Below, one piece after another: positions 1 through 64,000 of a DNA stretch of 64,000 nt. Within the stretch, counting starts at the first letter, position 1. Each line of letters begins with the position of its first letter. The stretch spans positions 1 to 64,000 of the forward strand of contig JBHLOI010000012.1 of assembly GCA_048940645.1 (NCBI GenBank). Reading direction: 5' to 3'. The notes below the pieces were generated by a model. That model did not search any database. It was not told the DNA's origin and saw only the letters and a program-made list of their open reading frames with translations. The position numbers and the translations under genes were made by a program. This stretch comes from Promethearchaeota archaeon (lineage in GTDB: Archaea; Asgardarchaeota; Lokiarchaeia; Sigyniarchaeales; SOKP01).

Positions 1-140
1 AAATTTTTTACTGAAAAACCTCTTCTTATTGCCTCAGAACCTAATTCTAAGACTTTATCTTCAAAATAATATTCATATCCGCAAGATTTACACTTATCTT
101 TATAGTATTTTTCCGGTATTCCTTGATATTTTTCATTCAT
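1..140 (-). CDS. Partial CDS running off the window edge; CxxC (zinc-ribbon-like) hypothetical protein
   Basis: ATG at 140 on the minus strand reads MNEKYQGIPEKYYKDKCKSCGYEYYFEDKVLELGSEAIRRGFSVKN, open to the window end; divergent from the 371..2608 gene. Confidence 0.55.
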   Translation of the reverse strand, partial: MNEKYQGIPEKYYKDKCKSCGYEYYFEDKVLELGSEAIRRGFSVKN

Positions 141-370
141 TATTAATCAATTAAAAAACTAGAAAACAGGTCAATAATTTCAAAAAAATTTAAAAAATTG
201 TAATATATTATAAAAATTCATTTTTTATTTTTCTTATTCCAGCTTTTTTAGGGATTCCCATAATCAAATAGAATACCATTATTTATATTTCTAATTTTTC
301 AACTTGAATTTCTCTTTCATGATAAATAATATACTTTTTCTTTAAATACTTCTGCAAAAACTTATACCTT

Positions 371-2608
371 ATGACCCAAAATACTTCGGAAAAAGATTAT
401 TTGGATTATTGCACCTACTGTGGAGCAAAATTGTCAACTGAAATTCTATCAATACTTGAAAAGAGTATGAATCCAGTATATTGTGAATTTTGCGGAGCAG
501 AAATAAAAAAAGTAGAATATGCTGATATTCCAAAATCATTAGCTCTAGGGAGTGAAAATACTTCAGATTTAGCCGTATTCAATACCAATGACTCTAAATC
601 AACTCTAAGCCCTCTTGGAGAAATTTATTTTGATCCCGACTTTTCTAAGACCTTTAAAGACAACTTAATGATAGTGATTGCCCGGATTATCTATTATAAC
701 ATGAATAAGTTCTATGATATTGAAGATCTGAAAAACAGCGATATTGAATTATCTGAATCTGCTCTTAATGAAATCGCAGATACATTGGAACCGCTTACTA
801 ATAAACGAATAAGAATTAATTTTTATGGCAAGTTAAAGGATATCTCAATAAAAAAGTTTGAAAAACTACTTAAGAAATTACAATTAAAAATTCAATCTGA
901 TCAGAAATATCATGAAAAATTCATAGTATATTTACGCTGGCTAATCTCTATTGTGTTTAAATTAATCACTGAAAGATGGGACGCTCGAATTTTACCTAGT
1001 TTTGAAAATACAATTCTTAAGGACCTTAAAAGTTATGGATTTAATTCATATAGCGAGCAATTTGAATATGATGAATTAATTGAAAAATTCCTACATTACA
1101 CCCATGAAATTAAGTTTATAAAAAATCTCATTAAAAAATTTAATGAACAGGGGTTGTGGATAAAAAATTTTTGTCCTACTCAAACATTCATAGATTACTT
1201 GAAAGAAAAATTAACACAATTAGAAGAAGGTTTTAAAAATAACGTTTCGAATAATGCTAAAACCCAGACGGAATTAATTTCTGCATATCTCACTATTATA
1301 ACAAAAATCAAAGAGAAAGATGCCTTACTTAAAGCAATTAAGAATCTTATCTCGAGAAATAAAGGAAAATATAACGCATACGATATTCAAAAATGGCTCT
1401 TGATAACTGACGCTGCTGCTCGTAACCAGCTAAAAAGGATGTTCCCCAAAGAAAAATATCAAGAATATGTTCGAACACAAACACATGTCACTATAGAAAC
1501 CATTGAGGAAATCGCAGAAAGGAAGCGGGGTAAATTTCATACAAAAAATATCAAAACCGCCAAGTCGAAAATACATCTCGAGTGTGCAGAAGGACACCAT
1601 TTTTTTACTACGTACGATAGCGTGGTTTATCAGGGCACGTGGTGTCCAGATTGTCACATATATATTAGTGAGACCATTTGTAGGAGATTTTTCGAAAAAA
1701 TATTTAAAGTACCGTTCCCGAAGAGTTATCCCATATGGCTGACCAATAAAAACGGAAACCAAATGGAACTCGATGGATATAATAAAGAACTAGGATTAGC
1801 CTTTGAATATCAAGGAATTCAACATCGTAAAAAAGCATTTAACATGACTGATGATGATTTAAAAAACTTACAGGAAGAAGATGCCCTCAAACTAAAATTA
1901 TGTAAGAAAAATGGGGTGATTCTCCTTCAAATTCCCGATGATGAAATTATACCCTATGATAAAATGCAAGAATATATTGAAGAAGAATATAAAAGAAAAA
2001 CTGAAGCCTCTCTTAAAGACATTCCTAAATATGATTACAAAGAATTTATAATCTATGAAAATAAATACGCTAAAAAATTTCGAGCATATGTCGAAAAGAA
2101 AGGTGGGACTTTACTAACACCATATTTCTCAGCAAGAAAAGAAGTCACACTTATGTGTGAAAAAGGACATAAGTGGCTTACCACACCAGATTCCATATAT
2201 CGAAATAATTGGTGCTCAGAATGTGCTGGAAATAAAAAAGGATCAAGAGACTATTTTCGAAAGCTAGGAGTAAAGTTCAATTGTGAATTAATTAGTGATT
2301 ACGTTAATGCTAGAGAGTCGCTATGGTATAGATGTCAAAATGGGCACAAGTTTAAAAGAACACCATATTGGCTAAAAAGATCTAATAAAGAAATTGACAT
2401 CCTATGTCCGAAATGTAAAAGGGATTATTATGCAAAAAGATTTCAGGATTTTGTCAATAATAAAGGAGGTTATCTTATAACGCCCTATAAAGGGCGATTT
2501 AAACCTTTAAAAATCAAATGTAAAAATAATCACGTGTGGGAAACTACCCCAGGAGCTATATATCAAGGAGGTTGGTGTACATCTTGTAAAAAAAATGAAA
2601 AAACGTAA
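371..2608 (+). CDS. Multi-zinc-finger PD-(D/E)xK/Vsr-like endonuclease fusion protein
   Basis: N-terminal double CxxC (CTYCG, CEFCG); four C-x3-H...C-x2-C repeats (CAEGH..WCPDC, CEKGH..WCSEC, CQNGH..CPKC, CKNNH..WCTSC); nuclease-like motif SETIC...ELDGYNKELGLAFEYQGIQH. Confidence 0.7.
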   Translation: MTQNTSEKDYLDYCTYCGAKLSTEILSILEKSMNPVYCEFCGAEIKKVEYADIPKSLALGSENTSDLAVFNTNDSKSTLSPLGEIYFDPDFSKTFKDNLMIVIARIIYYNMNKFYDIEDLKNSDIELSESALNEIADTLEPLTNKRIRINFYGKLKDISIKKFEKLLKKLQLKIQSDQKYHEKFIVYLRWLISIVFKLITERWDARILPSFENTILKDLKSYGFNSYSEQFEYDELIEKFLHYTHEIKFIKNLIKKFNEQGLWIKNFCPTQTFIDYLKEKLTQLEEGFKNNVSNNAKTQTELISAYLTIITKIKEKDALLKAIKNLISRNKGKYNAYDIQKWLLITDAAARNQLKRMFPKEKYQEYVRTQTHVTIETIEEIAERKRGKFHTKNIKTAKSKIHLECAEGHHFFTTYDSVVYQGTWCPDCHIYISETICRRFFEKIFKVPFPKSYPIWLTNKNGNQMELDGYNKELGLAFEYQGIQHRKKAFNMTDDDLKNLQEEDALKLKLCKKNGVILLQIPDDEIIPYDKMQEYIEEEYKRKTEASLKDIPKYDYKEFIIYENKYAKKFRAYVEKKGGTLLTPYFSARKEVTLMCEKGHKWLTTPDSIYRNNWCSECAGNKKGSRDYFRKLGVKFNCELISDYVNARESLWYRCQNGHKFKRTPYWLKRSNKEIDILCPKCKRDYYAKRFQDFVNNKGGYLITPYKGRFKPLKIKCKNNHVWETTPGAIYQGGWCTSCKKNEKT

Positions 2609-2674
2609 TTTATTCTAATTCTCTCCTCCATTAGTCGGAATCTTAGGAGAAGTTAATACTCAATTTTCTTTTAC

Positions 2675-5600
2675 TTAATTTTCTTCTACATTTGTAGGAA
2701 CCTCTGATATATTTAAAAGGCGCTTCGCCTCTTGTTCTAAATCAACACTAAACACATCAGTTATTCCAGATTGTTGCATGGATACTCCATATATCCTGTC
2801 CGCATTTACAATATTCTCCTCACGATGACTAATTACGAGGAATTGTGCCTCTCGTGAAAGCTCTCTCAGCAGCATGGAAACTCTGTGCACATTTGGACCA
2901 TCCAATTGAGCATCTACCTCATCGAGAATATAAAAGGGAGCAGGATAGAACTCTTGTATGGAAAAGATAAACGAGAGAGCCACGAGTGTCTTTTCTCCAC
3001 CGCTAAGAATTTCCAAGCTCGAGATTTTTTTTCCGCGTGGTCGAGCTTCAATGCTTACACCTCCTTCAAATGGTTTATCTGGTCTATCTAATATCATTTT
3101 AGCTGAGCCTCCGGGACTTAGTTTCTGAAAAATTCTACTAAATTCTCTATTAATTTCATGATACGCTTTCATAAAAGTCCTAGTTTTTTCTAATTCAATT
3201 TTTTCAATAGCATCTAAGATTGCTTTTCTTTCTCTTTGAATTGTTTGTCTACGCATATCTATCTCATCGAATCTTTCTTTAACTGTATCAAATTGTTCAA
3301 TTGCTTTTAAATTAACAGGTTCAAGAGCCTTCTTCTTACTATTAGCTTCATTAATATCTGTTTGTAGACCTGTTTCCGATAAATCATCGGTTACTTGTGG
3401 TAAGGAACCATAATCCTTTGATCTATGGTACAATGTTTCAATTTGATCTGTAGTCATGATTTTTTGGGATTCATAATTGTTTAATTTGGAATTTTCCATT
3501 GAAAGATCAGATTTTAAGTTATTTACAATTTTTTGATATGATTTTTGCTTTTTCCAAGATTCGTCCTTTTGATTAATGAAATCATCAATTTCTTCTTGCT
3601 TTAAACGTTTCTTTTCATTTTCACTATTTAAATTTTCTTTTACTTTTTTAATATCTTCTACCAATGATTTGATTTGTTTTTCGGTGTTTTTTATCTCTTC
3701 ATTTAGTGAAAATATTTTTTGTTCGCGCTCTTTATTTTTATTCAATTCGTTAAGTTTTTTCTGAGATTTTTGTAGATCCTTATTAAATTTATTCAATTTA
3801 CTTTGAGTCTTTTTTTGGGCTTCAAGCTCCTTGTTTTTCTCTTCGCGAATATGATCAATTTCTTTTTGAACTTCATCTACTTTTTTTTGAATATTTTCAA
3901 CTTGGGAATTGAATTCTTCAATATCTTTTTTACATACATCAATATTTTTATTGGCTTCGATGTTTTCTTTTGTTAATTCTTCGATGGAATTTATCATCAT
4001 CATAATATTTTCTAGAGCTCTAAGTTGATCCATTTTTTCCTCTAATTTCTTGTTATATTCTTCAGTTTCCTTTCTTATTTTCTCAATATTTACCCAATAA
4101 TTCTCTTTTTCAGTTATTAATTTTTCAATATTTTTATCCAGATTAGATTGCTCTAAGTTTAGATTTTTAATATTTTCTTCATTTATATTTATTACTTCTT
4201 TCTTTTCCTCTATGGATTTGTTTAATTCTTTAACATTGTCTTCAATTTCTAGAACATTTTCAAATAGATTCTGAATCCCCCGAAGATCTTGTAATTTTGT
4301 TTGTAATTCTTCTAATTCTTTCTGTTTTTCGTCAAGTTGTAATTGAATTGCTGAAGAATTATCCCAATATTCATTTTTAAGGTTTTTTAATTTTTCTATC
4401 TCAGTTTTATAATCTTCTTTTTGTTTTTCATCAATCAAACTAGTTCTTTTTCGGATTTCGTCATCAGATTGTAAATTTAATTTATTTATTTCAGCTATTC
4501 TTTTATTAATTTCCTCAAGTCTTTGATTAAAGAGTATTAAATTATCTGAATCATTTTTCTCTTGTGTACTAAATTCAGTTAATTTCATATCAACTTTATT
4601 TAAATCTTCATTTTGTGAACTGATATTTTCGGAAATTTCCTCTAATTGTCTATATAATTCTTGACTCTTAGACATTGTTAATTTCCTTAAGGAGAGATAT
4701 ACGTTTTCTAGAATTTCCATTAGATCTTGCACAAAACTATCAAAAGTAGATGTAGATTGTTGAATTTCAACATCTGCAGATTCTTTAACTCTATTAATTA
4801 ACTGATCTAATGTTAAATCAACATTTTCGGTAAATAAAGTTAAAGTTTGTAAAATTGAGCTGAGCATTTGGGACATTTCTGATTTTTCTCCTTCATCATC
4901 GGTGACCCCCTCAACAGTTTTCATTATATCTACAACATCCAATACAAATTTCTTAAAATCTTCAGCAGAAGTTTCAATAGCTTCCGCATTTGACTGCTGA
5001 ATGTTACTTTTTATAGATTCGACAGAGATATTAATATTTTGAGTCAGCATATTTAAAATTTGGAGAATTCCTGTAATATCTTCAGTATTTCTCTCATATT
5101 CTTTTTCTGAGTTTTCAATTTTTGATAATAAATTTTCTTTTTCAGACGTTAAATCATCTAAACGTTTAGTGATATTTTGCTTTCGAGTTTCAAGATTTTT
5201 TCTCTCGCTTTCAATTTGAGAAAGACTTTTATTTAAACTACTAACTTTTAAACTTAAATCTCGTTTCTCACGCTCTAGATTTGTTAATTCTCTTTTAGAT
5301 AGTTTTAATTTAGTATTTATATTATCTATTTTTGCTCTATTATCAAATATTTCAGATTGGATTGAATCTTGCTTCAATATTAACAGTTCTAATTCTTGTT
5401 CATTCTTTCTGTATGTAGAATCTTCAAGTTTTGCTTTTTCCTTAAGATTCTCCAAATTTTTGATAATAATTTCTCTATTATCCATCAATTCTTTTAAAAT
5501 TGATTCAGTTTCTTTTCCCTTGCTTAATTCTTTAATTTTATTTTCAATGGATAATTTTCTACTGTTTAATTTTTGGATTCTATCTTTATTGATTTTAATT

Positions 5601-7123
5601 TCAGTATTTATCGAAGATAAGCTAGATTGTAATTCTGCGGATTTTGAATTCAGTTGATATTTTTGTTCTTGTAATTCCTTAATTTTCGTTTCTAATTCTT
5701 TTTGTTTTTGATTTTCTTTTGTGATGTTTCCTTTCAATTCGTTAATCTTTTTCCTTAAATCTCCTTCTTCTTTTTTTACTACATTTATTGCTTCATCGAT
5801 ACTTTCTGCTTCTCCCTTTAATTTATTTAGATCAGTTTCCAACTTTTGTTTCTTTTCTTCATTCTTTATGATGTTTTCTTTAAAAATTTTAATTTGGGCT
5901 TTATTAGAAGAAATATTTTGCTTTAAGTTTGAGATATCGGTTTTGTGAGACGATTTTACATCTTCATTTTCGCTTATTTTTAAATCGAGTTCTGTTTGAC
6001 TTTGTTGCTTGAGTTCAATATTTTTTTTTGCATCTTCAATTTGATTTTCTAATTCAAGGATTTGATTATTTTCAGTTTCAATTAACGAGTCAAACGTCAG
6101 ACCCTCTTCAAGCTCCATTTGTAAATTTTCTAAACTTTTTATTTCTTGAGATAACTTCTCAATTGATTTATTAGCTAAATCCAATGTAGTTTGATTAGAG
6201 GATAACTGAGTTTTCAATTGGGTTATATTTTCATTTATTAACTCTCGATCTTTTTCTTTTTCTGTAATTGTCTTCTGTATATTATCCATTACTAAAGATT
6301 CTTGCTTTAAAACCTCTTCTTGTCGTGTTACTTTTTCTTGTAATTCCTCAATAAGTTTATTTGATTCTTCAATTTTTTTTTCCAATTCCTCTTCTTGATC
6401 TCTTAATTTTGAAATTTTTAACGCAATTAATTGGGCATTATAAAATTTGATTTTTTCATCCAATTCTTTCCAAGCCAAAGCATCGCTTTTCTCTTTTTCT
6501 ACTTTTTTAAGTTGTGAAGATACTTCTTTGAAAATTGCTTCGAATTGACCTAAATCTCTCTCTGCTTTTTCTAATTCTTTTAAAGTAGAATCCTTCATCT
6601 CATCATATTTCTGTAATCCAATTAGTTCCTCAATAAAAATTCTACGTCCTTCGGTATTCATGTGAGTCAATTCTACTATTTTACCTTGTAATACAAACTG
6701 ATTAGATCCATCTGGGTCTACATTTGCAGTCGCCAGAGCATTAAGAATTTGCTGTCGTGTGACTTTTTTCCCGTTCATTTTGTATCCTCCTCCACCACCC
6801 CGTTTTATAGTTCGAGTTATTTGAAACTCATCCCCTCCTCCAGGAAAGATCTTCTCTGAATTATCAAAAAACATAGTTACTGCTGCTCTTTGTGATGGAT
6901 TTTTACCTCTAGAACCTGCAAAAATAAGATCCTCGAGACTTTTTGCTCTCATTGTTTTTTTACTCAATCTTCCTAAAGCAAAACATAGAGCATCAATAAT
7001 ATTTGATTTTCCTGCACCGTTAGGTCCTACTATACAAGTAAATCCACTTGAAAGTCGAATAGTCACTGTTCTATCTCCAAAGGATTTAAATCCAGTCATA
7101 GAAATTTTTTTGATATAAGTCAA
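2675..7123 (-). CDS. smc: SMC-family chromosome segregation ATPase (1482 aa, atypical apex with no recognisable hinge)
   Basis: GFKSF N-terminus, Walker A GPNGAGKSN, Q-loop FVLQG, long coiled coils, PVNLKAIE, signature LSGGEK, Walker B/D-loop ILDEVDAQLD, ISH. Confidence 0.93.
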   Translation of the reverse strand: MTYIKKISMTGFKSFGDRTVTIRLSSGFTCIVGPNGAGKSNIIDALCFALGRLSKKTMRAKSLEDLIFAGSRGKNPSQRAAVTMFFDNSEKIFPGGGDEFQITRTIKRGGGGGYKMNGKKVTRQQILNALATANVDPDGSNQFVLQGKIVELTHMNTEGRRIFIEELIGLQKYDEMKDSTLKELEKAERDLGQFEAIFKEVSSQLKKVEKEKSDALAWKELDEKIKFYNAQLIALKISKLRDQEEELEKKIEESNKLIEELQEKVTRQEEVLKQESLVMDNIQKTITEKEKDRELINENITQLKTQLSSNQTTLDLANKSIEKLSQEIKSLENLQMELEEGLTFDSLIETENNQILELENQIEDAKKNIELKQQSQTELDLKISENEDVKSSHKTDISNLKQNISSNKAQIKIFKENIIKNEEKKQKLETDLNKLKGEAESIDEAINVVKKEEGDLRKKINELKGNITKENQKQKELETKIKELQEQKYQLNSKSAELQSSLSSINTEIKINKDRIQKLNSRKLSIENKIKELSKGKETESILKELMDNREIIIKNLENLKEKAKLEDSTYRKNEQELELLILKQDSIQSEIFDNRAKIDNINTKLKLSKRELTNLEREKRDLSLKVSSLNKSLSQIESERKNLETRKQNITKRLDDLTSEKENLLSKIENSEKEYERNTEDITGILQILNMLTQNINISVESIKSNIQQSNAEAIETSAEDFKKFVLDVVDIMKTVEGVTDDEGEKSEMSQMLSSILQTLTLFTENVDLTLDQLINRVKESADVEIQQSTSTFDSFVQDLMEILENVYLSLRKLTMSKSQELYRQLEEISENISSQNEDLNKVDMKLTEFSTQEKNDSDNLILFNQRLEEINKRIAEINKLNLQSDDEIRKRTSLIDEKQKEDYKTEIEKLKNLKNEYWDNSSAIQLQLDEKQKELEELQTKLQDLRGIQNLFENVLEIEDNVKELNKSIEEKKEVININEENIKNLNLEQSNLDKNIEKLITEKENYWVNIEKIRKETEEYNKKLEEKMDQLRALENIMMMINSIEELTKENIEANKNIDVCKKDIEEFNSQVENIQKKVDEVQKEIDHIREEKNKELEAQKKTQSKLNKFNKDLQKSQKKLNELNKNKEREQKIFSLNEEIKNTEKQIKSLVEDIKKVKENLNSENEKKRLKQEEIDDFINQKDESWKKQKSYQKIVNNLKSDLSMENSKLNNYESQKIMTTDQIETLYHRSKDYGSLPQVTDDLSETGLQTDINEANSKKKALEPVNLKAIEQFDTVKERFDEIDMRRQTIQRERKAILDAIEKIELEKTRTFMKAYHEINREFSRIFQKLSPGGSAKMILDRPDKPFEGGVSIEARPRGKKISSLEILSGGEKTLVALSFIFSIQEFYPAPFYILDEVDAQLDGPNVHRVSMLLRELSREAQFLVISHREENIVNADRIYGVSMQQSGITDVFSVDLEQEAKRLLNISEVPTNVEEN

Positions 7124-7292
7124 AATATTAACTCCATTTCATTAGTTCTTTAGAATAAAGAATAAACATATCTATATATATACTCTTCATTCAAATAGAA
7201 AAGATTTTGCATTTTACTTAAAATTAGTTGTAATTAGAATTATCCAAATTAAACATTTGGATATATCTACAAAGAAAAAAATTATTTAGTCA

Positions 7293-8486
7293 TCAAAATT
7301 TGTTAAATATTGCATCTACAATAGCTTTAAGTTGTTTTGGATTTATTGCCATAAAATAGAAGTTATAATTTAATATATCATTTTGATCAGAATTTAATAT
7401 GGTTTGATTACTTTTTTTTGAGAAACTCAAAACTCCGATACTATGTAATGCTTTAATTAATTCATTAAATTCACCTATTCTTTTATTATATTCTAATGAT
7501 TCACAGGATATATAGTATAGTTCCTTTAATTCATCTATTGTTATATAATAATTAGGTCTTTTTAAAAAGAAATTCGCTAAGTTATCAAGAAAGATTAGAG
7601 TTAATATATCTTCTTCAGAAATATAAGTTAACATGGCAAATTCATCTGATAGGTGAATTGAATCAAATTGATTTTGAAGTATTTCAATAATCTCCAGATT
7701 ATTTATAATATTTTGACGAGCTAATATTGGATATAATTCTCTTAATATCTCAACTCCTTTTCCCGGTACAGGAACATAATGTTCAAAAATCAAATCAGTT
7801 ATAAATTCAATTAATTCTTTATCAATTCCATTGATGAAGGTTAAAGCAACTCGTTGTTCAATAATATCAAGAAGTTCTTGGTAATTGTAATAGTTTAATT
7901 TTTTTTTAATATCAAATTCATTAATTAAGTCTAGAGTTTTAGGTTTCAATACTTTATTTACAGTTGAAATTGAGTTTATTTTTGATTCTTTTCCATAGTG
8001 TAAGAATTTTTTATAATATTCTGGTTTTAAATGCTCTCCATTGTTGAAAATAAAGATTAAATTTTTTCTAGTTTTGTTACAGATTAGTTTGAAAATATTC
8101 CATAATTCAGATAAATTACAATTGAGGAATTGAAGATAATCAACTTCAATATTGATAAAACTGCTAATATCAGTTATAATGGAGAAAATAATCTCATGAA
8201 TGCTTTTTTCTTTACAATCTATTGGAATTTTTATGAAATCTATAAAATTTTCTTCCTTTTTAAGTAGATCTTGTATGACTTTATTAATAATTACTTTTTT
8301 ACCAATTCCTTGGATACCTTGGTATAATACATTTAAACTAAACTCATCTGATACTGAATCTTTCAGAATTGAATACAAGTTGACTTCTTCTTTCTTCCTA
8401 TGTAAAATTTCAGGAGGAACATAATTAGGATCAAAAATAGCTTTTGGTCCAATACAAAAGTTCATAGATTTTGATTTTCCAATCAT
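7293..8486 (-). CDS. Orc1/Cdc6-like AAA+ protein with degenerate ATPase motifs
   Basis: FDPNYVPPEILHRKKE matches the Cdc6/Orc1 N-terminus; Walker A-like GIQGIGKK; Walker B position reads FIFNNGE; YNYQELLDIIEQR; C-terminal winged-helix-like region. Confidence 0.75.
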   Translation of the reverse strand: MIGKSKSMNFCIGPKAIFDPNYVPPEILHRKKEEVNLYSILKDSVSDEFSLNVLYQGIQGIGKKVIINKVIQDLLKKEENFIDFIKIPIDCKEKSIHEIIFSIITDISSFINIEVDYLQFLNCNLSELWNIFKLICNKTRKNLIFIFNNGEHLKPEYYKKFLHYGKESKINSISTVNKVLKPKTLDLINEFDIKKKLNYYNYQELLDIIEQRVALTFINGIDKELIEFITDLIFEHYVPVPGKGVEILRELYPILARQNIINNLEIIEILQNQFDSIHLSDEFAMLTYISEEDILTLIFLDNLANFFLKRPNYYITIDELKELYYISCESLEYNKRIGEFNELIKALHSIGVLSFSKKSNQTILNSDQNDILNYNFYFMAINPKQLKAIVDAIFNKF

Positions 8487-8609
8487 TTTTTTTATTTTAG
8501 TTTTTGTTTTATATTCTAATAATTTATATTTAAACCCCCCCAGAGAGAGGGATCATAAGAAGTAAAAATAAAGATCTAAGCTATTAAATCTGAAGAATTC
8601 TATAGATAA

Positions 8610-9422
8610 TTAAATTTTTTTTACATTGATCTTATTTTTTTCTTTAATTTCCTTAAATCTTAATTTTCTAATCTTTCTTGGAAAGCTTAAATCAATATAA
8701 TCATAAAGATAGCCATTTGAATTGAAAGGACCTTCAGTAATTTTTAATTTTGATGGTGAAATATGGCCCTTAATGAATGAAATAATTTTACTATTTCCAG
8801 GAAACTTTCTTTTAAAGAAATATCCAAAAGTGTTACACCCCACTACAGGTATTCTGTTTTCAAGTGCACGCGCTCTTAAATAAATCTCCCAATTCTCCAT
8901 CCCTTCTTCTCTTATTTGCGTTGGAGAGAATAGAATATCTGCGCCATATTCAGCAGCTAATCTTGGAGTCTCAAAAAAAGCCATATCAAAACATATTAAA
9001 ATTGAAAAATTATTAGAATCGAGTTTAAAAATTTTTAATTCTTGGCTTGATTCAAATTCTTGTTTTTCGTATGAATAAAGATGAATCTTATCTTGGCGTC
9101 CAATTTCTTCTCCACGATTATTAAAATAATAACTTGTGATAGCAGGTTTAAATATTTTCTTTCTTTTTTCCCAAATTGCTCCAGAAATAATATTAATACT
9201 ATATTCATGCGCAAGTTTCTTAATAAATAAATAGTCTGAACCTCTTTCCTCTTGAAAATTATTCGAAAAATTTAAATCAAAAGGAACCCAACGCTCTGGT
9301 AAACAAACAATATCAAGTTTTTGATGGTCTTCAATCAATTTTTTCAATATTGTTTCTACTTCAAAATAGCATTTTTCTCTATTTTGAAGAACCTGTGGTT
9401 GAATACAAGCAACATTAATCAT
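8610..9422 (-). CDS. Carbon-nitrogen hydrolase (nitrilase superfamily)
   Basis: Catalytic triad motifs VCLPE, DKIHL, ICFD; RARALEN. Confidence 0.9.
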   Translation of the reverse strand: MINVACIQPQVLQNREKCYFEVETILKKLIEDHQKLDIVCLPERWVPFDLNFSNNFQEERGSDYLFIKKLAHEYSINIISGAIWEKRKKIFKPAITSYYFNNRGEEIGRQDKIHLYSYEKQEFESSQELKIFKLDSNNFSILICFDMAFFETPRLAAEYGADILFSPTQIREEGMENWEIYLRARALENRIPVVGCNTFGYFFKRKFPGNSKIISFIKGHISPSKLKITEGPFNSNGYLYDYIDLSFPRKIRKLRFKEIKEKNKINVKKI

Positions 9423-9430
9423 ACTGATTA

Positions 9431-10177
9431 TTATAAAGGATTATGTTTATTAATTTCTTCAATAACTGAAAGTATTTGGTTTAAATTTGTTATTTCATAA
9501 TCGGGTTTAAATTCAACTGATATGTTTTGACCAGTTTTAAATGTATCATATTTCCCACCTCGATGTATATAGATGCTATGAATATTATTTAACTTAGCTG
9601 GAACGATATCCTTGTAGATATTATCGCCAATATAAATCGTTTCCTTTCCATTAACTCCAAATTTTTTTAAAAAAAAAGAAAATAGCTTCGGATTGGGTTT
9701 ACGTATTCCAATTTCATCTGAAATTACGACTAAATCTATCATATCTTCAATATTTAATCTTAAAATCTTTTCATATTGTTTTATTGGAATACCGTCAGTA
9801 ATAATAGCAGTTTTTATATATAGATTTTTTAATTTCTTTAAACAGGGCATTACGTCATCGTATAATTTAATATATTTTATTTTTTGAGCATGATAGGCCA
9901 TTACTGCTGCTGCGATATATTTATATTGCTCAGTAAAAGAAATTGAAAGCTTTTCTATTTCATTTAATCTTCTGATGAAATAATCATAGTGTCTAGATGA
10001 ATTTGAACCATATTCTTCTACGATTTCTTTTATTAAAAGGATTGCTTTCTCGCGATCTATATCTAACCCCAAATTTATCATCGCATCTATTCCTTTTATT
10101 CTAGCTTTTTCAGAAAGTCCCGTTGAATCAAAAAGACAATCATCCAAGTCAAAACCTACTAATTTAATAGCACACAT
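9431..10177 (-). CDS. HAD-superfamily hydrolase (archaeal TIGR02253-like)
   Basis: FDLDD motif I, ITDG, KP, YIGD..KD motif IV. Confidence 0.9.
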   Translation of the reverse strand: MCAIKLVGFDLDDCLFDSTGLSEKARIKGIDAMINLGLDIDREKAILLIKEIVEEYGSNSSRHYDYFIRRLNEIEKLSISFTEQYKYIAAAVMAYHAQKIKYIKLYDDVMPCLKKLKNLYIKTAIITDGIPIKQYEKILRLNIEDMIDLVVISDEIGIRKPNPKLFSFFLKKFGVNGKETIYIGDNIYKDIVPAKLNNIHSIYIHRGGKYDTFKTGQNISVEFKPDYEITNLNQILSVIEEINKHNPL

Positions 10178-10291
10178 GTTTGTTAGTTAAATAATAACTC
10201 TATTGATATTTATAATTAATAGATGTTAAACCAAAGATAAATTTATTATTACTATAAATATCAAAAAAAATAACAAAAACAAAATTAATTT

Positions 10292-11128
10292 TTACATTTT
10301 AGCGTATTTAGGTTTTGTAATGAAACCAAGGAATATCACAAAATTTACGATAATTGTAATAACTTCAGCTACAACAATCATAGATGGGTTCTCTAAAGCA
10401 ATTGAAGTTATAATTGATCTTATTATACTACTAGCAATTAGGCAAAGAAAAGCAATACCAATTAATAATGCATTTGCTTGAGATAATCTTTTATTCTTAT
10501 ACATAAAGAAAAACATAATTGCTAACAATAAATAAATCCCTATAGTAAAATAAGGAAGGGCAAAAATAAGAGCACTCAATGTTGGGGCAATTATTATAAT
10601 CAACAGCATTATCGCTAGATAGATACCAACAATCCCTAGCCTTATCTTATTAAACTGTGATTTATTTACATTTTTTATATACGCACTTATAAGAGCCAAT
10701 GTCGTTTCCAATCCGATATAAAGAACGGGCATGATATTCATGGTCACGATAAGATATCTAATTTTAGTTATGAATAATACAAATTCAGCAGTAGCATTTT
10801 CACTAACAACAATTAAGTTGTTATATATATCATAAATCTTCCCTACTATTAAAATTGAGAAAAATAAAGCAAATAGAAAGTAGGCGTCTGATGTATATAT
10901 AGTTTCTTGTTTAAACCACTTCGCAAAGAGAATAGAACTCATTATTACTAAAATAATTATTCTAATAATCCCAGATATAACCGCAAGCCATGCACCATCA
11001 ACTAGATTTAATACTATTACTAATTCATTCCAAGAAAAAGCAAATAATAATCCGAATCCAGATCCTATAAAAAAACCTGCTATAGCTAAATAAGATTTAT
11101 ATCTTTTTTTCTTTTCCATTTTATTCAC
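10292..11128 (-). CDS. Polytopic membrane protein of unknown function (~8 TM)
   Basis: Repeated hydrophobic segments; no recognisable motif. Confidence 0.75.
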   Translation of the reverse strand: MNKMEKKKRYKSYLAIAGFFIGSGFGLLFAFSWNELVIVLNLVDGAWLAVISGIIRIIILVIMSSILFAKWFKQETIYTSDAYFLFALFFSILIVGKIYDIYNNLIVVSENATAEFVLFITKIRYLIVTMNIMPVLYIGLETTLALISAYIKNVNKSQFNKIRLGIVGIYLAIMLLIIIIAPTLSALIFALPYFTIGIYLLLAIMFFFMYKNKRLSQANALLIGIAFLCLIASSIIRSIITSIALENPSMIVVAEVITIIVNFVIFLGFITKPKYAKM

Positions 11129-11487
11129 TATTATAGAATAGTTATTATGAATTCACTAAGAATTCATAAAAATATTTATTATAAAACTATAAAAAGCCAG
11201 ATATTTTTAATAATGATCTTAAAAGTTAGGCAATAAATGTTTTTTATACAAACGTTATTATCTAAATTGCCTCATTGCGTTAAAGGGGATAAATATTGAT
11301 GAATAATTACCAAGTAAGATTAATATATTAAATCTATTATATACCTACATGAGAAATAATTTTAAATAAAAGTAAGGAATAATTTTTAAATTAAATAAAT
11401 CTTAATTATTAATTTATTCTTTATTATACTATTAAAAAATTAATATTATACATTATTGAGATAAAAACTTTTATGGAGTAATAATAA

Positions 11488-12648
11488 TTGTCTACTATTG
11501 TTGCCTTATCATATTTTCACCGAAAAATTGGTCCATTGGTATTCTATTCTTATCCAAGTGTTATGCTAGATGACCAGTTGTCAATTAGAATTGCTAATAT
11601 TATGGATCAGACTGTTAGTGAAGGTTTTTTTACACACTCATTCGAAAATAAAAATTCTATGAACTTTTATTTTGAAATACATTCAGATTGGAATCGTGGA
11701 AATAAAGAAATGCTAATGATTTCAATTATTCTTGATCGTCATACGTCACCAGAGATAGAGCAAAATATTTCAACTCTTTGTACTGAATTTTCTGAAAAAC
11801 TTCAATCAAACGAGGAAATTTTTACTGCTTTTTACGTAAATGATGTAAATAATTTTGATGAGACTGACAAAGAGTTAATCTTAAAAAATAATTCTTTAAT
11901 AAAAACCTGGGTTAAAGAGCTATACTGGGCTACACTCGAAGAAACTAGAGAAAAAAGTGAAGAAGAAAAAATTGCTACATTATTGAATAAAGAACATATA
12001 TTTTCAACATTAAAAAAGCTATCAAAAGGACCTATAACTTTAGAGGGATTGAATGAGTGGTTTAATGAGATTTTCCCCGATTTAAATTTCAATGAAATAA
12101 TTGACCTTTTAGCAGAAAAACAATTTATTTTCATAAATCAAATCGGGATTGTAGAAAAATACATTTTATTAGTAAAGGAAGTTAATGCTGAAAGAATACC
12201 TCCCGATAGTGTTATCGAGTATATTGATGAGACTCCAGAACAAATCGAAAGAGAACTAATTGACTTGTTAATCCCAAAAGTGCAAGAATATTTTAGTATT
12301 TATGAAAATAAAAGCAGAAAAGAATTAGAAGAAGATACTCTAACATTATTCCAGATAATATCTGATTCACGAAAATATAACGTTCTTTCAGAATTAAGGA
12401 ATGGTTTAATATCAAAAGACAAACTTCCGAAGCTGGTTTCAAAGAGAACACTTGATCACTTAAATACCTCATTAGATTTTCTGAAAAAGTATGATGTTAT
12501 CGAAGAATTGAAGTATAGAAATGAAACTTATATTGTACTAAAAACAAATATTCAAATTACAACAACATTTCCAGAATATTTGAGGAAACTTTTACCAAAA
12601 GAAAGTAAACCTGTTGTAGCGAAAAAATACATTCCAAAAAATCGATAA
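11488..12648 (+). CDS. Longin/uDENN-domain protein with C-terminal winged-helix-like regions (NPRL2-like eukaryotic signature protein)
   Basis: N-terminus VALSYFHRKIGPLVFYSYP matches the F-H-x3-G-P-x5-P opening of longin/uDENN proteins such as NPRL2; 386 aa; TTG start with GGAG upstream. Confidence 0.65.
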   Translation: MSTIVALSYFHRKIGPLVFYSYPSVMLDDQLSIRIANIMDQTVSEGFFTHSFENKNSMNFYFEIHSDWNRGNKEMLMISIILDRHTSPEIEQNISTLCTEFSEKLQSNEEIFTAFYVNDVNNFDETDKELILKNNSLIKTWVKELYWATLEETREKSEEEKIATLLNKEHIFSTLKKLSKGPITLEGLNEWFNEIFPDLNFNEIIDLLAEKQFIFINQIGIVEKYILLVKEVNAERIPPDSVIEYIDETPEQIERELIDLLIPKVQEYFSIYENKSRKELEEDTLTLFQIISDSRKYNVLSELRNGLISKDKLPKLVSKRTLDHLNTSLDFLKKYDVIEELKYRNETYIVLKTNIQITTTFPEYLRKLLPKESKPVVAKKYIPKNR

Positions 12649-12719
12649 GTCAATCTCTATTTAAGTAGATTTAAAATTTTAGAAGCATAATTCCCAATAA
12701 AGAATAATACAGTAGATTT

Positions 12720-12977
12720 ATGATGAAGAAGGGGGAAAAATCTCCTGAGGATATAAAATATCTTTTAGGAAATATGGGAATTGAAATCCTATATGCGATA
12801 GAAAAAGGTGCCAAAGATATTGAAACCATTAAATTATTTTCGGGAGTTTCAATGGAATGTATCAAAGGAAGACTTCCAGTGCTAATGGATCTGAACCTTA
12901 TTGAAAAAAAAGAAAAAGGATTTTCTTTAACTTTGAAAGGATATGATTTCAAAAAAAGGATTGAAAAGTCTGATTAA
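12720..12977 (+). CDS. Small winged helix-turn-helix protein
   Basis: EILYAIEKG...LPVLMDLNLIEKKEKGFSLTLKG is a typical wHTH wing pattern. Confidence 0.75.
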   Translation: MMKKGEKSPEDIKYLLGNMGIEILYAIEKGAKDIETIKLFSGVSMECIKGRLPVLMDLNLIEKKEKGFSLTLKGYDFKKRIEKSD

Positions 12978-13062
12978 TTTAAATTTCAGATTGGGGCGAC
13001 AACGTCATTGCTACGAGCAATAGCTCAAACCAATTGTCATAAGTTCATCATTAATCTAAATT
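12976..13062 (-). ncRNA. C/D box guide sRNA (candidate)
   Basis: Minus strand: C box ATGATGA (13051-13045), D' TTGA, internal hairpin, C'-like ATGACG, D box CTGA (12989-12986); 10-bp terminal stem AATTTAGATT/AATTTAAATT; GC-richer than flanks. Confidence 0.72.
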
Positions 13063-13089
13063 ACTAAATAGATCTAATTCAATATTTTA

Positions 13090-13548
13090 TTAAACTTTTT
13101 TGGAGTAATATTTCCTTTCATAATACCCTGGTTTTTTTGGTCCACCACATTCTTTAATTAACTTCTTTAATCCGTCTTTTTTTTGTATTTGATTTTTAAG
13201 TTTTTTATAAAATTTTAGATTAATTTCTTTTCTCTTAAATAAATAGTCGAGTATCTCAAGGGCTTCATCATTATTAGTACATCTTCTGATAAAATCAATT
13301 ACCCCTGGATCCCTTAAATCTTCCTTATAATCTTCAGTTTTAGTAAGGTCTTTAGCTTTACTCTTGGATTCAATATTAAAGTCTACTGAATCTATTTTAA
13401 TCGATTTCTTTTTCTTTAAAATTTCTGACATTAGATTAGGAAACTGTTTTTCTAATTCGCTTTTTTCATATGCGATTTTTAATCCATCAAAATCGATTAC
13501 TTTTGGCTTTTTTAAAGCATTTTCCTTATTCTTTTGCTTTTTTTCCAT
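13090..13548 (-). CDS. DUF2095-family archaeal protein
   Basis: PGVIDFIRRCTNNDEALEILDYL...G.KKPGYY motif. Confidence 0.75.
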   Translation of the reverse strand: MEKKQKNKENALKKPKVIDFDGLKIAYEKSELEKQFPNLMSEILKKKKSIKIDSVDFNIESKSKAKDLTKTEDYKEDLRDPGVIDFIRRCTNNDEALEILDYLFKRKEINLKFYKKLKNQIQKKDGLKKLIKECGGPKKPGYYERKYYSKKV

Positions 13549-13846
13549 TTATGAGATTACCATTTTCTGGTATTATCTTCAAGGAATTATTAATTAAAAT
13601 ATTATAATCTGGAATTTATAATTTATTATCCATTAAAAAGTAGGTAGATATGAATTGCTGATAAATTCCAATAAGATCCTAATAAAATTTTTAGAGAATT
13701 TGAATTTATCTTTCTAAAGGAGATATTTAAGACTGTTTCAAATTATTTTAAGCCTTTAAACTTTTATATAAAAATCTATCAAAATAATAAAATTAATTAG
13801 TTTTTCACTATTTCAATAAATATTCTCAATTAATAAAAGAGAAGTT

Positions 13847-14431
13847 ATGAAGTCGGGATATAGTTTTGTAAAGGAAACTTTCGAGAAGCATGAAACGGGT
13901 TATAAGACCCCCCATTGGTATAGAGGAATCGAATATAGGAAAGGGAAAGCAATACAGAGGATAGAAAAGCCAACTAAGCTCCATAGAGCAAGATCCTTAG
14001 GATATAAAGCGAAACAAGGTTATATCATTGTAAGAGCAAGGATAAGAAAAGGTGGAATGCATAAAGTCCGACCTAAACGCGGTAGAAAACCAAGAGCTAT
14101 GGGAGTTTCAAAATATACAACAGGTAAGAATCTTCAATGGATTGCTGAGGAACGCGTTCAGAGAAAATACCCAAATATGCAAGTATTAAATAGTTATAAA
14201 ATCTATTCTGATGGAAGACATTGGTATTATGAGGTTATATTAGTTGATCCCAGTCATCCTGTAATAAAATCAGATCCTAAAGTAAATTGGATATGTGAAC
14301 CAGCTCATAAGAAAAGAGTAACTAGGGGTCTAACTTCAGCTGGAAAAAGAGGTAGAGGGTTACGTAAAAAAGGGTGGGGATCTGAGAAAACTCGACCAAG
14401 TATTTCAGCAAATAAAGGGCGGGGTAAATAA
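13847..14431 (+). CDS. rpl15e: 50S ribosomal protein L15e
   Basis: [56 protein letters not shown]. Confidence 0.97.
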
Positions 14432-14492
14432 TTTCCTTTTCAACTCGTGTTTTTAAGAAATGAATCATAAAACCACAGATTGATTTGACACT

Positions 14493-17400
14493 TTAATCTT
14501 CTTTTTTTTCTCCATACAACAAATCTGGATAAATCGGTTCAAATTTCTCATTAAATAATTTATGATTCATCCAAATTTTATCTTTATCGTTCCAAATAAG
14601 ATTCTTTAGAGGATTATAAGAATCTAGGAACTCTAAATTACCATAAACGGACTTTAACAAATGTTTTCCATCAATTAAATCAGTTAATATTAGATAGTGC
14701 TTAATCTCAAAATATTGGAATATGAGATCGAAAACCTTAAAAAATTCGTCCATTTCGCATTTTGGGAACCAAATATCAATTAAAAAACCATTTTCAAATG
14801 GCTTTACGTCTTCAAACCCATAAATATATAACTCTCCTTCAATCTCATATATATGACACATGTTAAAAAAGCTAAATATTTTGATAATTTTCTCATTAAA
14901 CGCCTTCTTCACGTTGGGTAAAATAATTGAAACTCTATCTTGAAAATCCAAATTTTTTAATGATAAATAAGGAAAAATTAATTTCTTTTTAAGTAGATCA
15001 GTTATATAATTAATTGTGGTATATTTTTTCGTGCCTAAATATGATTTAATATCAATTGAATATCTATTATAAATCTGTGACAAGCTATTATATTCTTCAG
15101 ATTCAGGTCCATAAACATCCGAATCATTTATGGAATCGAAATCGAACTCTCTTATGCTTTGAATTTTTGGATCATAAGAGGGGTTAAATAGAACATTCTG
15201 TACATAATATTTAAATCTCATCGAAGAATAGTCCCAACCCGCTTTTCTCAGATTTCGATCAAATTGAACTATTTCATAGAACTTTTTTTTATAGAAAAGA
15301 CAATATTCACTAACTAATTTTTTCGATTTAATAAGCCAATTTAGATATGATGTATTAGGTGTTCTATATGGATAGATGAAAGAACTATAAATCATTTGAT
15401 TAATATCAATGCAAGCAGGATATTTAATCTCTTGAAAAGAATTTGCAAATAAAATTTTGAAGTTGATATCATTATATTGAAAAGGTCTAAAATACAAATT
15501 ATATTGCGAAACACCAAATTTTCGAAATAACGGTAGAAAATTTACGCAATTTACATATTTTTGGAAAAAGTTTGCATTTTTAATATCAATTATCTTCAAA
15601 GTATTTAAGATTATATGACTTAAATTCTCTCGAAATTCATTTAATTCAATAATTTTATTCGAATCAAAATCGATATCATAATTATAAATTCTTTTTTGTA
15701 TGGTATTTATTAAATAATTAATATCTTGGGTTGTTGACCAAAAAAAATCTTGAAAATCATTATCCAATTGAAATTTAGGGCATCTCATTTTTTTTCCCAG
15801 AATATTCTGAGAAAAGAGTAAAAGTTGTTCAAATAAATCTTTTGAATAAAAGAAATTTTTGTTTTCAAAATCATAAAACTCAAAATATTGCAAGTTTGAG
15901 GCTCTTTCTACGCCTCTCCAAAAATATCTTTTTAAAGATAAAATCGATTTTCTTAGATAATTATATAGGATTGAGATAAATAATTCCTTCTCCTCAATAT
16001 TCGTCATATAGATATTCATACTAATGAATTTTTTCTGAGTATTCAAATCTAACCTTTCGTGTATAAATGCTCTTGGAAAGTACATTTTTAACTGATTAAG
16101 TAATTTTCGTATCTCAGGAGTATTTTCGACAAGTAATGTTGGAAAGTATTTAGCAAAAGTACTTGTAAAAATTGTATTAATCAAAAGAGGTTTAATCAGA
16201 GGTGGCTCATGATCTAAAAACTTTTGTATAGTTAACTCAATCTTCTCATTTGTTATATCATCCTTACTCATTAATTTAAAAGATTTTTGAATTCTTTCTT
16301 TTTTTATTTTAATTATTTCTTCAATTAAATGAGAACTTTGTTGTTTGAGAATCTTCTCTATTATACTTATATCAAATATTTTTAGGTTATAACAAGATTT
16401 TAAAACATTAAAAAACAACTGAAATTTTTCTATTTCATTCTTATAATCCTCTTTAGAACGGAAATATAATGGAATAACATCATGGTATATTATTTTTTTT
16501 AGATCTGGGTTTTGAATAAGTATATTATCTTCAATTATACGAGAAATATTAGTTAATGTAAAAAGATCTCTATTAGAAAGTTCAATATTATTTTCTAAAA
16601 TATTTTCTATTAATCCTAAATAGTGTAGTAATTCATTTAATATATGGTATATATATAAAAATCCTTTTGTATGATTTTTTTCTAAAAAATATAAAAATTT
16701 CTTTCTAGTTTCATGGGAATTTGAAATTTTATATAAGATTACTTTAAAATCTTTAACAAAATTTAATTGTTTTCTTAAATCGTTTTCAAAATCATCTTTA
16801 ATTGCATTTAAAGTTTCTGATCTTTTATCGAATGTCAAACCAGTTGTTGAGACATAATGTATTCGTTGAAGAATTTTAAAATCAAAAACAGAAAACGGAA
16901 TTGAATATGATTTATCAGGGAATTCTATTTTATGCTCAATTTCAAGCTTTTTTTTATATTCTATACTATTAGGATTAACAATTTTTTTTGTGTTAGAAAT
17001 ATCATTAAAGTAATTTAAATTTATAAATGATGTCTTAGTTGAAATTAAATTTATACTTTTTTGAATTATATAACCATTTGATTCTAATATATTGAAATAA
17101 GTTATTAGATCACTTAAATACACTTTCGGAATGATAAATAATAAAGAAACATCTGCTGCAAAACTATTTTCTGTTACTTTTGGTGAGCTAAGAAAGGGTA
17201 ATTCTTCAACTATTTTTTTAATTTTGTATCTTTCTAAAAGGGGATTAAATCTTATCAGACACCCTACAAGGCATAAACCCATTAAATTATAAGAGATATC
17301 ATATGAAGGAGCTATGGTTGCAGAACATTTATTAATCCACTGCATATTTTCAATGAACTTTCTTAAACTTAAATCAGTATCAAATCTTTCGATTTCTTTG

Positions 17401-18122
17401 AATTTTTTAAACAAAGTATAATAATTTGATAAATTTTGATAGGATTTTGTCTCATAAAATAATTTGATAAACATTCTAAGAGTTTCGATGACATTTTCAT
17501 TAAATAAAGATCTAGAAGTGCTATACGTGTATCTTTCGTAAATTATGTCATAAAAATGGTCAATATTAGAATTCTCAAATAATAATGTCTTTTCTCTTAT
17601 TTCCTTAAAAAAAAATTGAACTGAACTCTCTAGTGGATCGTTTGCTTCTATTTTAAAGAATTTTTGCAATTTATCAAATTGTTTATTTAAAAACTCCCTG
17701 TTTACTAAAGAATCTCTTAAATAGCTTTTCCACTCTTTATAGGATCCTAATTTTTTAAGATCATTTTCAACAATTTGATTAATACAAATTTTTACGAGGT
17801 CACTTACCCTTTCTGGAAGAAAACTATAATATGCTTCTCTAAGTAAAATAAAAGGTAAAAACTCTTTATAGTTTTTATTAATTTCAATTGAAACTTTATC
17901 ATTTTGATAAATTTTATTAACCCCAAAATCGAGAATATTTATTTTATTCTTTTTTTCAGAGACTTTTGATATTAATTTAATTACATAATTTTTATGTAGG
18001 GGTTGCAGCTTAAGATAATCAATTAGCTCTGATAATAATGTGAAAAAAACATTTTGGACCTGATTTAATGCTTTTCCTTTAGATATTTCCTCTAAAATCT
18101 CATTATCTATTTGTACAGGCAT
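14493..18122 (-). CDS. Giant (1209 aa) hypothetical protein, possibly a multi-repeat Lrp/AsnC-like regulator
   Basis: Internally repeated segments (PSYDISYNLMGLCLVGCLIRF; NFLPLFRKFGVSQYNLYF; LIFPYLSLKNLDFQDRVSIIL) resemble the wHTH-to-RAM linker of Lrp/AsnC proteins; N-terminal ILLREAYY resembles a degenerate HExxH. Confidence 0.55.
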   Translation of the reverse strand: MPVQIDNEILEEISKGKALNQVQNVFFTLLSELIDYLKLQPLHKNYVIKLISKVSEKKNKINILDFGVNKIYQNDKVSIEINKNYKEFLPFILLREAYYSFLPERVSDLVKICINQIVENDLKKLGSYKEWKSYLRDSLVNREFLNKQFDKLQKFFKIEANDPLESSVQFFFKEIREKTLLFENSNIDHFYDIIYERYTYSTSRSLFNENVIETLRMFIKLFYETKSYQNLSNYYTLFKKFKEIERFDTDLSLRKFIENMQWINKCSATIAPSYDISYNLMGLCLVGCLIRFNPLLERYKIKKIVEELPFLSSPKVTENSFAADVSLLFIIPKVYLSDLITYFNILESNGYIIQKSINLISTKTSFINLNYFNDISNTKKIVNPNSIEYKKKLEIEHKIEFPDKSYSIPFSVFDFKILQRIHYVSTTGLTFDKRSETLNAIKDDFENDLRKQLNFVKDFKVILYKISNSHETRKKFLYFLEKNHTKGFLYIYHILNELLHYLGLIENILENNIELSNRDLFTLTNISRIIEDNILIQNPDLKKIIYHDVIPLYFRSKEDYKNEIEKFQLFFNVLKSCYNLKIFDISIIEKILKQQSSHLIEEIIKIKKERIQKSFKLMSKDDITNEKIELTIQKFLDHEPPLIKPLLINTIFTSTFAKYFPTLLVENTPEIRKLLNQLKMYFPRAFIHERLDLNTQKKFISMNIYMTNIEEKELFISILYNYLRKSILSLKRYFWRGVERASNLQYFEFYDFENKNFFYSKDLFEQLLLFSQNILGKKMRCPKFQLDNDFQDFFWSTTQDINYLINTIQKRIYNYDIDFDSNKIIELNEFRENLSHIILNTLKIIDIKNANFFQKYVNCVNFLPLFRKFGVSQYNLYFRPFQYNDINFKILFANSFQEIKYPACIDINQMIYSSFIYPYRTPNTSYLNWLIKSKKLVSEYCLFYKKKFYEIVQFDRNLRKAGWDYSSMRFKYYVQNVLFNPSYDPKIQSIREFDFDSINDSDVYGPESEEYNSLSQIYNRYSIDIKSYLGTKKYTTINYITDLLKKKLIFPYLSLKNLDFQDRVSIILPNVKKAFNEKIIKIFSFFNMCHIYEIEGELYIYGFEDVKPFENGFLIDIWFPKCEMDEFFKVFDLIFQYFEIKHYLILTDLIDGKHLLKSVYGNLEFLDSYNPLKNLIWNDKDKIWMNHKLFNEKFEPIYPDLLYGEKKED

Positions 18123-18339
18123 AAAAACAGATATAATTTCTCTAAATTATTAGACATTTTTCTATTTCTTAATTAATATTATTCTCTTTTTATAATTTTA
18201 GAATCGTTTACTTTAAAAATATATAATTTTTTAGGTTAATTTCTTTTTAAACTAATTTTTTGATGTCCATTTTTTTCGTTTATTTTAAAAATATATATTA
18301 AAATATTTAGTTGCTTATCGCAAATAACAGGAAAGAGGA

Positions 18340-18378
18340 ATGGCAAAGATGCCATACGGTGGAGAAAATGGAGGTTAA
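18340..18378 (+). CDS. Putative 12-aa micro-peptide MAKMPYGGENGG
   Basis: ATG GCA AAG ATG CCA TAC GGT GGA GAA AAT GGA GGT TAA, preceded by purine-rich AGGAAAGAGGA and an upstream TATA-like tract; GC-rich relative to the surrounding spacer; followed by an inverted repeat and poly-T. Confidence 0.5.
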   Translation: MAKMPYGGENGG

Positions 18379-18388
18379 ATAGTTAGAT

Positions 18389-18472
18389 TTAGAATCCTCT
18401 ACAATAAATCAAGTTTTATCAAATTTTAACACCGACTCTAAGGATTCTAATGTGTTTTTTCTCTTTTTTTTT
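18389..18472 (+). terminator. Inverted repeat plus oligo-T terminator downstream of the micro-ORF
   Basis: TTAGAATCCT (18389-18398) and AGGATTCTAA (18441-18450) form a perfect 10-bp inverted repeat, followed by TTTTTTCTCTTTTTTTTT. Confidence 0.55.
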
Positions 18473-18560
18473 TAAGATATGAATATTATTCATTGAGTTT
18501 ATAAATTTTTGGTTAGACCAGATAGTAATTAAATTCGTTATTATAATCAGGTTTTTATAA

Positions 18561-19733
18561 GTGATATCTAAGTCTAATTCGTTTGTATATTTTTACACGT
18601 ATTTTAATGCAGAAATGATACTCACATATACAAATAGTTATTTACCTATTTATTTTTCAAATATTATTAAAATAGATATAGGTCAGCTTTCATTTATTCT
18701 CTTTTTTTCATATCTAGCATTATTTTCACGGCCTCTTATCTCGATTTATTTTGATAGAAAGGATTCAAAAAAAAGGTATTTAATAATTGCTAGCGGGTTA
18801 GGGATTTTAGTAAGTTTTTTATTATTAATTTTTAATTTGCATTTAACTGTATTATTTGGTATTTTCTACGCACTTCTATTAACCTCTATTTCAGTAAATA
18901 TTGTAGGAGTAAATAAGATTATGATTTCCTGTTCAGAAGATAACAACAGCAAAAGTAAAAATGCTTTATACATTCAAGTTGGGTCAATCTTTGGTAGTTT
19001 ATTTCCGATAATTCTTTTTTTAATAAGTGTAGGCTCAGCATCTAATTGGAACACCTTTTTTATTATTGGTATACTCTTTACCACACCTATATCAATCTTT
19101 ACATTTCTCCTCAAAGAAAAAAAAAAGGATTCTTATCGTGTAAAAGATGATGTAAGAAAATCGTTTGATAAAAAAAATATAATTTTAGTGTGTTTATTTC
19201 TATTCTTTGCTTTCTCAGACAGGTTATTTTCGTATTCAATTAAACCCTGGATTTCAATTCAGACGAGCACTGCATTTTTCTCAATATTATGGTTTATTCT
19301 AATTTTGATTTATACACTAGGAAATTTAATCGGTGGTTGGGCTTTTAAGAAGTTAAATTGTAAAAAGACACTTCTTATTACTACTTTATTAATAGGTTTC
19401 TCGCTCTTTTTTGTTGCTTTTATCGTCAATTTTAATTTCTCATTATCTTTAATTATTTATGGACTGTATTTTTTCATTTCTGGTCTGTTTTTGATTAAAT
19501 TAATTCCTTATAAAATGGAACTTGCTCAAAATAGAGTGTTCTATTATCAATTAATGACAATGTCTAGCGTTTTAGCAAGCATTATTTTTACTCCAATAGG
19601 GACATTCTTTTATCAATATATTGAAACAGATATTATAATCATGATTTCAGGAATCTTGATAATATTATCTACCATTCCTTTTTATTTTGTTAAAATAAGT
19701 AAAGAAGAAGGTTATAATTTAATAAAAAAATAA
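18561..19733 (+). CDS. MFS transporter
   Basis: ~12 hydrophobic segments; motif A-like ISIYFDRKDSKKR and GNLIGGWAFKKLNCKK. Confidence 0.8.
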   Translation: MISKSNSFVYFYTYFNAEMILTYTNSYLPIYFSNIIKIDIGQLSFILFFSYLALFSRPLISIYFDRKDSKKRYLIIASGLGILVSFLLLIFNLHLTVLFGIFYALLLTSISVNIVGVNKIMISCSEDNNSKSKNALYIQVGSIFGSLFPIILFLISVGSASNWNTFFIIGILFTTPISIFTFLLKEKKKDSYRVKDDVRKSFDKKNIILVCLFLFFAFSDRLFSYSIKPWISIQTSTAFFSILWFILILIYTLGNLIGGWAFKKLNCKKTLLITTLLIGFSLFFVAFIVNFNFSLSLIIYGLYFFISGLFLIKLIPYKMELAQNRVFYYQLMTMSSVLASIIFTPIGTFFYQYIETDIIIMISGILIILSTIPFYFVKISKEEGYNLIKK

Positions 19734-19755
19734 ATATATGTTATTAATCGATTCT

Positions 19756-20559
19756 TCACAATTTGTTAATACTTACTGTCATACCACCATCTAAAATAAT
19801 ATTTTGTCCCGTGATATAATCAGCTGCTGGTGATGCTAAAAATAAGGCAACTTCAGCAACATCCTTCGCTTCCCCAATTCTATCTATGGGAAGTTTCACA
19901 CCTCTCGTTTTTAAAAGCATTCTAATAAGGGTTGGATCATTTTTGTATATAGGAGTCAAAAGAACTCCCGGTGAAATAGCATTAACTGTTATATTACTAG
20001 ATCCCAATTCAAGAGCCCATAGTTTAGTAAATGCTATAAGTGTTGCTTTACTAGCACTATATACACCGAAGAAAGGATTATAACCATTTTCTGTTCCTGC
20101 ACATGAGGCAATGTTGATAATTTTTCCAACTATTGGTTTAAATTGCTTCTGTCTTTTCATCCTTCTAAAAAAAGCTTTTGTTACATTCCAAGCTCCCTTA
20201 GCATTGACTGCCATAACCTTATCGTAAATTTCTTCTTTAGTTTTTAATGAAGTATATAATCCACTATCAATACCTGCATTATTCACCAATAAAAATACGT
20301 TATCAAATTTCTTAAAGACTTGATCTGCCATTACTTTTATTTCATTTGAATTTGAAATGTCTGCTTTTGCAATTAGCGCTTCTACATTAAATTCATTTAA
20401 AATAATTTCTCGAGTTTCCCTCAAACCTTCTAAATTGATGTCATTTATTACTATATCTGCACCATTGCTTGCAAAAGCTTTTGCCATTTCTCTTCCAAAA
20501 CCAGCACTTCCAGCTCCCGTTATGAGAGCAACTTTTCCTTCCAAAAATTTTTCATTCAA
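19756..20559 (-). CDS. Short-chain dehydrogenase/reductase (classical SDR)
   Basis: ITGAGSAGFG, LVNNAG, YSASK, VNAISPG, YITGQ..LDGG. Confidence 0.93.
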   Translation of the reverse strand: MNEKFLEGKVALITGAGSAGFGREMAKAFASNGADIVINDINLEGLRETREIILNEFNVEALIAKADISNSNEIKVMADQVFKKFDNVFLLVNNAGIDSGLYTSLKTKEEIYDKVMAVNAKGAWNVTKAFFRRMKRQKQFKPIVGKIINIASCAGTENGYNPFFGVYSASKATLIAFTKLWALELGSSNITVNAISPGVLLTPIYKNDPTLIRMLLKTRGVKLPIDRIGEAKDVAEVALFLASPAADYITGQNIILDGGMTVSINKL

Positions 20560-20574
20560 ATTTAATCATCCCTC

Positions 20575-22314
20575 CTAAGAATCTTCAAACAAACCCTTGT
20601 TCTTTTTATATAATCCGAGAAATTTTCCAGCGGGAGGTGATTCAAATGCGATACTTACATCAATTACTGCTGGTTTTTTCGATTCCATTGCTCTTTTTAT
20701 TGCAGGTTTAATATCCTCTGGGTTTTCTACTTTTTCACCATAACATCCAAAACCTTTTGCTACTTCAGCATAATTGATTGAAGGAAAATCGACATCACAA
20801 TATCGCTTCTGGAGATTATTTTTCTGATAAGTTTTGAGCATACCCCAAGCACAATTATTTCCAATTATTATAATTATAGGTAAATTCAATCTGACAGCAG
20901 TTTCTAATTCCTGAACATTAAATAAGAAGCTACCATCCCCATTTATACACACAACTGGTTTATCTGGTTTAGCCAGTTTAGTAGCAATCGCATAACACAC
21001 ACCTACACCCAGATGCCCCATACCAATTGAAGTAAATGTACTCCGTGGATATCTTTGAAAATTAGATAAAAGACCATAGCTGAAAATAGCAATATCTCCA
21101 CCATCAATGACTAGCTGTGTTTCTGGTGGAATATATCCTAGTATTTCAACAATGAATCTCTCAGGCTTCATCGGAATTTTATTAGATTTTAAAAGACTCT
21201 GAATAATGCTTTTATCATTCTCTCGAGCAGCTTGTAAATATTCATTCCATTCATTCCATTCCGATATTTTTTCTTTAGGAAGTTTTTCTTCCATATGGTT
21301 AAGAAATTGAATTAGGATTGCCTTTGCATCACCAATTATTCCTACATCAACTGGTCTATTTTTTCCAATTTCCTTTGGATCAATATCAACCTGTATAATC
21401 TTCTGATCTTGATTCCATAAAGGAGGTGTGCCATATAGAGTGGTATAGTCCCATTTACATCCAACAGAAATTACCAAATCTGATTCTGAGGCGGCTCTAC
21501 GAAATGTATTTGATAAGGGATAAGATCCTGCATAAGTTTTTTGATCACGACTTATTACTCCAATACCTAAAATAGTAGTTAGTGCTGGAATATTATAAGT
21601 TATTGATAATTTAATTAAATCTTCTGAAGCTTCAGAAGCAATAGTTCCACCTCCAGCAATTATTATCGGTTTTTTAGAATTTTTCAGAATTTCTAAGGCT
21701 TCATTTATTAAATAGGGATTTCCATAAGGTCTATTTATTGGTCGATACTTTTCCGGTTTTAAAATCTTTGTGAAAAGTTCTTCTTTTGCTGTTCTAACTA
21801 AAGCAGTCTCTCTTAATTCAAGATAAACAGGACCTCTTCTTCCCGACATAGCTGCTTTCATACATCTTTGTACTGCAAATGGAATTTCATATGGGTGTTC
21901 AACAGATATCTGTAATTTAGTAATTGGTTTCATTAAACTCATTTGATCCAAACCCCCTTGCATTATTCCTGTGTCATCAAACATACGTGCAATTTGAGCA
22001 CCAATAACTAACATTGGTATTGAATCGGCATTAGCAGCTGCAACAGCAGGTATAAGATGTGAAACTCCGGGGCCTGCGGTACCAAAACATACTCCTACTT
22101 CCCCTGTTGTTCTTGCCCAAGCATCTGCCATATGTCCACCTGCTTGTTCATGACGGACCATGACAGTGTCAATTCCTTCTTCACGACCCCATCGCTCAAT
22201 GGCATCATAAATTCGTGTTAACTCTCCACCAACAATACCAAACATTTTAGTAATGCCTTCATTTAAAAGACACTTGACAAGTAAATCTCCGCCATTTTTA
22301 ACTTGTTTAGACAT
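20575..22314 (-). CDS. Thiamine pyrophosphate-dependent enzyme (AHAS/IlvB-like; HACL/Xsc-type superfamily)
   Basis: VRHEQ catalytic Glu, TAGPG, GPVYLE, TPP motif GDGSF...GNNCAWG. Confidence 0.9.
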   Translation of the reverse strand: MSKQVKNGGDLLVKCLLNEGITKMFGIVGGELTRIYDAIERWGREEGIDTVMVRHEQAGGHMADAWARTTGEVGVCFGTAGPGVSHLIPAVAAANADSIPMLVIGAQIARMFDDTGIMQGGLDQMSLMKPITKLQISVEHPYEIPFAVQRCMKAAMSGRRGPVYLELRETALVRTAKEELFTKILKPEKYRPINRPYGNPYLINEALEILKNSKKPIIIAGGGTIASEASEDLIKLSITYNIPALTTILGIGVISRDQKTYAGSYPLSNTFRRAASESDLVISVGCKWDYTTLYGTPPLWNQDQKIIQVDIDPKEIGKNRPVDVGIIGDAKAILIQFLNHMEEKLPKEKISEWNEWNEYLQAARENDKSIIQSLLKSNKIPMKPERFIVEILGYIPPETQLVIDGGDIAIFSYGLLSNFQRYPRSTFTSIGMGHLGVGVCYAIATKLAKPDKPVVCINGDGSFLFNVQELETAVRLNLPIIIIIGNNCAWGMLKTYQKNNLQKRYCDVDFPSINYAEVAKGFGCYGEKVENPEDIKPAIKRAMESKKPAVIDVSIAFESPPAGKFLGLYKKNKGLFEDS

Positions 22315-22396
22315 ATAAAATGGTATTAAAAATGAGAATTAAATTTTGTTAAAAATAAGACTTTAGATATAATTTTTTAATCAGCCATTTAATTAT

Positions 22397-23686
22397 CTAT
22401 TTCACACTATCAGCAAAATCCAATTTGCCAATTGGATTTTCAAGAGGGAATTCCCCCTGAAGAATTTTTAATTTTAATTCTTCTGCTAATTTAATAGCTC
22501 CATTTCTATCTGATTGTCTCAATACAATATCAATTTTCTTTCCTTCAAACTTTATCGTTTTCATATCTAATTGAAATGCATCCGGACAAACTGTAGTACA
22601 AGTACCACAATTAAAACATCTAGACCTATCAATACCTTGAACAGAACCACCATTCATAATAAAAGCATTTGTGGGGCATATATCTATAACTTTGCATATC
22701 TCACATGTAATACAAGCTTCTGGATTGAATTTCATTAAGAAGTTTTTTTGCCAAACATCTCCATAAGTAATTTCACCTATTTTTTCTCTACCTACAAGAC
22801 TCAATATTTGTAAAGGAATATTATTATCTGACTTTACAATATCATTGAATATAGCTTCATTTAAAATTGGGATTGGTAAGGCAATGCTACATATTGGTTC
22901 CAAACCATAAGATGTCTTAAATGCGCCCATGTATTCAGGCTGCATCCCTGTAAATGGGGCAATAGTCATCATATTTGGTTTTTTAATATAATTTCGTGTA
23001 CCTGGCCCCATCAAATAACCAGTACTTCCATTTACTAATAGGGGTGTTCCTACCCCAAAAGTCTTAAAGTTTGGATCATTCTGAAAGGGATTTAATGCTC
23101 CACATCCAGAGAAAGTCATTTGGGTTCTATTTGGCTTAAATGGAAGCGCAGAAAATATTGTTTTAACTTCATATGATTCACAATTTATCATTGCGTTATA
23201 ATTTCTTATTGCTTGCCTAGTTCCCATTAATTTTGCAAACTGCATATCCTCTAATGTCATTGTTTTTTGAATTTTCTCACCCTCGCTACTCTTTGCAATA
23301 ATTTCTGCTTCTTTACCTTCAACTAGTTCTCTGAAAAGAGATCCTCCACAATAATTACTTCTTGTCTGACTCTGAGTAGTTCCGTAAATGATTAGATCAA
23401 CAATTCCTAAATACTCATTCGGGCATGGTCCTGGAAATGCGGGGATTCCATTCATATCTACTTCTGTGAATTTTCTTAATGCTTTTGGTGGGGAAAGACG
23501 GAAAGAAAAGATACCCATAATTCCGCTCATTAATCCTTTAGTTGCTGTTGTAATAACATCTACATCTTCAAAATTAACGTTTTCACCATCACTCAAACGA
23601 TCAACTAAATCTTGAGCAGTAATTATTATAGCAGTTCCTTTATCAATCTTTTTCTTTATTTCAGAAAGATTCCTCTTTTTAGACAA
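22397..23686 (-). CDS. Methanogenesis marker 16-like metalloprotein (DUF39/L-aspartate semialdehyde sulfurtransferase family with 2x[4Fe-4S] domain; ComF-like)
   Basis: DVDVITTATKGLMSG, PGPCPNEYLG.VD, FSGCG.LNP, ferredoxin motifs CITCEIC..CP and CFNCGTCTTVCP, LRQSDR. Confidence 0.8.
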   Translation of the reverse strand: MSKKRNLSEIKKKIDKGTAIIITAQDLVDRLSDGENVNFEDVDVITTATKGLMSGIMGIFSFRLSPPKALRKFTEVDMNGIPAFPGPCPNEYLGIVDLIIYGTTQSQTRSNYCGGSLFRELVEGKEAEIIAKSSEGEKIQKTMTLEDMQFAKLMGTRQAIRNYNAMINCESYEVKTIFSALPFKPNRTQMTFSGCGALNPFQNDPNFKTFGVGTPLLVNGSTGYLMGPGTRNYIKKPNMMTIAPFTGMQPEYMGAFKTSYGLEPICSIALPIPILNEAIFNDIVKSDNNIPLQILSLVGREKIGEITYGDVWQKNFLMKFNPEACITCEICKVIDICPTNAFIMNGGSVQGIDRSRCFNCGTCTTVCPDAFQLDMKTIKFEGKKIDIVLRQSDRNGAIKLAEELKLKILQGEFPLENPIGKLDFADSVK

Positions 23687-23822
23687 TTGAAATACCCAAA
23701 AATATCAAATTTATAACTTGGTAAATATTCATTTATAATAAAATTTTTTTATTATGCCAATGCTTACATTTCTTAAAGAAATATTCTAAGATCTATTAGT
23801 TTGAATTGAGGTTTTTTATTAA

Positions 23823-24557
23823 TTGTCATATTTTGAATCAAGATTAAGAATAAATTTCGATAATTTAGAAGAAGTTAGACAAACACTAAACTTTTGTGAA
23901 CAATTGGGGATAAAAAATTTAATTCTTGAACCAATAAAGAATTCAAATAACTATAAGGCTGAATTACTAAATAAAATTAAAAAAATTACAAATCTAAATA
24001 TATATTATCGCTTTAATTTAAGGCCAAGCAACTTGAATGTTTTTAAGAAGACTATTAAAAAATTCAATTCTTTTCCTCATATTTTAGGGGTAGAAACACC
24101 AGATAAAGAGATTCAAATTCAAGCAGCAAAAGATTCTAGAATAGATATCTTATCATTTTCAAATGAAAACATTATGAAGACAATCTCGATTGGAGTTATT
24201 TCATTAATTAAACAAAACAATTCGTTCATTGAATTTTCATTAGCTCCAATAATGATGAAATCTATAGGAATTCAGTCAAAGAATTTCAGAAATTTGTATC
24301 GCTTTACTAAATTAGTATTAGATTTAAAACCAAATTATATTATTAGTGGTAATTTTAGCGAGTTATATCAATTTAGAAATCCTAGAAGTCTCTTAAGTAT
24401 TTGCCACACATTATTAGGAATGTCTTTAGATGAAGCAAAAAAGGGATTTAGGGATAATGTCCAATTATTATTAGAGCGTGCTAACCATCGTGTTAATAAA
24501 AATATATACCAAGAAGGCGTCAAATTCATTAAAGGAGGAGATAATGGCTATGTATAA
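23823..24557 (+). CDS. rnp3: Ribonuclease P protein subunit p30 (Rpp30)
   Basis: AAKDSRIDILS, IEFSLAP, IISG..YQFRNP PHP-like pattern; immediately upstream of Pop5. Confidence 0.85.
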   Translation: MSYFESRLRINFDNLEEVRQTLNFCEQLGIKNLILEPIKNSNNYKAELLNKIKKITNLNIYYRFNLRPSNLNVFKKTIKKFNSFPHILGVETPDKEIQIQAAKDSRIDILSFSNENIMKTISIGVISLIKQNNSFIEFSLAPIMMKSIGIQSKNFRNLYRFTKLVLDLKPNYIISGNFSELYQFRNPRSLLSICHTLLGMSLDEAKKGFRDNVQLLLERANHRVNKNIYQEGVKFIKGGDNGYV

Positions 24558-24897
24558 GGAGCGGCAAAGATATATTCTATTCCGTATTTTTAGCGAAAAT
24601 AAGAGTAAATTTGATCAAAATAGAATATTGAAAGCAATTTGGCAATCAATTTGGAGATACTTTGGTCTGAAGGAAGCTAATAAGACGGGATTATGGTTAG
24701 TAGAACTTGATCTGGAGAATGATTATGGAATAATAAGATGCTCTCATCAAACTAAGGAATTGGTAATTTCTGCTTTAACTCTAATAACAGAGATAAGTAG
24801 TGAGAAAATAATATTCTCTCCCGTTAAAACTTCTGGAACTATTAGATCGTTGGAAAAAGTAAAAGATATGATATTTAACAGAAATCAGAATAGTTAA
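24544..24897 (+). CDS. rnp2: Ribonuclease P protein subunit Pop5/Rpp14
   Basis: ERQRYILF, FG, GIIRC, KTSGTIRSL; start moved to the in-frame ATG at 24544 (or 24550) behind AGGAGG. Confidence 0.9.
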   Translation: MAMYKERQRYILFRIFSENKSKFDQNRILKAIWQSIWRYFGLKEANKTGLWLVELDLENDYGIIRCSHQTKELVISALTLITEISSEKIIFSPVKTSGTIRSLEKVKDMIFNRNQNS

Positions 24898-24919
24898 TTT
24901 TAGAAAATATTGGAAAAAG

Positions 24920-25351
24920 ATGGAAAAAGATATATTAACTAACGCAGTTATCAAAGAAAATGTAGAACAATTTGAAATAAATTTAACTCAGTTATTATCA
25001 GAAGTAAAAGATTCTCGAAATAGTCCTTATTTGTTAATTATTCAATCAAATACAGAAAAGTATGTAAAATTAACAATTTATCCAATACAACATCAGAAGA
25101 TCATTAAATTAACTTTAAAAGGCGTTAATGTTTTATATAAAGATATTGAAATCTTATCCAAGAGACTCCAAAAATATAATATAATTCATACTACTGGATT
25201 AGTATCAAAAAGTAAAAATGTTATTTATGAATGTTATCTTGATTTAAGGAAAATTGAAACTAAATATAATGAACTTGAAAAATCTTTAGAAAAAATTAAA
25301 AGTATATTCAAAGATATAAAAATTGAGGAATTAAGTTTATATCAAAGTTAA
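24920..25351 (+). CDS. Hypothetical protein (C-terminal half possibly ACT-like)
   Basis: Open 143-aa ORF co-oriented with the RNase P genes; IIHTTGL..IYECYL beta-alpha pattern. Confidence 0.6.
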   Translation: MEKDILTNAVIKENVEQFEINLTQLLSEVKDSRNSPYLLIIQSNTEKYVKLTIYPIQHQKIIKLTLKGVNVLYKDIEILSKRLQKYNIIHTTGLVSKSKNVIYECYLDLRKIETKYNELEKSLEKIKSIFKDIKIEELSLYQS

Positions 25352-25363
25352 AATGTCATAAAA

Positions 25364-25813
25364 ATGAAAACTTGGGAAATTACTTTAAAGTATTCTGATG
25401 ATTCAGCTAAAAAACTTGAACTATTTGATGTTAAGAATTTATTCAATGGATATTTGAAAATTAAAAGAAGTTATTTTGACCGACTTTTAAAAGCAGTAAA
25501 AATAACTAAGAATTATTTTACGGGTAAGGCTATTGAAAAGATAATTTCCCCAGATAATGATGATTGGACTCTCAATCCTTGGATGTTAGTCTTAATACAG
25601 GATAATGAGAAGAAGAAACCATTCTGGCTGCTTATCAAAAGAGAGAGAGATCTTTCCGGGGAGCTAGTTGCTATAGGACCAAGGGCTTTTGCAGATTATA
25701 ATGATAGCAACAGTGACGAGGCTAGACGTGATCTTAAACGTTTAATGACTTATCTCGTTGTATATATTAATAAATTTGAATGTGGTGTGCTTTTACCTAA
25801 CTATTTATCATGA
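25364..25813 (+). CDS. Hypothetical protein
   Basis: 149-aa ORF, 12 nt after the previous gene. Confidence 0.65.
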   Translation: MKTWEITLKYSDDSAKKLELFDVKNLFNGYLKIKRSYFDRLLKAVKITKNYFTGKAIEKIISPDNDDWTLNPWMLVLIQDNEKKKPFWLLIKRERDLSGELVAIGPRAFADYNDSNSDEARRDLKRLMTYLVVYINKFECGVLLPNYLS

Positions 25814-25949
25814 TTTAAGATATTTTTAAGTTTATAGAAATAGGTGATTTTTAGAATTATCAAATTAATACTCAATTTTTTGAATATATTGAAATAAGTA
25901 TAAGAAACTTAAAATATCAAATTTAATTATCACTTTCATTAGTCGATAA

Positions 25950-26825
25950 ATGGCTAATTTGTATAAAATATCTGTAAGTGGATTTAGAACCGTGAAAAGA
26001 ACTGCGATTAAATTAATTACCCTAATGTTTATTTCAAGTCTAATGGTTAGTTCCTATTTGTTTGTTATAAATGGCTCTGGGGCAGATTTAGAAATCAAAC
26101 CCCTTTATGGGCAAGCTCCTGTAATAGATGGAGAAATTGATACATCTGAAAATGAATGGAACAAGGCAATAAAGGAACATTTAAATTTATATCCAAACGA
26201 ATCCGCCCCAGAAAATCCATTACTAGTTGATTTATGGGTTATGCAGAATGGTTCAAATTTATATATCTCGATCCAATTTAGTTTTCTTCATAATAATTTT
26301 GAATTTGTGGGATTATTAATCTCTAAAAATCAATCTGAAAGCCCAGAAGATTTTGCAGATGCAAAAATCGTTCGATTTTCAAATATTAGTACCAATGAAT
26401 ATACATATAAAGATTATTATTTAAATAATTCAGTTTATGAGGAGGATACAAACTCAAATGGTAGTGGAGCTGGAAAAATAGAGGGAGAGGACGCTATTTA
26501 TGAATTTGTCTTACCTGTTGAATATAATGAAAGTGATCCTGAAGATACCTTTTTAGAATATGGAACTGATGAAGAAAGTGGCCATGTTTTTAAAATTATT
26601 ATGGGAGATTCTACAGACCCTCCTTCTTATCCAGAGGATATAAGAATAAGTAATAATGTTTTAATTAAAATTACATATAATCCACTTCCTCCCGAATTAA
26701 CTCCACAAGAACTTTTAATCTTAATTTTGTCAATTATTATTTTTGGTACTAGTGGAATGCTTTATGTATTTTATATCTATAGAATTGTAAAATTGAAGGA
26801 AAGAATTGAAAGAATAAGGACTTAA
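25950..26825 (+). CDS. Membrane-anchored extracellular protein with DOMON/CBM9-like domain
   Basis: N-terminal hydrophobic signal, APVIDGEID..EW motif, NLYISI, IYEFVLP, acidic ectodomain, C-terminal TM. Confidence 0.7.
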   Translation: MANLYKISVSGFRTVKRTAIKLITLMFISSLMVSSYLFVINGSGADLEIKPLYGQAPVIDGEIDTSENEWNKAIKEHLNLYPNESAPENPLLVDLWVMQNGSNLYISIQFSFLHNNFEFVGLLISKNQSESPEDFADAKIVRFSNISTNEYTYKDYYLNNSVYEEDTNSNGSGAGKIEGEDAIYEFVLPVEYNESDPEDTFLEYGTDEESGHVFKIIMGDSTDPPSYPEDIRISNNVLIKITYNPLPPELTPQELLILILSIIIFGTSGMLYVFYIYRIVKLKERIERIRT

Positions 26826-26826
26826 T

Positions 26827-27240
26827 ATGCCAAAATTTAAAAAAGAGAAGAAAAGGGATAGCCGTTCAAACAAAAAAGCATTTAACGAAGAATTCGCGTA
26901 TAAGACAGTAATTAAGTCAGTTATTTTCGGAGGCTTTTTTTTTACTTTATCTATTCTCTTTAATATGGAGATAATAACATTTTTTGTAAATTTAGGTGGA
27001 GTTTGGTTTATTATTGATATAATTATTAAAATAGCTGCAATTTTACTATTTTTCTTTTTCATGCTAATAAGTATTGGCAATTATAAAGAATTAACAGGAA
27101 AACCGTTAGATTTTAAGCTAATTCTTTTAATGTTTGTATTATCTCTCCTTCAAGCATTTCGAGACCCTATAGTTTTCACGTTCACATTTTTTGGACTTGC
27201 TATTATAATTATTTACATGTTCTTTGTGCAAGAAGGTTAA
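26827..27240 (+). CDS. Small 4-TM membrane protein
   Basis: Basic N-terminus followed by four hydrophobic segments. Confidence 0.7.
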   Translation: MPKFKKEKKRDSRSNKKAFNEEFAYKTVIKSVIFGGFFFTLSILFNMEIITFFVNLGGVWFIIDIIIKIAAILLFFFFMLISIGNYKELTGKPLDFKLILLMFVLSLLQAFRDPIVFTFTFFGLAIIIIYMFFVQEG

Positions 27241-27274
27241 ATTTGAATTCAAACTTTCATTTTTAATTTTAATA

Positions 27275-28018
27275 ATGCCATCAAATTTTTTACTTGTAGG
27301 ACACAGAGGAACAAGAACTTATTTTGATGAAAATACTGTGGAAGCTTTTACGATCGCATTAAACCACGGAGCAAATTATATCGAGTTTGATATTCGTGAA
27401 TTAAAAGATGGAAATTTAATTGTTTTTCATGATTCTTCATTAGAAAGAACAACAAACGGTATTGGTTTAATTAAAGATTATAATTATTCAGACATAAGTA
27501 ATCTAAATACTCAAAATAGAAATTGTAAAATACCTCTTTTACATGAGGTTTTGGAAAATTTCAGGAGTAAAACTAATTTTATTATTGAATTAAAAGAAGT
27601 AAGTTCATGGCAAGAAGTTATAGATATTGTAATTAAAAAAAAATTACTACTTAAAACGATTTTTAGTGGAAGAAATTTAATAATGTTAAAATTAATAAAG
27701 ACTAAGGTACCAGATGCTCAAGTTTGTTATAATATTACTAAGGGACAAGGTTTTACTTTGAAAAATTTTCTTGAAAATCAGGGTATGGATAAATTAAATT
27801 TTATTCCAGATATAATAAATCTTAGATCTAACTTAGTTGAAAAAAAATTTATTGAAAGGTGTCATAAGCATAAAATATTAGCTTTGGCTTGGGATTTCAT
27901 TAATTACAAAAATCCCATCGAAAAAATCAAACATTTAATCGATATAGGAATTGATGGTATATTATTTGATGATTATCGGAATATCGGATTTATAAAAGAT
28001 TATTTATTGACCAATTAA
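27275..28018 (+). CDS. glpQ: Glycerophosphodiester phosphodiesterase
   Basis: VGHRG, ENT, IEFDI, VFHD..LERTT, IELK, GIDGI; start placed at ATG 27275 to avoid overlap. Confidence 0.9.
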   Translation: MPSNFLLVGHRGTRTYFDENTVEAFTIALNHGANYIEFDIRELKDGNLIVFHDSSLERTTNGIGLIKDYNYSDISNLNTQNRNCKIPLLHEVLENFRSKTNFIIELKEVSSWQEVIDIVIKKKLLLKTIFSGRNLIMLKLIKTKVPDAQVCYNITKGQGFTLKNFLENQGMDKLNFIPDIINLRSNLVEKKFIERCHKHKILALAWDFINYKNPIEKIKHLIDIGIDGILFDDYRNIGFIKDYLLTN

Positions 28019-30075
28019 TTGTTTTTTATAATAGATTTTCCTGAAGGAAGAAACAATATTATCTCATCCAAAGTTAATAATTTTATCCATTTCCTTAATT
28101 TTTTTTCAGATGTTTTTATAAAATTAGATTTTATTTCTTTTGCTAATGCTCCTTTTTGGAGTCCAGTATTAGAAGGTTTTATAATTAAAAAATTACTCTC
28201 TTGAGATTTGATTGCCCTTATTGGTCCTACTTTTATTTTTGGATAAAATTTAGGATCTTCATTTGAAGTATCGCTTAATTCAATTAATTCTAAACAAATC
28301 GCTAACTCAGTCTCAGCGTCTTTTATAAGATTCTTTTTCCCTGAAATCATAAAAGAACCTTTAGGTAGAAATTCACCTGAAGGAGGGGTTTTTGAAACTT
28401 GATCTGGTAAAACAAAGAACACATCAACAACACCCCAGTTTTCTTTCCATGCTCGAGAATAACTAGCAACGAATATTGCAGCCTCTTTTATTGTAGCTTG
28501 GGGAATATTTTTACCATCTGGATTTTTTATGACTGTTAATGGGGACCCTGGAAAATTTGTATGAAAAACTAAATCTTTATCATCAATATATTTCTTATAT
28601 ATTAATTCATTTGAATTAGCATCTCTCCCTCCAATGACTAAAAATTCTTCCGATGAAAAGAACCATCTAAATTTCTCATACCACTTCTTCTTTGGTTTCT
28701 TAATTAAAAAATCTACTTCTTCTTCGATTGCTTCTCTTTTATCAAGTAATTGTTGTATAATTTTTTTAGTTTTTTCAATTGCAGGAATTGTGCCTTTTAT
28801 TTTTTTTTCAAACTTTTTTCCTTTAGTATAGAGCCTATTGGCATTTTCTCCTAAACTAGAATTTAAATTTAAATATACTTCATTATCTTTTATGTTAAAA
28901 ATTACTTGTTTTGTTGATGGTATAATTTTAATGAAGAATTCTAAACCTTCAATATTATCAGTCTTGGCATTTAACAATTTTTCATTAATTTCTTCAAATG
29001 AATAGCCTCTCTTTCTAGCATTTGAGATTGTATCAAACAGTTTTTCTAATGGATTGAAATTAGTATATATAAAATCTCCATAATCATAGAATTTTTTCTT
29101 TTGAAATTTTAACTCATTTAGATATTCTTTTTGCCTTTTTAATATCTGTTCCTGAACATTTATTTGGTGATCAAGATTATCATTTTGTGAAGATTTAACT
29201 AGATCTGAATCAATTTGAGAATAATAATAATCAACTGCTTTATTGAAAGACTCAAAATATCTTTTGTTATGATTTTGGTATAAAATAAGTTCAAAAGGCT
29301 GAACTGATATTTGGTTTTCATTCTTATCAAGTATAACATTTGCTTTAATTTTACCGAAAAGTAATCGATTTCTTAAATTTTTGAAGGCATCGAATAGATT
29401 TTTCAAACTTTCCATATCTAAATTATTCCCTTTTTCAGTTTTTTCGATTCTTGCTTCATAGCAAAGTTCTTCACTATAAAGACCTGAGATATTTATATTT
29501 CTTGCTAAAATTCTGACTATTTCCTGATCTGAATCAATGATTAATTCATTAAATTCTTCTTGTTTTAAAGTTAAAAAATCTTTTCCTCTTGGTTTAGGAA
29601 AATTATATTCCCTATTAGCTAAAATATCCCGGTCTTTAAATCTTCTGTACTTGTTAGCAATTTTTACAAAATTATTATTGTCAACTAATATATAATTACC
29701 TTTATTGAATAGTTCGACAATAAATTTCCATGGTTCCTCATCATAATTACTTAAATTAAAAATGATAATCCTATCGAAATTATGCTGAGATATAGACAAA
29801 ATCTTTTTGTTTTTCATGAATTTTCTTAAAGACATTACATATTGAGAGGGATATTTTGGGATAGGATAATTATAATTTGTTAAATTAATTCGAGAGTCAT
29901 TTTTTATAATTAAATTTTTCTTCTCATTATTTTTTGTTTTAAGTTTTAATATCAAGAGATCTTCAATTTCATATATATTTAAGATGATTCCTTGAGAAAG
30001 GATTAAGTCTAATTCTCTAACAATTGTATATACATCAAAATTTGAAAATTTTAATATTCTTCTCATAAATACCAT
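28015..30075 (-). CDS. rqcH: Ribosome quality control protein RqcH/Rqc2 (NFACT family)
   Basis: FDRII, VELFNKGN, ENANRLY, WYEKFRWF, GGRDANSNE, VSKTPPSGEFLPKGSFMISG. Confidence 0.95.
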   Translation of the reverse strand: MVFMRRILKFSNFDVYTIVRELDLILSQGIILNIYEIEDLLILKLKTKNNEKKNLIIKNDSRINLTNYNYPIPKYPSQYVMSLRKFMKNKKILSISQHNFDRIIIFNLSNYDEEPWKFIVELFNKGNYILVDNNNFVKIANKYRRFKDRDILANREYNFPKPRGKDFLTLKQEEFNELIIDSDQEIVRILARNINISGLYSEELCYEARIEKTEKGNNLDMESLKNLFDAFKNLRNRLLFGKIKANVILDKNENQISVQPFELILYQNHNKRYFESFNKAVDYYYSQIDSDLVKSSQNDNLDHQINVQEQILKRQKEYLNELKFQKKKFYDYGDFIYTNFNPLEKLFDTISNARKRGYSFEEINEKLLNAKTDNIEGLEFFIKIIPSTKQVIFNIKDNEVYLNLNSSLGENANRLYTKGKKFEKKIKGTIPAIEKTKKIIQQLLDKREAIEEEVDFLIKKPKKKWYEKFRWFFSSEEFLVIGGRDANSNELIYKKYIDDKDLVFHTNFPGSPLTVIKNPDGKNIPQATIKEAAIFVASYSRAWKENWGVVDVFFVLPDQVSKTPPSGEFLPKGSFMISGKKNLIKDAETELAICLELIELSDTSNEDPKFYPKIKVGPIRAIKSQESNFLIIKPSNTGLQKGALAKEIKSNFIKTSEKKLRKWIKLLTLDEIILFLPSGKSIIKNN

Positions 30076-30116
30076 TATCGTTTGAATAAAATCTGAACTT
30101 TACTACAATATATATA

Positions 30117-30569
30117 ATGATTTTTATAATAAATAATATTAATAATACTATTATGGTTAAAAAAGATAAACGCCAGAAGCGAACCAATATAAAAAAAGAA
30201 CGTCAGAAGCGTATTAAAGAAAGAAAGAGACAACTACAAAAACAAGATTTATTGTCAGATAAAAAAGCTTCAAAGGGAATAGATCTCCGTTTAGAAAAAG
30301 AAACAAAAATTTACTGGATTAGAGCAATAACAGGTGGCGCTAGCGGTTTAATTGGAATTTTAATAGGTTTAAAAGGATGGTGGTTATTTCTCTGGATGAT
30401 GTGCTTTTGGTGGATTACTCCCTTTTTTGTAAGTTTTATAATATTAAGATATGAATATGATAAAGAGGAATGGAACTGGAAAAATATTATTAAGCCCGGA
30501 GTAGGAATATTTTTCTTCCTTTTTATGATAGTTTCAACTATAACATTCACATTAATTAGATATTTCTGA
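30117..30569 (+). CDS. EMC6-like (Rab5-interacting family) 3-TM membrane protein
   Basis: YWIRAITGGASGLIGILIGLKG...GVGIFFFLFMIVSTITFTL matches the EMC6 pattern; true start may be the later ATG (MVKK). Confidence 0.6.
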   Translation: MIFIINNINNTIMVKKDKRQKRTNIKKERQKRIKERKRQLQKQDLLSDKKASKGIDLRLEKETKIYWIRAITGGASGLIGILIGLKGWWLFLWMMCFWWITPFFVSFIILRYEYDKEEWNWKNIIKPGVGIFFFLFMIVSTITFTLIRYF

Positions 30570-30572
30570 AAT

Positions 30573-31079
30573 TTACAAAGAAATTGCTTGTTTTACTTTT
30601 TTCTCAATTTTTTCTTTTGAAGTAAAAATAATTTCTTCTAATTTATAATTTCGATTACAATATATACATTGAATTTTCAATGGCTTTTCTTCTAAAACTA
30701 AGAATTCTGTATCGATTGGCTCTTTCTCCGAATTTGAAATACATGTTTTATTTTGGCAGAGTATTAATCTTTCAATAATTTTAGGTAATTTTACTTTTTT
30801 CTTTTCTATTAATTTATAATTATCGATAAGAGAAATTGTTGCGTTAGGTGAGAGAATCGAAATTTGTTGCATTTGTATTTCATTCAGAAAAACCCCTTCA
30901 ATCTTAATTATATCTTTTTTATTATACTTTTTAGACGATACATTCACACCGATAGTCATAAGATTTGGTGACTCATCAAGACCCGTTAGATTCAGAATTG
31001 TTAATGCATAACCCGCATCGATATGGTCAATTACCGTCCCTTTTTTTATTTTATCGATCTTTAATTTTTCTTCAGACAT
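30573..31079 (-). CDS. pyrI: Aspartate carbamoyltransferase regulatory subunit
   Basis: IKKGTVIDHI, KKDIIKIE, zinc site CQNKTCIS...CIYC. Confidence 0.96.
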   Translation of the reverse strand: MSEEKLKIDKIKKGTVIDHIDAGYALTILNLTGLDESPNLMTIGVNVSSKKYNKKDIIKIEGVFLNEIQMQQISILSPNATISLIDNYKLIEKKKVKLPKIIERLILCQNKTCISNSEKEPIDTEFLVLEEKPLKIQCIYCNRNYKLEEIIFTSKEKIEKKVKQAISL

Positions 31080-31145
31080 CTTCTTATAATTATAAATAAT
31101 CTAATTGAAAAAACTTTTGGCATAAATCAAGAATTTTATTATTGT

Positions 31146-32228
31146 TTAGATAATAATGAATGAGAGAAAAAATAATACAGTTGATATAATAAAATTGTAA
31201 GTAAGATTATCATCAATTTCTAAGTCTAAAAAATCTAATAATCCAATTAATAATGCACCAATCAAAGGTAATAAGAAGATGCTTAATAAATTTAATATTA
31301 ATAATCCATTTAAGAGTAATAAAACAATTATCCCAGAAAAGAAAGCAACGATTATTCCAGCAATTAATCCTGCATAAGTTTTATTTGTATTTCGAATATT
31401 TTTATGACCAAATGTTCTACCAAATAGATTTGCAGTCATATCACCAAAAATAGCCATGGTCATCGAAGTGCAGATTATTAAAGGGCCGATAGGTTGGATC
31501 ACTCCATAAATTATGATGATCGAAAAACACCCAACTCCCATAGAAATATGGGGGCCAAATCTCATATGACGTTCTTTCTCTCTTAGAATTCTATTAACAG
31601 GTTTTAAAGGATATAACTCTGGTTTCAAAATCCTTATTAATTCTGCGGTGAAAAATCCAATTAAAGAAATTCCAACTAAACAAACAACTAGATATTGCGT
31701 AAAAATCATCTTATCAGGTATATTATTATAAATCGAAAAAAATAAATCAGAGAAAAATTCCGGTAATAATTGAAATAGGTAATTGAATAAATTCTGAACC
31801 AGAAATCCCAATGTAAAATAGAAAAAGATTATTCCTAGTACTATTAAGTGGGTTAATTTTCTGTAAATCTCATATTTTAATGGCAATTCTTTGGGAGGTA
31901 GCAAATCATTTTTTCTTGTATTTTGTCTTCTTAAACTAATTTTTTTCTTTTCCCGATGAATTAAAAGATAAAAAAAGGGTAAAAATAACAAAATAAAACC
32001 CAGTATTAGAATATCAAAAGGATATATAATCAAATCTATACTAGTTATATGAAGTAGATTAATTATTACTAAATTAATTGTGATGCTTATTAGAAAAACC
32101 AATGAATTAATCAGATTATTGAGGAATGCTCCCTTTTCACCCTTCTTTTTAGTAAGATAGGTAATGTATAATAAAATTAAGCCATACAGAGAAAAAATTC
32201 CTACTATAATGTATGATAACAAATCCAA
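31146..32228 (-). CDS. CTP-dependent polyprenol/diacylglycerol kinase family membrane protein (dolichol/phytol kinase, Dgk1-like)
   Basis: EIYRKLTH, ILREKE, FGDMTANLFGR.FG, NKTYAG, IDDN. Confidence 0.85.
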   Translation of the reverse strand: MDLLSYIIVGIFSLYGLILLYITYLTKKKGEKGAFLNNLINSLVFLISITINLVIINLLHITSIDLIIYPFDILILGFILLFLPFFYLLIHREKKKISLRRQNTRKNDLLPPKELPLKYEIYRKLTHLIVLGIIFFYFTLGFLVQNLFNYLFQLLPEFFSDLFFSIYNNIPDKMIFTQYLVVCLVGISLIGFFTAELIRILKPELYPLKPVNRILREKERHMRFGPHISMGVGCFSIIIIYGVIQPIGPLIICTSMTMAIFGDMTANLFGRTFGHKNIRNTNKTYAGLIAGIIVAFFSGIIVLLLLNGLLILNLLSIFLLPLIGALLIGLLDFLDLEIDDNLTYNFIISTVLFFLSFIII

Positions 32229-32327
32229 AGACTACAATTCTCGTGAGATTTTAATAATGTAAATGATCTTTATAATTTTAAGATTTACTGTAAAATAATT
32301 ATCAAGAAAAAGAAAAAAAAAAATAAT

Positions 32328-33728
32328 TTAAAATTGACTTTCATCGATTTTTGGCATATCTGGAGAGGCTAATGCTTTCTTAATATCTTCTTTAGGTAAT
32401 TCGTAATCTTCTAACTTACCGCTCATGAATTCTTTGTATGCTAATAAATCAAAAAACCCATGACCACTGAAATTGAATACGATTACCTTTTTCTCATTAT
32501 TTTCTTTTGCATTTAAGGCTTGATTTATTGCTTCTTTTACCGCATGAGCAGTTTCTGGTGCGGGTAAGATTCCTTCTGCTTGAGCAAATTTAAGGCCTGC
32601 TTCAATAATCTCTGTTTGGTGAAGCATTGAAGTTGAAATGATATTGTTGTTAGATAAAATCGAGATAATAGGCGCCATTCCATGATATCTTAATCCTCCC
32701 GCATGTATTGGACTAGGAATAAATGTATGCCCCAGAGTATGCATTTTTAATATTGGTGCTTTTTTTGCAGTATCTCCAAAATCCCATCTATATTCTCCTT
32801 TGCAGACGCTAGGGCAAGCTCTTGGTTCTACCCCTATTATTTCTAAATCCGGATATTTCCCTTGCAATTTATCTTTTACGAATGGAATTGCAAATCCTCC
32901 AAAATTCGAACCACCTCCCATACAACCTATAAGAATATCTGGCTCTATTCCAATCTTTTCTAGTTGTAGCTTAACTTCTTGACCGATTATAGTTTGATGT
33001 AATAGTACAAAATTTACCACGCTTCCTAGTGAATACCGTATTTTATCACTCCTTAGACTATGCTCAACTGCTTCGGATATTGCAATACCTAGACTTCCAG
33101 GGTGATCTGGATTGTCGTCATAAAAACTTCTTCCAGCATCAGTATGTTTTGAGGGACTTGCATGAATTGCAGCATTATATGCTCTCATCAATATTTTTCT
33201 ACCGGGTTTTTGAAAGAAACTTGCTCTTACCATGTAAACAGTACATTTTAATCCATATATATTACAACCGTAAGAGAGCGCTGAACCCCATTGTCCTGCT
33301 CCAGTTTCAGTGACTAGCTCATTGATTCCTTGCATTCCTGCATAATAAGCTTGAGCTAGAGCAGTATTAGGTTTATGGGATCCTGTAGGAGACACAGATT
33401 CATTTTTAAAGAATATTTTTATTCTCCCATCATTTATACCGAGCATCTTTTCTAACCGGACTGCTCTGTGAAGAGGTGTCGGACGATATGTTGTAGCATA
33501 GATTTCTCTTAGATTTTTTGGGATACTAATCGAACTCTCTTGAGATACTTCCTGTAATACGCATTCTTTTGGGAAGATTGCAAAAGCTAATTCAGGAGGT
33601 GCCGGTTTTCCGTCCATAGGATTAATTAAAGGTGTTATAGGTGATGGTAATTCCGGAAGAATATTTATCCATTCTTTAGGGACATCGTTTGCATCTAATA
33701 AAACTCTTGCATTAAAATTTTCTACCAT
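32328..33728 (-). CDS. trpB2: Tryptophan synthase beta chain type 2 (TrpB2)
   Basis: RPTPLHRA, SPTGSHKPNTA (PLP Lys), TETGAGQWG, GGGSNF, IHAGGLRYHG, PAPETAHA, FNFSGHG; start at ATG 33728 behind GGTGA. Confidence 0.95.
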   Translation of the reverse strand: MVENFNARVLLDANDVPKEWINILPELPSPITPLINPMDGKPAPPELAFAIFPKECVLQEVSQESSISIPKNLREIYATTYRPTPLHRAVRLEKMLGINDGRIKIFFKNESVSPTGSHKPNTALAQAYYAGMQGINELVTETGAGQWGSALSYGCNIYGLKCTVYMVRASFFQKPGRKILMRAYNAAIHASPSKHTDAGRSFYDDNPDHPGSLGIAISEAVEHSLRSDKIRYSLGSVVNFVLLHQTIIGQEVKLQLEKIGIEPDILIGCMGGGSNFGGFAIPFVKDKLQGKYPDLEIIGVEPRACPSVCKGEYRWDFGDTAKKAPILKMHTLGHTFIPSPIHAGGLRYHGMAPIISILSNNNIISTSMLHQTEIIEAGLKFAQAEGILPAPETAHAVKEAINQALNAKENNEKKVIVFNFSGHGFFDLLAYKEFMSGKLEDYELPKEDIKKALASPDMPKIDESQF

Positions 33729-33744
33729 TAAAATCACCGCTTTA

Positions 33745-33915
33745 CATTTTTAGTTAAAAATGCTACATCTTTATATTGGAATTCAATATAATTGATGCAT
33801 AATTGGCAAAACAATTAGAAGAATACTAGGTAAGAGAAATTATGTATTAAAAATTAGAATTTGATTTAATCCAATGAGGGCGTAACTAAAAACGCCAAGG
33901 CCACTGCCAACGCCA
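33745..33915 (-). promoter_or_regulatory. Putative attenuator/leader RNA structures upstream of trpB2
   Basis: GGCGT/ACGCC stem around the leader stop (33879-33896) with a second TGGCGT copy as alternative partner; U-rich tract 33846-33857; hairpins at 33772-33790 and 33745-33762 next to the SD. Confidence 0.55.
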
Positions 33916-33939
33916 AGAAATATTTTTATCAGTAGCCAT
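33886..33939 (-). CDS. Putative trp leader peptide MATDKNISWRWQWPWRF
   Basis: 17-codon ORF with four TGG codons in alternating positions, between a TATA box (33984-33990) and trpB2, stop 157 nt upstream of the trpB2 ATG. Confidence 0.75.
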   Translation of the reverse strand: MATDKNISWRWQWPWRF

Positions 33940-33954
33940 TGATATAAATCATTT

Positions 33955-33990
33955 TTATTTTGTTAATAACAAAATAACAACACTTATAAA
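33955..33990 (-). promoter_or_regulatory. TATA box and 11-bp inverted repeat (candidate operator) of the trp leader promoter
   Basis: TTTATAA on the minus strand (33990-33984); TTATTTTGTTA-A-TAACAAAATAA perfect inverted repeat at 33955-33977. Confidence 0.5.
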
Positions 33991-34044
33991 TTTAACTTTT
34001 TTTACCAAAAATAATTTTTTTTACCAAAAAAATCAAAAATCAGT

Positions 34045-34458
34045 TTATCTTCCTTCAAAAATTTTTGCTAAATTTTTTGCCGCAACTCTCATTACTTTAA
34101 CAGTTTTCATTAATGTATCGATAAGTGTTCCAGCACATACAATTACTAATGGACCTGCATTACTTACAACGATGTAGCCATTTTGGGCTCTTACAATTAT
34201 TTCACTTAATTCTTCTTGAAATAGTGTCTGAATAGTTGAGCTACCAGTCATGAGCAGAGCACTCGCAAGCCCACAAAATTGATCGCCATCAACATGATAT
34301 TGAGGAAGCGCAGAAAATGCAATTTGATAACCCTCCTGAGAAACAAGTGCAATTGCTTCTATGTCAGCATTAGAAGTTATAAATGTAATTTGAGGACTTA
34401 TTTTTTCAATATCTTCGTCAGTAATTCCAAGATCACTTCCGAACTGAATCAAAATCAC
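34045..34458 (-). CDS. Roadblock/LC7 domain protein (eukaryotic signature protein)
   Basis: IEAIALVSQEG..IA, LSEIIVRAQNGYIVVSNAG roadblock pattern. Confidence 0.88.
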   Translation of the reverse strand: MILIQFGSDLGITDEDIEKISPQITFITSNADIEAIALVSQEGYQIAFSALPQYHVDGDQFCGLASALLMTGSSTIQTLFQEELSEIIVRAQNGYIVVSNAGPLVIVCAGTLIDTLMKTVKVMRVAAKNLAKIFEGR

Positions 34459-34544
34459 CTTTCTTGGGATAAATGAAAATAGAACCTTTATCTTAGTAGT
34501 TTTATTAAAATCTTTTTATTTATATGTTTTCATTAAAATTCAAT

Positions 34545-34817
34545 TTATTTATAAAATTGTCTTTTCTTATCTTCTTCTGATTTAGACTCTTCTTTTTTCT
34601 TAAAATATTTTCTAAGCATGAAATAATTTATAATCATACCAACTACTTGGACTAAAATACCAATAAATGCAATAATTGTTCCACCAGATTCGGTAAAATA
34701 TCTTAATAGTAAAGCAACACCTAAACCAGAGGAACTAAATATAAACAAAAGAAAAGCTTTGATGATTTGAGAAAAAGAGATTCTTAATTGAGTCAACTCT
34801 TTTTTGATCAGAGACAT
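34545..34817 (-). CDS. Small 2-TM membrane protein
   Basis: Two hydrophobic helices and a charged C-terminal tail. Confidence 0.65.
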   Translation of the reverse strand: MSLIKKELTQLRISFSQIIKAFLLFIFSSSGLGVALLLRYFTESGGTIIAFIGILVQVVGMIINYFMLRKYFKKKEESKSEEDKKRQFYK

Positions 34818-34909
34818 AATTTTAATAATTTTTTATAGATTTTAAATTTGGTTAAATAAATTTGAATTAGTCTTTAATTAGCTCTCTATTAAATACTTCT
34901 TATATCAAG

Positions 34910-37309
34910 CTAAACTTTCCTTCTTTTCTTTTTAAATGTAATGTATAAAGCATTATCTAATATTTTTCCGATTTTAAGAGCAATCTTTTTAGCAATCAAA
35001 TATCTTTCCCCATCAAGCATGGATTTTATCTCATTATGGTTCGGCTTATGGTTTAACCTTTCAATTAATACATTTTCCCCGAACAATTCTACAGAATTCT
35101 CAATTTCCTTGTAATCAGGTAAATTTATATCAAGTTTAAATGATTTTATTTTCTCGACGACAAAATTATAATATTCACAAAATCTCATATAAGGATCATC
35201 ATTTAATTCACTATGCAGTTTAATATTATCTGTTGCTATCTTCGTGTCTTTTTCTTGCCAATAAAATTGATTAGGATTTATTCCAGGGCGATTTATCCCC
35301 ATTAACGAGGATGTTATACGTCTTTCTATCCAATTAAAGGTGCTTTCTTTCTGTTTTACACGGATTTCTTCTTTTTTTACCTCTATTTCTCTTTTTTCAA
35401 TCTCAATAACTTTCTTAACTTTAGATTTGTGTTTTTCCTCAAATAGCTCTAATCTTTTTATTAAATCAAATGCGATACAATAAGAGATAGGGGAAATTAA
35501 ATCTGCTTGTAATTTCAATGGCTTAATACTTTCGTAAATTAAGCTTGGATTTTCCCTTAATTCGATTATGCATTCTTGAAGAGGTTTATCTGTTAACCTT
35601 GATAAAATGAAACCATTCACTAGGAAAACTTGATTTTTGGCATTAAATACAATAACTAATTCTTTTTGTCTTCTAATTATTCGTTTAATAATTAATTCTT
35701 CTAATTTAATATTTATCCAATCTTCATATTCTAAAGTTCCATCTATTTTTTTTAAAGCTTGTAATATTAATCCTTTGTCATTATTAATTTTATTATACGA
35801 TTCAATTATCCTACTTAATTGTCTAAGGATTTTTGATAATATATAATAAAAAATATCTCTTATCAAATTATCAATAACTTCTTCAAAACTTAAGAGTGTA
35901 ATTATTTGATTATAATTACTCATCCCTAGTTCTTTTAGAAAAACTTTATCAATAATTTGCTTCTTTCTTACAAACTCTCTGAGTTCGTTAATTGATGCCC
36001 CCATTTTCTTTTCCAAAGACTCCCATAGTTCTTTTAGTTGTAAATCATCTCTATACAAAAATTTAGAAAGCTTAAACTCAGATATATTGTCAAACTCTTC
36101 TACTATTCTTTCGATATAAGGAAAATTAAGCCTTACAATCTCTTTTTTCGCTAGATCAACTAAATTTCTATTTTTATCATTTAATGCTAAAAAATCCTGT
36201 TTTTTAATATTAAATTTGATCATATTTTTCTTTACTTCCGAAATTAAATCATCATCAACATTGATTAAATGCATGATATCATAAATTCCACGTTTATTTA
36301 ACTGATACATAATTTCATCAAAAGAATATTCATAAAGGCTTTGTATTAAGTAGATAAAGTCATTTGGGTTAGTTTTAAGTTGTTTAATTATCAATTTTTT
36401 TAAAAAATTTAAAGTGCTATTCTCAAAATCTTCATAGATTATCCTCTCTTTAAGAGCTTTATTTATAATATTTAATAACTCCCTTTTTATTGAGTTGCCT
36501 TTTAAGAATGCTCTCAAGCCTGGAACTGAAACTGGATATTTGTTAAACTCATAATCCAAAATTTTCTTTTTAATCATCCTAACTGGCATTGCTTCAACTT
36601 GGAGCTCTTTATATGATTTAAATTCGTAATCCCTGTGAATCTCTTTTATCAATCGATTGAGTGTTGATAATTCAATGAATTTATCTTCCTTTTCTTTCTT
36701 ATCTAATTTCTTTTCAATATCAACAGACAGATCTTTGAATGCTGATTCTTCTTCTAGGATTTCTCTCTTTATGTGATTATTTAGACCAATTATATCTCCT
36801 AGTAAATCATAAAAGTAAAACGGAGGATATTTTCTTATTATCTCCAATAATTCAAACTCGATTTTTTGATCTATTTCTTTTAGTTTTTCATTTTTTTGAT
36901 AATCATTAAGAGAAGATTCTCTTTCTTCAATTAAGAAAGATAAAAATAGATTTTCTAGATCTATTATTTTATATAGTAAATCAATCTCTAAATCGAAAGA
37001 ATTTTTTAGCAATAATTCAATTTCATTCATCAGAATCTCTTTTTCATTTATTTCTAAGTCTCTTGAAAGCTTATCAGAAAAATGCTCAGATTGAAAATCT
37101 TGTGGAAATCTTATTCCAAAATAATGATACAAATGAATTGAAGCAGTTGCAACTAACATTATACTAAGATTTGTAGAAGAATCGGCTAGTTCAAAGATTT
37201 TTTGCCTATCTGCAGGTCTTTTAAAGTGTGAGAGAATTAAATCAATAGTTTGGAAGTATCTATAAGTACTTTCTATAGCAGTCGTTTTTCTTTTAATACC
37301 ACTTATCAT
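34910..37309 (-). CDS. Large hypothetical alpha-helical protein (799 aa)
   Basis: Long ORF overlapping the upstream gene by 4 nt (translational coupling); no motif recognised. Confidence 0.75.
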   Translation of the reverse strand: MISGIKRKTTAIESTYRYFQTIDLILSHFKRPADRQKIFELADSSTNLSIMLVATASIHLYHYFGIRFPQDFQSEHFSDKLSRDLEINEKEILMNEIELLLKNSFDLEIDLLYKIIDLENLFLSFLIEERESSLNDYQKNEKLKEIDQKIEFELLEIIRKYPPFYFYDLLGDIIGLNNHIKREILEEESAFKDLSVDIEKKLDKKEKEDKFIELSTLNRLIKEIHRDYEFKSYKELQVEAMPVRMIKKKILDYEFNKYPVSVPGLRAFLKGNSIKRELLNIINKALKERIIYEDFENSTLNFLKKLIIKQLKTNPNDFIYLIQSLYEYSFDEIMYQLNKRGIYDIMHLINVDDDLISEVKKNMIKFNIKKQDFLALNDKNRNLVDLAKKEIVRLNFPYIERIVEEFDNISEFKLSKFLYRDDLQLKELWESLEKKMGASINELREFVRKKQIIDKVFLKELGMSNYNQIITLLSFEEVIDNLIRDIFYYILSKILRQLSRIIESYNKINNDKGLILQALKKIDGTLEYEDWINIKLEELIIKRIIRRQKELVIVFNAKNQVFLVNGFILSRLTDKPLQECIIELRENPSLIYESIKPLKLQADLISPISYCIAFDLIKRLELFEEKHKSKVKKVIEIEKREIEVKKEEIRVKQKESTFNWIERRITSSLMGINRPGINPNQFYWQEKDTKIATDNIKLHSELNDDPYMRFCEYYNFVVEKIKSFKLDINLPDYKEIENSVELFGENVLIERLNHKPNHNEIKSMLDGERYLIAKKIALKIGKILDNALYITFKKKRRKV

Positions 37310-39612
37310 AAATCTTTAATCCACTCCCTATAAACCTCTTTAAAATTATCTAAAATTTCAAACCTGGACTTAGTATGCCAATATTTAAAATTAAAAACAT
37401 GAAACAGAGTGCTTTTAAAAAGTTCTTTTTCTTCATTTGTTAAAGTATGCTTTAAGATTATAGTTTTAGGTCTAGGGATTAGTTTTGAGAAATATTTCAC
37501 CTCATTTTCCTTAATATATTTATAAAATGTATCCTCTTCTGAAATATTTAAAAGTGTAATTGGAAGCACTTTACTTTGATTCAATTTTAACAAATTAACT
37601 TCAGTTTCAATTTTTTTTTGAACATACTTCGGAAATTCAAGTTTAATATCAATACACAATTCAAATTTTTTATAAAAATCTAATAGAAGATTTTTCTCTG
37701 TCTCATCTAATACCTTAACAATATATGTATCTAAAAATACTAAAAATTGTTTTTCATTTTGCTCAAAAGTTTCGCGTTTTTCAATATAATCAACAAAATT
37801 TGTATATGTCTTATTTAAACTCCAATCTCTTTTTTCTTCTATCTTGAAAAATCTTTTTACATAATCCTTTATCCATTCTAAGACATAGGATTTCCAAATT
37901 AAATCTATTCCCCCCATTCGTTTTTCCAGAAATCGATAGAACTTATTTGCGAATGTAACTGGATCTGAGATTTCAATATCATTTTCTTCCTTTAAAAAGC
38001 GATTAATTGTTGAATACCTTAATATATAATTTACTAAAAATCTTAATTCGTTTGAAAATTTCTCAAAATTATTTAAATGCTTTTTAATTAAGCCAGAATT
38101 ACTTTCCATTTGTATTTCCGCAAAGGCTACTAAATCGCTAATACTTAATTTTACTTCTTTTATAAAGGAAGAAAGTGTTTCAATTACAATTTTTTTAAAT
38201 TCTTTTAAAAGTAAATTCAAATCAAGAAGGTAATCTTTTTCCAAGGTAATTGAATTAAATTCAATTTTATTAAGGAGAACACTTTTAAATTTAGAAATTA
38301 AATTTTGACCTAGTGCTTTCGCTGGTTTTTGTTCTTTATCAAATTTTTCATTTAAATTACTAATGAGAACATCTACTAAGAAAATTAATTCTCTGCGATA
38401 AAGAAAACGAGGTAAAGATTTCCTCATTAAATTAAAGTTATTTTTAAAAATTTCAGCGAAGTAATTTACTGCTGAATTTAATTCTATAGCAATTAAATCT
38501 TCATCTTTTCTAATTGATTGATTTATTGAGAAGCTTGCCAATTTAAATAACTCTCTATAAGTATAATTGCCTTGATCAATCTTCTTCTCTAAGAAATTAT
38601 CAAACTTTTTTAAAAGCAGGGTTAAGTCACCCTTTTCGCCAGAATTAAGAAACTCATTGGATATATCTAAAAATTGACTTAACTTCTTTTCCATTCGATT
38701 AAAGAAATCTTCAAAGTAAGAGATTATCCATTCAATGGAACAAGTTTCTTGATATGATCCAACTTCCTCTCTAATTTTTTTAATTAAATAGAATAAAATT
38801 CTCTCTTGAGATTCATCAATCGTACCGGTATTAGCTAATTTCATTAGGTTTGTCCCCAATTTCAGCGTATTTTCAACCAAAAAATTAGCACTAGGTTCGG
38901 AAATTAAGTATTTTAGGTGTTCTATACCCATTTGACCATCAAACGGAGACTGAAACTTTTCATATTCGGGATTGAAAAAGTTAACCTCAAAAGGATTTTT
39001 ATTCCAAAAAATTTGTACGTCGTTTTTTATAGAGCCATATGTTTTTAACATTTCTTCATCAGTAGGGAGGGAGATATTTATTCCAACCAGTTTTTTGTTC
39101 CATTTGTCTTCAATTAATTCACCATACAGTTTTTTACTAAAACGTTCAGCAAAACTTTTTAATAATCTGCTTTTCCCTTCCCTGTCTAATTCAGGATGAT
39201 CTGTAAATTCCTCTACTTCGTAAAACAATTTACTAATATGATCAATCGATTCCTTAGATTTATGGGTGTCTAAATATCCAGTATTCGGTTTTAAGGCAAG
39301 AAGTAAACTTTCACAATCTTTATAATTACCTGGAATCAATAACATAGATTTTGGATAAATATTGACTCTAGCATCCTTCTCATCAAAATTAAATAATTCA
39401 AACTCAGCGTAGAATAATTCAGAACCAGTATAATCTCTTAATATTGCATTGTACATCCTCAAAAATCTTATAACTTCTTGTGATAATTCGTTTACTCTAA
39501 CACTTGTTAACTTACCAGGACCCAAAACATTTCCTACAATGATATCTTTCGGACTAGAATATCCAAAAATCAATGAAAATTGATAATTAATAGATTCTCT
39601 TGTAGTGATCAT
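37306..39612 (-). CDS. Large hypothetical protein (768 aa)
   Basis: Long ORF; alpha/beta-looking N-terminus, helical remainder; no motif recognised. Confidence 0.75.
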   Translation of the reverse strand: MITTRESINYQFSLIFGYSSPKDIIVGNVLGPGKLTSVRVNELSQEVIRFLRMYNAILRDYTGSELFYAEFELFNFDEKDARVNIYPKSMLLIPGNYKDCESLLLALKPNTGYLDTHKSKESIDHISKLFYEVEEFTDHPELDREGKSRLLKSFAERFSKKLYGELIEDKWNKKLVGINISLPTDEEMLKTYGSIKNDVQIFWNKNPFEVNFFNPEYEKFQSPFDGQMGIEHLKYLISEPSANFLVENTLKLGTNLMKLANTGTIDESQERILFYLIKKIREEVGSYQETCSIEWIISYFEDFFNRMEKKLSQFLDISNEFLNSGEKGDLTLLLKKFDNFLEKKIDQGNYTYRELFKLASFSINQSIRKDEDLIAIELNSAVNYFAEIFKNNFNLMRKSLPRFLYRRELIFLVDVLISNLNEKFDKEQKPAKALGQNLISKFKSVLLNKIEFNSITLEKDYLLDLNLLLKEFKKIVIETLSSFIKEVKLSISDLVAFAEIQMESNSGLIKKHLNNFEKFSNELRFLVNYILRYSTINRFLKEENDIEISDPVTFANKFYRFLEKRMGGIDLIWKSYVLEWIKDYVKRFFKIEEKRDWSLNKTYTNFVDYIEKRETFEQNEKQFLVFLDTYIVKVLDETEKNLLLDFYKKFELCIDIKLEFPKYVQKKIETEVNLLKLNQSKVLPITLLNISEEDTFYKYIKENEVKYFSKLIPRPKTIILKHTLTNEEKELFKSTLFHVFNFKYWHTKSRFEILDNFKEVYREWIKDL

Positions 39613-39817
39613 AATTAAAAAATAAAAAAATTAACTTTACAAAGATACTAGTTAAAAAATTTAAATAATTTATAGTTGAATTAGTATTAAAATTTAAGCT
39701 GATCATAAAAAGTTATAACGGACTTTTAGCCTACTATGGTATGTTTAAACCTCGTGTGTTGAGACAACAAGTGAGAGTTTCGCAGAGATCTTGAAAATAT
39801 ATAAATTAACCCCTATT

Positions 39818-40564
39818 TCATAATATAGCATAATTTTCCCATAATCTTTCCTTAATATTATGCGTTATTAAATAATCCTTAATATCAGTTAACAATATGT
39901 TTGGATCAAACTCCCAAGCACCATATTCGTTAAATGATAAGCATTTTAGATTCTCAATATTTAATACTGATTTCAATAAAAGCCCATAAGTAGCAACCTG
40001 AGGTAAAGAAAACATAAAATTTCCTTCAGGTTTATAATCAATCACTTTAACTGTATTATTTTGAATTTGAATTAGATCAATATGCCCAGTAATAGATTTT
40101 TTACCAACTCGCCTCCAAATAGGGACCTCAATAGCAATTGAATCCTTATCTTTAATTAAAATATATTTTAAAACAGGACCATGACCCGGTCTTTGCCCAA
40201 TTCCGCCACTCTTAAAATTTGCATGCACTCTCCGAGCATACTCAGGTAGATTTGAATTTGAATCAAAAAACTCAATTTTTCCCTCCCGGATTAGCTTTTT
40301 GCCAAAACTTTTAAGAAATATAGACTTTATCCCAGTGATCTTAAATCTAGATACTCGAGGTAACGATTTTGAGTTAAATAAATTATTTGGAATCTTACCC
40401 TGATAAATTTGATTAAAGTATTTCCCTAAAAGTACAAACTCAGATCGATAGGGATTTAATTGGGAAACTTTTTGCTTATGATGTTCAATATTCCAATTAA
40501 AAACATAGGGAATTTGTTGATGTACAAAAACTCTATTTCTAATTGATTGTCGATATAAACTCAT
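39818..40564 (-). CDS. PD-(D/E)xK nuclease superfamily protein (RecB/Cas4-like core)
   Basis: AIEVP..ITGHIDLI..VKVIDYKP..QVATY. Confidence 0.8.
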   Translation of the reverse strand: MSLYRQSIRNRVFVHQQIPYVFNWNIEHHKQKVSQLNPYRSEFVLLGKYFNQIYQGKIPNNLFNSKSLPRVSRFKITGIKSIFLKSFGKKLIREGKIEFFDSNSNLPEYARRVHANFKSGGIGQRPGHGPVLKYILIKDKDSIAIEVPIWRRVGKKSITGHIDLIQIQNNTVKVIDYKPEGNFMFSLPQVATYGLLLKSVLNIENLKCLSFNEYGAWEFDPNILLTDIKDYLITHNIKERLWENYAIL

Positions 40565-40715
40565 CTAGTCAATATTTATGTTTTAAATTTAAAAAAACAT
40601 TTATATTAATGATTTATTAATTTGTAGAGTTGTTCTTAAATTTTTTTATCTATAGAATTAAAGGAATTCAAATCTAAAAAGTTTTGTTTAAAATAATCTA
40701 ACTAAAAAATTGAAA

Positions 40716-40790
40716 CGGACCCGGCAGGATTCGAACCTGCGACTTTCGGATTAGAAGTCCGACGCCCTATCCAGGCTAGGCTACGAGTCC
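40716..40790 (-). tRNA. tRNA-Arg (TCT), no intron, CCA not encoded
   Basis: GGACTCGTAGCCTAGCCTGGATAGGGCG-TCGGA-CTTCTAA-TCCGA-AAGTCGCAGGTTCGAATCCTGCCGGGTCCG cloverleaf. Confidence 0.96.
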
Positions 40791-40936
40791 TCTTATTTAT
40801 TATGAACGTATTTTATCTGCAAAAACTGATATTTTAAAAATCTATTAGGTTTTAAAGAATTAAAATTTTACTTTTAACAGCTACGCTTTATATTTTTTTA
40901 TAATTGATTATTTAAGAGAATTTATTACTTAATTTA

Positions 40937-42079
40937 TCATTTCTCTATTGGTTTTATTAACGCATCTATAACAACAAGTTCAATTTTTGGAGAATATGCT
41001 TTAACTACTTTAGAATTAATAACTTGATAAATATACCAATAATATTTCTTCAGAGAGAAGGATAAATTATCTATAGCTTTTTCTATTGGTTTCTTTTTTT
41101 CTGAAAATTGATAAAGATGTAATATACCACCTGATAATTTCATCAAGAAACATGCTATATCAATATATTCAATAGATTTTTCTGGTAAATTCATTATAAT
41201 TCTATTTGCTTTATTTTTCAATTTATTTCCTAAATTATTTGTAGGTTTCAAAAGTTCCTTAATATCAATATTGAATGGTAAAATTACTCCTTTTAACTTG
41301 TTTAATTCTATATTTTCTTTAAGATATTTATAAGCATAGGGATTTATATCAAATGCATAGATTACTACATCATTATTCTTTGCTAATTGGATTGAAAATG
41401 GACCGACTCCAGCAAACATATCAATAATTAACTCATTTTCTTTTAAATTATACATAGATAATCTTCTACGCTCAAAAACTAGTCTTGGTGTAAAATAGGT
41501 TTTTTTTATGTTAAGCTTAAATAAACAATGATTCTCTTTATGAATTGTCTCAGATTTATCCTTACCACTTAAAAGTTTCAATTCTCTTAATCTAAATTTA
41601 CCTTTTATTTCACTTTTTTTTTCATATACTGACTTTATTGCTTTAGTTGCTATGATTAATGCTTTTGCAAATTCTTTCTTGTATTTTATAGATCTCTTAT
41701 AACTTAAAGCATTAAAACGATCAAATTCAACAATTGCAATATGGCCGATGATGTCATATGATTTGGGGAGTAGATCAAATACATTTTGCGGTAATTTATC
41801 CTTTAAAATAATTTCAAGTGATTGTTTTATTTTCTTTGATGAACTATAATTAGTTGTGGAAATAATTTCAAATCTGAAATTACTCTCACAGCTATCAGTC
41901 AACATTTCTAGAACGTCATTATTTTCTATTAACGGAAAAAGTACAGAATCACTTTCTGATAAAATTTGTTTTCCCCTATCAATAATTTCAAAATTATGTT
42001 TTTTCTTAACAAAGTTAAGAAACTTTTGAGCATCTGGCTTTTTCACTTTTATATATCTTGTTTTTTCTTTAGATTTCAT
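40937..42079 (-). CDS. trm5: tRNA (guanine37-N1)-methyltransferase Trm5/Taw22 family
   Basis: LPKSYDIIGHIA, TIHKEN, YFTPRL..ERRR, DMFAGVGPF, DINP, RIIMNLP. Confidence 0.9.
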   Translation of the reverse strand: MKSKEKTRYIKVKKPDAQKFLNFVKKKHNFEIIDRGKQILSESDSVLFPLIENNDVLEMLTDSCESNFRFEIISTTNYSSSKKIKQSLEIILKDKLPQNVFDLLPKSYDIIGHIAIVEFDRFNALSYKRSIKYKKEFAKALIIATKAIKSVYEKKSEIKGKFRLRELKLLSGKDKSETIHKENHCLFKLNIKKTYFTPRLVFERRRLSMYNLKENELIIDMFAGVGPFSIQLAKNNDVVIYAFDINPYAYKYLKENIELNKLKGVILPFNIDIKELLKPTNNLGNKLKNKANRIIMNLPEKSIEYIDIACFLMKLSGGILHLYQFSEKKKPIEKAIDNLSFSLKKYYWYIYQVINSKVVKAYSPKIELVVIDALIKPIEK

Positions 42080-42512
42080 TATCTTTAGAGAACCTCATAA
42101 CATCAAAAAGTATTGAAAATCTTTTTCCAGGGGTTTTAATCTTCTTAATAATATTACGATCCAATTCCTTAGAAGATTTTGAACATTTTATTAAGACTGT
42201 TCTATCACATATATAAGCACTTTTACGAAAAACCAAATCTTTTTGGTTTGATAAGCATAAATCCTTACATCCAAATCCATAAAAAGATTCTGAAATATTA
42301 TCTACTTTTATAATAACCTTAATTTTTGCTTCATTGCGTATTCTTCGTTTCAAATCATAATTTAAATCAGAACATGCTTTAGATGCCTTAATTCCAAGGA
42401 TACAAGTCCCTTTTCTTGTAAGAAAACTATCCTTTGTTATTTCTATTGTTGTATTATGAGTACAGCTAATATTATTATGACCGTAAGCATATATTCTTTC
42501 TATAAATGGCAT
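42069..42512 (-). CDS. DUF371 (MTH639-like) protein
   Basis: AYGHNNISCTHNTTIEITKD..LT.KG.CILG, VFRKS.YICDRT. Confidence 0.88.
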   Translation of the reverse strand: MPFIERIYAYGHNNISCTHNTTIEITKDSFLTRKGTCILGIKASKACSDLNYDLKRRIRNEAKIKVIIKVDNISESFYGFGCKDLCLSNQKDLVFRKSAYICDRTVLIKCSKSSKELDRNIIKKIKTPGKRFSILFDVMRFSKDNEI

Positions 42513-42514
42513 AG

Positions 42515-44164
42515 TTAACTATTATTAGAAAGGAAATTAATTATTACATCAATATTAGGAGAGATTATTAAGTTTGATTTAAATATGGGTTTCAATATGC
42601 TTTTTAATCCATTTATGGGATTATATACTGGAAATCTGCATATCTCATTAAATTGGTTAATATAAGATTCGGGGATAAGAATCGCACATTTTATATAATT
42701 ATTAGAATACTTTTTAAAGTACTTCAAACAAAATTTTAATGAATTTTGATAAATCATATCATTTACTTTTGATGAATTAATTGATTCATATTGGCCCATT
42801 GGAAATGTATCTATTAATTCATATGGAATTATCCCGTAAATTTCGGTACAAAATACGATATGTATACTTTCTCTTTGAATCTTTCCATTGTTGTATATTT
42901 CCTTTAACCATTGTTTTATACTGGGCGAATTAGTTCCTTTAACATCCAGCTCTGGTAATATTATGAGATATTTGACTTCGTTCGGTACTCTATAATTATT
43001 CGCTATTCTCTTTATATATCTATAAATATTTGGCCTATACAGACTTTCAAAAGAATTATACAATCTCCCATGTTTTTTATATAATTTTTCATAAATTTCG
43101 AAAAATGATCTATTCTTCTTTACATATCTAGCAGCTTTTACTAAATTTGGATGATTTCTTATTCTCTGTTCGACAAGCTCCCATAGATTTCCTTCTCGAA
43201 TTGATTGTCGAATTGTACTTAACTCTGAAAAGGAAGTATATAAATTATGCATTGCTATTAACTTTATTCTTATATTATTTTCGAAATTTTTTAATTCCTT
43301 TGGGGTATGATTAATACAAACAGGACAATGACAAGGAAATTCTTCTAATGCTTCAAGATTGTTCGTACCTGTTGATAATGAAAAGTAACGATTCTCCTTA
43401 GCATATAGAATATAGGCTGCAGAATCCATGAGATCACATCCACATGCCACAGCAAGTGAAAAAAATTGAGGTAATCCTAACCCAAACATGTGTAATGGCT
43501 TATTTGAAGGAATAAATTTCTTTACTGTTAACAGGATCTTAAGAGTTAACTCAAATCTATAATCTAAGAATGCTTTTACTAGTCCTCCAATTGCGTATAT
43601 ATTGAATTCTAATTTACTCATCGTTAATGTGCACTTCTTCAACAAATCAAGATAATTTCCACCATGTATAGTACCGACCCAAGAGCAATTCGAGTTCTCT
43701 CTTCTTTTAATATTATCTTTTGCTCTTTTTATTGTTAAATTTACTTTATATTCGGCAGTTTTATAATCATCAGTTAATTCTACTGGAACATCAAGTATTA
43801 CCGGAAAATCAGAATTAATTTGTTCCTGGAAATGCTCAATTTCTTCAGCATTAATGTCAATATCACTATTATTATACATGTACTGCTGGAAAGCTCCACT
43901 GTCTGTCGCTATAACCCCATTAAAATTAAAAAATTTATGAACTCCTTTAGTTATAATCTCATTTCTTACTTGATTATTTTGATAGATAATATAAGCGTTA
44001 GTAAAAAACCCTTTTACGCCAATATCTGCTAATTCTTTGGGGGATATTAAATTTTTAAAAGGGTGAATGACTGGTAAGAGGTTTGGAGTGATTAATTCTT
44101 TACTATTTAAATTTATCCGGCCAATTCTGGCAAGTGCATCTATATCAATGACTTCAAATTCCAC
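42515..44164 (-). CDS. tgtA: Archaeosine tRNA-guanine(15) transglycosylase
   Basis: ARIGR, TPNLLPVI, TDSGAFQ, PLHMFG, GCDLMDSAAY, zinc site CHCPVC, HNLY. Confidence 0.94.
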   Translation of the reverse strand: MEFEVIDIDALARIGRINLNSKELITPNLLPVIHPFKNLISPKELADIGVKGFFTNAYIIYQNNQVRNEIITKGVHKFFNFNGVIATDSGAFQQYMYNNSDIDINAEEIEHFQEQINSDFPVILDVPVELTDDYKTAEYKVNLTIKRAKDNIKRRENSNCSWVGTIHGGNYLDLLKKCTLTMSKLEFNIYAIGGLVKAFLDYRFELTLKILLTVKKFIPSNKPLHMFGLGLPQFFSLAVACGCDLMDSAAYILYAKENRYFSLSTGTNNLEALEEFPCHCPVCINHTPKELKNFENNIRIKLIAMHNLYTSFSELSTIRQSIREGNLWELVEQRIRNHPNLVKAARYVKKNRSFFEIYEKLYKKHGRLYNSFESLYRPNIYRYIKRIANNYRVPNEVKYLIILPELDVKGTNSPSIKQWLKEIYNNGKIQRESIHIVFCTEIYGIIPYELIDTFPMGQYESINSSKVNDMIYQNSLKFCLKYFKKYSNNYIKCAILIPESYINQFNEICRFPVYNPINGLKSILKPIFKSNLIISPNIDVIINFLSNNS

Positions 44165-44192
44165 CTAATATCACATTTAAATCACATTTAAA

Positions 44193-44786
44193 TCAATCAA
44201 AAAATTCATTCAAACGATTTTGTTGGAATAAATTTTCCAACCAATCAATTCCTCCTATATAATATTGATCAATATCTTTTTCTTCAGTTAATATCTCAAT
44301 CATAATTCTTACAAGAGATTTTGTAGTTAAATTTGTAGTATCTATTTCTAATAAGGGGACGCTTATATTTTTATTAATAAAGTAATTTACACAATTTCCA
44401 AGAATCTCAGATTGAACATTCTCAATAATTTTTCTTTCATTATAGCCTTTTTTTTTTAATCTTCTTAATAATTCATCTGGGTGGCATCTTAAGACTATAA
44501 CAAAATCAATATAATTATTTGGAATGATATCTGAAAAATGACCTTCAATTAATACAAAATCAATTTTTTCAGAAGCATAACTTTCAATTAGTTTAAGTAC
44601 ATAAGCTACAAGTTTATCTTCGCTAATAATGAAAGTTTTCCTATTAGAATCAAATTTTACAAAAAGCTCTTTTTGAATAACTAAATCGGTTAAAGAGATT
44701 AACTGTGCTTTAATTTTTCCCGATAATTCTTTAGATACTGTCGTTTTTCCCGTTCCAGGAGTTCCTGAAATTATTACGATTTTCAT
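44193..44786 (-). CDS. Adenylate kinase 6 / Fap7-like P-loop kinase
   Basis: ISGTPGTGKTT, IEGH, VLRCHP, ENVQSE. Confidence 0.9.
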   Translation of the reverse strand: MKIVIISGTPGTGKTTVSKELSGKIKAQLISLTDLVIQKELFVKFDSNRKTFIISEDKLVAYVLKLIESYASEKIDFVLIEGHFSDIIPNNYIDFVIVLRCHPDELLRRLKKKGYNERKIIENVQSEILGNCVNYFINKNISVPLLEIDTTNLTTKSLVRIMIEILTEEKDIDQYYIGGIDWLENLFQQNRLNEFFD

Positions 44787-44895
44787 TTTTCAATTTATAA
44801 TAAAATTTGAAAAAATCACAAATTTTTTTTAATTATATATTTTTCTCAATAATATCTGAACAGCAAGAGTCTCGAAAAAATCTAAAAACATAAAA

Positions 44896-44969
44896 TGGGA
44901 AAGGGGGGCTTCGAACCCCCGACCTCACGGTTATCAGCCGTGCGCTATACCAGGCTAAGCCACTCTCCC
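44896..44969 (-). tRNA. tRNA-Ile (GAT), no intron, CCA not encoded
   Basis: GGGAGAGTGGCTTAGCCTGGTATAGCG-CACGG-CTGATAA-CCGTG-AGGTCGGGGGTTCGAAGCCCCCCTTTCCCA. Confidence 0.96.
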
Positions 44970-45132
44970 ATAATTTCGAAATTTAAGTTTATAGTTATTT
45001 ATTTAATTTAAAGTTAGTTATTTTAGTTATTATCTCTAATATTATATTTTTAAAAAATTTTGTCTCCATACTGCTTAAATTTTAATAGATAAGAATCCAT
45101 TTTTTTAATTATAAATTGAAAAAGTAAATGAA

Positions 45133-45561
45133 ATGACTAAGATTTTAAATTATTCAATTACGGGGCTAGAAGATTATACAATTAGTTTTGATTCTTATTG
45201 TTCTCCTTGTGATATACAACAGTACTGTCAACATGGAAAACAGAAACCTTTTACTATTGCTATTAAATGTAGTGATTTAAATAAAGCAAAAGAAAAAGTA
45301 AAGTTTGATCAACTTCAGAGATTACAAAAAAAAGAGGATGTATCAGTTAGCTATGAAGAATTGATAAAAAAAGTGAAAATTAATCTACAAAATATCTTTA
45401 GTCAGATATGGAAAGATAAAATTAAAACTCAAAAAGAAATACTTCGATGTTTGGATTCCCGAAAAAGAGATTCAATACTAGTAGCTCAGCAGGGTCAAGA
45501 TTGGTGGCAGGACTTTAATATTACTATGAAAGAGATAAATCAAGAATGCGAAAAAATATAA
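45133..45561 (+). CDS. Hypothetical Cys-containing protein
   Basis: CSPCDIQQYC...IKC possible metal site; no family recognised. Confidence 0.65.
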   Translation: MTKILNYSITGLEDYTISFDSYCSPCDIQQYCQHGKQKPFTIAIKCSDLNKAKEKVKFDQLQRLQKKEDVSVSYEELIKKVKINLQNIFSQIWKDKIKTQKEILRCLDSRKRDSILVAQQGQDWWQDFNITMKEINQECEKI

Positions 45562-45639
45562 AAGTTTGATTTGAAAGAAACTGATGGAACTTTTATTAAA
45601 ATGCTCTATATTTTTAAACATTTAATTAGAAAAAAATAG

Positions 45640-46179
45640 ATGATTTTTAATCAATTTTTTTTAGAGATATTGTCAAATTTTTATAATCTATTTTTACCAG
45701 TTATATTTGTTAGTTTAAAGTATTCTTTAGGGATTATTTTAATATCCATTGGTGTGCTTTTTATTTTATATTTAAGAGGATTTAATTTTAAAAGAAAAGT
45801 TATGGGATTAGATCAGAAGAATAATTATTTGAGAAAGACTAGATTGATTTTAGGTTCAATGTATATAATATTGGGGTTTGGTATTATTTTTGATTATTTA
45901 ACTTATCTCTTAATTTGGATTTTTCACCCTTTTAAAAGTTTGATCCTCACTATTATGGAGAATTTAATAGAAAATTTTTATTTTATAAGTGAACTAATTC
46001 ATCCTTTTATAGCTTTGGGATCCTTTTTAGCAATTTTACAATATTTTTTAAGTTTATTTTATTTTGTAAATAATAGAACTGTCATTAATAGACCCCAAAA
46101 GTCGGCTTATGTGTTAATTTGTTCGGTTTTAGAAATAGTACTTTTTGGTTTTGAGTGTCTGCCCTATTTTTTACTATAA
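45640..46179 (+). CDS. Membrane protein (~4 TM)
   Basis: Hydrophobic segments throughout. Confidence 0.65.
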   Translation: MIFNQFFLEILSNFYNLFLPVIFVSLKYSLGIILISIGVLFILYLRGFNFKRKVMGLDQKNNYLRKTRLILGSMYIILGFGIIFDYLTYLLIWIFHPFKSLILTIMENLIENFYFISELIHPFIALGSFLAILQYFLSLFYFVNNRTVINRPQKSAYVLICSVLEIVLFGFECLPYFLL

Positions 46180-46393
46180 ATTTATCAAATTCTGAAAGAA
46201 TATTCTTACAATCGAAATGTTTATATACTTAAATTATATTAAATTAACTTGCATTCGCTATAAATAACATATGTTTCAGTCACAAAGCATTTGTAATATT
46301 TTATAGTTCTATTCACGTATCTCACAGGGATTTTTAGTTGTTTCAAAAATCAAGTTTAATTAATTTAATTAAAATTATATAATGGTTTGAATA

Positions 46394-47281
46394 ATGGAAG
46401 TAAAAATAGAATCTTCAAATTTATCAAGTTTATGTCCTGAATGTGGGGGAAAAGCAATTCCAATTCAAGAAAAAGGGGAAATTGTTTGCAGTCAATGTGG
46501 TTTAGTTATAAGTGAACGAATTTTAGATATTTCTCATACTGATAAAAGAGCCTTTACTAAACAAGAAAAAGATAAGAGAGAAAGGACAGGATCTCCAATT
46601 TCAATTTTATTACCTGATATGGGTTTAAGCACAATTATCGATAAATCAAATATTAAGAGTCCTGATTTAAAAAGGGCGGCAAAATGGAACTCAAGAATGA
46701 CATGGGATAAAAGAAATATGTTAATTGCTACCACGGAATTAAAAAGGATAGCCAGCAATCTAAATTTACCTAATCATGTTAAAAAAGCTGCAATACGATT
46801 ATATATTGAAGCTTTCAAGAAAAAACTATTACGGGGTAGATCAATAAATGGTATGGTTGCTGCATGCTTATATTTTGCATGTAGAGAGAGAAAAATTCCA
46901 AGAACATTGCAAGAAATTTTGGATGAGTCTGCTATTAATGCTAAAAACGTAAGAAGATGCTATAGGACTCTTATTAGGGAACTAAACTTAAAAGCTCCCT
47001 CTACAGATCCAATTTCATTAGTACCTAGATTTGTGGCAGAATTAGGGTTAGATGCTGAAGCAGAAAATTCGTCTATAAAGGTCTTAAATAGATTTATTTC
47101 TAAATTTTCTACAAGTGGAAAAGATCCTAAGGGTTTATGTGCAGGAGCATTATATTTAGTTTGTAAAAAGAAACAAAGAAGAATTTCCCAAAAGGAAATT
47201 GCGAATATAGTCGGAGTAACAGAGGTAACTCTCCGTTCTAGATACAAAGAATTGATAACTAAGCTTAAAATTGAATTATAA
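46394..47281 (+). CDS. tfb: Transcription initiation factor IIB
   Basis: Zn ribbon CPECG..VCSQCGLV, RERTG, LLRGRS, PRTLQEI, GKDP.GL, VTEVTLR.RYKE. Confidence 0.97.
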   Translation: MEVKIESSNLSSLCPECGGKAIPIQEKGEIVCSQCGLVISERILDISHTDKRAFTKQEKDKRERTGSPISILLPDMGLSTIIDKSNIKSPDLKRAAKWNSRMTWDKRNMLIATTELKRIASNLNLPNHVKKAAIRLYIEAFKKKLLRGRSINGMVAACLYFACRERKIPRTLQEILDESAINAKNVRRCYRTLIRELNLKAPSTDPISLVPRFVAELGLDAEAENSSIKVLNRFISKFSTSGKDPKGLCAGALYLVCKKKQRRISQKEIANIVGVTEVTLRSRYKELITKLKIEL

Positions 47282-47294
47282 TCTTTTTTTATTT

Positions 47295-47891
47295 TTATAA
47301 AATTTCTTTTTTTAATAATATTTTTACAAAATCTGGAAAACTTAATAAATAACTCTGAGCGTTTGGAAGTTGATTTTTTATTTTTATGAATAATTGAGAA
47401 TAATGTTCCGCACGTTCTTTCTGTTTTAAAACATCATTACGGGTTTGTTGCCTAATTGGTTCAACAGGTATCCCTTTTAAGACTGATCTGGATGGTATTG
47501 TTAACCCAGGAGGGACTTGGCTTTTGTTTAAAATGATTGAACCTTCACCCACAGAACTTTCCTCATAAATTAAAGTACCTTCCATAATTTGGACATAATC
47601 TTCCATAAAGCATCCCAAAATTGTGACGCCTGATTCAATAATACAATAACGTCCGATATGAATGGCACTTTTTTGTGAGCGTGTAAAAAGCATAACCCCG
47701 TCGAAAATTGTAGTGTATTCTCCTATGTTAATTTGGGAATTTTCAGCTCTTATAATAGAACCTGGCCAAACAATTACATTATCATTTACTCTTACATCCC
47801 CTATTAAGGTTGATAGAGGGGAAACATATGCATTTTTGCTAATATTTGGTTCTTTGCCATTATATTCGAGAATTACCATAATTTTATTCAT
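47295..47891 (-). CDS. Gamma-carbonic-anhydrase-like left-handed beta-helix protein lacking the His metal ligands
   Basis: P.I...AYVSP.STLIGDV, WPGSIIRAE, hexapeptide repeats, G.P; canonical H...GH...LHG positions read F...ES...ILG. Confidence 0.85.
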   Translation of the reverse strand: MNKIMVILEYNGKEPNISKNAYVSPLSTLIGDVRVNDNVIVWPGSIIRAENSQINIGEYTTIFDGVMLFTRSQKSAIHIGRYCIIESGVTILGCFMEDYVQIMEGTLIYEESSVGEGSIILNKSQVPPGLTIPSRSVLKGIPVEPIRQQTRNDVLKQKERAEHYSQLFIKIKNQLPNAQSYLLSFPDFVKILLKKEIL

Positions 47892-48012
47892 TAAATCCTT
47901 TATTTTAATTCTTTTAATCGATATAAAAATTATAAGCTATTTTTATTAATTTTTATATATTTTTAATGAATCTTTAGTTTTAGTAAATTTAAATTTTTAT
48001 TAAATTATAACT

Positions 48013-48828
48013 CTACTTATATACTTTTAAAGGATTTTTAGCATTACAAAAAAAAAATTCTTCATAAGGATAATGTAAACTTAGAAAATTATATAATTTC
48101 CGCAATGCGAGTATTTTACTATTAAAAAGAGATATCCCAATTAGACATATTCCAATTTCTTTTGCATAGTTTGCGATACTGTGAAAAATCTTTCCTGAAA
48201 TAATGCAATCACAACCTTGTTTTATTAATTTGTGTATATATTCAATTTTTAAAGACTCTCCTCCAATAATACAGATTTTTTCAATAGTTCTATTTAAGTC
48301 ACCCACATAGGAAATTTTGTTCATATCTAGGTTTGATTTTATTCTAATAATCAACTCTTCTAAGTTCAATGAGTCTTTATCATGTGGATATTTATTAGGA
48401 AAACATATTCTTCCAATAGGGATAGAATTCTTATTTTTATTTCTTATCATGAAAGGTTTATCTAATTTCAAGTATAAAGCTTCCATAATCGTATCTGAAA
48501 TGCCTCCATTAGCTGCAATGAAAGTTTCATTTAATACAAAAATGTGGATTGGAAATTTTGAAAGTAAAGTTAATTTATTTATTAATTCAGTAGTAAATTT
48601 TTTTATCGGTTGATTAATTAAGCCGTGGATAGAAATAATAAGATTAATCTTATTTTTTATAGCAAAATGTATTGATTCTAAATTTAAATCAACAGTAATC
48701 ATAATTTTTTTAATAATTTTCTCATTTGATATTTTACCATAATGTATACCATATATTTCGGAGTTAAAATTATAGATTTTCGGTGATAATTCATTTTCCA
48801 ATAGATTCTTAATTTCATTTAAAAACAT
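48013..48828 (-). CDS. Nif3/YbgI-like protein, metal ligands apparently degenerate
   Basis: YGIHYG, KKIMITVD, LIISIHG, IGRIC, KICIIGG, IISGKI.H. Confidence 0.75.
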   Translation of the reverse strand: MFLNEIKNLLENELSPKIYNFNSEIYGIHYGKISNEKIIKKIMITVDLNLESIHFAIKNKINLIISIHGLINQPIKKFTTELINKLTLLSKFPIHIFVLNETFIAANGGISDTIMEALYLKLDKPFMIRNKNKNSIPIGRICFPNKYPHDKDSLNLEELIIRIKSNLDMNKISYVGDLNRTIEKICIIGGESLKIEYIHKLIKQGCDCIISGKIFHSIANYAKEIGICLIGISLFNSKILALRKLYNFLSLHYPYEEFFFCNAKNPLKVYK

Positions 48829-48972
48829 TGCTTGACGAGGTCTTTGTTAATTATTAGAGAGGTGTAATTTCTATTAAAAAAAAATAAAGTGTGTGAAAAT
48901 TTTTTATGTTTCAAAAAATTCATTTAGAATTATATATAATTAAAAGGTGTTAGATTATCGATGTGAAATTAT

Positions 48973-49386
48973 ATGAAGGATGATAATTGTATTTTTTGTC
49001 AGATAATAGAAAAAAAAATAGATTCAAAAATAATTTTTGAAAATGAAAAAGTCATGGCTTTTTTGGATATTTTTCCAGTCTCAAGAGGACATATGATTAT
49101 AGTACCTAAAAATCATTATCTGAATTTAGAGGTCATCCCAGATGATGATCTTGCTGAAGTTTTTAAGATTGTTAAGAAAATGGCAAAATTAGTCCATGCA
49201 AAATTGAATCTTGATGGATATAATATATTACAAAATAATTATACTGCAGCTGGTCAAGTTATTAATCATTTTCATGTTCATATAATTCCTAGAAGTAATA
49301 ATGATAATAGATTCAAATTAAAAATTCCCAGAATTCAAGCAAATGATAAAGAACTCAATCACACATTAGATTTATTAAAAGAATGA
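48973..49386 (+). CDS. hit: HIT family (histidine triad) nucleotide hydrolase
   Basis: CIFCQI, AFLDIFP, GH.IIVPK.H, AGQVINHFHVHIIPR. Confidence 0.95.
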   Translation: MKDDNCIFCQIIEKKIDSKIIFENEKVMAFLDIFPVSRGHMIIVPKNHYLNLEVIPDDDLAEVFKIVKKMAKLVHAKLNLDGYNILQNNYTAAGQVINHFHVHIIPRSNNDNRFKLKIPRIQANDKELNHTLDLLKE

Positions 49387-49459
49387 TTTTTAAAAAACTG
49401 TTCTGTTTAAAAATCTAGATCACTACTAAGGATCAAAATTCCCAATTGTGTAATAATAT

Positions 49460-49672
49460 TTGACTATTAAAAGCGTATGTAAAAAAATAAAGAAAAATGC
49501 AAAAAACTTTATTTTGGACGAAAGCGGGGGAAATCTTGTTGAATATGCATTACTAATAGGCTTTGCATTGTTCATATTTTTTATTTTAGTTGGCGTTATA
49601 ACTTCGTTGTTAGATTGGACTCTAGGTTTATCAGATGATTTCTTTCAATTAATTGGTGGAATAGTTTTTTAA
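49460..49672 (+). CDS. Flp/Fap-like (type IVb) pilin
   Basis: Basic leader, then NFILDESG/GNLVEYALLI Flp motif (E+5, Y+6) and a hydrophobic helix; 70 aa. Confidence 0.75.
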   Translation: MTIKSVCKKIKKNAKNFILDESGGNLVEYALLIGFALFIFFILVGVITSLLDWTLGLSDDFFQLIGGIVF

Positions 49673-49700
49673 GGATTTCAAATAGACTAAAATCTGGCTT

Positions 49701-50075
49701 TTAATCTGAATTACTTAGAACTGAATTCTCAATAATCTGAATTTTATACTTTTCTCTCCAAACATGGATAGTATTAAAGACATATTTCTTGCTTACTCCT
49801 AAAAACTCTATAAAATCTTCTACTGGTATTTTATTTGCGCCTTTAAATAAATTCCTGATTCTTTTTTCAATAGTTTTTTCATCAGGAGGATATAGCTCTC
49901 TTTTTTTAATAATTAATCTACTTAGAACATCATCAAATCTTCCATAGTCAAAAAAATGTTCAACTATCCTACTTATCACTGCCGCCGGGGTATTACCAAA
50001 TACGCCAACTAACTCTTTTACTCGATCCATGCTTATTTTACTAAGTGTAACTGTTGTTCTTGAAGTCTCAGTCAT
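49701..50075 (-). CDS. Ribbon-helix-helix (CopG-like) DNA-binding protein
   Basis: RTTVTLSKISMDRVKELVGVFGNTPAAVISRIVEHFF is an RHH pattern; possible C-terminal HTH. Confidence 0.7.
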   Translation of the reverse strand: MTETSRTTVTLSKISMDRVKELVGVFGNTPAAVISRIVEHFFDYGRFDDVLSRLIIKKRELYPPDEKTIEKRIRNLFKGANKIPVEDFIEFLGVSKKYVFNTIHVWREKYKIQIIENSVLSNSD

Positions 50076-50302
50076 AACTATTTCTAAAATAAACTTTTAG
50101 TAGCAATTATACCATTATTTTTGTCGTTAATAAATTTATGCTTTTTGATGTTAATATGTCATAGATATGCATCTTTATATATGATTTGTGTTTATATTAT
50201 ATTATTGAGTTATCTTTCGATATTGAGTTAAAAATGTCGAAAAATTGTCGAAATATTAGCCCTGAATAAGTCAAATTATAAATTTTAGTGGAGGAATAAA
50301 GT

Positions 50303-50557
50303 ATGGTTGATAGATTAGTAGAATATGAAAGATTTGAGTCTAAAAATTATTTAACTCCTATACAACATAGTTTAATTAAAACTCTTCGCAGATTTGGCCC
50401 ATCAACTAGAAAAGATTTGGTGAATGAATTGGATACACCTAGAACTACAATATATGATAATTTATTAAAATTACAAAAGAGAAAGCTTATAGAAAAATAC
50501 TCTAGAAATAATGGAAAACGAGGCAGACCTTTAATTTTCTGGAAATTAAAAGATTAG
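50303..50557 (+). CDS. Winged helix-turn-helix protein (TrmB/MarR-like)
   Basis: GPSTRKDLVNELDTPRTTIYDNLLKLQKRKLIEK...GRP. Confidence 0.88.
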   Translation: MVDRLVEYERFESKNYLTPIQHSLIKTLRRFGPSTRKDLVNELDTPRTTIYDNLLKLQKRKLIEKYSRNNGKRGRPLIFWKLKD

Positions 50558-50812
50558 TTCAAGTAAATAATTAACCTAACAATGAAATATTATAGACAGC
50601 TCTATTTCCATTGGAAATAAGATTATAAAATATTTATATAAGTAAATCTAAAAAGAAATATAAAACGGACCCCATTTTTATATTATTTAATTATATATAT
50701 AATTTTTTATTAAGAACTTAATTAAAACAAATCTTTTCTTAAGAATTAAGATAATGTTATCTCCAGTGGAAATTAAGGAGTATAAAGATAAAGAATCCGC
50801 AATAATTATATT
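50558..50812. other. Candidate replication origin: two ORB-like boxes flanking an AT-rich unwinding element
   Basis: TATTTCCATTGGAAATA (50603-50619) and TCTCCAGTGGAAATTAAGGAGT (50760-50781) resemble the archaeal ORB consensus TTCCAGTGGAAAC.AAAGGGG; the intervening DNA is almost entirely A/T. Confidence 0.55.
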
Positions 50813-52618
50813 TTAATTGGGAATATAGTAATACTCATTTATTCTTTTTTGATATTGATCCTTATTGCTACCAAGTTTGTTTACACGTGGTCTCTTAGTT
50901 ATAGAATCTCTCCTGAATGTGATTCCCATAATTTTTAAAAATGTATTAAAACCATCTCTTAAATTTAATGGAGGTAAAGCTTTTCCTTTAATACCAGGAG
51001 TTCCTTCAAATACTAAAATCGAATCAGCAATAAAGTCCTGAGTTATTATATCATGTTCGACCACGAAGGCTGCCTTTTTTAACTCTTCTATAGATTTTCT
51101 TAAAACTTGAGCTACTTGGAGTCTCATTTCTACATCTAAAAATGCTGATGGTTCATCTAACAGATAGATATCAGCCTTATTGGTTAGACTATCTGCTATA
51201 GCAACTCGTTGTAGTTCACCACCACTTAACTCTAAAATACTTCTTTCTTTAATACTTTCGAGATTTAAATTAGTTAAAAGTCTTTTTTTATAAGATTGGC
51301 TAAAATAAGGCGACAGTTTTATTTTATTTATTAGATCTGACACTTGTTTTAGATGTTCAATTTTAATGTATTGAGGTTTTATAGAAACTTTTAATTTATT
51401 ATTAATATCATTAACCCCATGATCTGAATTTACATCACTAGCAATTGAATTTATAAAAGTAGTCTTACCAATTCCGTTAGGTCCTAATATTCCTATTATT
51501 TCTCCTGCGTGTATTTCACTTCCTGAAACTTTTAAACTAAAATCTCCTAATTTTTTTTCAAAATCATCATAAGAATAAATAATGTCTCCAGTATCAAATA
51601 ATGAATTTAAAGGGGGCCTTTCATGGAATTGAATACTCCTTTCTCTAATTCTAACGTTTTCATCTTTGATATAACCATTTAAATATATATTTATCCCTAC
51701 TCTAACACCCTGAGGATGAGAAATTATACCATATACTCCAGGTTCACCATAAAATAAAGAAATATAATCACTCAAATAATCTAAAATGGCTAGATCATGT
51801 TCCACAACTATAACAGTTTTATTTTCTAGTGTCAATGACCGAATTAATTTTGCCATGTTTATTCTTTCACTTACGTCTAAATAAGAACTTGGTTCATCAA
51901 TAAGATATACATCACCATTTTTTAAATAAGCAGCAGCAATAGCTACTCTCTGTAATTCACCACCAGATAATACATTAATATCTCGATCTATAATTTCAAA
52001 TAAATTTAATTTATCTAAGATTGAATCTAATTTATCTTCTTCATCATTTTTTTTTAATAAATCATAAACTCTTCCAGAAATAAATTTTGGAATAGTTGTT
52101 ATATTTTGTGGTTTATGGATTATTTTTGTCTTTTTATCCTTTAAATCAAGAAAATATTGTTGTAATTCAGATCCCTTAAAAAAGTTAATTATTTCATTAT
52201 CATCGGGAACCTGTTCGTTAAACTTCCCCAGATTAATCTTAAGATCCCCTGATAAAATTTTTAACATAGTACTTTTTCCTATTCCATTCTGTCCGATCAA
52301 ACCTAAAACTTTTCCCTTCTTTGGGATTGCCATTCTAAAAAGTGAGAATTGATCTGGACCATAACGATATATAATTTGATTTTCTAAGGGATCAGGTAGA
52401 TTTACTATGCTTATTGCATTAAAAGGACATTTTTTTATACAAATCCCACACCCTGTGCATAAACTTTCTGTAATTTCTACAAATTTTCCATTTGGGTTTA
52501 ATACGATAGTTTTATCACCGGTCCTCACTCTAGGACAATATTTAATACATGGTTTTTCACCAAATGGGCTACATTTATCAGGTTTACACCGATCTTTATT
52601 TAGAACAGCAATCCTCAT
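50813..52618 (-). CDS. rli: Ribosome recycling ATPase ABCE1/Rli1
   Basis: N-terminal FeS domain (CKPDKC, CTGCGICIKKCPF), two ABC domains GQNGIGKST/GPNGIGKTT, LSGGELQR, ITFRRD...RPRVNK. Confidence 0.97.
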   Translation of the reverse strand: MRIAVLNKDRCKPDKCSPFGEKPCIKYCPRVRTGDKTIVLNPNGKFVEITESLCTGCGICIKKCPFNAISIVNLPDPLENQIIYRYGPDQFSLFRMAIPKKGKVLGLIGQNGIGKSTMLKILSGDLKINLGKFNEQVPDDNEIINFFKGSELQQYFLDLKDKKTKIIHKPQNITTIPKFISGRVYDLLKKNDEEDKLDSILDKLNLFEIIDRDINVLSGGELQRVAIAAAYLKNGDVYLIDEPSSYLDVSERINMAKLIRSLTLENKTVIVVEHDLAILDYLSDYISLFYGEPGVYGIISHPQGVRVGINIYLNGYIKDENVRIRERSIQFHERPPLNSLFDTGDIIYSYDDFEKKLGDFSLKVSGSEIHAGEIIGILGPNGIGKTTFINSIASDVNSDHGVNDINNKLKVSIKPQYIKIEHLKQVSDLINKIKLSPYFSQSYKKRLLTNLNLESIKERSILELSGGELQRVAIADSLTNKADIYLLDEPSAFLDVEMRLQVAQVLRKSIEELKKAAFVVEHDIITQDFIADSILVFEGTPGIKGKALPPLNLRDGFNTFLKIMGITFRRDSITKRPRVNKLGSNKDQYQKRINEYYYIPN

Positions 52619-52705
52619 GTCTTTTCACCACATGTTAAAATGAAAAATGATAAATAATTTTTATCATTTAATCATTAAAGAAAAAAGCTTAATAAGTGAA
52701 TAAAG

Positions 52706-54415
52706 TTGAGTAAAGATTTTTCTACTTTTTGGCTAGACGAGACAGTAGAGAAAATCTCAAAGAGAAAACCGCTAAAAATAACGTTATCAACCGGAAAAAC
52801 CCCCTCAGGACATATACACATAGGTATACTGAGAGAATTAATAATATGTGATGCTTTAAGGAGAGTTTTTGAAGAAAAAGGAAATATTGTAAAATTTTAT
52901 TTATTTATAGATGATTTCGACGCAGCAAAGCGTTTCCCAGACTACATTGAGAAAGAATTCCAAGAAAAACACCTAGGGAAACCATTTTCGTTAATACCCT
53001 GCCCTTTTAAAGAATGTGGTTGTGAAAGCTATGCAGCTCATTTTGGAAATGAATTAATTTCAACATTCCCAGATTTTGGTATTGAAAATAATATTATTTG
53101 GACTTTCAAATTATACCAAGAAAAGAGAATGCAAAATAAAGTAAAAATTGCCCTTGATAATACAGACTTAATTAAAAATATTTTAAAAAAATATATATTG
53201 CCTACTTTAGATAATAAAAGGAAACAGGAATTTAGAGCTATGCAAAAGAAATGGATGCCTGTTATGGTTTTATGTGAAAGTTGTAACAAACTACAGAAAA
53301 GAAGTTCTGATGGTTCTATTGTACCTAATAGAGTGTTATCTTACTTTAAAGAAAAAGAAGAGGTTAGTTATGAATGTCCAGCTTGTAATCATAAAGGAAA
53401 AGTATCTATTTATAGTGGAAAATTGAAATTGAATTGGCGTATAGATTGGCCTGCAAAATGGACAATTTTCAATACTACATGTGAGCCAGCAGGTAAAGAT
53501 CATAGTGTAAAAGGAGGAGCTTATGATACAGGTTTAGAAATCTGTAAAAAGATTTTTGATTATGAGGGACCAATTACGCTTCCATACGAATGGCTTAGGC
53601 TGGGAGAACAGGATATGAAAACATCAAAAGGAATAGTATTCACACCAAAAAGATATTTGAAATTAGCTGATCCTGAAATTTATAGAATGTTGATTTTAAG
53701 AACAAATCCAATGAAGCATATTTCGTTACGTATAGAAGAGATTCCTCAATATCATGATTATTACGATAATATGGAGGATATTTATTATAAAGATAAGGAA
53801 GCTGAATCAAAACAAGAATTAGAATTCTTCCTTTATCTCTATCCATTAACTAAAATAAATGGAGTTCCAGAAACGAAACCTATAAAAATACCATTTAAGT
53901 TTTTGATATTCTTAGCTCAAATACAAAACCTTCTCTCTATAGAAAAACTTTATGAAAAAGCGATTCAAGTTATCGATTGTAAAGAGCAAGACCTAACTTT
54001 TGAGGAATTTAAATTTATTTTAAAAAGAACAGATAACTGGTTAATGGAAGTGAAGAAAATTATTGAAAACATAAAAGATGTTAAAAGAAAAAACTACATT
54101 CTAAATAAAATAGATATCTTTACCATACCAGAAAAACTAGATAAAAGCGTAATAGATAAATTAGACAAAGCACAAATTAAAGGTATCTCTCTTTTCAGTG
54201 AATTTATTATGCATAATATAACTTTAGAGCCTGATATAATCCAGAACAAAGTTTTTACTATTGCAAAAGAAGAATTAGAAATCCCCCCTAAAAAATTATT
54301 TGAAGCACTATATATTATAATACTTGGAAAAAAATCGGGACCACGTTTAGGACCTTTTATAACAATGCTAGATGAAGGTTGGCTTTTAAAGAGATTAAGT
54401 CAAGTATTAGATTAA
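52706..54415 (+). CDS. lysS: Class I lysyl-tRNA synthetase
   Basis: TPSGHIHIG, WRIDWPAKW, EPAGKDH, MKTSKG, GPRLG. Confidence 0.96.
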   Translation: MSKDFSTFWLDETVEKISKRKPLKITLSTGKTPSGHIHIGILRELIICDALRRVFEEKGNIVKFYLFIDDFDAAKRFPDYIEKEFQEKHLGKPFSLIPCPFKECGCESYAAHFGNELISTFPDFGIENNIIWTFKLYQEKRMQNKVKIALDNTDLIKNILKKYILPTLDNKRKQEFRAMQKKWMPVMVLCESCNKLQKRSSDGSIVPNRVLSYFKEKEEVSYECPACNHKGKVSIYSGKLKLNWRIDWPAKWTIFNTTCEPAGKDHSVKGGAYDTGLEICKKIFDYEGPITLPYEWLRLGEQDMKTSKGIVFTPKRYLKLADPEIYRMLILRTNPMKHISLRIEEIPQYHDYYDNMEDIYYKDKEAESKQELEFFLYLYPLTKINGVPETKPIKIPFKFLIFLAQIQNLLSIEKLYEKAIQVIDCKEQDLTFEEFKFILKRTDNWLMEVKKIIENIKDVKRKNYILNKIDIFTIPEKLDKSVIDKLDKAQIKGISLFSEFIMHNITLEPDIIQNKVFTIAKEELEIPPKKLFEALYIIILGKKSGPRLGPFITMLDEGWLLKRLSQVLD

Positions 54416-54429
54416 AATCTATAAAGTAT

Positions 54430-54621
54430 TTAACTAGATTCTTCTTCTTTTTTAGCTCTTCTAAATTTAAACCATCTTCTTTTCTTCTTCTCTTTCAGTT
54501 TACTATAACAATCTGAACAATAATTATAAGCTTCTTCAATTAATTGTCCGCATCTTTTGCAATGCTTGTGAGGATAAATATATTCTTCTGCTTGCTTTTT
54601 ATATCGTTCGAATTTACTCAA
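54430..54621 (-). CDS. DUF2116-like Zn-ribbon protein
   Basis: PHKHCKRCGQLI....YCSDC. Confidence 0.75.
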   Translation of the reverse strand: MSKFERYKKQAEEYIYPHKHCKRCGQLIEEAYNYCSDCYSKLKEKKKRRWFKFRRAKKEEESS

Positions 54622-54667
54622 AATAACTCTCCTAAATTAATAATTATAAAATTATATTTTTAATAAG

Positions 54668-55942
54668 TTATAATTCTTTCACTCCATCTTGTGAAATCTT
54701 AATTCTAAAAAATTCCGCATTTTTTAAATCCTCTAAAATAGTTGGATTAAATTCTGGGAATTTGAGTTTAAATAATTTTTTATCTTTTATCAAATTTTTT
54801 AATTTCTGTTTCCATTCTAACATTATATCCTCAATTTTATTAATGTTAACTAAGGCAAATACAGATCCACCTCCACCAGCACCAGTTAGTTTCACAGCAT
54901 ATACATCTGGATGGTCTTCAATAAGTTTTATAAGAAGATTATTTGCTAATCCTATTCCATATTTAAACCCAGCATGACGCATTACCTCATTCATGATTTG
55001 ATTATTCTTTTTAAAAAATTTGCCGAGTAATTTCCAATCATGTTTCATTAAAGCAAATCTAGATTTCCAAGCTAATTTTGCCATTTTTCTATATCTTTTT
55101 AAAATATTCAAATCTTTCTCTAAATATAATTTTCTTAATTTTGCATGTACATTTCCACTATCATGTAAAACTCCAGAATAACACACAATTAGCGGTAAAC
55201 TATCTATATTATAAATTTTATCAATTCTATCATAAATTGCTATTGGTTCCATTGATATTTTTCTATGTAATAATTTCCCAGAATAAGAACAGAAACCTAG
55301 ACCACCCCTACTAATAGTATATCGATCAGAATAACCTGCTGTAATCTTTAAATCCTCATCTTCCACTTTTGTAGCTAATTCTGCAATTATGTCCTTATTA
55401 ATGGGTAATTCTTTGTTTTTAAAGCATAAAAAATTATTATAGATATTGAAGTATTTAGCAAATGCATAAAGTGTAGCGATAATTATTGACGCACTACCCC
55501 CTAATCCACTTTGGCGAGGTATCGTTGAAATAATCCCAACTTCTATATTTTTCTCTCTATAATTTTTCCAAAAGAAAGAGTTTGTTATTGAAAAACGGTA
55601 TATACTAGCATAAATTAATTTTACTCTTGAATTTTTGCTTTTTTTAAGCATTTTTTTGTTTTTAATTAATCTATCTTTAACTTGTACCTTAAAATTAATC
55701 TGTTCACCTGACTTTATCATTTTATAAAATATAATTCTACTATCTCCTTGAATTTCCTTTATATAAACGAATGTTGATAAGGGATTTTTATAACCGTTTA
55801 TTGCTACTGAAGGCATCCAAAAGTCACCCTCAACAGCATCTAAAGGATTTATTAGATTAATTCTTGATGGTGCTTGAATTATTATATCTGGATCTAAACT
55901 ATTAATGAATTTAATTATTTTGCTTAGCAATTCTATTACCAT
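54668..55942 (-). CDS. GHMP-family sugar kinase (glucuronokinase/HddA-like)
   Basis: APSRINL.NP.D, IPRQSGLGGSAS, ITAGYSDR, KLTGAGGGG. Confidence 0.85.
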   Translation of the reverse strand: MVIELLSKIIKFINSLDPDIIIQAPSRINLINPLDAVEGDFWMPSVAINGYKNPLSTFVYIKEIQGDSRIIFYKMIKSGEQINFKVQVKDRLIKNKKMLKKSKNSRVKLIYASIYRFSITNSFFWKNYREKNIEVGIISTIPRQSGLGGSASIIIATLYAFAKYFNIYNNFLCFKNKELPINKDIIAELATKVEDEDLKITAGYSDRYTISRGGLGFCSYSGKLLHRKISMEPIAIYDRIDKIYNIDSLPLIVCYSGVLHDSGNVHAKLRKLYLEKDLNILKRYRKMAKLAWKSRFALMKHDWKLLGKFFKKNNQIMNEVMRHAGFKYGIGLANNLLIKLIEDHPDVYAVKLTGAGGGGSVFALVNINKIEDIMLEWKQKLKNLIKDKKLFKLKFPEFNPTILEDLKNAEFFRIKISQDGVKEL

Positions 55943-56074
55943 TTAAAGGCATTATATTAATTATAAAGAACCCTATGATTTTAAAAATTTTATTTCAGTA
56001 AATTTAAACTCATTTTTGAAGCTTTTATAAAAAAAAGCTAAGTTTTTATAATTTCACTTAAAAATGATTATGAA

Positions 56075-57184
56075 ATGGCCAAAAAAGGTAAATTTAAGTT
56101 ATTATCTTATTTAATTGAAGATTCGTTGATCTATTATAAGAGCCTTAATAAAAGTGAAACATTATTCGCTTTTTGTATTTTTAAAGTTTCCAATCTTAAT
56201 CAAATAATCTTAATTTTAAATAAATTTTTGAAAAAGGGATTTTTTTTTTACTATTCTATACAAATTAGTATTGCAAATCAAGATATAGAGGTAATCCTTT
56301 GTTTTAGAGCTAATGAAAAAAATCAAATTATTGAATTATTCGGATTAGTTTCTCATAAACTAATAGAATATGATAATTCAATACAACTTTTAAAAAAAAG
56401 AAGTCTGGAAGACAAATTTATAAATATTTTTATAAAAAATTTTGATACAAGTATCCGAATTTATAAGAAATCTGAATCCATATTAATAAAAAATCATACC
56501 TATGAAAAAATTTTGGAGTTTTATGAAATAAAAATTAAAGGTTATGAGAGTCAAAATCAAATTTTAATCCATTTGATGAATTTCATAAAAAATCTTAACC
56601 AAAAAGGATATTTAATATTAAATTTTAAAATTATTAATAGTCAACCAGCTTTAAATACATATTTTATCCGTATTAGAGAAAGTGCCTTTATAAATCGGGT
56701 AAATTTTGAAGAAGATGTCAATAATTTTTTCAACTTCAGTCTTTTAAATAAATCAGAGATTAATTTGGCAAAGATATATCGAATACTTTGGAGATTAAAC
56801 TTAACAGAAGAATTTTCTCCATTTAATAAGGTTGATACAACGTTATTTATTGGAAATAATTCCAAAATGTATACCATTCCAGAATTTAATTTGAAATTTG
56901 AAGAATTATTAAAATCAAATCAAATTGAATATCAAAGGTTAAATCAAAATTTATTATTCATCGAACAAAAAATTGTATTTATAACACTCATAAAACTAAA
57001 CTTTAAATTAATTTTAAAAATATTTAAAAGATTTTTTTCTAAATATTTAATTTACTTATTAATTTTAGATGAGAATGAATATCAAAAATTATTAAAGGTT
57101 GATAAGGTTAGATTATTGAAAGATATAGTAATTTTAAATTATAAAGAGTTTAAAAATCTAAATTTAAAAAAATTCAAAAACTGA
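56075..57184 (+). CDS. Hypothetical protein
   Basis: 369-aa ORF; no motif recognised. Confidence 0.6.
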   Translation: MAKKGKFKLLSYLIEDSLIYYKSLNKSETLFAFCIFKVSNLNQIILILNKFLKKGFFFYYSIQISIANQDIEVILCFRANEKNQIIELFGLVSHKLIEYDNSIQLLKKRSLEDKFINIFIKNFDTSIRIYKKSESILIKNHTYEKILEFYEIKIKGYESQNQILIHLMNFIKNLNQKGYLILNFKIINSQPALNTYFIRIRESAFINRVNFEEDVNNFFNFSLLNKSEINLAKIYRILWRLNLTEEFSPFNKVDTTLFIGNNSKMYTIPEFNLKFEELLKSNQIEYQRLNQNLLFIEQKIVFITLIKLNFKLILKIFKRFFSKYLIYLLILDENEYQKLLKVDKVRLLKDIVILNYKEFKNLNLKKFKN

Positions 57185-57190
57185 TAAAAA

Positions 57191-57454
57191 TTAAAAAATC
57201 CCTAATTCAATTGCTATATCTTGAGCAGAATAATCCGGATGTAACTTTATAAAAGCTTTTTTCTCTCCTTTTGAAGTAATTAAAGTGTTAACTCCTATTA
57301 CTTTAACATTATGGATATTTTCAATAGCTCTTTTAATTTGATTTTTATTAGCTGATTTCTTTACAATAAATACTAATTTATTCTCTCTTTCAATCAAGTC
57401 AAATGTTTTTTCTGTTATTAAAGGTCTTTTGATAATTTTATAGAAGCTTTCCAT
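57191..57454 (-). CDS. rpl23: 50S ribosomal protein L23
   Basis: [31 protein letters not shown]. Confidence 0.97.
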
Positions 57455-57455
57455 A

Positions 57456-58244
57456 TTAATTTAATCCCTCAAATTTATTTAATTCATTAAACGACGATTG
57501 GGTCCATAAAATCAATCTTCCTGGTAATCCTCCTGGAGCCAAGTCATTAATAGAAAGATTTTCAACATTTACTACATCAATGCCTGCGATATTTCTCGCT
57601 GCCTTTACAATTCCAAAATCCTCTTTAATTACAATTAGTATTCCCTTTTTCCTTTTATACTTACGTCCCCTTCTTTTCCCTTTTCCAGCTCTAATCTTTT
57701 TAGATTTTCTAATTTTATGTAAATCTTTTTTTAAACCTAAATCGCAAAGAACTGAATAGACAGAATTAGCTTTTTTGATTGTCTGAATTTTGTCATCCAC
57801 CACTAATGGGATTTCAGGTACTTCATCAATAATATGGCCTCTTTTTTTGATCCAGGTTGTATCAGCCGAAGCAGAAATAGCAGAAATAATTGAAAGCTTT
57901 TTTGTTTTTTTGTTTATTTTTTTTTCTATATTTTTCTCTGCTTTAATGGGGTGAGTTCTTCTCCCTCCTTTTGCAAAAGGGACTCTTCCGACATTACGGG
58001 CTGTAGAAAATCCAGATCCCTTTATTCTTGGGGCTCTAGACAGCGCATGCCCAGTTCCCCAACTTTCAGAAGTATTTCTTAATCCGGCCCTTTTGTCTCT
58101 TCCTTGAATTTGCTTTTTTCTAGTAAAGAAGACCACATTTGCTTGCTTAATTAAATCGTGTCTTGGGTTAAAAGTAAAAATCTTAGGAATGTCAATTAAT
58201 GTTTTCTTATTTCCATCTAAATTATATACATTTATTTTTTCCAT
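57456..58244 (-). CDS. rpl4: 50S ribosomal protein L4
   Basis: [33 protein letters not shown]. Confidence 0.97.
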
Positions 58245-58266
58245 AATATCACGTATTTTTTAAAAA

Positions 58267-59286
58267 TTATCTCTTCTGTTGGCTTTCACGGCTTATAAAT
58301 GTAATTTCCGGAGTATTAACTGTAAAGGATTTTAATGGTCGAATTGTTTTTCTTATCCGTATTAAGCGTTTCTTAGGACCTGGAATAGAACCTAAAAGTA
58401 GTAGATAATCCCCCTTGACTTTACCATATCTGATATATCCTCCCTTTGGATTGATCTCCTCTTCATTTTCTCCTATTAGCATGATTCTTTTGTGGTATTC
58501 AGTTCTCTGATGATATCCTAACTGACCGGCTCTAGGAACCGTGTAAAGAACTCTGGCAGGGTGCCATGGACCGATACATGCAACAGCTCTTCTTATTTTA
58601 CTATTTTTTCGTGTTAAAATCTTAATACCAAATCGTTTTACTGGTCCTTGAAAACCTTTTCCCTTTGTAACTGCAATAACATCTATTAATTCCCCTTCCT
58701 CTAAAACATCTCGAGCTCTGATCTCATTACCGAGATTTGATGTAGCAAATTTAAATTCTTTATTAGGATCACCAATTGAGTTTAATTTGATCTCAATTAT
58801 ATCAGGTTTCTTTCTCGGTAATGAAGTGAGATGTGGTTGAGTTTGAAATATTCCCCTTATCTCACTATATTCATTTATATTTTCCGTTAATTTCTTTTTA
58901 ACTCTTTTGAAATCGTAGTTTTCAAAATCTGGGGTATTGATTTTACGTTTAAGGTATTGATTTATTTCTTTTGCATATAACTCTCCTATAACATACTTAC
59001 CATATTCATCTTCATTATAAATTCTGATACCAACAAGTATTAAGGGGGGTATTTCGATTACAGTAACAGGTTTCATTAATTCTTTTCCAAAATAAGGGCT
59101 ATTTTTTTGGTCTTCAATATAAGTTATATGTGTCATACCTGCTTTAAAACCAGCAAATCCTAAAAAATTTAAACTTTCTGGTTTATCTAACCAATTTCTT
59201 ATTCTACCTTTAATATTAGACGCTCTTTTTCTAGGTAAAAATGCTAATGAACCGTGACGTGGAGCATGTTTTTTTCGATGTCCCAT
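58267..59286 (-). CDS. rpl3: 50S ribosomal protein L3
   Basis: PRHGSLAFLPRKR, GFKAGMTH, TKGKGFQGPVKRFG, PRAGQLGYHQRTE. Confidence 0.98.
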   Translation of the reverse strand: MGHRKKHAPRHGSLAFLPRKRASNIKGRIRNWLDKPESLNFLGFAGFKAGMTHITYIEDQKNSPYFGKELMKPVTVIEIPPLILVGIRIYNEDEYGKYVIGELYAKEINQYLKRKINTPDFENYDFKRVKKKLTENINEYSEIRGIFQTQPHLTSLPRKKPDIIEIKLNSIGDPNKEFKFATSNLGNEIRARDVLEEGELIDVIAVTKGKGFQGPVKRFGIKILTRKNSKIRRAVACIGPWHPARVLYTVPRAGQLGYHQRTEYHKRIMLIGENEEEINPKGGYIRYGKVKGDYLLLLGSIPGPKKRLIRIRKTIRPLKSFTVNTPEITFISRESQQKR

Positions 59287-59420
59287 TTGTATTCACTTTG
59301 CTTTTGAAAATCCAAATTGTGCAAAATAAAAAAAGTTTTTGCCTAACAATTACTAAATCTCTAAAGTAATAGTTTTAAAAAAGGGGTTATTTTTATTTAC
59401 CTATTTAAAATTATTAATAA

Positions 59421-61607
59421 ATGTCATTAAAGCTTAAAGATCAGATTTATTTTCAAGAAAGAGAAAACCTTGAAGGTAAAAAAGAAGTTATTCTAACTTT
59501 AAATTGTACTAAATGTACGAACTTAAATTTACAGAAATTCATTAATGAAATATGTCTTTCATGCTTTTTAAAAACCTTATACTTATTTAGAAACAAAAAA
59601 TTTGACTATATCTCTTTCGATAGCGACAATAATGAAATTAATTCTCATAAATGCCTTCCATTATTAAATTACTTTAAACACTTGGAAAGAGCTAAAAGTA
59701 TTTTACATAAAATAGGAAGATTGAGGGAAAAAAAATGCGTATACAAAGGATTTCAATGCAAAGTATTTAATCATGAATTTTTTAATAATTCAATAAGTGA
59801 AGATAAATATAATAATCCAATTTTTCTATATGGCCTTATTAGATATAGAATAAAATACTTTAAAACAGATTTAATATATGACTCTGTATGTAATAAATGT
59901 GTAAAATCCCATGAATTCTTATATAAATCACTTTTAAAATATTTAAAAGAATTTCAACTCATTAAAGATTATATCAATTACCAGAAAGAAAATAAATTCT
60001 CTGAAAATAATTCAAATTTTTATAAAAACTATTTTTCTAGATTTCAATTAGATTTAATTCAACCAAAATCTTCCAAAGATATACAATTCATTAATAATCG
60101 GAATCTTATAGAAGTATACAAAGTCGGGAAAAATGACTTATTTAAAGTTCTGATTTATAAAATTCCTAATGAATTTGAGAGCTTTTATGATGTACAATTT
60201 CCTTTTAAATCAGAAACAGAACAGATATATTTTTCGAAAGTTATAAGTGATGTAGAAAAAAATTTAGACCTCCTTAAGATAGATAGAATAATTTCCTTAG
60301 AAAATTTGATTAAGTTATATAAAATTGAGGCATTACGATATATAAATCTAAAATATAAATTTACTCAAAATAAAACGAGAAAAATTGCATTTTTAGCAGC
60401 ACTTCAAAAGTTAAACCTACAAAAACTATTTCCTCTGTTATTAGACGATAATATTGAAGAAATTTTTTTAGATTCCCCAAATGATAAGCTATATCTCAAC
60501 CATCAAAAGTATGGACGTTGTAGAACAGATAAGAAATTCACTGTAAAAGAAATAGATAGAATTAAAACATTATTAAGAATATATAGTGGTAAAACTGTAG
60601 ATTATGTAAACCCAAGTATAAAACTAGTCTTAAAGAATAAATATTTTTATTGTAGGTTTGCTATTGATACTGAGCCTATTAATTTAAATAAATTTTCTTT
60701 AGATATTAGGAAATTAAATAAAAATATTTTTACAATTCAAGATTTATTAAAAAGTAAAACATTAAACCCTATTATGGCTGCTTATTTATATTTTAACATC
60801 TTAAGAAGAGGCAATATTACTGTTACTGGTGAAACTAACACTGGAAAAACAACCCTTATAAATGCTTTAGATTTACTTGTCCCTAAGGAATTTAGAAAAC
60901 TGTATGTTGAATCATTAACCGAATCATTAAATCAGTCAAAATTTGAAAGGCACCAGTTAAAATACAAAGTAGATCCCTTAGAAGCCTTCAGCAAACAGAG
61001 ATTTTCTAAGCAAAACCAGATTAAGAAGCTATTACATCGGACTCCAGATATTATATACTTAGGAGAAATTCTTGCAAAAGAAGAAGCCGAAGCAATGTTT
61101 CATTGCTTAGCCGCGGGATTAAGAGGGTTCCAAACGATCCATTCAAATAATCTTGAATCATTGATAAATAGATTATTGTATCATTTTGAAATAAATATAT
61201 CCTGTTTGAGGGATCTAGATATCATAATTTTAATGAATAAAACACGTGAAAAAAGAAAAATCATATCCCTTTCAGAAATTAATCATGATATTAAACAATC
61301 AAAAGGTATTTATCGGCATATATTTGAATATAATCCTGACTCAGATAAGTGGAATTTATTGACTGATCTATTTAATACAAATTCGATTAAAAAAATGAGA
61401 AAAATTGAACCTATTAATGAAAAAGAATTTTATATGTATATTCAAATTTATGAAGATATATTCGACTTTTTGCTCAGATATCATAAAATCTCCTTAGAAG
61501 ATTTAATCACCCTTTTTGATAAAATTTCTTACTTCTCAATTATATCATTAAAAGAGCTTGAAAATTTCTGGTTTTCATGGAAGCACTGTTGTAGTTTAAA
61601 TTCTTAA
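59421..61607 (+). CDS. Type II/IV secretion (TadA/CpaF/VirB11-like) pilus assembly ATPase with Cys-rich N-terminal extension
   Basis: PLLLDDNIEEI, LDIRK, Walker A GETNTGKTT, LHRTPDIIYLGEI, QTIHS. Confidence 0.88.
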   Translation: MSLKLKDQIYFQERENLEGKKEVILTLNCTKCTNLNLQKFINEICLSCFLKTLYLFRNKKFDYISFDSDNNEINSHKCLPLLNYFKHLERAKSILHKIGRLREKKCVYKGFQCKVFNHEFFNNSISEDKYNNPIFLYGLIRYRIKYFKTDLIYDSVCNKCVKSHEFLYKSLLKYLKEFQLIKDYINYQKENKFSENNSNFYKNYFSRFQLDLIQPKSSKDIQFINNRNLIEVYKVGKNDLFKVLIYKIPNEFESFYDVQFPFKSETEQIYFSKVISDVEKNLDLLKIDRIISLENLIKLYKIEALRYINLKYKFTQNKTRKIAFLAALQKLNLQKLFPLLLDDNIEEIFLDSPNDKLYLNHQKYGRCRTDKKFTVKEIDRIKTLLRIYSGKTVDYVNPSIKLVLKNKYFYCRFAIDTEPINLNKFSLDIRKLNKNIFTIQDLLKSKTLNPIMAAYLYFNILRRGNITVTGETNTGKTTLINALDLLVPKEFRKLYVESLTESLNQSKFERHQLKYKVDPLEAFSKQRFSKQNQIKKLLHRTPDIIYLGEILAKEEAEAMFHCLAAGLRGFQTIHSNNLESLINRLLYHFEINISCLRDLDIIILMNKTREKRKIISLSEINHDIKQSKGIYRHIFEYNPDSDKWNLLTDLFNTNSIKKMRKIEPINEKEFYMYIQIYEDIFDFLLRYHKISLEDLITLFDKISYFSIISLKELENFWFSWKHCCSLNS

Positions 61608-61623
61608 TTTATAATAAAATATT

Positions 61624-62037
61624 ATGACAAATTTATTAGAAAAATCTTTATTAACCGCTTTTGGAATTTTTATATTAGTCATATTTATATCTTTAATTTT
61701 TCCCTTTTGGGATCAAATAATTAATTATAAGGGAAATCTTGAACACGATTACGAACTTTATTCAAGTGTTATTAATGAATTTGATCAAGGTATACTTTTC
61801 ATATATGAAAACCCAAATGATATTTATCAAAAAAGTATATACTATCCTGAAAAACTAAATATATCTACTGATGGTTTTTATATCAAGTATGAATATATTA
61901 TAAAGAATATACCTTCTTATAATATATATCAATATAGTCAACAGTTTTTAAGAACAGAATTTAAGGGTTTACCTTCTCAGATATATACATTGAAGATTTT
62001 ATATCAATCAGATTTAATAGAAATTCATTTATTTTAG
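61624..62037 (+). CDS. N-terminally anchored protein, possible minor pilin
   Basis: Single N-terminal hydrophobic helix; lies between the ATPase and the TadC-like gene. Confidence 0.55.
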   Translation: MTNLLEKSLLTAFGIFILVIFISLIFPFWDQIINYKGNLEHDYELYSSVINEFDQGILFIYENPNDIYQKSIYYPEKLNISTDGFYIKYEYIIKNIPSYNIYQYSQQFLRTEFKGLPSQIYTLKILYQSDLIEIHLF

Positions 62038-62043
62038 TCTTTA

Positions 62044-63576
62044 GTGATTTTTATGAATAATAATGGAAGATATATTACCTTTTGTCGTAGCTTTCATAAT
62101 TTTAAGATACCAAAAATTAAGTTTAGAGAAAATAAAGAGCATTATAAGGTTATATTTAGAACAAATTATAAAATAGAACAAGAAGATATCAATAAAGCAA
62201 CTTTCATAATATTTATAATCAGTTTTATGATTTTCTTATTACCCTCAATGATATGTTTTAATCTGCATATTATTATTATCCTCTCTTTTTCATTTATTCT
62301 ATCAATAATTTTAGCATATATTTTTAACATAAGGTTATATAAAGTCGTTTATAAAAATGAGATGAAGTTAAATGCATTACTATATTTGGTTAAAATTTAT
62401 TTTTCTATATTGCAAAAATCGCTATCTGACGATTCAGATTTAGCCTTAGTATTTATTAAATTAGTAAGAGGCTATAATCTTCCCGTCTCAAAAACTTTTG
62501 AAACTATAATAAAAAGGATTCAAGAAGGCTATAATCCCGAAGAAGAATTAGATAACTTCGTGAGCCCCTCTGAAGATTTTAACAAATATATAAAGGAATT
62601 GATTGCGGATAATTTTAAAACCCAGTTTAATTTTAATAAAAATGACACTAATTCATTAGAAAATAAATTTAAAGTTTATCTAAGGCAAATTGAAACAAGA
62701 TTAAGCATCATTTTCTTCACAGGTTTATTTACACCCTTAGGATTGGGTTTTCTAATCCTATTTAATAGAATTAATTTATATATTTTACTTATACTGATTC
62801 CATTTTTCTTTATTCTACAAAGAATATTGTATAAAAAATTTATTAAAAGTGATATCTTTTTACTAGGTTTACTAAATAATTATTCTAAAAAAGAAAAGGA
62901 AAATTTTGAAGATTTTCTCTCATTTCTTAAATCTTTCGCAATTCAATTACAAAATAATATTTCTCCCGAAAAAGCGCTTATAACTTCATATTTTTTACAT
63001 AAAGATAAATTGAGTCAAATAAATAAGGCACTCCAAAATCAAATAAATCGTCTATTAAGCTTCACTTGCTCATTTAATGAAATGATGGAATTCTTACAAT
63101 ATGAATTAAAATCGTTTCGTTATTGGGTAATTATTGATGTTATAAAAAAAATATTAATTGAAAATGCTCATGAATCTTCTGAAAAAATATTTGATCTCAT
63201 AAATTTCATCTCAAAACATAAAAAACTCGAAAAAAAGTTAGAAATAATCATAAAAGGAGAAAAATTTAAAATTTTGATATTTTTATTCCTATTACCAATA
63301 ATTATGGGCGCAATAGGAGGGATGTTTCCATTATTTGTATTAATTGCCCAGGAAACACCTCTGAATAATCCTAATGAGATTTTTATCTTAAGTTTGGTGG
63401 TATCATATGAATTTCTGACAATTTTTTTATCTTTACTAATATGTACATTAATTTCATCCTATTATTTTCTTAAAATCATAAACTATAAAAAAATCACTTC
63501 TTTAATTCTTTTCTCATGTATTTTATTTACATTAATTTTCTTCTTATCATATTTTAACGTATCAAAATTAATTTAG
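62044..63576 (+). CDS. TadB/TadC (type II secretion F-like) membrane platform protein
   Basis: Two soluble domains each followed by TM pairs; IQEGYNPEE and LQNNISPEKAL patterns; operon context. Confidence 0.7.
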   Translation: MIFMNNNGRYITFCRSFHNFKIPKIKFRENKEHYKVIFRTNYKIEQEDINKATFIIFIISFMIFLLPSMICFNLHIIIILSFSFILSIILAYIFNIRLYKVVYKNEMKLNALLYLVKIYFSILQKSLSDDSDLALVFIKLVRGYNLPVSKTFETIIKRIQEGYNPEEELDNFVSPSEDFNKYIKELIADNFKTQFNFNKNDTNSLENKFKVYLRQIETRLSIIFFTGLFTPLGLGFLILFNRINLYILLILIPFFFILQRILYKKFIKSDIFLLGLLNNYSKKEKENFEDFLSFLKSFAIQLQNNISPEKALITSYFLHKDKLSQINKALQNQINRLLSFTCSFNEMMEFLQYELKSFRYWVIIDVIKKILIENAHESSEKIFDLINFISKHKKLEKKLEIIIKGEKFKILIFLFLLPIIMGAIGGMFPLFVLIAQETPLNNPNEIFILSLVVSYEFLTIFLSLLICTLISSYYFLKIINYKKITSLILFSCILFTLIFFLSYFNVSKLI

Positions 63577-63594
63577 GCTCACTTTAGACTCCTA

Positions 63595-63894
63595 TTAACA
63601 AAAAAATAATAGGTATATGAGTTCAATAAACAGAATAAATCCGATAATATAGGTTATAATCGTTGATAAAAAAATAATACTCTTAAAAAATATCGCGCTT
63701 TCTAACATTGCTATATTAATTAAGTTTTTAAAATAATCTAATAAAAAGAGGAAAGGAATTAAAATTATTAAATAAAGCATAAATGAAATAATCGTTGTTG
63801 TAGACTCTGTTGATAGGATTGAATATATAAAAATCAGAATGAAAAGTGTCATTATTGAAAGAATTTCAATTAAAGTGAAAAATAGTTCTAACAT
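63595..63894 (-). CDS. Small membrane protein
   Basis: Three hydrophobic segments. Confidence 0.5.
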   Translation of the reverse strand: MLELFFTLIEILSIMTLFILIFIYSILSTESTTTIISFMLYLIILIPFLFLLDYFKNLINIAMLESAIFFKSIIFLSTIITYIIGFILFIELIYLLFFC

Positions 63895-64000
63895 TCTCTA
63901 AATAATTTCTGGAAAAAATTATTTAAAGCTCCTTGATAATAAATAAATACATTCAATTTATGTTAATTTCGCAGAAAATATATAAACATAAAAATAATTT

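Follow-up and report, generated by a model that had tools for sequence, protein, structure and literature searches.

Within the window, by which we mean the whole stretch of 64,000 nucleotides analysed here, an open reading frame of nine codons (18349–18378, forward strand) lies head-to-head with a gene for a protein of 1209 amino acids (14493–18122, reverse strand). The question is whether so short a frame is a gene and, if it is, what its peptide and the large neighbouring protein do together. In our best reading, to which we give about an even chance, they form a cassette: the peptide is exported and is then sensed by the neighbouring regulator, in a manner resembling Rgg/SHP or RopB/LCP, with unrelated parts.

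The micro-gene and its signals

The earlier note on this DNA described a GC-richer mini-ORF with a purine-rich Shine-Dalgarno-like element, an upstream TATA-like tract, and a downstream inverted repeat followed by poly-T, which together looked like a self-contained unit. This description holds: promoter, ribosome site and terminator all belong to the micro-gene itself, and the island at 18300–18399 contains 35% GC, against 14–22% in the flanking spacer. The open frame at 18340–18378 is also present, but the gene has nine codons and not 12. The Shine-Dalgarno-like core (18335–18338, forward strand) is 10 nt before the second ATG at 18349, but only 1 nt before the first. The first ATG is absent at two related loci (L003 and L064), while at L005 an in-frame stop comes after it. 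The peptide is therefore the originally proposed one without its first three residues; it is leaderless, starts with Met-Pro, has Gly-Glu at its centre and ends with Gly-Gly. It is identical in genome G019, and about 85 of the 125 homologous loci have an equivalent in the corresponding position. Contigs of the probable source run agree with this DNA throughout, and the same frame occurs unchanged in one low-depth contig from another study.

Spacing of the ribosome site is typical for the organism. The 16S tail of this genome carries the anti-Shine-Dalgarno sequence, the genome-wide spacing peak is 7–11 nt, and 42 of 71 short peptide genes have the motif at 8–11 nt. The frame ranks first by micro-ORF score across the 3.8-Mb genome, a score that is partly circular because it was devised after the first examples had been seen. 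Two further properties give support independent of this score, namely the third-codon-position GC (0.17) and the spacing from promoter to ATG. The distance from TATA box to ATG is 28–29 nt in copies lacking a Shine-Dalgarno motif (leaderless mRNA) and 57–79 nt in copies that have one.

The promoter (18270–18292, forward strand) consists of a T-tract, a conserved CG-containing word and a TATA box at 18284–18291. There are 20 copies in the clade, and a promoter matrix identified this site as the best match genome-wide, with no clear distant regulon in the whole-genome scan. A second, 95%-identical copy (repeat D2; 18204–18225, forward strand) is found 72 nt upstream, and is probably a relic of tandem cassette duplication. 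In G065 the same second copy retains a decayed leader and T-tract without an ORF, and intact tandem cassettes are present at L005, L061, L062 and L100. A search for operators found a significant inverted repeat in only 6 of 78 promoters, none of them in the window, and a palindrome search found no operator palindrome in this clade. The L008–L021 clade has a positional inverted repeat beside the TATA box, individually not significant.

Downstream of the gene, a perfect 10-bp inverted repeat (arms 18389–18398 and 18441–18450, forward strand) is followed by a U-tract at 18455–18473. Taken by itself, the hairpin fails to reach significance in this genome (z −1.0). Relatives keep the stem while the loop ranges from 5 to about 42 nt (5 nt in L007, L070, L072 and L100), and the element at 18389–18473 is a probable terminator or 3′-stabiliser. 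We infer a transcript of about 160 nt, from approximately 18313 to 18473. A riboswitch or non-coding RNA reading was dropped because Rfam gave no match at 18300–18480 and folding of the whole element gave a z of about −1.5.

Codon-position bias, ribosome-site spacing and the conserved TATA promoter support genuine genes. Synonymous variation together with conservation of the frame shows that the genes are protein coding. On the evidence of the DNA it is concluded that 18349–18378 is a genuine gene, hitherto unannotated. Micro-genes of this kind escape standard gene callers.

The peptide family and its partner protein

The gene for the 1209-residue protein is single copy in this genome. The protein occurs in 118 of 134 genomes of one Lokiarchaeia family, and in none of the 26 other Lokiarchaeia searched. 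A profile search across 1.8 billion representatives gave 204 proteins; the 150 highest-ranking are members of about 1200 residues or shorter pieces. It had been proposed that short ORFs would be found near homologues of the protein. This is so: in a strict test the micro-gene was found beside 61 of 120 homologues, compared to 3 of 1338 control genes and none in shuffles. The PYGG(E)xGG-like motif suggested for the search was too narrow, the cores being hypervariable. Approximately a quarter of the homologues, mainly deep branches, have no detectable peptide gene nearby.

The micro-genes encode either leaderless 8–14-mers or signal-peptide-like precursors of 34–43 residues, and often occur in tandem. 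The leadered precursors end in a Gly-rich core of 8–11 residues, similar to the leaderless peptides. In about 40 precursors, as judged by eye, the core is preceded by a basic N-region, then a hydrophobic stretch, then a cleavage region of small residues, a pattern that points to export. Both features are those of RRNPP(A) systems, where a small peptide gene lies adjacent to or divergent from the regulator gene and encodes a signal-peptide precursor with a C-terminal core or a leaderless 8–10-mer, the leaders here being judged by residue pattern. Along the protein tree the leader state has switched 5 or more times, with retention of the core style. Even close relatives have different cores, some loci carry tandem variants, and L115 and L123 have three cores in one precursor, all as expected for specificity codes. 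The peptides are rich in Gly and Pro and often acidic. Most cores end in Pro, and a Gly-Gly end is limited to a few members of this clade. Peptide similarity does not follow receptor similarity overall (rho −0.05), and the partial correlation for the head domain is no more than 0.12.

The 1209-residue protein, a putative peptide-sensing regulator, has no sequence match in Pfam, NCBIfam or PDB. Foldseek gave no match with E < 0.001, and an Atlas feature search was blank for the head and below 0.9 for the C-terminal part. Its AlphaFold2 model (pLDDT 87.9, pTM 0.89) bears out the earlier proposal of an HExxH-like motif and about four Lrp/AsnC-like repeats, in that it contains the helix and four units. 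Residues 13–205 (all boundaries are approximate) form a gluzincin-like pseudo-peptidase head. This is followed by four fused Lrp/AsnC-like wHTH-RAM units (206–372, 410–735, 760–955 and 965–1152) and a conserved C-terminal tail. Unit 2 holds a helical insert of about 180 residues (434–618), which is outside the zincin and Lrp assignments; no TPR or RRNPP structure is among the fold matches listed.

The head has many independent gluzincin matches, with middling Z scores of 6–8.3 (rmsd 4.2–4.5 over about 163 aligned residues at Z of about 8). Those to M1 aminopeptidases have VIA Z of 8.1–8.3, tricorn factor F3 (1z1w) being among the gluzincins. In all 118 members both His zinc ligands are replaced, one by Arg and the other by Tyr, Lys, Asn or Leu, and for this reason the head probably binds no zinc and carries out no proteolysis. 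The catalytic-position Glu is retained, and Arg95, Glu96, Gly67 and Asn115 are conserved around the former metal site. Unit 1 matches ST1022 (2e7w) with Z 9.8 (rmsd 5.3, 144 aligned), and units 1 and 2 together match NirDL (4czc) with Z 13.2 (rmsd 5.1, 298 aligned), which is the best fold match for the whole protein. Units 3 and 4 were assigned by secondary-structure pattern and Atlas matches. A cluster of 717-residue proteins from Bathyarchaeota has a similar fold. The wHTH, linker strand and RAM fold of the Lrp/AsnC (FFRP) family are thus present, without the subunit of about 150 residues and AsnC-type Pfam match found in that family. Conservation is highest in RAM3, RAM4 and the tail, and HTH1 and the start of HTH2 are also conserved.

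Readings of the cassette

The suggestion that peptide and protein form a signal and its receptor-regulator remains the best fit, given that relatives have leadered cores of the same kind and that a pseudo-peptidase is fused to Lrp units. The peptide would leave the cell via Sec and signal peptidase in its leadered forms, or via the cassette MFS transporter in its leaderless forms, and would return through peptide ABC importers; the genome has 9 matches to the peptide-ABC binding protein SBP_bac_5. It would then bind in the zinc-less peptidase cleft and so alter the action of the four Lrp units at the peptide-gene promoter and at those of the cargo, namely the MFS gene and, in some relatives, tailoring enzymes. 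The outcome would be strain-specific autoinduction. The fuller proposal, to which we give somewhat less than an even chance, is an Asgard peptide signalling independent of bacterial RRNPP, with strain-specific 8–11-residue peptides that are exported by Sec or MFS and sometimes tailored, a dead peptidase that binds them, and four Lrp units that control transcription. A co-fold of the L128 precursor (last 30 residues) with residues 1–778 of its neighbouring protein gave a score of 0.09, which is counted neither way.

As had been noted, an MFS transporter follows on the peptide strand (18561–19733; PF07690, E 5.5e-13). It belongs to a cassette-specific family, has no close paralogue in this genome, and has homologues at 50 loci. 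It is a candidate peptide exporter and/or regulated target, and a conserved TATA-like word near 18499 suggests that it has its own promoter. The MFS gene accompanies leaderless peptides at 39 of 56 loci, against 2 of 24, a difference that involves few independent events (4 pairs) and is not significant given the tree. This weakness counts against the signal reading, as do the homologues with no peptide gene nearby, the poor agreement between peptide and receptor similarity, the negative search for an operator palindrome in this clade, and the fact that the best whole-protein fold match, NirDL, is an Lrp-fold enzyme.

An exporter in the cluster is also a feature of RiPP and microcin C systems, and the cassette could instead make a RiPP-type product, which we consider unlikely but the most credible of the alternatives. 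The peptide would then give rise to a bioactive product, such as an antagonist or a metal ligand, which certain lineages tailor and which the MFS transporter secretes. The 1209-residue protein would regulate the cluster from within it, without necessarily sensing the peptide once exported, and the window would hold a reduced, enzyme-less version. This idea, also raised in the earlier note, is still live because about 16 relatives, of about 90 peptide loci, add tailoring-type genes beside the peptide or MFS gene. B12-radical-SAM genes are found between or beside peptide and MFS at L061, L062, L072, L074, L104 and L108, YcaO after the three-core, Cys-containing precursors of L115 and L123, and ThiF and/or methyltransferase at L080, L086, L091, L092, L131, L133 and L139. 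The cassette ThiF matches MccB and PaaA with E of about 1e-17, below eukaryotic E1, and a leaderless peptide with ThiF and MFS is the layout of microcin C (PMC4010828). Against this, the other peptide loci lack such enzymes; 20 of 20 MFS-only loci, when read further, had none of them beyond the MFS gene; and the partner that recurs throughout is the regulator rather than an enzyme. The window's own cassette has no tailoring enzyme, and this genome (89.6% complete) lacks YcaO as well as any gene closely matching the radical-SAM or methyltransferase of the cassettes. The window's peptide is probably unmodified save for loss of its first Met. The product reading is compatible with the signal reading, since modified signals are possible.

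The peptide could also be an intracellular or membrane-tethered partner, a co-regulator confined to its own cell, from which the regulator would read the state of translation, proteolysis or secretion. The leaderless form would meet a cytoplasmic protein without export, 17 of 56 leaderless loci have no MFS gene nearby, and cleavage of the leadered form is a prediction. We regard this as improbable: hypervariable and tandemly duplicated cores are hard to square with a private cofactor, and the leader would take the core out of the cytoplasm.

A slightly smaller chance still is given to the 1209-residue protein being a maturase, that is an Lrp-fold enzyme (like the siroheme decarboxylases NirDL or AhbAB) with a peptide-recruiting zincin head, which acts on the neighbouring peptide. 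NirDL is indeed the top structural match, the conservation peaks in RAM3, RAM4 and the tail, and the linkage with the peptide gene is strictly one-to-one. However, any two fused Lrp units would naturally give NirDL as best match, and single units score at least as high against regulators as against AhbAB (Z 9.8 vs 8.0). The conservation extends to HTH1 and the start of HTH2, Sec-type precursors would exit the cytoplasm, the divergent gene arrangement suits a regulator, and relatives add separate tailoring enzymes.

The remaining readings are very improbable, and the order of genes in relatives already goes most of the way to refuting them. They are a uORF that attenuates the MFS gene, a modifier or sulfur carrier with a Gly-Gly end, and a non-coding RNA with a chance ORF. 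In their favour, the ORF of the window ends in Gly-Gly, overlaps a hairpin of 6 bp, and is followed by the terminator and the MFS gene. The attenuator is unsupported because the MFS gene has no fixed co-directional position downstream: at about half of the loci it is on the opposite strand, and many loci lack it. The modifier is unsupported because most members end in Pro and none (here nine residues) has room for a β-grasp fold of the SAMP/ThiS/MoaD kind with its conserved C-terminal Gly-Gly. The RNA has no Rfam match and is opposed by the evidence for protein coding.

Significance and relation to known systems

Archaeal cell–cell signalling is barely defined at the molecular level. The density signal of Haloferax volcanii is still chemically unidentified (PMC13464002, PMC12240190), and a literature search of incomplete coverage found no archaeal peptide–receptor pair. 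The pairs described here, spread across one Asgard family, look like a peptide-based signalling circuit of a type so far undescribed in archaea, and their host lineage is the closest to eukaryotes. The cassette provides dozens of named peptide–protein pairs that are testable in vitro without culture of the host. According to the structural model it may also offer a new receptor architecture, of pseudo-peptidase and tandem Lrp units, and the relatives offer candidate Asgard peptide-tailoring enzymes.

The receptors of LCPs belong to the RRNPP family and combine HTH with TPR in about 280–300 residues. The cassette shares with the RopB/LCP systems a leaderless peptide gene of 8–10 codons, a divergent regulator, strain-variable sequence and downstream cargo. 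In RopB/SIP, of the LCP class of Bacillota, this regulator is cytoplasmic (PMC10518010). The cassette differs in that its peptides are Gly/Pro-rich and often acidic where LCPs are hydrophobic, its partner is a 1209-residue fusion of pseudo-peptidase and four Lrp units, and its host is an archaeon. With Rgg/SHP, Rap/Phr, PlcR/PapR and AimR/AimP it shares a regulator with a peptide gene beside it, precursors in which a leader precedes a C-terminal core, tandem signal variants, and optional radical-SAM, ThiF or transporter cargo; streptococcal Rgg/SHP is likewise found beside ThiF or radical-SAM genes, with RaS-RiPP cargo (PMC13361665). Unlike these systems it has another receptor fold, no sequence similarity was found, and a separate signal and RiPP precursor are not distinguishable in the cassette.

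The tiny leaderless peptide gene with MFS, joined in some relatives by ThiF and methyltransferase, resembles microcin C mccABC(DE) (PMC4010828). The C-terminal Asn for MccB is replaced, mostly by Pro and here by Gly, ThiF is missing from the window's cassette and most others, and the constant partner is a giant dedicated regulator. The wHTH-linker-RAM unit is that of Lrp/AsnC proteins (FFRP; ST1022 2e7w, AsnC 2cg4, LrpA 1i1g) and of NirDL (4czc). It is present four times in one chain, together with an N-terminal zincin-like domain, the 180-residue helical insert and the conserved tail, at 7–14% identity and with no Pfam match. Finally, the head has the fold and catalytic-position Glu of the gluzincins (M1 aminopeptidases such as 1z1w, and thermolysin), but differs from them in the loss of both HExxH His ligands throughout the family.

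The micro-gene and its relatives

The features that the earlier note described for this locus were all found in the window. The exception is the length of the peptide, given there as 12 aa: the start is ATG 18349, and the product has 9 aa. The ribosome-site core (18335-18338) lies 10 nt before this ATG, inside the genome-wide spacing peak of 7-11 nt, and 1 nt before ATG 18340; in relatives the first ATG is missing, or is followed by a stop. We therefore assign 9 aa. The ORF (18349-18378, forward strand) has a promoter at 18270-18292 and a stem with U-tract ending at 18473, and is a real, conserved and independently transcribable gene. A second promoter, probably a relic, is kept at 18204-18225. 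Tandem arrays of variant peptide genes are common in relatives (L005, L026, L027, L061, L093, L168).

The 1209-aa partner (14493-18122, reverse strand) was found in 118 of 134 host-family genomes; a search of 26 other Lokiarchaeia gave no member. Around its homologues 125 loci were parsed, and a rule-based scan gave 115 candidate peptide genes at 89 loci, about four of which were judged false. Of the candidates, 71 are short ORFs, most of them of 8-11 aa, 41 carry a hydrophobic leader and 3 are of other types. At a strict threshold (≤600 nt, divergent strand), a candidate peptide gene was found at 61/120 loci, against 3/1338 for other long genes of the host genome and none in shuffles. The score was devised after the first examples were known, and independent signs were therefore relied on too. 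Synonymous bias, suggested earlier as a check on coding, is seen: Pro and Gly codons vary synonymously, and third-position GC is 0.17. The promoter is conserved, with the TATA box 57-79 nt before the ATG in copies with a ribosome site and 28-29 nt in copies without one, which are predicted to give leaderless mRNA. The 3' stem is conserved with a variable loop, followed by a U-tract. An attenuator, modifier or noncoding RNA is highly improbable.

In most of the clade of L008-L021, L083 and L094 an inverted repeat, a candidate operator, abuts the TATA box at a constant position, 76-81 nt before the peptide ATG; the repeat itself is not the same in two sub-clades. In L022 the peptide gene lies ~260 nt upstream of the big gene, with an apparent ATT start or a lost start codon.

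Leaderless peptides mostly start Met-Pro and are abundant in Gly, Pro and Glu/Asp. Leadered precursors (34-43 aa) have a basic start, a hydrophobic stretch, a small-residue region and a Gly-rich core of 8-11 aa with Pro at the end. Two loci encode three cores in one precursor (L115:5454-5591 and L123:2128-2265; 46 aa, short leader, Cys/Gly cores, then YcaO and MFS). Peptide style tracks clades on the protein tree, with at least five changes of leader state, and in some clades the peptide gene is downstream of the big gene. Roughly one homologue in four, most often on a deep branch, shows no peptide gene; among these, L159-L161 are co-directional with a GNAT-ThiF fusion.

Elsewhere in the window are a 745-aa multi-zinc-finger protein (371-2608; DUF4379/Jiv90 matches), convergent with a 1482-aa SMC protein (2675-7123), which is followed by a Cdc6/Orc1-like ORF (7293-8486, by eye); a 386-aa protein with no Pfam match and a longin-like N-terminus by eye (11488-12648); and an overlapping ORF pair resembling, by eye, RNase P subunits Rpp30 and Pop5 (23823-24897). 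By the names of the partner protein's relatives, the window belongs to a Lokiarchaeia (Promethearchaeota, Asgard) genome, and the sequence runs closest to it come from sediment metagenomes.

The partner protein

The AlphaFold2 model is confident (pLDDT 87.9, pTM 0.89). The fold of residues 13-205 is like that of gluzincin catalytic domains (M1 aminopeptidases at Z 8.1-8.3, and many more peptidase matches); these values are middling, yet consistent. They bear out the degenerate HExxH-like motif noticed earlier, which reads Arg-Glu-x-x-Tyr. Neither HExxH His occurs in any of 118 members, while Gly67, Arg95, Glu96, Phe101 and Asn115 are conserved. These features point to a putative binding cleft without catalysis; that the protein is a maturase is very unlikely. 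The roughly four Lrp/AsnC-like repeats proposed for the body appear as four wHTH-RAM units, unit 1 matching Lrp/AsnC regulators (Z 9.8) and units 1+2 matching NirDL, an enzyme of fused Lrp folds (Z 13.2). In the Atlas the matches are tandem-Lrp proteins of archaea, and HTH_AsnC-type models hit many of them; one is a 717-aa Bathyarchaeota cluster, aligned to residues 23-772 of the partner at TM 0.49.

Cargo genes and proposed function

The micro-gene is linked to a pseudo-peptidase/Lrp fusion, and in many relatives the peptide precursor bears an export-type leader. We predict, at about an even chance, an exported peptide sensed by the partner regulator. The peptide would leave the cell, re-enter through peptide ABC systems (nine SBP_bac_5-type binding-protein matches in the host genome) and bind the head domain, and the bound protein would control the cassette promoters. 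A 2167-aa open frame at G000:C28:33520-36552 carries two SBP_bac_5 domains.

The cassette-specific MFS (18561-19733 in the window) occurs at 50 loci, in both orientations. It accompanies leaderless peptides at 39/56 loci and leadered ones at 2/24, a pattern that suits a candidate dedicated exporter, the association resting on four independent pairs on the tree and not being significant. A purely intracellular peptide, for which leaderless forms might speak, is quite unlikely beside the export-type leaders.

A RiPP product is a doubtful alternative. Tailoring-type enzymes (B12-binding radical-SAM, YcaO, ThiF-family adenylyltransferase or class I methyltransferase) occur at ~16 peptide loci, usually between peptide and MFS, YcaO only after Cys-containing three-core precursors. 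There are none at the window cassette, nor any of these enzymes beyond the MFS in 20/20 MFS-only loci read further; the window's genome (GC 29.8%, completeness 89.6%) lacks YcaO and any close match to the cassette-type radical-SAM or methyltransferase. The signal and RiPP readings can be compatible, if some lineages tailor their signal. At L172:4200-5834 a frameshift splits the cassette ThiF gene of L062.

Comparison with known systems

The peptide-regulator cassette is real and conserved, with a predicted function. It is apparently undescribed: the literature search found no paper on this pair. Archaeal RiPP clusters, Asgard included, have been mined in bulk (PMC12144867), and the Haloferax density signal is chemically undefined (PMC13464002). 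Microcin C operons share the layout, but the terminal Asn is missing from the peptides here and the ThiF enzyme from the window cassette (PMC4010828); the layout at L189:386-3458, where the big gene is followed by the peptide gene, ThiF, a methyltransferase and MFS, is microcin-C-like, again without terminal Asn. The L115/L123 layout, in an Asgard archaeon, is cyanobactin-like. RRNPP membership is not claimed, because the partner's assigned folds differ. The cassette would work like RopB/LCP, whose leaderless peptides of 8-10 aa are encoded divergently from the receptor (PMC10518010), and like those Rgg/SHP loci that have ThiF or radical-SAM genes next to them (PMC13361665).

Follow-up and report, generated by a model that had tools for sequence, protein, structure and literature searches.

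A probable ribosome-read tryptophan sensor in the trpB2 leader of a Promethearchaeota archaeon

To our knowledge, all demonstrated cases of leader-peptide attenuation are bacterial. In archaea, transcription and translation are coupled and termination is carried out by a eukaryote-like machinery, so that amino-acid sensing by the ribosome cannot be taken for granted in these organisms. Control of the trp operon in Methanothermobacter is exerted by TrpY, a DNA-binding repressor that acts at the operon promoter without a leader ORF, and full-text literature searches found no archaeal precedent for leader-peptide attenuation. Comparative genomics has predicted leader-peptide attenuators in the Actinobacteria, including candidates in a Corynebacterium that precede the trpB1EDGC and trpB2A operons, and the actinobacterial trp cases comprise terminator and antiterminator hairpins with U-tracts (PMC1262725). 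In mycobacteria, cysteine-rich leaderless upstream open reading frames (uORFs) act as attenuators (bioRxiv 10.1101/834739). Together, these bacterial leaders show that the principle of attenuation has recurred with unrelated sequences.

The window analyzed here comprises the first 64,000 nucleotides of a contig from a Promethearchaeota archaeon (JBHLOI010000012.1). Its minus strand carries trpB2 (32328–33728), the regulated gene in the present proposal, which encodes a stand-alone TrpB-like PLP enzyme. The product was assigned to TrpB2 through NCBIfam NF009057, scoring 641 bits where the cut-off is 366, and also matches Pfam PALP; a long T-run lies 3' of the gene at about 32305–32320. No TrpA, IGPS, or anthranilate synthase was detected in the genome, which is 89.6% complete, leaving trpB2 as the only Trp-pathway gene detected. 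Since TrpB2 appears to be the sole Trp enzyme retained, the organism probably salvages indole.

An earlier note on this DNA had drawn attention to a 17-codon minus-strand ORF with four TGG codons among seven, situated between a TATA box and trpB2, and the sequence agrees on both counts. The uORF (33939–33886) begins with ATG at 33939, ends with TAG at 33888–33886, and specifies the peptide MATDKNISWRWQWPWRF. Its four UGG codons (33915–33913, 33909–33907, 33903–33901, and 33897–33895) alternate with CGU, CAG, and CCU and constitute the proposed sensing site, and the stop codon follows two codons after the last of them. A conserved TTTATAAG box (33990–33983), from which the leader is presumably transcribed, precedes the uORF by 51 nt, and a further 157 nt separate the uORF from trpB2, whose ATG at 33728 is preceded by the Shine-Dalgarno sequence GGUGA (33738–33734). 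Judging from the usual archaeal spacing to the TATA box, transcription would start near 33960. In the genus, nearly all of the 30 members have a TTTATA-type box approximately 49–59 nt ahead of the uORF start, and in the present window no ORF of at least 60 amino acids overlaps the leader on either strand. The uORF is predicted to share a transcript with trpB2, and conservation of its reading frame, described below, suggests that it is translated. On this and the comparative evidence that follows, the region very likely represents a tryptophan-sensing leader with one output or another; that it is, in particular, a cis-acting sensor in the 5' leader of trpB2 that is read by the ribosome is somewhat less certain but still likely.

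Short ORFs are abundant in this genome, where 8,107 start-to-stop uORFs of 6–45 codons lie upstream of genes, and the leader could be a fortuitous ORF within a conserved intergenic region. However, the trpB2 uORF is the only one of the 8,107 with at least four Trp in seven codons. The earlier note had called TGG a rare triplet in such AT-rich DNA (genomic GC 29.8%); only 37 stop-to-stop frames with at least four TGG within seven codons are present in all six frames of the 3.83-Mb sequence. Under a strict criterion, Trp-rich uORFs precede trpB2 at 21 of 30 loci in the genus and at 13 of 19 others, against shuffle means of 0.2 and 0.14, respectively; genomic background yielded 11 of 1,580 genes, such that shuffled and genomic controls alike gave about 1% or less. 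A look-alike provides a further contrast. A W-x-W frame that precedes a gene for an EamA transporter was considered and rejected as a leader, since it forms the C-terminal end of the gene before it; it is present in the four closest relatives but in none of 24 others. Given the rarity of the trpB2 uORF, the shuffles, the conservation of its frame, and the comparison with the EamA frame, the probability of a chance ORF is negligible, and this reading is considered refuted.

The uORF survey, together with a search using a covariance model of the leader domain (R1), found no second Trp leader in the genome; the model matches positions 33856–33956 and no other genomic site. Leaders for other amino acids were likewise not found in the uORF survey. 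Ten uORFs rich in His, Thr, Val, Cys, or Pro stand before unrelated genes, which include those for ATP-citrate lyase, pyruvate formate-lyase, a P-type ATPase, and CysRS.

The earlier note had suggested a search for Trp-rich uORFs in other Asgard genomes and had regarded orthologous trpB2 genes without one as grounds for abandoning its reading. Such a uORF was found before trpB2 in all 30 genus members examined and in several other families, and 49 of 55 named relatives carry one, although these organisms are kin and the counts overstate the independence of the observations. Within the genus, 27 of the 30 loci have an ATG-initiated uORF with two to four Trp codons at the same place, and the remaining three start with GTG or TTG. 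Trp-rich uORFs are present at 16–17 of 20 loci in other families of the class and at 17 of 40 loci across the phylum, where shuffles gave 3.4. One sister genus retains the synteny and lacks the uORF.

The reading frame is conserved. In the genus alignment, indels within the uORF measure 3 or 6 nt. Among 51 leaders, the Trp-containing frame is the longest one open in 40 (median 25 codons against 13 and 10), and in 44 of the 51 the stop codon lies 0–4 codons after the last Trp. A start codon, a long open frame, and a nearby stop are retained even where the leader nucleotides cannot be aligned. The peptides themselves differ in length across lineages, from 12 residues to over 60, and have only one feature common to the families, a W-x-W near the stop codon that is often W-P-W; distant lineages retain just two or three UGG codons.

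Two helices organize the RNA around this frame. The first, P1, pairs UGAUUUA (33951–33945), located 6–12 nt upstream of the uORF start codon, with UAAAUCA (33868–33862), and closes a domain of approximately 90 nt around the entire uORF. It is present in the minimum free energy fold and covaries, with one pair being G-C in 17 sequences and A-U in 9, and double changes are found at all six of its pairs in a wider set of sequences. The second is a hairpin (33896–33879) that holds the UAG stop codon in its loop. Its 5' arm, GGCGU (33896–33892), is formed by the last Trp and Arg codons and its 3' arm is ACGCC (33883–33879). This stem across the stop codon had already been pointed out in the earlier note, and it covaries in relatives: pairing extends to 97.9% of cells and is accompanied by compensatory changes, and the wider set shows double changes at five of six pairs. 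Overall, 92% of cells are paired compared with 32–51% in slid controls, and in the wider set 85% compared with 30–48%, with compensatory changes at 11 of 12 pairs. Thus, both helices display the covariation that the earlier note had proposed as a check. Its other structural suggestions fared less well. The extension of the stem by CAGTGG/TCATTG exists in this sequence but is not conserved in relatives, and the second TGGCGT copy, which might compete for ACGCC, is likewise present here but clade-specific, occurring in some species only. An unbiased helix search of the 30-sequence alignment recovered P1, the stop-codon hairpin, and the hairpins of the 3' leader, and revealed neither a conserved antiterminator nor any other conserved helix of a mutually exclusive kind.

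Beyond the genus, the design of the hairpin persists in different sequences. Of 38 lineage representatives, 21 have a stop-in-loop hairpin where 9.7 would be expected, a significant result; generic folding z-scores computed for the stop region in the different lineages are weak, having a modest mean of −0.58. A ribosome reading the last Trp codons and the hairpin are geometrically incompatible: when the leader was folded with a ribosome footprint masked, as the earlier note had advised, placement of the footprint on W13 or W15 abolished the stop-codon hairpin.

The same conserved RNA might instead be read by something other than a ribosome. The UGG(C) repeats and the hairpin would then form a site for a Trp-activated RNA-binding protein resembling TRAP, or a ligand-binding RNA, and the ORF would be incidental. 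Each of the four UGG codons is followed by C at a spacing of 6 nt, recalling the spaced triplets of TRAP; the nucleotide sequence UGGCAGUGGCCUUGGCG is highly conserved within the genus, and the helices are conserved at least as well as the peptide. However, TRAP (PF02081) was not found in the 89.6%-complete genome by a search whose control matched Bacillus subtilis, and the two or three UGG codons of distant lineages would be too few for a multimeric repeat reader. An Rfam cmscan of 33600–34100 with E values up to 10 returned only chance miRNA and snoRNA matches, with no Trp_leader, T-box, or riboswitch. Neither a repeat-binding protein nor a ligand-binding RNA would account for indels in multiples of three, or for the persistence of a start codon, a long frame, and a stop 0–4 codons past the last UGG in leaders that cannot be aligned. 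Recognition of this kind is therefore regarded as improbable, and a frame read by the ribosome remains the preferred explanation.

Further indications come from the genes that the leaders accompany. In five genomes with full, trpD-led trp operons, one W-x-W uORF immediately precedes trpD and another stands before trpB2, and one genome has neither. In a genome that carries trpB2 twice, the leader is also present twice, and the leader RNA model matches solely upstream of trpB2. The occurrence of leaders before biosynthetic trpD-led operons, where induction by tryptophan would be counter-productive, argues against an arrest peptide that, in the manner of TnaC, senses free tryptophan in the ribosome tunnel and induces the downstream gene when tryptophan is high. 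TnaC also works at its own stop codon, and the Trp residues at a fixed short distance before the stop, often as W-P-W, would suit such a peptide. The W12-D16-P24 spacing is nevertheless absent, the downstream genes are biosynthetic rather than catabolic, and apart from Trp the peptides are conserved between lineages neither in sequence nor in length, making an arrest peptide the least probable of the alternatives that still merit consideration.

The exclusive association with Trp genes bears equally on whether the leader is a separate small gene, encoding a micro-peptide or sRNA, with trpB2 transcribed from its own promoter in the 3' part of the leader and no control in cis. A free-standing gene for a Trp-rich peptide would have no obvious reason to accompany trpB2 and trpD operons across families whose leaders are otherwise unrelated, to be retained by each copy of a duplicated trpB2, and to occur as RNA at no other genomic site. 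What lends this possibility some substance is the 3' leader itself, a conserved module of three small hairpins (33816–33745, with hairpins at 33816–33801, 33797–33766, and 33762–33745) that holds many invariant columns of the genus alignment and whose middle hairpin covaries. Its A/T-rich inverted repeats could be a TATA box or operator, and in the sister genus that lacks the uORF a similar segment follows a TATA-like box. The module might act as RNA or might contain a proximal promoter or DNA operator, in which case part of trpB2 transcription would be independent of the leader. A wholly separate gene is nonetheless considered about as improbable as recognition by a TRAP-like protein, if not slightly more so, and regulation of trpB2 in cis by the leader remains the favored view.

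The lack of detectable pairing between the leader and the trpB2 ribosome binding site (RBS) would also fit a separate gene, and it weighs directly on how a leader acting in cis could exert its effect. Although the 3' strand of P1 looks like an anti-RBS in a few species, cognate leader-RBS pairs from 30 species were no better than non-cognate ones (−3.2 versus −3.7 kcal/mol, permutation p 0.97), and sequestration of the Shine-Dalgarno sequence was rejected as the output. In a sliding-window scan, no part of the leader co-evolved with the trpB2 RBS. The suggestion in the earlier note that Shine-Dalgarno accessibility is switched is accordingly abandoned, no conserved pairing partner for this sequence having been found in the leader.

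A candidate for the output lies in a U5 tract (33853–33849) 8 nt after P1, a possible attenuation or termination point. The earlier note had remarked on a U-rich tract, which is indeed present but as a terminator stands barely above background. Runs of at least five T within 80 nt of the uORF stop occur in 25 of 30 genus leaders compared with 39% of genomic background windows, and T5 runs are frequent even within genes (3.4 per kb); since such runs are common in this AT-rich genome, the support that they lend to termination is weak. In many members of the genus, the hairpin ends in ACGC followed by U4–5. Here CCUCAUUGG comes directly after it, with the nearest U5 at a distance of 25 nt.

A working model can be proposed as follows. 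Transcription would begin approximately 25 nt after the TTTATAAG box, and a ribosome would translate the 17-codon uORF while the leader is being synthesized. When charged tRNA-Trp is plentiful, the ribosome would clear the four UGG codons, terminate, and depart, allowing the leader to adopt a closed domain, with P1 around the uORF and the stop-in-loop hairpin within, and trpB2 expression would be low. When tRNA-Trp is scarce, a ribosome parked on the last UGG codons would block the hairpin, because the last Trp codon lies within its 5' arm, as well as the inner helix, and more full-length or usable trpB2 mRNA would presumably result. The best guess for the output, at slightly less than even odds, is that transcription ends prematurely, or the transcript is cleaved to give a 3' end, at the U-rich tract that follows P1; this could be intrinsic or could depend on the termination factor aCPSF1/FttA, which the genome encodes (879 bits). 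A more particular version, in which the folded state of a stop-in-loop hairpin nested in P1 triggers premature 3'-end formation through pausing at the U-tract together with aCPSF1/FttA in an attenuator of the Asgard archaea's own, is offered only tentatively and is rather unlikely to be correct in all its parts. The core idea of the earlier note, control by a stalling ribosome, gains strong support from comparative evidence, while its competing hairpins and its masking of the Shine-Dalgarno sequence do not.

This mini-gene very probably lets the ribosome gauge the tryptophan supply, which would imply that indole salvage is tuned to the charging state of tRNA-Trp. The locus and its many relatives offer a concrete test case in their UGG codons, start codon, and hairpin arms. 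If the more particular version of the model is correct, the prokaryotes most closely related to eukaryotes would have arrived at amino-acid attenuation separately from bacteria, and an attenuator of its own design would be used by Promethearchaeota and several sister Asgard lineages. Should aCPSF1/FttA, a homologue of CPSF73, prove to be involved, translation would directly gate CPSF-type termination.

Among the closest known parallels is the enterobacterial trpL (RF00513, Trp_leader), the classical case of transcription attenuation mediated by the ribosome. Both have a short leader ORF before Trp biosynthesis genes, with Trp codons 2–4 codons before the stop (...GWWRTS-stop in E. coli, ...WRWQWPWRF-stop here) that sit in RNA which folds after the ribosome has departed, and the same logic would apply, the position of the ribosome serving as a gauge of charged tRNA-Trp. 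The present leader matches trpL neither in sequence nor by covariance model. The Trp codons of trpL are in tandem, whereas those described here alternate as W-x-W-x-W; a 2:3 antiterminator and 3:4 terminator pair was not found, there being instead a single stop-in-loop hairpin inside P1, and in this window no U-run abuts the hairpin. Moreover, archaeal RNA polymerase terminates at U-tracts and via aCPSF1/FttA rather than at bacterial hairpins or through Rho. The actinobacterial and mycobacterial leaders are likewise lineage-specific ORFs enriched in the cognate amino acid before biosynthetic operons; the present leader differs from the actinobacterial trp leaders in its archaeal host and in having no conserved terminator and antiterminator hairpins or U-tract. 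With the TRAP/anti-TRAP system of Bacillus it shares spaced triplets in a trp leader RNA and a proposed response to tryptophan, but TRAP requires 9–11 (G/U)AG repeats and MtrB, whereas here two to five UGG codons lie in an open frame. With TrpY of Methanothermobacter, finally, the leader would have in common the tryptophan-responsive control of trp genes in an archaeon.

The trpB2 gene (32328..33728) encodes an enzyme of the TrpB2 type, scoring 641 bits with NCBIfam NF009057 (cut-off 366) and matching Pfam PALP, and lies downstream of a Roadblock/LC7 protein gene in the same orientation that ends at 34045. The leader between them is overlapped by no ORF of at least 60 aa and reads as the earlier note described it: an unannotated 17-codon uORF encoding MATDKNISWRWQWPWRF (minus strand, ATG at 33939, TAG at 33888-33886), with four UGG codons in seven (33915-33913, 33909-33907, 33903-33901, and 33897-33895), is situated between a TTTATAAG box (33990-33983, minus strand, 51 nt 5' of the uORF ATG) and trpB2, whose start at 33728 is preceded by GGUGA (33738-33734). 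A C comes after every one of the four UGG codons, so that UGGC recurs at 6-nt intervals across 33895-33915, and in relatives Q, P, R, and H, all with codons starting with C, predominate between the Trp residues; codon context, RNA pairing, or peptide effects are possible causes. A second mini-ORF of seven codons (MIYINGY; 33929-33952, minus strand) runs into the beginning of the Trp uORF in a different frame, its AUG falling inside the 5' strand of P1, the helix enclosing the uORF. Of the 30 genus members, 21 retain the AUG and seven-codon frame at this position, and a 1-nt deletion in one species joins the mini-ORF in frame to the Trp uORF; it is possibly translated, or possibly a by-product of conserved nucleotides. 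At its other end trpB2 runs into a long T-run (about 32305-32320) and then a TATA-like box, and the next gene (31146-32228, minus strand) is for a 360-aa multi-pass membrane protein matching no Pfam or NCBIfam family, so that trpB2 looks monocistronic.

The conserved Trp-rich uORFs that the earlier note anticipated upstream of trpB2 in relatives are indeed present. In the genus, TrpB2 loci of 30 species (73-96% protein identity) were compared: in 27 the uORF starts with ATG, has 12-26 codons including 2-4 for Trp, and stops 143-170 nt short of trpB2, and in the remaining three the start is GTG or TTG. The uORF was found at 49 of 55 loci of named GTDB representatives (typical peptides MATVRNFGWQWPWRWQ and MTLAKNLAWCWQWPWRWR), and in the order and class beyond this family one ending in W-x-W plus 1-3 residues is present at 16 of 20 loci, a seventeenth being spotted by eye; tails there include TWPWH, FPWAWRP, and FWRWQWCWRWQ, and the leaders are not alignable. 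Under a looser rule, a phylum-wide sample gave a uORF at 17 of 40 loci against 3.4 (maximum 9) in dinucleotide shuffles, with a patchy distribution across families. All of the evidence is comparative, and genomes that are related do not count as independent samples. Two species of another genus in the same family (L102 and L108) retain the Roadblock-trpB2 synteny, but with the genes only about 165 nt apart and the Trp uORF missing, a natural loss of the leader. Among distant lineages, longer leader ORFs of 45-63 codons with a common N-terminal MGFALT occur in families f8 and f21 (L109, L110, L131, and L132) and a fixed tail, W-[HY]-W-G-P-R-G-P-V, in family f12 (L118, L119, and L141), hinting that the peptide sequence itself may matter in these families. 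Seven contigs (L143, L148, L151, L154, L160, L164, and L167) whose TrpB2 is 76-96% identical to that of the window carry conflicting organism labels (Odinarchaeota, Thorarchaeota, Hermodarchaeota, Hodarchaeota, even Nanopelagicaceae bacterium and WOR-3 bacterium), which suggests mislabelled bins.

A strict rule (W-x-W in the last 8 codons of a uORF of at most 70 codons within 400 nt) picked out 21/30 and 13/19 loci, against shuffle means of 0.2 and 0.14, and 11 of 1,580 genes of this genome, trpB2 among them. From the other ten, the W-x-W frame ahead of an EamA transporter gene was taken as a negative control; it is the C-terminus of the preceding gene and is retained in the four closest relatives only (0/24 beyond). 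Within the genome (3.83 Mb, 126 contigs, 29.8% GC), at least four TGG in seven codons occur in only 37 stop-to-stop frames over all six frames, most without a start codon. Among 8,107 start-to-stop uORFs of 6-45 codons within 350 nt upstream of crude gene calls, in which Trp makes up 0.9% of residues, the trpB2 uORF is the only one with at least four Trp in seven codons. No leaders of comparable kind for other amino acids were found in this genome, and R1, a covariance model of the leader core, matches it once, at 33856-33956.

Several features point indirectly to translation of the uORF. When the three frames were compared for how far they stay open ahead of the last UGG, the one with the UGG codons came out longest in 40 of 51 leaders (median 25 codons, against 13 and 10 in the other two), and in these 51 the stop follows the last Trp codon by 0-4 codons in 44. 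A start codon is present in every case, and gaps within the uORF in the genus alignment are of 3 or 6 nt. Such open-frame features are unnecessary for a purely RNA- or protein-binding element.

The leader also appears to fold. P1 (33951-33945 with 33868-33862, minus strand) encloses the entire uORF in a domain of about 90 nt, and a stop hairpin (33896-33892 with 33883-33879, minus strand), whose 5' arm is formed by the last Trp and Arg codons, has the stop codon in its loop. Four proposed helices are 92% paired across the 30 aligned sequences, against 32-51% with slid partners, and both sides change in 11 pairs (4-7 in slid controls), a comparison biased in favor of these helices by their derivation from the same alignment. 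In 51 distinct sequences, aligned by fitting to the covariance model, pairing in the two core helices is 85% against 30-48%, with compensatory changes in 11 of 12 pairs. Stop-in-loop hairpins recur in other lineages with unrelated arms (GGUGC/GCACU, GUGGC/GCCAC, and stems of 9-11 bp in three families), with 21 of 38 lineage representatives having one, against 9.7 (maximum 19, 200 trials) when the downstream sequence alone was shuffled. In one sister family within the order, a long hairpin followed by a U-run has the stop codon instead at or within its 5' arm. Nearer trpB2, a 3' module (33745-33816, minus strand) contains three small A/U-rich hairpins and many of the leader region's invariant nucleotides, including UUG...CCAA and GCAUUA motifs, and a similar segment lies behind a TATA-like box in a sister genus without the uORF. 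The module may act as another RNA element, or else at the DNA level as an operator or proximal promoter.

When the leader was folded with a 28-nt ribosome footprint, the stop hairpin and inner helix were lost with W13 or W15 (the last two Trp codons) in the A site, while the stop hairpin stayed intact with the footprint on W9 or W11. A Trp-starved ribosome and the folded state would thus be mutually exclusive, and this exclusion would be the essence of attenuation without a separate antiterminator. Ribosome stalling on Trp codons as a block to the hairpin fits the folding; masking of the trpB2 ribosome-binding site by the leader, as in the proposed switch in SD accessibility, is unsupported, and no conserved antiterminator/terminator pair was found to match the proposed competing hairpins. 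As the favored outcome, the folded state would cause the transcript to terminate prematurely or be cleaved at the U-rich tract that follows P1 (U5, 33853-33849). A U-rich tract lies within 80 nt of the uORF stop in 25 of 30 genus leaders, but T5 runs also occur in 39% of background windows and at 3.4 per kb inside genes. The termination factor aCPSF1/FttA, a CPSF73 homolog, is encoded in the genome (879 bits), and two studies describe it as acting with U-tracts and RNA emerging from the polymerase exit channel (PMC8716108, PMC11616081). The T5 run and this factor together faintly suggest such an event. The transcription start, co-transcription of the uORF with trpB2, its translation, and the direction of regulation are inferred.

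An independent link to tryptophan is provided by relatives with a complete operon (trpD, a trpC/F/B fusion, trpA, trpE, trpG, and DAHP synthase by Pfam). Five genomes, representing four families, have a W-x-W uORF directly 5' of trpD, and the same five also have one ahead of trpB2; one trp-operon genome has neither and one more is ambiguous. The two leaders are paralogous in one genome (G055), ending ...SLSLDNKAWPWH before trpB2 and ...SLSLDNKAWPWHKL before trpD. Another (G030) has two trpB2 paralogues 15 kb apart on contig C50 (67336-68960 and 83313-84941; 95% and 76% identity to the protein of the window), and R1 matches it twice, one leader copy ahead of each. In the present genome (89.6% complete), whole-genome Pfam searches that each matched 14 of 14 control genomes found no TrpA, IGPS, or chorismate-binding anthranilate synthase. 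TrpB2 is the only Trp-pathway gene detected, which is compatible with a putative indole-salvage role.

Trp control in archaea has been described via TrpY-type repressors, and no archaeal leader-peptide attenuator was found in the literature searched. No TRAP gene was found in the genome, and no T-box or riboswitch model of Rfam matches the leader. The Asgard trpB2 leader lies outside the trpL family, since it has no match to the model, no antiterminator/terminator pair, and a different termination machinery. Lineage-specific leader peptides have bacterial precedents (PMC1262725; bioRxiv 10.1101/834739), and in its proposed working, down to the placement of the Trp codons two to four positions ahead of the stop, the leader resembles the enterobacterial trpL attenuator.
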